DNA of 26,781 nucleotides from Betaproteobacteria bacterium (GTDB lineage: Bacteria > Pseudomonadota > Gammaproteobacteria > Burkholderiales > Burkholderiaceae_C). Numbering within the stretch: position 1 is the first letter of the stretch; each line of letters starts with the position of its first letter. The stretch spans positions 1 through 26,781 of the forward strand of contig VBDL01000058.1 of the NCBI GenBank assembly GCA_005884255.1, read 5' to 3'. Below, piece after piece: positions 1-26,781 of the stretch. The position numbers and the translations under genes are program-made. The notes beneath the pieces are model-generated. The model made no database searches. It saw only the letters and a program-made list of their open reading frames with translations, and was not told the origin of the DNA.

Positions 1-1540
1 CGTTGCCGATCCGCTTGCTCACGACCGTGTGGTACGGGGTCGCGTTGATGAAGACGATGGGCAGTTCATCGGTCACGATCTTTTGAAAGGCGGCGTAGTC
101 CGACTTGCGCTTGGCCGGATCGAGTTCGCTGCCCGCAGCGTTCAGCAACTGGTCGACCTTGGGGTTGCGGTACGACTGCGTGTTGGTCCAGACGAGCGGC
201 TTGATGTTGGTCGACAGGTAGGTGCGGGCCACGCCGATGACCGGGTCGCCCCAGTTGAAGACGCTGTCCATGGACATGTCGAAATCGTGCGTGGCCATTC
301 GCTTGGCCCATGCGGGAAAGTCCGCCGAGGCGCGCAGCTCGATCGTGATGCCGACCTTCTTGAGCTGCGAGCGCAGATATTCCGCAACGTTCTTCTGCTG
401 CTCATCGACACCAGGCAGGTAGTCCATCGTCAGCTTGAACCGTTCGCCGCCGGCACCCGCCTTGTAGCCCGCTGCATCCAGCATCGCCGTCGCCTTCTTC
501 AGGTCGAACGGATAGCGGACCAGGTCGTCCGATGCGAACGGACTACCCGCGATGATCGGCCCGTCCGCTGCAGCCGCAAAGCCGCCCATCATGGCCTTGG
601 TGATGAAGCTCTTGTCGATCGCGGTGGCGATGGCCTTGCGTACCACCACGTCTGACAAGGGCTTGCGGGTCAGGTTGAATGCCAGCCAGTTGAGGGCGCC
701 GGCACCTTCATAACCCTTGGCGAAGCGCATCAACTTCGGGTCGTTGCCGAGCCGCCGCAGGTCCGAGGCGCCCGATACGAACGGCAGCATCTGAATGTCG
801 CCGCGCTCCATGCCGAGCACCAGGCTGGCGTTGTCGGGCGTCACGCTGATGACCACCTTGTCCAGGTAGGGCTTGCCAGCAAGGAAGAACTTGTCGAAGC
901 GCTCCATCACGATGCGCTCGCCGGGCTTGAATTCGACCAGCTTGAACGGGCCCGAGCCGACCACGTCGGTGCTGTTGCGCGGGTGGGTCTTCAGGTCCTG
1001 GCCATCGCCGTAGATGTGCTTGGGTAGGATCGGGCACAGCGCCGGGCTCATCGCGAGCACGATCGCCGGGTGCGGCACGTTCATGCGGATGATCGCGGTG
1101 TGCGGGTCGGGCGTGTCGACCTTCTCGACCGGGCCCATCATGGTCGTGAACGGGTGGTTGGCCTTGATCGCCATGATCGAGAATGCCACGTCTTCCGAGG
1201 TGATCGGCTTGCCGTCGTGGAACACCGCGTTCTTGCGCAGGTTCAAGGTCAGGCTCTTGCCGTCGGAGGCGAGCTTCCAGCTTTCGGCGAGGTACGGCTG
1301 CGGGTTCCACTTGTCATCGAAGCGCAGCGGGCTGGCGAAAAGCTGGGCTCCCGGCATCGCGGTGGAGAATCCGGACTGCACCGCGCCGTTCAGGTTGCGG
1401 GCAACCTGGGTGCTGCCGACGACCAGGGTGCCGCCCGGTTTGATGGTCTGGCCTACTGCGTACGGCGCGGTCATGACCACCGATGCGAGCAGCATTGCAC
1501 CGATCAGCATGCGCCGACGACCAGGGCCTGAATTCATCAT
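1..1540 (-). CDS. ABC transporter substrate-binding protein, family 5 (Dpp/Opp type); paralog of 10601-12193; 3' end cut by the window edge
   Basis: Translated by hand because it is absent from the ORF track (no stop inside the window). GGAAGAGG SD, then ATG at 1540: MMNSGPGRRRMLIGAMLLASVVMTAPYAVGQTIKPGGTLVVGSTQ...PYLAESW...LRKNAVFHDGKPITSEDV...VGSGPFKL. Open down to base 2 and colinear with the 10.6-12.2 kb protein; about 18 aa are missing. Confidence 0.95.
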   Translation of the reverse strand, partial: MMNSGPGRRRMLIGAMLLASVVMTAPYAVGQTIKPGGTLVVGSTQVARNLNGAVQSGFSTAMPGAQLFASPLRFDDKWNPQPYLAESWKLASDGKSLTLNLRKNAVFHDGKPITSEDVAFSIMAIKANHPFTTMMGPVEKVDTPDPHTAIIRMNVPHPAIVLAMSPALCPILPKHIYGDGQDLKTHPRNSTDVVGSGPFKLVEFKPGERIVMERFDKFFLAGKPYLDKVVISVTPDNASLVLGMERGDIQMLPFVSGASDLRRLGNDPKLMRFAKGYEGAGALNWLAFNLTRKPLSDVVVRKAIATAIDKSFITKAMMGGFAAAADGPIIAGSPFASDDLVRYPFDLKKATAMLDAAGYKAGAGGERFKLTMDYLPGVDEQQKNVAEYLRSQLKKVGITIELRASADFPAWAKRMATHDFDMSMDSVFNWGDPVIGVARTYLSTNIKPLVWTNTQSYRNPKVDQLLNAAGSELDPAKRKSDYAAFQKIVTDELPIVFINATPYHTVVSKRIGN

Positions 1541-1665
1541 GTCGACCTCTTCCAAAGGCGCGGGGCGCGCGGATCGGCGGCCCTCCCGCAACGACCCTGT
1601 TCCCGCATACAGCCAACGATAGATGGCGCGGGCGCGTGCGGCCAGAGGATCGCAAGCCATAGAGG

Positions 1666-1685
1666 CCATAACAGTGGCGTTATGG
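1666..1685. promoter_or_regulatory. Perfect 7-bp inverted repeat CCATAAC-N6-GTTATGG; candidate operator upstream of the SBP paralog
   Basis: Seen directly. It lies about 55 bp upstream of a -10-like TATCGT (minus strand, 1616-1621). AT-rich stem with no U-tract, so it looks more like an operator than a terminator. Confidence 0.45.
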
Positions 1686-2622
1686 GCGGGCTCACGCGCC
1701 GGACTGGGCAGCGAGTTTGCGCGCGGCGCACAGCATCTCGTTGCGCAACCACACCAGCGCGCGGTGCTGGTGGGTTCGCTCATGCCAGACGAGCCGATAC
1801 CGCAGCGGCCCGACTTGAGCCGGGAACGGCAGCACAACGAGTGGGAACCGCGCTGCGACGCAGCGGCCGAAGAGGCTGCCCGTCGTCAACACCAGGTCGG
1901 ATTCGAGAAGCATCTCGGGCATGAGCCCGAAGTATTGGGTTCGCACCACCGTGTCCAGCGACACGCCGTGTCGGACCAGCAGGGTGTCGATCAGGTCGCC
2001 CGACTGCGTGGATTGCTCGAGGGCCGAAAGATGCCGGGCGCGCGCGTAGCTGTCGAGCGTCAGGCGCTCGCGCGTGAGTGGGTGGCCTTTGCGCACGATG
2101 CAGACAATGTCGTCATTGAGCAGCTTCGAGGCCCTGAAATGACCGGGCAGTTCCGGCCAGGCGACGATCGCGAGGTCGATGTCACCGTCGCTGAGCTGGC
2201 GCAGATACGCAGAGTCCTGTGGGATGCCGCGCCAGACGATGCGCGAACCCGGCGAGGCCCGCAGGACCCGACCGACCACATCGGCGTAGAAGGCGCTGGG
2301 CAGGAAGTCGTACGAGGCGACCCGAAAGTTGTGGCTCGCGGACTCCGGGGTGAACTCGCCGCCGCTGCGCGAGAGTTGCGACAGGTCGTTGAGGATTCTG
2401 CGTGTCGGCTCGGTCAGCGATTCGCCGCGCTGGGTCAGGACCATCCTGTTGCCGACGCGGACGAGCAGCTGGTCTCCGGTGAGTTCACGCAGCGCCTTGA
2501 GCTGGCGGCTCATCGCGGGCTGTTGGATGCCCAGCTTCAGCGCCGCGCGAGAAACCGCCGTCTCGGTGAGCAGCGCGTGCAGCGCCCGTATCAGCGCCTC
2601 GTCGAGCCGACGCGGCAAGTCG

Positions 2623-3586
<964 letters not shown>

Positions 3587-3605
3587 CGATCGCCGCGCGG
3601 GCCGT

Positions 3606-5197
3606 TCACGCGCCGCGCGCCTCGAAGACACGACCGGACAACACCGTGCCCCAGACTCGCGCGTCCTTCAGGCGCAGGGGGTCGAGGACGAGCGGGTCGT
3701 CGTCGAGCACGCAGAAGTCGGCGCGCTTGCCGCACTCGATGCTGCCGATCTCGTGGTCCAGCTTCAGCGTCCACGCCGCACCCAGGGTGATCGCGTGCAG
3801 CGCCTGCGGGACCGTCAGGCGTTCCGCTTCGCCCAGCACCCGCCCGGACGGCGTGATGCGGTTGACCGCGCACCAGGCGGTGAACAGCGGCCCGAGCGGC
3901 GTGACCGGCGCGTCGGAATGGATGGCGAGCGGCACGCCGGCGTCGAGTGCGCTGCGGCAGGCGTTGAGCCGCTGCGCGCGGTCGGGGCCCATGGTCATCT
4001 CCCAGTGCTGGTCGCCCCAGTACCAGAGGTGGTTGGCGAACAGGTTGACGCTCAGGCCCAGTGCCGCCATGCGGCGAAACATCGGCGCGTCGATCAGTCG
4101 AGCGCCACCTCGCTCGCCTCGTCGCCGTTGGTGTGGGTGTGGATGGTCAGGCCGGCGCGGTGGTAGGTTTCGAAGTCGGCCTCGAATTGCGCAGGTGCGG
4201 TGACCCAGATGCCGTTGTCCGCGCCGTTGAAGTAGCCGGGCCAGCGCAGGCGCGCCGAGAAGCCCTGGATCGACCCGTCGAGCATCAGCTTCACGAGGCC
4301 GTAGCGCAGGCGGTCGGTGTTGCGCTTCATCAGCGAACGCACATGCTCCGCGCCCTCCTGCGCGCCCAGCGGGCCGTGGAAGGCCTGGAACGCGGGCAGG
4401 ATGCGCACGCCGAAGCCGTCGTCGCTGCAGGCGCGCTCGAGCACCGCGCAGTCGTCCTCGGTCAGCTTGTTGACGAGGTCGGTGGCGGTGGTCACGCCCT
4501 GCAGGCAGGCAATCGATGCGAAGCCGCGCATGCCGGCATCGTCCATCGGCGCCAGCAGGCCGGCGTTGCCGATCTTGCGCATCACCGGGAACATCGCGGC
4601 CGGCTCCTGCAGTTCGCCGTTGGGCTCGCCGTTGGCGAACTTCACCACGCCCTCGATCTCGGTGTCGCGCGTGATGCCCGCCTCGCGCAGCATGGGGCGG
4701 TTGACGTTCATCAGGTGGCCGTTGGCATGCGCGATGACGATGGGCCGCGTGGCCGACGCGCGGTCGAGATGCTCGACCGTCATGCGTTCGCTGCCGAAGT
4801 AGATCGGGTCGAAGCCCCAGGCGATCAGCGGCTCGGAGGCCGGCTTGCCTTGCGCCGTCATCTGCGCGTCGATCTCGCGCAGGCGCGCCACCACCGCGTC
4901 CATCGAGCGCAGCCCCGGCCAGGTCCGGCCCTCGGGGTCGCGGCGGTCGAACCAGCCGAGGTAGGGCCAGACCCACATGCCGCCCTCCTTCAGGTGGCAA
5001 TGGCCTTCGACCAGGCCCGGCATCAGCACCTTGTCGGCGAAGCGCGCGTCGAGCTCGAAGGCGCCCCAGGCCTTCATGCGCTCCAGGTCGCCCACCGCGA
5101 GCACGCGGCCCTCGCGCACCGCGACGTGCGTGGCCTCGGGCTGCATGGGGTTCATCGTGATGATCTTGCGCGCCTGATAGACGGTGGTCGGGGTCAT
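3606..5197 (-). pseudogene. naaS: Amidohydrolase-3 (YtcJ-like) metal-dependent hydrolase, N-acetyltaurine amidohydrolase-like; internal deletion and frameshift near 4095
   Basis: Start at 5197: MTPTTVYQARKIITMNP...PGLVEGHCH...KLMLDGSIQG...HTNGDEASEVALD*. Continues in another frame as LIDAPMFRRM...HSDAPVTP...GSIECGKRADF. Sits next to COG0523 and LysR genes as in naa clusters. Symbol is contextual. Confidence 0.8.
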
Positions 5198-5219
5198 GAG
5201 CTTGGGTGGTGGAGGAAGA

Positions 5220-5342
5220 TCAGTCGCGTCCTGCCTGCATGAGCAGCATGCCGGCCAGCACGCAGCCCACGCCGGCGAGCCGCGCGAGCGACACGGGCTT
5301 GACCGGAAAGCCGAGCAGGCCGAGTAGCAGCGATGGCGCCAT
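5220..5342 (-). pseudogene. 40-codon remnant of a DMT-family (YdcZ/DUF606-like) membrane transporter
   Basis: Translated by hand: MAPSLLLGLLGFPVKPVSLARLAGVGCVLAGMLLMQAGRD*. The GLLGFPVKPVSLARLAG...LL segment resembles the C-terminal helix of YdcZ-type proteins. It fills the gap between two operon genes. Confidence 0.6.
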
Positions 5343-5346
5343 GGGT

Positions 5347-6549
5347 TCAGTCCAGCGCAGGCAGCTTGGCGCTGCCGTCGCGCGCGACGACGCGGCCGCG
5401 CTTGATGACCCAGCGCCGCAGCGGGTGCATGGCGACGGCCTCGGCGGCGTTCTCCGCCTGCACGACGACGAGGTCCGCGGCGCATCCCACGTCGAGACCG
5501 TAGCCCTCGGCGCCCATCACCTGTGCGCCGCCGTGCGTCGCCATCGTCAGCGCCAGCTCCAGCCCGGCATCGTCGCGAAAGCCGCTGAGGTAGGCCAGCA
5601 GATAGGCGCGCTCCAGCATGTCGCCGGTGTTGAGCGGGCTCCAGCAGTCGCGCACGCCGTCGGAGCCGGTGAACAGCCGCACGCCGCGCTCGGCCAGCAG
5701 CCGGATCGGCGGGAACGGGGTGCCGCCCGAGGGCGCGTGCGTCATCACGGCGATGTCGTTGTCGCGCAGCAGCGCGACGATGGCGTCCAGCCGCGCCGGC
5801 TCCAGCATGCCGAGGCAGAACGCATGGCTCAGCGCCACGCGGCCGGCGAGGCCCAGCGCGCGCGTGCGTTCGGCGATCATCTCGATCGTGGCCGCGCCGG
5901 TCTCGCCGCGGTCGTGCAGGTGGATGTCGATGCCGCAGCCGCGCCGCTCGGCGATCGCGAAGATGGCGTTGAGCTGGCCATGCGGGTCGTTGTCGACGCC
6001 GATCGGGTCCAGCCCGCCGATGACCTGCGCGCCGTCGAGCGCCGCCTGGTCCAGCAGGTCCAGCGTGCCCGGTTGGCGCATCACACCGGTCTGCGGAAAG
6101 GCGACGATCTGCACGTCGATGAACTCGCGGTGCGCCTCGCACATCGCCTGGACGCCGTGCAGGTGGGCGAGCTGCATGTCGGGCCCGACATCGACATGGG
6201 TGCGCACATGCGTCGTGCCGCGCGCCACCAGGTGGCGCAGCAGCCGCGCGCTCTGCCGCTGCGGTGACAGGCCCAGTTCGCCGAGCACGCGCCGCTCGTT
6301 GTCGATGCGCTCGAGCAGCGTGGGGCCGGCCCGGTGCGAATGCCACGGCGTGCCCCACAGGGTCTTGTCGAGATGCGCATGGCCGTCGACCAGGCCCGGC
6401 ATGACGAGGCAGCCGCGTGCCTCGAGCGTGTCGCTGCCGGCGTGCGCCGGCAGCTCGCGTCCGATGGCGGCGATGCGCCCGCCGGCGATCGCGATGTCGG
6501 CCACCGGTCCTTGCCACAGGCGCGCGCCGCGAACGATCAGCCCGTCCAT
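5347..6549 (-). CDS. Cytosine-deaminase (CodA)-like metal-dependent amidohydrolase/deaminase
   Basis: PGLVDGHAHLDKT (HxH), RTHVD, QIVAFPQ, HLHD, SHAFCLG and GSDGVRD motifs; 400 aa; appears intact. Confidence 0.88.
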   Translation of the reverse strand: MDGLIVRGARLWQGPVADIAIAGGRIAAIGRELPAHAGSDTLEARGCLVMPGLVDGHAHLDKTLWGTPWHSHRAGPTLLERIDNERRVLGELGLSPQRQSARLLRHLVARGTTHVRTHVDVGPDMQLAHLHGVQAMCEAHREFIDVQIVAFPQTGVMRQPGTLDLLDQAALDGAQVIGGLDPIGVDNDPHGQLNAIFAIAERRGCGIDIHLHDRGETGAATIEMIAERTRALGLAGRVALSHAFCLGMLEPARLDAIVALLRDNDIAVMTHAPSGGTPFPPIRLLAERGVRLFTGSDGVRDCWSPLNTGDMLERAYLLAYLSGFRDDAGLELALTMATHGGAQVMGAEGYGLDVGCAADLVVVQAENAAEAVAMHPLRRWVIKRGRVVARDGSAKLPALD

Positions 6550-6553
6550 GGCC

Positions 6554-7576
6554 TCAGGCGGCCAGTGCCGGCAGCAGCGGGCGCGCCACGCCGTCGACGA
6601 CGTCGATGCGGCGGCAGCGCACCCAGTGGCCGGGCTCGACTTCGCGCAGCGGCGGCAGCTCGGCCGAGCAGGCGGGCTCGGCCATCGGGCAGCGGCCGGC
6701 GAAGCGGCAGCCCGGCGGCGGCGCGATCGGGCTCGGCGGATCGCCCACCAGCCGGATGCGCTGCGCCGCGCGCATGCGCCCGCCCTTGACCGTCGGCACG
6801 GCCGACATCAGCGCGACGCTGTACGGATGCAGGGGCTGCGCGAAGAACACGCGGCGCGGCGCGCGCTCGACGATCTGGCCGAGGTACATCACGGCGATCT
6901 CGTCGCACAGGTGCTCCACCACCGCCATGTCGTGCGAGATGAACAGGTAGGTCAGCCCGAGCTCGCGCTGCAGCCGGGCGAGCAGGTTGAGGATCTGGGC
7001 GCGGATGGCCACATCGAGCGCCGACACCGGCTCGTCGCACACCACCAGCTCGGGGTGGGTCGCGAGGGCGCGTGCGATGTTGATGCGCTGGCGCTGCCCG
7101 CCGGAGAACTGGTGCGGGAACAGCTGGCGCTGCTCGGGGCGCAAGCCCACCGCGCAGAACAGCTCGGCGACACGCTCCTCGCGCTGCGCCGGCGTGCCGA
7201 TGGCCATCAGGTCCAGCGGCGCGCGCACCGTGTCGCCGGCGCGCTGGCGCGGGTTGAGCGAGGAGAACGGATCCTGGAACACGATCTGCACGCGGCGCCG
7301 CGCCTGCCGTAGCGCCTCGCCCTCGAGCTGGTCGAGCGCGGTGTCGCCGAGCCGGATGCTGCCCGACGTCACCGGCCCCAGGCGCATGACCGACAGCGCC
7401 GTGGTCGTCTTGCCGGAGCCCGACTCGCCGACGATGGCGAGCGTGCTGCCGCGCGCCACGTCGAAGGACACGCCGTCCACCGCCTTCACCACCTCGGGCG
7501 GGCGGAACCAGCCGGCGCCGGCGCGAGGGAAGTGCACCTTGAGGTCGCGCACCGACAACAAGTTCTGCGTGTTCAT
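6554..7576 (-). CDS. Dpp/Opp-type ABC ATP-binding subunit (DppF-like)
   Basis: [24 protein letters not shown] and a Cys-rich oligo_HPY tail. The family-like N-terminus starts at ATG 7576 ([12 protein letters not shown]); an alternative start is 7636. Confidence 0.95.
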
Positions 7577-7632
7577 TGGGCATCCTTCGTGCTGCGCACT
7601 CCGGAATTCGCACTTGGGGCGGCCCAGCGTGC

Positions 7633-7636
<4 letters not shown>
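7573..7636 (-). repeat. Short ATGA-bounded intergenic element (60-nt unit), in frame with the downstream ATPase
   Basis: ATGA-GCACGCTGGGCCGCCCCAAGTGCGAATTCCGGAGTGCGCAGCACGAAGGATGCCCA-ATGA. It resembles a small Burkholderiales repeat that I recall encoding MSxPGRPKGExRSAQHEG-like N-termini (recall, not searched). Confidence 0.5.
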
Positions 7637-8663
<1,027 letters not shown>

Positions 8664-8664
<1 letters not shown>

Positions 8665-9605
8665 CAGCGTTCCCTCAGCTTCGGATTCAGGGCGTCGTTC
8701 AATCCGTCGCCGATCAGGCTGACGGCGAGCACGGTGACGAAGATCGCCGCGCCGGGGAAGGCCACGGCCCACCAGGTGCTCAGCACGTACTGGCGGCTCG
8801 AGCCGATCATCAGCCCCCAGCTCATCTGGTTCGGGTCGCCCAGGCCGAGGAAGGACAGCCCCGCCTCGAACAGGATGGCGGCGCCCACCGCGAGCGTGGC
8901 CGACACGACCAGCGGCGGTAGCGCGTTGGGCAGGATGACTTTCCAGATCAGCCGGGCGTCGCGCGCGCCGATGCTGCGCTCGGCGCGCACGAACTCGAGG
9001 TCGCGAAAACGCATGAACTCGGCGCGCGTGAGTCGCGCGGTGCCGGTCCAGCTCACCACGCCGATCGCCAGCGTGACGGTGACGAGCGTCGGCGAGAACA
9101 GCGTAACGACGACCATCGCGAACAGCAGCGCCGGCAGCACCTGGAAGAACTCGGTCACGCGCATCAGCAGCTTGTCGACAGGCCCGCCGTAGAAGCCGGC
9201 CAGCGCGCCGACCGAGATGCCGATCAGCACCGACAGCAGGGCGGCCACCGCGCCGACGAGCAGCGTCGCGCGGCCGCCGTAGATCAGCGTGGTGAGCACG
9301 TCGCGGCCGAGGTAGTCGGTGCCGAGCCAGGCGTCCTCGTTCAGCGGCGGCGTCATTGGCGCGGCGCGGATCTCGAAGGGGTCGGCCGGGTACAGCCACG
9401 GACCGGCGATGGCGACGAGCAGCACGGCGGCCAGCATCAGCATGCCGGCGATCGCCGAGGGGTTGCGCGCGAACATGCGCAGCGCTTCGACGGTGGGGTT
9501 CTCGACCTTGACCGGAGGGGCAGGTTCGATGGCCGCAAGCGGCACGCCGGCGGGCACCGCGCGCAGCGGCGGCGTGCGACGGGGAATGGGCACAGGCTGG
9601 CTCAT
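8664..9605 (-). CDS. Dpp/Opp-type ABC permease (DppC-like)
   Basis: ATG 9605 in an ATGA overlap. LGTDYLGRD motif, EAA loop (FVRAERSIGA) and EAGLSFLGLG. Confidence 0.95.
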
Positions 9606-10579
9606 GATGTCTTGATCCGAGGATCGATCAGGCGATAGCACAGGTCGGTGAGCTGGTTCATCACGACGACGACGATCGACGAGAACAGCAGCACGCCCAG
9701 CACGCTCGGGTAGTCGCGGCGCAGCACCGCTTCGAAGGCGAGGCGGCCGAGACCCGGCCAGTTGAACACCGTCTCGACGAGGATCGCGCCGGCCATCACG
9801 TTGCCGAACTGCAGCCCGAGGATGGTGACCACCGGCAGCACCGCGTTGCGCAGCGCGTGCTTGTAGAGCACGACGCGGTTGGACAGCCCCTTGGCACGCG
9901 CGGTGCGGATGTAGTCGGCGCCCAGCACGTCGAGCATCGAGGCGCGCGCGAGGCGGCTGTACTGGGCCAGGTAGACGAGCCCCAGCGTCAGGGCGGGCAG
10001 CACCAGATGGTGCAGCACGTCGAGCATGTCGCGCGCGCCGCCGCCGCCGGTGGCATCGATCGATCGCAGGCCCGAGACCGGAAAGATCGGCCACACCGAG
10101 GCAAGCAGGATGACCAGCATGATCCCGGTCCAGAACACCGGTGCGGCGAAGCCCACCAGCGACAGCACGGTGATCGTCTGCGACAGCAGGCCGTTGGGCT
10201 TGCGGGCCGACAGCACGCCGAGCGTGGTGCCGATCACGAAGGCCGCGAGCACCGCGCTCACCACCAGCAGCAGAGTCGCCGGGATGCGCTCGGCGATGAG
10301 CCCGGCCACCGGCAGGTTGAAGAAGTACGAGAAGCCGAGGTCGCCCTGCACGATCTTCCCGAGATAGATGCCCAGCTGCACCGGCAGCGGCTGGTCCAGC
10401 CCGTACTGCGAGCGCAGTTGCGCTTTCAGCTCATCGCTCATGCCGCCGCTGGCGCCGGCGATGGTTTCCACCGGGTCGCCCGGCGCGGCATGCACCAGCA
10501 GGAAGTTGAGGACCACCACCGCCAGCACCAGGGCCAGACCCTGGAGCAGGCGCGACAGCAGCGTGCGTGTCATGTTCAT
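9602..10579 (-). CDS. Dpp/Opp-type ABC permease (DppB-like)
   Basis: HAAPGDP, YGLDQP, DYIRTARAKGL (EAA loop), VETVFNWPGLG and RRDYP motifs. Confidence 0.96.
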   Translation of the reverse strand: MNMTRTLLSRLLQGLALVLAVVVLNFLLVHAAPGDPVETIAGASGGMSDELKAQLRSQYGLDQPLPVQLGIYLGKIVQGDLGFSYFFNLPVAGLIAERIPATLLLVVSAVLAAFVIGTTLGVLSARKPNGLLSQTITVLSLVGFAAPVFWTGIMLVILLASVWPIFPVSGLRSIDATGGGGARDMLDVLHHLVLPALTLGLVYLAQYSRLARASMLDVLGADYIRTARAKGLSNRVVLYKHALRNAVLPVVTILGLQFGNVMAGAILVETVFNWPGLGRLAFEAVLRRDYPSVLGVLLFSSIVVVVMNQLTDLCYRLIDPRIKTS

Positions 10580-10600
10580 CGTGGGCCATCCCGCCGGCGG

Positions 10601-12193
10601 TTACTTGAAGTGGACCTCATCGTAGGGCGACATCGGGCCCCAGATCGAGGTCGGCACGTTGGCGAGCTTCTTGCTGGCCGCCGTGTGGTACGGGATCTGG
10701 TTGATGAAGACGATCGGCAGCTCGTCGGTCACCACCTTCTGGAACGTGGCGTAGTAGGCCTTGCGCTTGACCGGGTCGAGCAGGCCGCCGGCGGTGTTGA
10801 GCAGGTCGTCGATCTGCGGGTTGCTGTACGACTGGGTGTTCGTCCAGACGATGGGCTTGATGTTGGTCGACAGGTAGGTGCGGTGCACGCCGATCACCGG
10901 GTCGCCCCAGTTGAAGACCGAGTCCATCGACATGTCGAAGTCCTTCGTGGCCATGCGCTTGGCCCAGGCCGGGAAGTCGGCCGAGGTGCGCACCTCGACC
11001 GCGATGCCGACCTTCTTGAGCTGCGTGCGGATGTACTCCGCGACGGTCTTCTGCTGGTCGTCGGCGCCGGGCAGGTAGTCGATGCTCAGCTTGAAGCGCT
11101 CGCCGTTCGCGCCGGCCTTGTAGCCCGCCGCGTCGAGCAGCTCGACGGCCTTCTTCAGGTCGACCGGGTAGCGCACCAGGTCATTGACCGCGAACGGGCT
11201 GCTCGCGACGATAGGCCCGTCCGCCGGTTTGGCGAAGCCCGCCATCAGCGCCTTGCTGATGAAGTTCTTGTCGAGGGTGTGCGCGATGGCCTTGCGCACC
11301 TTGACGTCCGACAGCGGCTTCTTCGTCAAGTTGAACGCGAGCCAGTTCAACGCGCCGATGCCTTCGTAGCCGGCGGGCGTGAGCTGCACCTGCGGATTCT
11401 TCGCCAGCCGCTGCAGGTCGGTGGGCACCGAAGCGAAGGGCAGCATCTGCAGGTCGCCGCGCTCGAGGCTCAGCATCAGGCTCGAGGTGTCGGGCGTGAT
11501 GTTCATGATCAGCTTGTCGAGGTAGGGCCGGCCGGCGATGAAGAACTTGTCGAAGCGCTCCATGACAACACGCTGACCGGGCTTGAACTCGACCAGCCTG
11601 AACGGGCCGGACCCCACGACGTTGGTGCTGTTGCGCGGATGGCTCTTCAGGTCCTGCCCGTCGCCGTAGACATGCTTGGGCAGGATCGGGCACAGCGCGG
11701 GCGACATGGCCAGCACGATCGCCGGATGCGGCGTGCTCATGCGGATGATGGCCGTTTGCGCGTCGGGCGTCTCGACCTTCTCGACCGGGCCCAGCATCGT
11801 GGTGAAGGGGTGGTTCGCCTTGATCGCCATGATGGAGAACGCCACGTCCTCCGAGGTGATGGGCTTGCCGTCGTGGAACACCGCGCCACGGCGCAGGTTC
11901 AGCGTCAGCGACTTGCCGTCGGGCGCGAGCGACCAGCTCTCGGCCAGGTACGGCTGCGCGTTCCACTTGTCGTCGAAGCGCAGCGGGCTCGCGAAGAGCT
12001 GGGTGGATGGCAGCGCGGTGGCGATGCCCGACTGCACCGCGCCGTTGAGATGGCGCGGCGACTGCGTGCTGCCGAAGACCAGCGTGCCGCCGCGCTTGGG
12101 CTCCTCGGCGGCCGCCGGCCAGGCGATGGCGGCGGCGAGAAGGGCCATCGCGGCCAGCGCACGGCGCCGTGCGAAGGGCAGGGAAACAGGCAT
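10601..12193 (-). CDS. ABC substrate-binding protein, family 5 (NaaA-like position)
   Basis: GAGGAGA SD before ATG 12193, signal peptide (RRRALAAMALLAAAIAWPAAA), and PYLAESW, FHDGKPITSEDV, VGSGPF motifs. Confidence 0.95.
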   Translation of the reverse strand: MPVSLPFARRRALAAMALLAAAIAWPAAAEEPKRGGTLVFGSTQSPRHLNGAVQSGIATALPSTQLFASPLRFDDKWNAQPYLAESWSLAPDGKSLTLNLRRGAVFHDGKPITSEDVAFSIMAIKANHPFTTMLGPVEKVETPDAQTAIIRMSTPHPAIVLAMSPALCPILPKHVYGDGQDLKSHPRNSTNVVGSGPFRLVEFKPGQRVVMERFDKFFIAGRPYLDKLIMNITPDTSSLMLSLERGDLQMLPFASVPTDLQRLAKNPQVQLTPAGYEGIGALNWLAFNLTKKPLSDVKVRKAIAHTLDKNFISKALMAGFAKPADGPIVASSPFAVNDLVRYPVDLKKAVELLDAAGYKAGANGERFKLSIDYLPGADDQQKTVAEYIRTQLKKVGIAVEVRTSADFPAWAKRMATKDFDMSMDSVFNWGDPVIGVHRTYLSTNIKPIVWTNTQSYSNPQIDDLLNTAGGLLDPVKRKAYYATFQKVVTDELPIVFINQIPYHTAASKKLANVPTSIWGPMSPYDEVHFK

Positions 12194-12221
12194 CGAAGGT
12201 CTCCTCAACAACGTCGCCCCA

Positions 12222-12280
12222 ACGATAGGCAGACGCCGCCGCACGCCATAGGTCCACGCCTGCGCATTCGATGGAACCAG
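12222..12280 (-). promoter_or_regulatory. Predicted TauR-activated promoter of the Dpp/amidohydrolase operon
   Basis: CTGGTTCCAT (12280-12271) and GTGGACCTAT (12257-12248) are 23 bp apart; TATCGT at 12227-12222. Same geometry as the tauX and tauA promoters. Confidence 0.7.
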
Positions 12281-12311
12281 AGGCTAGTGGTTTGCCCCAT
12301 GTGCGGGCGGC

Positions 12312-12331
12312 GTGGGGTCCATTGACCCCAC
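12312..12331. terminator. GC-rich hairpin immediately after the sorB stop; possible terminator
   Basis: GTGGGGTC-4 nt-GACCCCAC, a perfect 8-bp stem 1 nt after TGA. No U-tract. Confidence 0.4.
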
Positions 12332-12332
12332 T

Positions 12333-12650
12333 TCAGCGCGCCGCGCCGCTCGCCGTGGCCACGTAGGCGGCAATGGCCTGGATCTGCGCCTCCGACAGCG
12401 TGGCCTTGTACGACGGCATGTTGCCCAGGCCGTTGCGCAGCGCGTTGGCCACGCGGGCGGCATCCGGCTTCAGTTCGTCGAGCACCGGGCCGACCGCGCC
12501 CTCGCTGCCGGCGTCCTTCAGCGTATGGCACAGCGCGCAGGCGGGCGTGGCCTGTTGAAGGAAGAGCTTCCTGCCGAGCGCGAGCTCGTCGTCGGCATGG
12601 GCCGGCCGCACGACGAGCCCGGCCACCGCGAACAACAGGGCGTATTTCAT
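12333..12650 (-). CDS. sorB: Periplasmic monoheme cytochrome c, sulfite dehydrogenase subunit B
   Basis: ATGA-coupled to sorA. Signal peptide MKYALLFAVAG..., heme motif CALCH, distal Met in GNMP; 105 aa. Confidence 0.88.
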   Translation of the reverse strand: MKYALLFAVAGLVVRPAHADDELALGRKLFLQQATPACALCHTLKDAGSEGAVGPVLDELKPDAARVANALRNGLGNMPSYKATLSEAQIQAIAAYVATASGAAR

Positions 12651-13815
12651 GCGACGTTCACCTTCATCGCGTGATCGTCCCAACTGGTGTTGCTGTAGCC
12701 GCTGACGTTCTCGACGCGCAGCTCGGGCTGCACGTTGCCGGCCGCATCGGTGGCGCGGCTGGCGAGCGTGTGGCTGCCCGGCGGCAGCGTCGCATCGATG
12801 ACGAACTGGCGCCACGCGAAGGCCCCGAGGTCCGGCCCGAAGAAGCGCGCTTCGCGCCAGGTCCGGCCGCCGTCGACGGACACCTCGACCTTCTTCACCG
12901 CATGCACGCCGCCGAACGCCACGCCGTGGATCTGCACCGCCCCGGCGGCCAGCGTGCCACTGTCGGGATGCGGCGAATTGATCCACGACTTGACGCCCAT
13001 CTCCAGCACCGAGGGCTGGCTCGGGTCGGCCTTGCCGCCGGGCGGCGTGACGCGGTAGCCGTGCGACATGATCTTGGCGTCGGTCTCGGTGGCCGTGAAC
13101 GCCAGGCGCTTGATGTACTTGATGTTGTTCACGCCCTGGTAGCCGGGCACGATGAGCCGCAGCGGCCCGCCGTGCGCCAGCGTGAGCGGCGCGCCATTCA
13201 TCTCCCACACCAGCATCGCGTCGGCCAGCGCCTTCAGCGGCACCGAGCGCTCGACGATGATGCTCTTCGGGTCCACGCCCTCGGGCAGCTTCTCGCCGCC
13301 GGTGCCGGTGACGTAGAGCATGCCGTCGGCCACGCCGCCGAGCGATCGCGCCACCGTCTTCAGCGGCACGCCGCTCCACAGCACGCAGCCGGCGGCGCCC
13401 ACGCTCCACGGCGTGCCGCTCGGCTTGCTGGGGAAGAAGCCGCGGCCGTTGCCCGAGCACTGCAGCACGGTGGCCACCGTCTCCAGGCCCAGCGCCTTCA
13501 GCTCGCGCAGCGTGAGGCGGCGCGGCTGCTTGACGCCCTCGATCGCGATCTCCCAAGCGTCGCGGTCGGACAGGATGGAGGCGTCCGGCGCCGGCAGGTT
13601 GTTGCGCACGTAGAGCTGGTCGGACGGCGTGATCACGTTTCGAGCGTGCTCGCGCTATGCACGATCAGCGCGTTCGCGTCCTTCCACGAGGCGTAGGCCG
13701 GCAGCGGCTTGGCGGCGGCCTGTGCCGACGCATCGGTCCAGCGGCCGAGGCCGGCGGCGGCGAGCGCGCCGGCAGTGCCGGCCAGCAGGTGGCGGCGCTT
13801 CAGTGCAGGAGTCAC
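12647..13815 (-). pseudogene. sorA: Sulfite dehydrogenase molybdopterin subunit (sulfite oxidase family), frameshifted near 13635
   Basis: Tat signal MTPALKRRHLL... running to HSASTLET*. Continues in another frame as ITPSDQLYVRNN...LQCSGNGRG (Mo-binding Cys)...HGGPLRLIVPGY...KYIKR. Confidence 0.88.
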
Positions 13816-15230
13816 AGTCGTTCGTCCCTCAGGTGGTACCAGTGGTACAGCGCTCGCTGGCCCAGGCGCCGGAACGGCGCGAACGCGCGGCTCTCGACGA
13901 GGTTCAGCACGTTCGGGTACGGCAGCGGCGAGTTGTAGATCGGCAGCTCGAAGGCCTTGTCGTGCCGGCCGGCGATGCGCTGCGCCATGCGCCGCCCCGC
14001 ATGCGCCGAGAACGACACGCCGTTGCCGCCGTAGCCCAGCGCGTAGAACACCGATTGCTTCGCATCAGGCTGAAACACGCGCGGCATCATGTCGTGGCTC
14101 ACGTCGACCCAGCCCCACCAGGAGTGGTCGATGGCGATGCCTTTGAGCGCCGGGAACTTGCGGTGCAGGCCGTCGACCAGCACCTGCATGTGGCGCGGGT
14201 TGGGCGCGTCGGCGCCGGTGATCGAGCTGCGGCTGCCGATCTGCACGCGGTTGTCGGGCAGCTTGCGGTAGTAGAAGCGCAGCGTGCGCGTGTCGGTGAT
14301 GAAGATGCTGGTGCGGAAATTGGTCGCCGCGAGTTCGTCGTCGGTGAGCGGCCGCGTCACGAGCGAGTTCGACAGGATCGGCATGATCTTCGAGTCGAGG
14401 CTCGGGTGCAGCCCGTTGCTCGTGTAGCCGCCGGTGGCGAAGCCGACCGCGCGGGCGCGCACGATGCCGCCGGGGGTCTTCAGGTAGTGCACGCCGTTGC
14501 GCGTCTCGAAGCCGGTCACCGGGCTCGCCGGATGCACGCGCACGCCGAGCTCGCGCGCGCGGCGCAGGTAGCCGTGCGCGAGCTTCAGCGGGTGCACGCC
14601 CACGCCGTCGGGCTCCAGCAGCGCGCCGCAGGCCTCGGCCTCGCTCACGTAGTCGCGCCGCAGCTCCTGCGCGCTGAGCATGCGCGTGTCGTAGCCGAAC
14701 ACCTCGCGCATGACCTTCGCTTCGTTGCGCAGGAAGTCCATCTTCTTCTCGCGGTGCGCCACGTAGAGGTGGCCACCGGGCTGCGCGTCGCAGGGGAACT
14801 CGGCGACCAGGCTCTTGAAGGTCTCATAGCCCTGGCGGATCTCGGCGTCGAGCTTGAGCGCCGTCTCGCGGCCCCAGCGGGCTATCCACTGCGAGCGGTA
14901 AAGCCGCCCGCTCGCGTTCTGGCCCTGGCCGCCGTTGCGGCTGGTGCAGCCCCAGATGCTGCGGTTGGCCTCCAGCACGGTGGCGCGGATGCCGTGCTCG
15001 CGTGCGAGGAACAGCGCGGTGGCGAGCCCCGTGAAGCCGGAGCCGACGATCACCACGTCGGCGTCGATGTCGTGCGTGATCGGGCCGTCGTCCTCGGGCG
15101 GCGTGCCCGCGCTCGCCACCCAGTAGGTGGGCGCGTAGTCGTGGCCGCGGCCGGGGTGGGGTGCGACCAGCGGGTCGTAGCGCGGGTCGTAGTCGGCGAT
15201 CGGGGTCAGGTGGCGGCGCGCGATGTCCAT
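13812..15230 (-). CDS. tauY: Taurine dehydrogenase large subunit (DAO-family FAD oxidoreductase)
   Basis: VIVGSGFTGL FAD motif, TSRNGGQ, YALGYGGNGV; 472 aa; adjacent to an NTF2-like gene and tauR. Confidence 0.85.
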   Translation of the reverse strand: MDIARRHLTPIADYDPRYDPLVAPHPGRGHDYAPTYWVASAGTPPEDDGPITHDIDADVVIVGSGFTGLATALFLAREHGIRATVLEANRSIWGCTSRNGGQGQNASGRLYRSQWIARWGRETALKLDAEIRQGYETFKSLVAEFPCDAQPGGHLYVAHREKKMDFLRNEAKVMREVFGYDTRMLSAQELRRDYVSEAEACGALLEPDGVGVHPLKLAHGYLRRARELGVRVHPASPVTGFETRNGVHYLKTPGGIVRARAVGFATGGYTSNGLHPSLDSKIMPILSNSLVTRPLTDDELAATNFRTSIFITDTRTLRFYYRKLPDNRVQIGSRSSITGADAPNPRHMQVLVDGLHRKFPALKGIAIDHSWWGWVDVSHDMMPRVFQPDAKQSVFYALGYGGNGVSFSAHAGRRMAQRIAGRHDKAFELPIYNSPLPYPNVLNLVESRAFAPFRRLGQRALYHWYHLRDERL

Positions 15231-15234
15231 GGCA

Positions 15235-15618
15235 TCAATCCTTCAGGGCCGGGCGGTCCTTGCGGAACGCGTTCTTCACTGCGATGCGGCCGTCGCGGAA
15301 GGTGAACAGGTCGCAGCCGTCGGCCTCGACGCGCGTGCCGTCGGCCTTGGTGCCGGTGAACGTCCATTCCGACACGCCAAGGTCGCCGTGCACGAAGTGG
15401 CGGCCGTTGCGCCATTGCGCGTCGGGGAAGCTGGCCCAGGCCTGCGCGAAGGCGGCGCGCACGGCCTCGCGGCCGGCATGGCGCGTGCCGCAGCGCTCGG
15501 GGCCGGCGGCGCTCTGGAACACGCAATCGTCGGTCATGAACGACATCAGCGCGTCGATGTCGTGGCGGTTCCAGGCGTCGGTGAAGGCTTGAAGGAAGTC
15601 GGCGTCGATCGCGGGCAT
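15235..15618 (-). CDS. tauX: Taurine dehydrogenase small subunit (NTF2/SnoaL-like fold)
   Basis: AWNRHDIDALMSFMTDDCVF...SEWTFTGT...GCDLFTFRDGRIAVKNAFRKDRP; 127 aa; directly upstream of tauY. Confidence 0.85.
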   Translation of the reverse strand: MPAIDADFLQAFTDAWNRHDIDALMSFMTDDCVFQSAAGPERCGTRHAGREAVRAAFAQAWASFPDAQWRNGRHFVHGDLGVSEWTFTGTKADGTRVEADGCDLFTFRDGRIAVKNAFRKDRPALKD

Positions 15619-15645
15619 GGTGGGTCCTCGGGTTCCGATGCGTGC

Positions 15646-15704
15646 AGCGTAGGAGCTGCGCGCAGCGGGCCGTAGCGCCAGATGCCCGGATTCGGTAGAG
15701 CCAG
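15646..15704 (-). promoter_or_regulatory. Predicted TauR-activated promoter of tauXY-sorAB
   Basis: CTGGCTCTAC (15704-15695) and CTGGCGCTAC (15681-15672) are 23 bp apart; TACGCT at 15651-15646. Confidence 0.78.
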
Positions 15705-15714
15705 TCGGCCGCCG

Positions 15715-17211
<1,497 letters not shown>

Positions 17212-17241
17212 GGCGCTTCTCTCATGGTTTTCCCGATGTGA

Positions 17242-17300
17242 TTGGTCTCAGTGAAACCCGGGAACTGGCACTACAGCCAAAGAAGAGGGCCGCCCACACT
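17242..17300 (+). promoter_or_regulatory. Predicted TauR-activated promoter of tauABC; overlaps the divergent tauR upstream region
   Basis: TTGGTCTCAG (17242) and CTGGCACTAC (17265) are 23 bp apart; CACACT at 17295-17300. Confidence 0.72.
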
Positions 17301-17326
17301 GCATCGCACGTAACCAGGAGACCGAC

Positions 17327-18343
17327 ATGACGAGGATAAGACAACTGCTTGGCAAGACCGTGCTGGCGATCGGCCTGTTGCCCTTGGGCGCCTCGGCTCA
17401 GACCAAGGAAGTCACCATCGCCTACCAGCAGATCGCCGGGCCGCTGGTGGTAGCGATCGCCAACGGCAGCGTCGAGAAGGCCACCGGATACAAGGTGAAC
17501 TGGCGGCAGTTCGAATCGGGCGCCAAGGTCGCCACGGCGATGGCCTCCGGCGACGTGCAGATCGGCGTCATCGGCTCCAGCCCGCTGGCCGCTGCGGTGA
17601 GCCGCGGGCTGGACCTGCAGCTCTTCTGGATCCTCGATGACATCAATGAGGCCGAGGCGCTGGTGGTGCGCAACGGTTCGGGCATCGTCAAGCCGGCGGA
17701 CCTGAAGGGCAAGAAGCTCGGCGTGCCGTTCGTCTCGACGACGCACTTCCACACCATGTTCGCGCTCGAGACCTGGGGCATCAAGCCGAGCGAGCTGCAG
17801 ATCCTGAACATGCAGCCCAACCAGATTGCCGCCGCATGGCAGCGCGGCGACATCGACGCCGCCTTCGTGTGGGACCCGGCGCTGGCGCGCATCAAGCAGA
17901 CCGGCAAGGTGCTGATCACCTCCGGCGAGCTGAGCAAGAAAGGCAAGGCCACCTTCGACGGCATCGCCGCCAACCGCGCCTGGGCCGAGGCCAACGCCGA
18001 CTTCATGGTCAAGCTGGTGAAAGTGATCGCCGATGCCGACGCGTCGTACCGCGCGAATCCTGCTGCCTGGGGCGCAGACTCGGTGGCGGCCAAGACGGTC
18101 GCCAGCAAGATCGGCGGCGAGCCCAAGGAGATCGCCGACGCGCTGAAGCTCTATGCCTACCCGAGCGCTGAGCAGCAGGCCTCGGCGGCGTGGCTGGGCG
18201 GCGGCAAGGACGGCGGCGCCGCTCGCGCGCTGAAGGCCACCGCGGACTTCCTGCTCGAGCAAAAGCGCATCGACGCGGTCGCAGCGGACTACAGTCGTTA
18301 TGTCACGCCGAAGTACGCCGACGCGGCGCTCAAGCTGAAGTAA
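17327..18343 (+). CDS. tauA: Taurine ABC transporter substrate-binding protein
   Basis: AGGAG SD, signal peptide, [36 protein letters not shown]. Confidence 0.92.
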
Positions 18344-18353
18344 GGAGGCCCTC

Positions 18354-19130
18354 ATGGCCAACGAACAACTGCAGGTCAATGGCGTGAGCGTCATCTACCC
18401 GGGACGCACGCCGATCGAGCGGGTCCATGCGCTCGACAACATCGACCTGACGATCGACCGCGGCGACTTCGTCGTCGCGCTGGGCGCCTCAGGCTGCGGC
18501 AAGACCACCCTGCTCAGCCTGATGGCCGGCTTCATCTCCCCGTCGCGCGGCGAGTTGCTGCTCGGCGGCCGGCCGGTGCAAGGGCCGGGCTCGGACCGCG
18601 GCGTGGTGTTCCAGAAGCACGCGCTGCTGCCCTGGCTGAGCGTGATGGAGAACACCGAGTTCGGCCTCAAGCTGCAGGGCGTGCCGAAGGCCGAGCGGCG
18701 CGAGATCGCCGCGCGCAACCTGGCGCTCGTGGGCCTGCAGGACTTTCACCAGCACATGATCTACCAGCTGTCGGGCGGCATGCAGCAGCGCGTGGGCATC
18801 GCCCGCGCGCTGACCTGCAACCCGGCGATGCTGCTGATGGACGAGCCGATGGCGGCGCTGGACGCGCTGACGCGCGAGACCATCCAGGAGCTGCTGCTGG
18901 ACGTGTGGCAGAAGACACGCAAGATGTTCTTCTTCATCACGCACAGCGTCGAAGAGGCGCTGTTCCTCGCCAGCCACCTGATCGTCATGTCGCCGCGCCC
19001 GGGGCGCATCACGCACCGCTACGAGCTGGACTTCAACCAGCGCTTCCTGCAGACGCGCGACGCGCGCGCGGTGAAGTCGAGCCCCGACTTCATCGCCGGA
19101 GTAGCCCACAAGGAGGTGGCCCATGTCTGA
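18354..19130 (+). CDS. tauB: Taurine ABC transporter ATP-binding protein (C-terminus possibly shortened)
   Basis: [43 protein letters not shown]. Confidence 0.92.
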
Positions 19131-19998
19131 CATCGCTCATCGCCCGCCGCGCATCATGGCCACGCCCGGCTTCCTGTCCCGACTGTTCGCCAAGCGCTCG
19201 GTCAAGCCCGGCGAGCATTTCGGCGCACCGGGGCAAGGCCACAGCGGCGCCATCAGCACCCTCACCGTGCTGGCGCTGATCGCGCTGTGGGTGCTGGTCA
19301 CCAACGCCGGGTGGGTCAAGCCGCTGTTCCTGCCGTCGCCGCAAGCGGTGCTTGCGAAGTTCGTGCAGGTGTGGAGCGAAGGCTTCGCCGGAGCCACGTT
19401 GCTGCAGCACACCTGGACCAGCCTGTACCGCGTGTTCGGCGCCTTCGCGCTGGCCTGCGCGACGGCCATCCCGATCGGCGTGCTCATGGGCGTGAGCCGC
19501 GTCGCGCGCGGCGTGTTCGATCCGCCGATCGAGTTCTACCGACCGCTGCCGCCGCTGGCCTACCTGCCGATGGTCATCATCTGGTTCGGCATCGGCGAGT
19601 TCTCGAAGGTCTACCTGATCTTCCTCGCGATCTTCGCGCCGATGGCAATCGCCGCCCGCTCGGGCGTGCGCTCGGTGTCGATCGAGCAGATCCACGCTGC
19701 GTACTCGATGGGTGCCACGCGCATGCAGGTGATCCGCCACGTGATCCTGAAGTCGGCGCTGCCGGAGATCTTCACCGGCATGCGCATCGGCATCGGCGTG
19801 GGCTGGACCACGCTGGTGGCCGGCGAGATGGTGGCCTCCACGCGCGGCCTCGGCTTCATGGTGCTCAACGCCGCGGAGTTCCTCGCCAGCGACGTGGTGG
19901 TCATGGGCATCATCGTGATCGGCCTGTTCGCCTTCGCCTTCGACCTGCTGATGCGGCATCTCGAGAAAGTTCTGGTGCCGTGGAAAGGGAAGGTCTGA
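19123..19998 (+). CDS. tauC: Taurine ABC transporter permease
   Basis: [26 protein letters not shown] (EAA loop), [10 protein letters not shown]. Confidence 0.92.
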
Positions 19999-20017
19999 GC
20001 ACGGGGACGGGGGCGGC

Positions 20018-20782
20018 GTGACTATCGCCTCGGCCGTCCTCACCTACCCGCTGTTCGCAGCCTGCGTCGCCCTGGCGACCTATGCGCAGAACCTCACCGG
20101 CTTCGCCTTCGCGCTGATCCTGCTCGGGCTGGTCAGCGCGTTGAACCTGGCGTCGGTGGTCGACGCGGCCAACGCCGCCACGCTGCTGACGCTCCTCAAC
20201 GCGGGCATCCACTTCCGGCTGCACCGGCTCACGCCGCAGTGGCGCATCATGCGGCCCGCGCTGGCCACGAGCCTCGTCGGCGTGGTGCTCGGCGTGGCAC
20301 TGCTCGCCTGGTTGAGCGGCAATGCGGTGCAGGCCCTGCGCGGCCTGCTGGGCGTGGTGATCATGGCCTGCGCAGTGCTGCTGCTGTTGAACGGGAGGCC
20401 ACGCGCGACGCTGTCGGGCCCCGGCCCTTTTGCGCTGGCGGGCGTGGTGTCCGGTGTCATGGGCGGGCTCTTCTCGAGCCCCGGGCCACCGCTCGTCTAC
20501 CACATGTACCGGCAACCGCTGGAGCGCTGGGTGGTGATGCAGTGCCTGCTGCTCGTGTTCACGGTGAATGCGGCGCTGCGGCTGGTGCTGGTGATCGTCG
20601 CGGGCGAGATGTCGCTGCGCTCACTTGCGCTCAGTGCCTGCGCCGTTCCCGCCGTGGTTCTGGTGAACCGCTGGCATCACCGGCGTCCGCCCGGCTTCAG
20701 CGCCGACACGGTGCGGCGCCTGGTCGGCGGCCTGCTCGTGCTGGCAGGCCTGGCACTCGTGGGCACCGCGGGGGTACTATGA
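20018..20782 (+). CDS. tauE: TauE/SafE (TSUP) family sulfite exporter
   Basis: GTG start, multiple TM helices, TGFAFAL and GGLFSSPGPPLV motifs; follows tauC. Confidence 0.75.
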   Translation: MTIASAVLTYPLFAACVALATYAQNLTGFAFALILLGLVSALNLASVVDAANAATLLTLLNAGIHFRLHRLTPQWRIMRPALATSLVGVVLGVALLAWLSGNAVQALRGLLGVVIMACAVLLLLNGRPRATLSGPGPFALAGVVSGVMGGLFSSPGPPLVYHMYRQPLERWVVMQCLLLVFTVNAALRLVLVIVAGEMSLRSLALSACAVPAVVLVNRWHHRRPPGFSADTVRRLVGGLLVLAGLALVGTAGVL

Positions 20783-20834
20783 GCACACAAGTTGGTGCCC
20801 CCTTCGGGGCGTCGGCTTCGGGGGTGCGTCATGA
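20779..20834 (+). repeat. ATGA-bounded GC-rich hairpin spacer between tauE and the PilZ gene
   Basis: ATGA-GCACACAAGTTGGTGCCCCCTTCGGGGCGTCGGCTTCGGGGGTGCGTC-ATGA, containing GCCCC-CTTC-GGGGC. It begins with ATGAGCAC like the 7.6-kb element. Confidence 0.3.
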
Positions 20835-21262
20835 GGCAGTTCATCCGGCATCCGGTCGATGTGCCGGTCGACATCGGCACCAGCGGGTCGCGCGCCGCGT
20901 CGGCTCTTCACACCCATGACATCAGCCTGGGCGGCTTGGCCCTTCTGTCGAGCTTTGCGGTGCCGGCCGGCACCGATGTGGAGATCCGCATTGCCTACGT
21001 GCAACCTCCGTTCGCCGCACATGCGCGGGTGGCCTGGTGCCACGCGTACGGGGCCCAAGGCTTCGAGCTCGGGGTGACCTTCCACGATGCCGAGAGCGCC
21101 TTCCTCGCCCGCATGGTCGAGCAGGTCTGCCACATCGAGGACTACCGCAAATCGGTGCAGCGGCTCGAGGGGCGCGAACTCAGCTCGGAGGAGGCGGCCG
21201 TCGAGTGGATTGCCAGGCATGCCGCGGAGTTTCCGAGCATCGGCCCGTACCTCACGCACTAG
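20831..21262 (+). CDS. PilZ-domain c-di-GMP receptor with a C-terminal helical extension
   Basis: RQFIR (RxxxR) and DISLGG (DxSxxG); tail EQVCHIEDYRK...EEAAVEWI; 143 aa from ATG 20831. Confidence 0.85.
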   Translation: MRQFIRHPVDVPVDIGTSGSRAASALHTHDISLGGLALLSSFAVPAGTDVEIRIAYVQPPFAAHARVAWCHAYGAQGFELGVTFHDAESAFLARMVEQVCHIEDYRKSVQRLEGRELSSEEAAVEWIARHAAEFPSIGPYLTH

Positions 21263-21270
21263 AGGCCTCC

Positions 21271-23679
21271 GTGAAGAAGACGCGTTCCAAGCAGGAAGAA
21301 ATGGAACGCCTCGGCCGCGCGCTGCGCACGCTGAGCGGGAGCAACCGTGCGCTGCTGCGGGCCGATGACGAGCCGTCGCTGCTGCGCGAGATCTGCCGCG
21401 TGGTGGTCGAGGAGGGCGGGTACTACTCGGCTTTGGTGGGCCGCGCGGAACACGACGAGCGCAAGACGATCACGCCATTGGCCATGGTCGGCGACAAGAC
21501 AGGACCTCCCGAACCGAGCACCTTCACCTGGGCCGACACCGAGCAGGGCCAAAGTGCCACCGGAATCGCGATTCGGACCGGTGAACCCTGCGTCATCAGC
21601 GACATCTCCGCAACGTCCTACCCGGAGCCCTGGCGCGAACGCGCCCGCCAGCGCGGTGTTGGATCGCTGTTGTCATTGCCGCTTCGACTCGATGGCAAAG
21701 TATTCGGTGCCCTGACCATTGCCGCCCCGGAGCCGGACGCCTTCGAAGAACAAGAACGGCAGGTACTCCTCGAGGCGGCGGACGATCTCGCGTTCGGTCT
21801 GGACACCTTGCGCCTGCGGCACAGGCGCCAGCAGGCGGAAGCCGAGATCCTGCGGTTGAACCGCGCCCTGCGCACCCGCACGGCCGTCAACCGCGCCCTC
21901 GCGCGCGCCTCGGACGAGAGCTCGCTGCTGCAGGAGATCTGCCGCGTGGCGGTGGACGACTGCGGCTATCGCCTGGCCTGGGTCGGCTATCTCGAGCCCG
22001 ACGAAGCGAGGACGAATCGGCCGGTGGCTTACGCGGGCTTCGACGACGGCTTTCTGGCGTTGCCGCGCAATTGGTCGGCGTCCGAGCGCGGCCGCCGGGT
22101 GTACGCACTCCTCGAGGTCAACCAGCCTGCGGTGACGCGCGACGTGGTCAACGACCCCGACTACCCCTTCCGCGAGGAGGCGCGGCAGCGCGGATACGCG
22201 TCGGTGGTCGTGCTCCCGCTGCGCGTCGATGGCGGGCTGGTCGGGTCGCTGCACATCCTGGCCGCGGAGGCGGACGCGTTCGATGAGCAGGAGGTCGAGC
22301 TGCTGATGGCCACCGCGGGCGACCTCGGCTACGGCCTGGGCGGCTTGCGCGCCCGCGCCCAGGCGGCCGCCGCCGAAGAAACCATCAGGCGCATGGCCTA
22401 TTTCGATGCCGTCACCGGGCTGCCGAACCGCGTGCGCCTGCGCGACCTGCTGGGCGAGGCGATCGTTGCCGCGAAGGACGCCCGGCGGCCGCTGGCGCTG
22501 TTGCGCGTCGAGGTTGAACGCTTCCGCGAGATCAACGAGACGCTGGGCGATGCCGAGGTCGACACGCTGATGCGCGAGATCGCGGCGCGGCTGACGCGCA
22601 CTGTCGGCGACGCGGGCACGGTGGCGCGCATGACCGAAAGCGAGTTCGCCGTGATCCTGCCGCGCGGCAGCTCGGAGCGGGCGACGCAGCTCGCGCAGCG
22701 CATCCTCGCGGTGCTCTACGAGCCGATCGAGCTGTCCGGCCTGCTGCTCGACGCACGATCGAGCATCGGCATCAGCCTCTTTCCCGGGCACGGCAGCGAG
22801 GCCGACGCGCTCATGCGACGGGCCAGCATCGCGCTCGACCAGGCCCGCGCGTCGGGCAACGCGGTCGCGCTGTTCAAGGGCGGGCTCGATCGCGAGTGCG
22901 CGCAGCGCCTGTCGCTGATGGGTGAGCTGCGCGGTGCGATCGAGCGCGACGAGCTGCTGCTGTATTGCCAGCCCAAGCTGCAGATCTCGTCCGGGCGGGT
23001 GTGCGGGGCCGAGGCGCTGGTGCGCTGGCAGCATCCCCGGCTGGGCGTGATGAACCCCGGCGAGTTCATCAAGCTCGCGGAGAGCACCGGGCTGATCACG
23101 CCGCTCACCTACTGGATGCTCGAGGCGGCGCTGCGCCAGAGCTACCTGTGGCACGAGCACGGCCTCGCGCAACCGCTGTCGGTCAACCTCTCGGTGCGCG
23201 ATCTGCGCGATCCGAAGCTGCTGGAGCGCATCGCCGGCGCGCTGGACACCTGGGGCGCGCAAGCGGGCTGGATCGAGTTCGAGCTGACCGAAAGCGCGCT
23301 GATGGCGGACCCGGTCGGCGCGCTGGACACGCTGACGCGCCTGAAGCGGCTGGACGTGCAGCTGGCGATCGACGACTACGGCACCGGCTACTCGTCGCTG
23401 TCGTACCTGCAGAGGCTGCCGGTGGACGCGATCAAGATCGATCAGTCGTTCGTCGCCGACATGATGAGCAACAAGGACTCGGCCACCATCGTGCGCTCGA
23501 CGATCGAGCTCGCTCATAACCTGGACCTCACCGTGATCGCCGAAGGTGTCGAGGATCAGGGCACCTACGACCGCCTCGCCGCGCTGGGCTGCGACATGGC
23601 ACAGGGCTATTGCATCAGCCGGCCGATCCCGGCGGATCAATTCCAGGCCTGGGAGGCGGAACCGGCGCGACACCACTAG
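21271..23679 (+). CDS. GAF-GAF-GGDEF(degenerate)-EAL protein; probable c-di-GMP phosphodiesterase
   Basis: AGAGG then GTG 21271 (alternative ATG 21301). Two similar GAF repeats, YFDAVTGLPNR, GGDEF position reads TESEF. Intact EALVRW, ELTES, DDYGTGYSSL, KIDQSF and AEGVE. Confidence 0.92.
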   Translation: MKKTRSKQEEMERLGRALRTLSGSNRALLRADDEPSLLREICRVVVEEGGYYSALVGRAEHDERKTITPLAMVGDKTGPPEPSTFTWADTEQGQSATGIAIRTGEPCVISDISATSYPEPWRERARQRGVGSLLSLPLRLDGKVFGALTIAAPEPDAFEEQERQVLLEAADDLAFGLDTLRLRHRRQQAEAEILRLNRALRTRTAVNRALARASDESSLLQEICRVAVDDCGYRLAWVGYLEPDEARTNRPVAYAGFDDGFLALPRNWSASERGRRVYALLEVNQPAVTRDVVNDPDYPFREEARQRGYASVVVLPLRVDGGLVGSLHILAAEADAFDEQEVELLMATAGDLGYGLGGLRARAQAAAAEETIRRMAYFDAVTGLPNRVRLRDLLGEAIVAAKDARRPLALLRVEVERFREINETLGDAEVDTLMREIAARLTRTVGDAGTVARMTESEFAVILPRGSSERATQLAQRILAVLYEPIELSGLLLDARSSIGISLFPGHGSEADALMRRASIALDQARASGNAVALFKGGLDRECAQRLSLMGELRGAIERDELLLYCQPKLQISSGRVCGAEALVRWQHPRLGVMNPGEFIKLAESTGLITPLTYWMLEAALRQSYLWHEHGLAQPLSVNLSVRDLRDPKLLERIAGALDTWGAQAGWIEFELTESALMADPVGALDTLTRLKRLDVQLAIDDYGTGYSSLSYLQRLPVDAIKIDQSFVADMMSNKDSATIVRSTIELAHNLDLTVIAEGVEDQGTYDRLAALGCDMAQGYCISRPIPADQFQAWEAEPARHH

Positions 23680-23722
23680 GGTCACTCGCGTCCAGTTTCA
23701 TCGACCTCAGCGCAACAGCCTC

Positions 23723-24331
23723 ACGTCGCATCGGCTTCGCATCGCGCTCAACCTGAAGGGCCTGCAGTACGAGCAGGTTGCCGTGGACCTGCGCAGGGAA
23801 GAGCACCTGGGTGAGGCCTACAAGGCCATCAATGCCCAGCAACTCGTCCCTGCGCTGGACGTTGACGGGACAGTGATGGTGCAGTCCCCGGCAATCATTG
23901 AATGGCTCGAAGAGCGGTATCCCGAACCGCGGCTGCTTCCAGCAGATCCGCAGGAGCGGGCGCGCGTGCGGGCGCTGGCGGCGATCGTCGGCTGCGACAT
24001 CCATCCCGTGAACAACCGGCGCATCCTGGAGGCGCTGCGGCATCGCTTCGGCGCGGACACGTCGGCGGTGAACGACTGGTGTGGCACGTGGATCAGCGCC
24101 GGTTTCGATGCGTTCGACGCGCTGGCCCGGTCGCACGGGCGTCCGGGCCCATTCGCGTTCGGCGAGCAGCCGACGCTGGCCGATGTCTACCTCGTGCCCC
24201 AGATCGAGAGCGCGCGGCGCTTCAAGATCGACCTCGCGCGCTGGCCGCGGTTGCTGGAGATCGACGAGGCGTGCGGGCAGATGGAGGCGTTCCGGAAAGC
24301 CGCGCCGGCCGTGCAACCCGACGCGTCCTGA
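23723..24331 (+). pseudogene. maiA: Zeta-class GST, maleylpyruvate/maleylacetoacetate isomerase (NagL/MaiA-like), lacking its 5' end
   Basis: TSHRLRIALNLKG...LVPAL...QSPAIIEWLEE...GCDIHP...LADVYLVPQ closely resembles NagL as I recall it. No in-frame ATG/GTG/TTG between the upstream gene's stop (23679) and this point. Confidence 0.82.
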
Positions 24332-24410
24332 CGGCCCCGAGTATTCGTCACGCGGCCCGCGCGAACGCGGCGGGCCACCCAAGCGCTTCTTCATTCCAGA
24401 GGATTCAGCC

Positions 24411-25397
24411 ATGAAAGCGGCCTGGTACGAAACTCAAGGTGCACCACACGACGTCCTCGTGGTCGGGGACATGCCGGATCCGCAGCCGGGTGCGGGCGAG
24501 GTGCGCATCCGCATCGCGGCGTCCGGCATCAACCCGGGCGACCTCAAGAAGCGTGAGGATGCCTTCGGCATCGGCATGTCGTATGCGCGCGTGATTCCCC
24601 ACAGCGACGGTGCGGGCGTGATCGATGCCGTCGGCGAGGGCGTGTCGAGAGACCGTATCGGCGAGCGTGTCTGGTGCTACGGCGCGCAAAGCTATCGTCC
24701 CTTCGGAACGGCCGCGGAGTTCACGGTGGTGCCTGCGCATCACGCCATACGGCTTCCCGACGATGTCGGCTTCGAACAAGGGGCCTGCCTGGGCATTCCC
24801 GGCATCACGGCGCATCGGGCCGTGCACGCCGGGGGGCCGGTGGTCGACCAAACCGTGCTGGTGCAGGGCGGCGCGGGCTCGGTGGGCGCATTCGCGGTGG
24901 GGCTCGCCCGGCGTGCCGGCGCTCGTGTCATCGCGACCGTGCGGTCGACGGTGGATGAAGAAGTCGCCGCGAACGCAGGAGCGCACCACGTGGTCCGCAT
25001 GGATGGTCGTCCCGCGTGGCAGATCGTCGCGGATATCCGCCGCTACGCACCGGAAGGCGTGCATCACTTGGTCGAGGTGGCGTTCGGCGCCAACATCGAT
25101 CTCGACATGAACGTTATCGCTGTCGGCGGCTCGATCGCTGCCTATGCCACCGACGATCCGCGCCCAAGCATTCCCTTCTGGGACCTGCTCTTCAAGAACG
25201 CGAGGCTCTTGCTGCTGGGCAGCGACGACTTTCCCGCCGCCGCGAAGCTCGAGGCTGCTGCTGCGGTGACCGACCTTGTCGCGAGCGGCTGGCGTGGGCT
25301 CGCGATCGACAAGACCTTTGCGCTGTCCGACATCGCAGAGGCGCATTCGTACGCCGAGCGCAAGCGAGCGCCGGGACGCGTCGTGCTGACCGTCTGA
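24411..25397 (+). CDS. NADPH:quinone oxidoreductase (zeta-crystallin-like MDR)
   Basis: GAGG then ATG 24411: MKAAWYETQG...GINPGD...PHSDGAG...VLVQGGAGSVG...GRVVLTV. Confidence 0.9.
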   Translation: MKAAWYETQGAPHDVLVVGDMPDPQPGAGEVRIRIAASGINPGDLKKREDAFGIGMSYARVIPHSDGAGVIDAVGEGVSRDRIGERVWCYGAQSYRPFGTAAEFTVVPAHHAIRLPDDVGFEQGACLGIPGITAHRAVHAGGPVVDQTVLVQGGAGSVGAFAVGLARRAGARVIATVRSTVDEEVAANAGAHHVVRMDGRPAWQIVADIRRYAPEGVHHLVEVAFGANIDLDMNVIAVGGSIAAYATDDPRPSIPFWDLLFKNARLLLLGSDDFPAAAKLEAAAAVTDLVASGWRGLAIDKTFALSDIAEAHSYAERKRAPGRVVLTV

Positions 25398-25418
25398 GTG
25401 CCGCTGGCTCGAATGGAA

Positions 25419-25772
25419 TCAGCCCCCGACGACACGGACGGCGTCGTAGCCGAGGTGATGCATGGTCTCGCGCAGGATCAGCAGCGCCGCCGCGACGTCG
25501 GCTCCATCGCGTTCGAGGCCTGGCAGCGCGCGCAGCAGCGTGCTCGACGTGACGATCGTGCCACGCGGTGCCTGCGGCAGGCCTGTGCGCAGCAGCGCCT
25601 CCTCGACGACGTCGATCGCCTGCTCCACCTCGAGCGCCGTCGGCGGGTCATGGCGGAGACAGTCGCTGGCAATGCTGCGCGGGCCGAGAGGCAGCACCAC
25701 CACGGCGTCGGGTCCGAGCTCGAGCCAGGTTTGCCGTGCCTCCAGGCAAAGCCGCGTGCTGCCGGCACTCAT
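25419..25772 (-). CDS. Hypothetical protein resembling the C-terminal part of Ppx/GppA; probably internally deleted
   Basis: LPLGPRSIASDCLRHDPPTALEVEQAIDVVEE...AALLILRETMHHLGYD. The start is uncertain (25772, or 25826-25835). Confidence 0.55.
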   Translation of the reverse strand: MSAGSTRLCLEARQTWLELGPDAVVVLPLGPRSIASDCLRHDPPTALEVEQAIDVVEEALLRTGLPQAPRGTIVTSSTLLRALPGLERDGADVAAALLILRETMHHLGYDAVRVVGG

Positions 25773-25852
25773 GGGCCGGCGCCGTCCAGGAGATTCGCCC
25801 CGCTGGAGGGTCACCGCGTCTTGCATCATCCTCATTGATTGCAACCGGTGGG

Positions 25853-26413
25853 CTACTTGGCGCCCAGACCGATCTGGTTCATGAAGTCCTGGTTGTCCCA
25901 GAACAGCCATTCGTGATCCATCACGCCGTTTTTCCAGTGTCCGATCGTCACCATGCCGATCGCGAAGCGCTTGCCGGTCGGCGGGACCGACTTGCCGTCG
26001 GGCAGCGGCATCGGCTGCGTGAACGTGCCGGTCATCACGCCCGTCACCGAGGTCCATGTGCCGGAGCCGAAGCGGATCGGGTGAGTCTTGATCTTGATGT
26101 CGGGCGCGAACACGAACAGCGCCTTCAGGTCGTCGATGTGCTTGTCGATTCCCGTGGTCTCGTGACCGTCCGGCCAGGTGACGACGATGTCCTTGGCGTG
26201 GCTTTCGTGCAGGCGATCCCACTTCTGATTGCTGAAGACATCGAAGTCGAGCGTGTCGAAGACCTTCAGGTTCTTCTCGACCTTGGGCGCCTGGCGTTCA
26301 GGCTTCGGCGGCGGGGTCGTGGGGTTCTCCGCCGGCGTTTGCGCGGAGCTGGCGGTGTAGGCGAAGCCGAGGGTGGCCAACAGTGCGGTGGCGAGGGTAG
26401 TGCGTGCTTTCAT
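25853..26413 (-). CDS. Secreted SnoaL-like/ester cyclase family protein (NTF2 fold)
   Basis: AAGGAG SD favours ATG 26413 over 26419. Signal peptide, Pro-rich linker, then FDTLDFDVFSNQKWDRL...PPTGKRF...EWLFWDN. Confidence 0.82.
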   Translation of the reverse strand: MKARTTLATALLATLGFAYTASSAQTPAENPTTPPPKPERQAPKVEKNLKVFDTLDFDVFSNQKWDRLHESHAKDIVVTWPDGHETTGIDKHIDDLKALFVFAPDIKIKTHPIRFGSGTWTSVTGVMTGTFTQPMPLPDGKSVPPTGKRFAIGMVTIGHWKNGVMDHEWLFWDNQDFMNQIGLGAK

Positions 26414-26446
26414 GATCATCTCCTTGCGGGTGTTCGGCCGATGGGC

Positions 26447-26781
26447 TCAAGCCTTGCGGATCCAGGTAGGTGCGATGCCGGTGCCCAGCCCCGCGCCGTA
26501 GCCGAGGTAGATGTTCAGCCCCGCCAGCGGCTCGAGATAGCGCGCGTTCTTCAGGCCGCCCGCATCGACGACCGTGAAACCCATGCTCTGCGCGATGGCG
26601 GTGGCGGTCTGCTTCGCCCGGGCGCTGTCCGCGGCGACGAACCCGCTGACCTTCTGCCCTTTGCCCAAGTCGGCGCCCTCGGCGAGCACCTGAGCGAACA
26701 CGGTGTTGAAGGCCTTGACCACTTCGGCGCCGGGCACTGCCTTGGCAATCTCTTCGGCCGCCGAAGTGCTGTGGCCGATCG
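26447..26781 (-). CDS. NADP oxidoreductase (F420-dependent NADP reductase-like, COG2085); C-terminal part only
   Basis: Open to the window edge: HSTSAAEEIAKAVPGAEVVKAFNTVFAQ...GFTVVDAGGLKNARYLEPL. Confidence 0.85.
   Translation of the reverse strand, partial: IGHSTSAAEEIAKAVPGAEVVKAFNTVFAQVLAEGADLGKGQKVSGFVAADSARAKQTATAIAQSMGFTVVDAGGLKNARYLEPLAGLNIYLGYGAGLGTGIAPTWIRKA

Follow-up and report, generated by a model that had tools for sequence, protein, structure and literature searches.

An AtzC/CodA-branch amidohydrolase gene in a predicted TauR-controlled naa-type operon

Gene content and predicted regulation of the locus

The window, by which we mean the whole stretch of 26,781 nucleotides that was analyzed, contains at 5347..6549 an amidohydrolase gene, here called X. 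The cluster around X is a naa-type operon of the order naaABB'CC'-X-ydcZ remnant-naaS-naaT-naaR, and a block of tau and sulfite dehydrogenase genes (12333..15618) lies directly upstream of it on the same strand. The features are as follows.

1692..2654, minus strand: naaR-like LysR regulator
2623..3586, minus strand: naaT-like COG0523/CobW GTPase metallochaperone, with a small frame break near 3495-3505
3606..5197, minus strand: NaaS-like COG1574 amidohydrolase, broken, downstream of X
5220..5342, minus strand: remnant of a DMT_YdcZ (DUF606) membrane-protein gene, last ~34-40 codons
5347..6549, minus strand: X, 400-aa AtzC/CodA-branch mononuclear amidohydrolase, NCBIfam NF004636
6554..7636, minus strand: naaC'-like (DppF-type) ABC ATPase, stop codon 4 nt ahead of the X start, 78-86% identity in syntenic loci
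7633..8664, minus strand: naaC-like (DppD-type) ABC ATPase
8664..9605, minus strand: naaB'-like (DppC-type) permease
9602..10579, minus strand: naaB-like (DppB-type) permease
10601..12244, minus strand: naaA-like family-5 solute-binding protein, start probably the ATG near 12193
12248..12280, minus strand: TauR-type direct-repeat pair (CTGGTTCCAT, 13 nt, GTGGACCTAT) upstream of naaA
12333-12650, minus strand: cytochrome c of the SorT-type sulfite dehydrogenase
12647-13636, minus strand: SorT-type sulfite dehydrogenase
13812-15230, minus strand: tauY (DAO)
15235-15618, minus strand: tauX (SnoaL)
15672..15704, minus strand: TauR-type repeat pair upstream of tauX
15715..17211, minus strand: tauR (MocR-type GntR plus aminotransferase-fold regulator)
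17242..17274, plus strand: TauR-type repeat pair ahead of tauA, between the divergent tauR and tauA

The components of a naa operon (NaaABB'CC', NaaS, the COG0523 protein NaaT and the LysR regulator NaaR) are all found in the window, and X falls outside this set. The naa clusters of Cupriavidus necator H16 and Ruegeria pomeroyi DSS-3 have the same five-component Dpp-type ABC system, COG1574, COG0523 and LysR genes. These described clusters, however, contain neither an AtzC/CodA-like gene nor ydcZ, whereas the window has both X and a ydcZ remnant; the R. pomeroyi order, for example, is naaT-S-R-ABB'CC' without X (PMC4334477). A first-pass annotation of this DNA had stated that known naa clusters do without such an enzyme, and the published clusters agree (PMC4334477, PMC5320631). 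It had also placed X between the ABC ATPase and the NaaS-like gene, which is where X lies, 4 nt after naaC' and upstream of 3606..5197. The name TauX for PF07366 follows the supplement of PMC5320631, and the NaaS-like assignment is made at the level of the COG1574/PF07969 family. Two preprints on metal-dependent bile-salt hydrolases were dropped as a lead on X, their subject being the COG1574/NfdA-like family of its NaaS-like neighbor. The window carries two binding proteins (2-1783 and 10601-12244).

X was described in the first-pass annotation as an intact enzyme with HxH, HLHD, SH and D motifs. Indeed, its reading frame is open throughout (400 aa), begins with ATG preceded by GAGG, and encodes the motifs VDGH57AH59LDK, IDIH210LH212D213, LSH242AF and GSD297G. 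The NaaS-like gene, by comparison, is broken: 67 nt have been deleted at a direct repeat of 12 nt (4085-4096), which shifts the frame and takes out the ...AIERVLARHPRPDHRHTLQHGQMID segment. This break is found only in the window assembly: on an independent contig of 99% identity (L015) the NaaS-like gene is intact (552 aa). A further apparent frame break in the window lies near 13640. Between the two contigs X differs at 10 nucleotides, of which seven are synonymous and three change a residue, and it appears to be under purifying selection, also where ydcZ has decayed. The intact X, the purifying selection and the absence of the naaS lesion from L015 led us to reject the reading of the locus, X included, as a decaying pseudogene field.

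To locate TauR-type sites we used a two-box pattern of fixed spacing (YTGGnnYnAn, 13 nt, YTGGnnYnAn). The single Rhodobacter consensus CTGGACYTAA with 2 mismatches was dropped in its favor as too noisy, giving 25 matches, mostly intragenic, versus 10.6 expected. Three pattern pairs are present in the window compared to 0.045 expected in shuffles, and they lie upstream of tauA, tauX and naaA. The pair upstream of naaA recurs in nine other loci (L002, L003, L008, L012, L038, L096, L097, L102 and L104). In the predicted TauR regulon of Comamonadaceae (Suvorova and Rodionov 2016, RegPrecise), TauR direct repeats govern tauABC, tauXY, an OppABCDF-type transporter, COG1574 and COG523, and the repeat pairs of this regulon are those found at the three window promoters. 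Consistent with the earlier proposal of a TauR-controlled operon, the naa operon including X is predicted to be under TauR control, and we infer that X is co-transcribed from the TauR-box promoter of naaA. The published TauR regulogs (Verminephrobacter, Delftia) list no COG0402-type amidohydrolase (PMC5320631); X appears to be an addition to the regulon in another sub-lineage.

Family membership and comparison with AtzC, 6NBO and CodA

X scores 505.8 bits against NF004636 (PRK05985; cut-off 408) over profile positions 5-394 of 398, and matches Pfam Amidohydro_3 (2.5e-34) and Amidohydro_1 (1.7e-17). The NF004636 family has more than 3,500 database relatives and a solved structure. The predicted structure of X is a barrel (pLDDT 93.4), and the features of a subtype III amidohydrolase are all present (HxH, H210, H242, D297 and the (beta/alpha)8 barrel). 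Among solved structures, phmmer ranked 6nbo (4.9e-102) ahead of AtzC (5e-54) and CodA (1e-36), and the structural model gave TM scores of 0.95-0.97 to 6nbo, 0.92 to AtzC and 0.83-0.85 to CodA. By these comparisons X is nearer to AtzC and 6NBO than to CodA. Family and closest structures support the earlier assignment to a branch that hydrolyzes amidines and amines, and by homology X would be an AtzC/CodA-branch aminohydrolase with a mononuclear metal site, functional and located in the cytoplasm.

The closest solved structure, PDB 6NBO from Burkholderia multivorans ATCC 17616, was deposited as 'N-isopropylammelide isopropylaminohydrolase' and most likely belongs to the same family as X (45% identity by Foldseek), although it has HLHE where X has HLHD and its gene lies in a genomic context unlike that of X. 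6NBO is a structural-genomics entry on which the literature searched contained no paper, so no functional information was gained from it. AtzC, the N-isopropylammelide isopropylaminohydrolase of Pseudomonas sp. ADP (PDB 2QT3/4CQB), frees an alkylamine from an amidine-type ring carbon. It has the fold and metal ligands in common with X, as well as the H-x-H-D motif after strand 5, whose second His is the proton donor in AtzC. The AtzC residues Lys65, Gln160, Asp188, His219, His249 and Trp309 correspond to K62, Q153, D181, H212, H242 and W303 of X. However, AtzC is only 31% identical to X, its Asn304, which hydrogen-bonds the ammelide ring carbonyl/NH, is replaced in X by Gly298 (Gly in all 27 aligned sequences), and the lid loop of X after strand 1 (LWGTPWHxHxAGP) is family-specific and unlike that of AtzC. 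AtzC is also encoded on a catabolic plasmid, as an enzyme recruited recently for a xenobiotic, whereas X is a member of a taurine operon.

Homologues of X are annotated publicly as 'cytosine deaminase', which raises the question of whether X is a cytosine, isoguanine or creatinine deaminase that serves nitrogen salvage and sits in the operon by chance. E. coli CodA (cytosine/isoguanine deaminase), also of subtype III, is 29% identical to X over the full length, and the equivalents of its metal ligands (HxH, His, His, Asp) and of Gln156, His246 and Trp319 are all kept. What X lacks is the CodA signature, namely the HxxE Glu217 shuttle and Asp314 beside the metal Asp. BLASTP sets H214/C215/D216/E217 of CodA opposite H210/L211/H212/D213, with His212 next to the Asp213 that faces Glu217, and the spatial role of Glu217 is probably taken by His212, as in AtzC, whose His219 (His212 in X) has been spatially equated with CodA Glu217 (PMC4577212). 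Furthermore, CodA Asp314 is replaced by the invariant Gly298 and Thr66 by Lys62. None of the three NCBIfam cytosine-deaminase models comes near its cut-off with X (NF005748, 208.9 versus 438; NF006685, 146.2 versus 483; NF005759, 111.5 versus 403), and wild-type AtzC, with the same HxH motif, did not deaminate cytosine (PMC12828455). We consider a nitrogen-salvage deaminase very unlikely.

The BLASTP alignment agrees with the first-pass annotation in placing an Asp at the position of the glutamate in the CodA HCDE motif, but this Asp does not set X apart, since D and E alternate across the family. HLHD is found in 118 of the 120 closest homologues, and HLHE occurs in the syntenic orthologues L002-L005, L031, L032 and L038-L041. 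As the alternation is seen both inside and outside the naa-linked clade, we ruled out Asp213 as a sign of a changed mechanism.

Distribution of the arrangement and relatives outside the taurine context

The placement of X within the naa operon is confirmed as a real operon variant. At least 17 further loci show the order naaABB'CC'-X-(ydcZ)-naaS-naaT, among them ones from the isolate Comamonas granuli and from an Ideonella MAG. Some of these loci also carry tauR-tauXY-sorAB and xsc-pta. A single-protein search of genome contigs yielded six loci, and metagenome contigs were then scanned by alignment. Neighboring genes were identified by tblastn with the window proteins; GC3 and GC1-GC2 gene pickers were dropped after missing known genes of the window (~70% G+C). 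Among 400 sampled genomes of the window's own order no X homologue above 49% identity was found, the close relatives belonging to lineages missed by even sampling, and relatives in the plasmid collection were all below 51% identity.

The naa-linked copies of X form one dedicated clade, contrary to the possibility, raised in the first-pass annotation, that homologues never co-occur with tau/naa genes. Within this clade X is kept inside the TauR-box operon down to 59% identity and in several genera, and the TauR repeats are kept in all eight X-bearing loci with a readable region upstream of naaA. The ydcZ gene is whole in eight loci (L002-L005, L012, L016, L032 and L096), its remnant is common to the window and L015, and X persists in loci that lack all or part of ydcZ, its presumed original partner (the window, L015, L008, L097 and L038). 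Canonical naa operons with 60-84% component identity are without X. The insertion of X into the naa operon looks like a single event, and the naa-X loci are consequently not independent of one another. X would have entered a naa-type operon once, together with the ydcZ membrane gene, between naaC' and naaS, and from then on the TauR-box promoter of naaA would have driven its transcription.

Sister copies of X (69-74% identity) have a different setting, with ATZ/TRZ-like deaminases, TctC, GntR-FCD, flavin reductase or nitroreductase as neighbors. Polaromonas glacialis and Ramlibacter are among the carriers of sister-clade enzymes. No TauR boxes were found at these loci, and xsc and a close tauY were absent from the genomes of three sister-clade copies. 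In one lineage X, ydcZ and TctC occur together outside any naa cluster, and a relative on a Leisingera plasmid (49%) lies beside two more ATZ/TRZ-type amidohydrolases, an NCS1 permease and an Asp/Glu-racemase-family gene. The label 'HutI-like' for a Polaromonas partner enzyme was dropped, as the NCBIfam matches of this enzyme are to ATZ/TRZ-type and 5'-deoxyadenosine-type deaminases and score below the cut-offs. Family members very often adjoin Dpp/Opp-type ABC systems, and an MlrC-like peptidase lies alongside the Thalassobaculum copy. Both observations would fit an enzyme that is no deaminase and instead cleaves the amide of a dipeptide-like import such as aminoacyl- or gamma-glutamyl-taurine, as would the distant structural matches of X to the subtype-III relatives HutI and cog1228 dipeptidases, which cleave amides. 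However, AtzC and CodA, the closest characterized enzymes, and the Gln/Trp/His set fit planar C=N substrates, and the partner genes elsewhere encode ATZ/TRZ-type deaminases and no peptidases. We give such an amidase hardly any credence.

The residues lining the putative active site vary little with these contexts. The 22 positions are identical in all 41 compared sequences (at least 58% identity) except for three singleton changes, and are nearly identical down to 47% identity. Only five positions separate the naa-linked clade from its sister clades, all peripheral and mostly conservative; with no cationic or hydrogen-bonding clade-specific substitution among them, we ruled out an adaptation of this clade to sulfonate binding. 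In these alignments nothing in the active site distinguishes X from family members found in other settings.

Proposed function and candidate substrates

Because the active site cannot be told apart from that of relatives in unrelated contexts, the most likely substrate of X, on a hypothetical level, is the core common to NF004636: an amino- or alkylamino-substituted oxo-N-heterocycle or an acyl-amidine, probably anionic. The class of mechanism is well supported, and the chemistry and substrate class are inferred. By analogy with AtzC and CodA, a metal bound by H57, H59, H210 and D297 would hold a hydroxide oriented by H242 and D297, which would attack the sp2 carbon of a carbonyl-conjugated C=N. 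Q153 would stabilize the oxyanion and W303 stack on the planar substrate, while H212, backed by D181 and D213, would shuttle the proton and ammonia or an alkylamine would leave. Substrates of the CodA cluster are reported to have in common a C=N in conjugation with an exocyclic carbonyl, stabilized by a conserved Gln, and enzymes of this cluster to accept alkylamine leaving groups (PMC12828455). We propose that X is an AtzC/CodA-branch aminohydrolase that acts on this common core and is co-expressed with taurine-conjugate catabolism as an accessory enzyme, providing no required step; for the proposal as a whole our confidence is about even. Some observations speak against a generic substrate. 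X is retained in the TauR-box operon down to 59% identity, is coupled to naaC' by 4 nt and survived the loss of ydcZ, a pattern which suggests that it is useful specifically during taurine-conjugate use. In addition, taurine is itself an alkylamine, and AtzC-type enzymes can release alkylamines.

These observations bear on an alternative reading, in which the NaaA-type ABC system would import a taurine-carrying amidine, acylguanidine or N-heteroaryl compound as the substrate of X, opening a second entry route into TauXY-Xsc catabolism. X could then release taurine directly, as AtzC does with isopropylamine, or deiminate the substrate and leave an N-acyl or N-carbamoyl taurine to be cleaved by NaaS or a carbamoylase. 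The TauR repeats kept in every readable X-bearing locus, the recurrent gene order with tauR-tauXY-sorAB and xsc-pta in some loci, the persistence of X after ydcZ loss and the alkylamine leaving groups of CodA-cluster enzymes all favor this reading. So does a gene just upstream of naaA in L012, which has a TauR box in front of it and belongs to the allantoate-amidohydrolase/carbamoylase family (NF006769, 600 bits), and the two NaaS paralogues in the L002 cluster, like the two binding proteins of the window, hint at more than one substrate. On the other hand, the association goes back to a single insertion, the active site is the same in sister clades from genomes without xsc or tauY, and the naa-linked clade has no cationic or hydrogen-bonding substitution of its own for a sulfonate site. 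We know of no natural taurine derivative of the amidine, acylguanidine or N-heteroaryl type, and a literature search found none. The first-pass proposal that X acts on a taurine derivative is weakened by the one insertion, the few peripheral separating positions and the sister genomes. A substrate carrying taurine is in our estimate a minority possibility, less likely than the common NF004636 core. Literature searches (DUF606/YdcZ; taurine plus cytosine deaminase) returned nothing on the X enzyme.

The specific substrate named in the first-pass annotation, taurocyamine (guanidinoethanesulfonate), has lost more ground. X would convert it to N-carbamoyltaurine, from which the NaaS-like enzyme would release taurine. 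The gene order, X then naaS, suits such a route, as do the carbamoylase-family gene adjoining the cluster in L012 and the analogy to HutF/HutG-type routes, in which a deiminase and a deacylase act in two steps. Against it, the guanidino-group hydrolases known to us all sit in other superfamilies, and the active site of X is identical in non-taurine contexts. Moreover, taurocyamine has no carbonyl conjugated to its C=N, the feature engaged by the conserved Gln, Q153 in X (PMC12828455). We consider taurocyamine a very unlikely substrate; the common NF004636 core is the reading we retain.

In soil, freshwater and the sea alike, taurine and N-acetyltaurine serve as major organosulfonate currencies, and the routes by which they are known to enter bacterial metabolism are few (TauABC, NaaS, bile-salt hydrolases and, as a recent discovery, metal-dependent taurine-specific amidases). 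Because the active site is the same as in relatives without a taurine link, a new taurine reaction is a possibility and not a finding, and we only tentatively suggest that X catalyzes an undescribed organosulfonate step, the C-N hydrolysis of a natural taurine-substituted amidine, acylguanidine or N-heterocycle. Were this true, X would free taurine or make N-acyl or N-carbamoyl taurine for NaaS, and a new class of environmental taurine conjugates would be used by soil and freshwater Burkholderiales. An AtzC/CodA-branch hydrolase with a stable place in a TauR-controlled naa operon of several genera could also point to one more taurine conjugate, or to a nitrogen-rich co-substrate, harvested with taurine. 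If X proves to be a generic heterocycle deaminase, it would be an ordinary gene cassette lodged in a catabolic operon. Whatever the link to taurine, the function of NF004636 can be approached through the operon context of X and through Comamonas granuli, a carrier available in culture.

Gene layout and predicted TauR control

The contig that makes up the window (26.8 kb, ~70% G+C, from a MAG that is 77% complete) carries the 400-aa amidohydrolase gene studied here, X, within a run of minus-strand genes in which no terminator-like site was found.

Genes of the window
Divergent from tauR: tauABC and tauE
Minus strand, first of the run: tauR, MocR type
Minus strand, after tauR: tauX (SnoaL) and tauY (DAO)
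Minus strand, after tauX/tauY: SorT-type sulfite dehydrogenase (sorA) with its own cytochrome c
Minus strand, between cytochrome c and X: five-component Dpp-type ABC system
5347-6549, minus strand, after the ABC system: X
5220-5342, minus strand, between X and the NaaS-like gene: ydcZ remnant
3606-5197, minus strand, beyond the ydcZ remnant: COG1574 NaaS-like amidohydrolase, listed with a COG0523 GTPase and a LysR regulator
2-1783, minus strand, after the LysR gene and running off the contig end: second family-5 solute-binding protein

The reading frame of X is open and preceded by GAGG, with its start 4 nt past the stop codon of the second ATPase gene, and its translation contains the HxH, HLHD, SH and D motifs listed by the first-pass annotation. 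Two published gene sets match its neighbours: the N-acetyltaurine (naa) genes described in Ruegeria pomeroyi (naaABB'CC', naaS, naaR and the metallochaperone gene naaT; PMC4334477) and the predicted Comamonadaceae TauR regulon with an Opp-type transporter, COG1574 and COG523 (PMC5320631). Unlike the window, neither contains a CodA/AtzC-type gene. The naa operon variant with X appears to be undescribed in the searchable literature.

Paired YTGGnnYnAn boxes, spaced 23 nt from start to start, occur exactly three times in the window: once each upstream of tauA, tauX and naaA (0.045 in shuffles). Nine other loci also have this pair in front of naaA, in agreement with the TauR control predicted earlier for the operon, whereas X homologues that lie outside naa clusters have none nearby. 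No such pair was found upstream of the second binding protein, which has ~75% identity to the naaA-like protein and could widen the substrate range of a single transporter.

Broken neighbours and probable history of the insertion

Several genes around X read as damaged in this assembly. A deletion of 67 nt, flanked by a 12-nt direct repeat (4085-4096), takes the His-rich ...AIERVLARHPRPDHRHTLQHGQMID segment out of the NaaS-like gene and shifts its frame. The gene is intact (552 aa) in L015, a 99% identical metagenome contig, so the lesion is private to the window's assembly or strain. Small frame breaks are also present in the COG0523/CobW gene (~3495-3505, minus strand) and near 13640 in the 5' part of sorA (~13600-13740, minus strand), whose N-terminal ~75 residues lie in another frame. 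The lesions private to the window may be real, but with several breaks on a single MAG contig they may equally stem from assembly or consensus errors. At the ATPase gene overlap (naaC 3' end, naaC' 5' end) the window and L015 differ by three 1-nt indels in an 18-nt stretch (7612-7630), giving a short local frame difference. Of the DMT_YdcZ (DUF606) membrane gene, just the final ~34-40 codons survive as the ydcZ remnant. This truncation is common to the window and L015; among related loci, L002-L005, L012, L016, L032 and L096 have the full-length gene (~150 aa), and L008, L097 and L038 have none.

Genome and metagenome collections yielded at least 17 further loci with the order naaABB'CC'-X-(ydcZ)-naaS-naaT, among them those of Comamonas granuli and of MAGs assigned to Ideonella and Azohydromonas; tauR-tauXY-sorAB and xsc-pta are also present in some. 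In a tree of X homologues all naa-context copies form one clade (SH-aLRT 94), with one escape, a lineage that has X-ydcZ-TctC elsewhere in the genome. In the NaaS tree, a single clade (support 100) contains 15 of the 16 X-bearing clusters, and at its base falls, unresolved, a naa cluster that is linked to TauR but lacks X and comes from the same taxonomic family as the window. Among 400 genomes sampled from the order, 12 have a NaaS-like gene, none with X adjoining. The simplest history would be that X and ydcZ entered once, as a cassette placed between naaC' and naaS, and were co-inherited thereafter, with ydcZ later lost in several lines and X kept.

Two X-bearing loci differ in their NaaS complement: L002 (11689-15010) has two tandem paralogues, about 55% identical to each other, judged against the N-terminal fragment of the window's NaaS, and L096 (Ideonella, 10676-12319) has the second type only. 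The amidohydrolase partner of X is thus not always the same paralogue.

Family, fold and active site of X

X passes NCBIfam NF004636 (505.8 bits; curated cut-off 408) and fails all three NCBIfam cytosine-deaminase models. Among proteins of solved structure the best match is 6NBO, which comes from Burkholderia multivorans and is unassayed (E 4.9e-102), followed by AtzC (5e-54) and CodA (1e-36). The AlphaFold model (pLDDT 93.4) superposes in the same order, with TM 0.95-0.97 on 6NBO, which is also the top structural relative, 0.92 on AtzC and 0.83-0.85 on CodA.

Alignment with E. coli CodA places D213 opposite the catalytic Glu217, as the first-pass annotation had noted, but this Asp is not a distinguishing feature: D and E interchange at position 213 across the family, with HLHD in 118 of the 120 nearest database relatives and HLHE in syntenic orthologues. 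CodA Asp314 and Thr66 are replaced by G298 and K62. In the AtzC structure His219 sits where CodA has Glu217, and the site is shaped by Lys65, Gln160, Asp188, His249 and Trp309 (PMC4577212). All have equivalents in X (His219 is His212), the sole exception among site residues being Asn304, which is Gly; together with the family and structure matches, this makes X closer in kind to AtzC than to CodA. The enzyme class assignment is well supported, as is, by analogy, a predicted AtzC-like reaction in which hydrolysis displaces an amino or alkylamino group from a carbon of amidine type. Assignment as a true cytosine or creatinine deaminase, or as an amide hydrolase, is improbable in comparison.

Candidate substrates

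According to a 2025 study of the enzyme cluster to which X belongs (PMC12828455), a substrate must have its C=N in conjugation with an exocyclic carbonyl that the conserved Gln stabilises, and ammonia, alkylamines or chloride may serve as leaving groups. Neither plain taurocyamine nor N-acyl taurines satisfy this rule, and the taurocyamine route proposed earlier seems unlikely. A taurine-substituted oxo-heterocycle or acylguanidine would fit.

That the substrate bears taurine in some form is possible, if doubtful. In its favour, X remains in a taurine-regulated operon even among copies that have diverged deeply (down to 59% identity), has close translational coupling to naaC', is intact where ydcZ decayed, and shows purifying selection (against the 99% identical L015, 10 nucleotides differ but just 3 amino acids). 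A carbamoylase-family gene with a preceding TauR box also adjoins the cluster in one lineage, L012 (871-2445 and 12673-14292): there a TauR-type box pair lies upstream of a small ORF and an allantoate-amidohydrolase/N-carbamoylase-family gene (NF006769, 600 bits), directly upstream of naaA. In the same locus a choline-dehydrogenase-like GMC oxidoreductase adjoins tauY.

Against a taurine-bearing substrate stand the relatives of X in other settings. Sister clades (69-74% identity) variously neighbour TctC binding proteins, GntR-FCD regulators, an ATZ/TRZ-type deaminase, a flavin reductase or a nitroreductase. A 49% relative lies in a GntR-controlled cluster on a Leisingera methylohalidivorans plasmid (L098; NC_023146.1, 195980-211155) with a Dpp-type ABC system, flavin reductase, two more ATZ/TRZ-type amidohydrolases, an NCS1 permease and an Asp/Glu-racemase-family gene. 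This gene set is typical of N-heterocycle catabolism and looks like a multi-step deamination pathway. Only five positions separate the naa clade from its sisters (G/A56, R/K81, D/E167, R/H203 and A/H286); the model's secondary structure puts 203 and 286 immediately ahead of strands 5 and 8, on the side away from the active site. Down to 47% identity, the 22 putative active-site positions hardly vary at all. Sister copies also occur in genomes where an xsc match at E<=1e-100 is lacking and tauY matches are absent or just 36-38% identical, namely those of Polaromonas glacialis and two Thalassobaculum; Comamonas granuli has both genes. As a separate observation, an MFS transporter, a GntR-FCD regulator and an Asp/Glu-racemase-family gene flank both the non-naa X locus of P. 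glacialis (L013) and the naa locus with X of C. granuli (L097).

Overall, we give roughly even odds to a family-wide substrate, a non-taurine N-heterocycle or acyl-amidine, with X acting as a co-expressed accessory enzyme.
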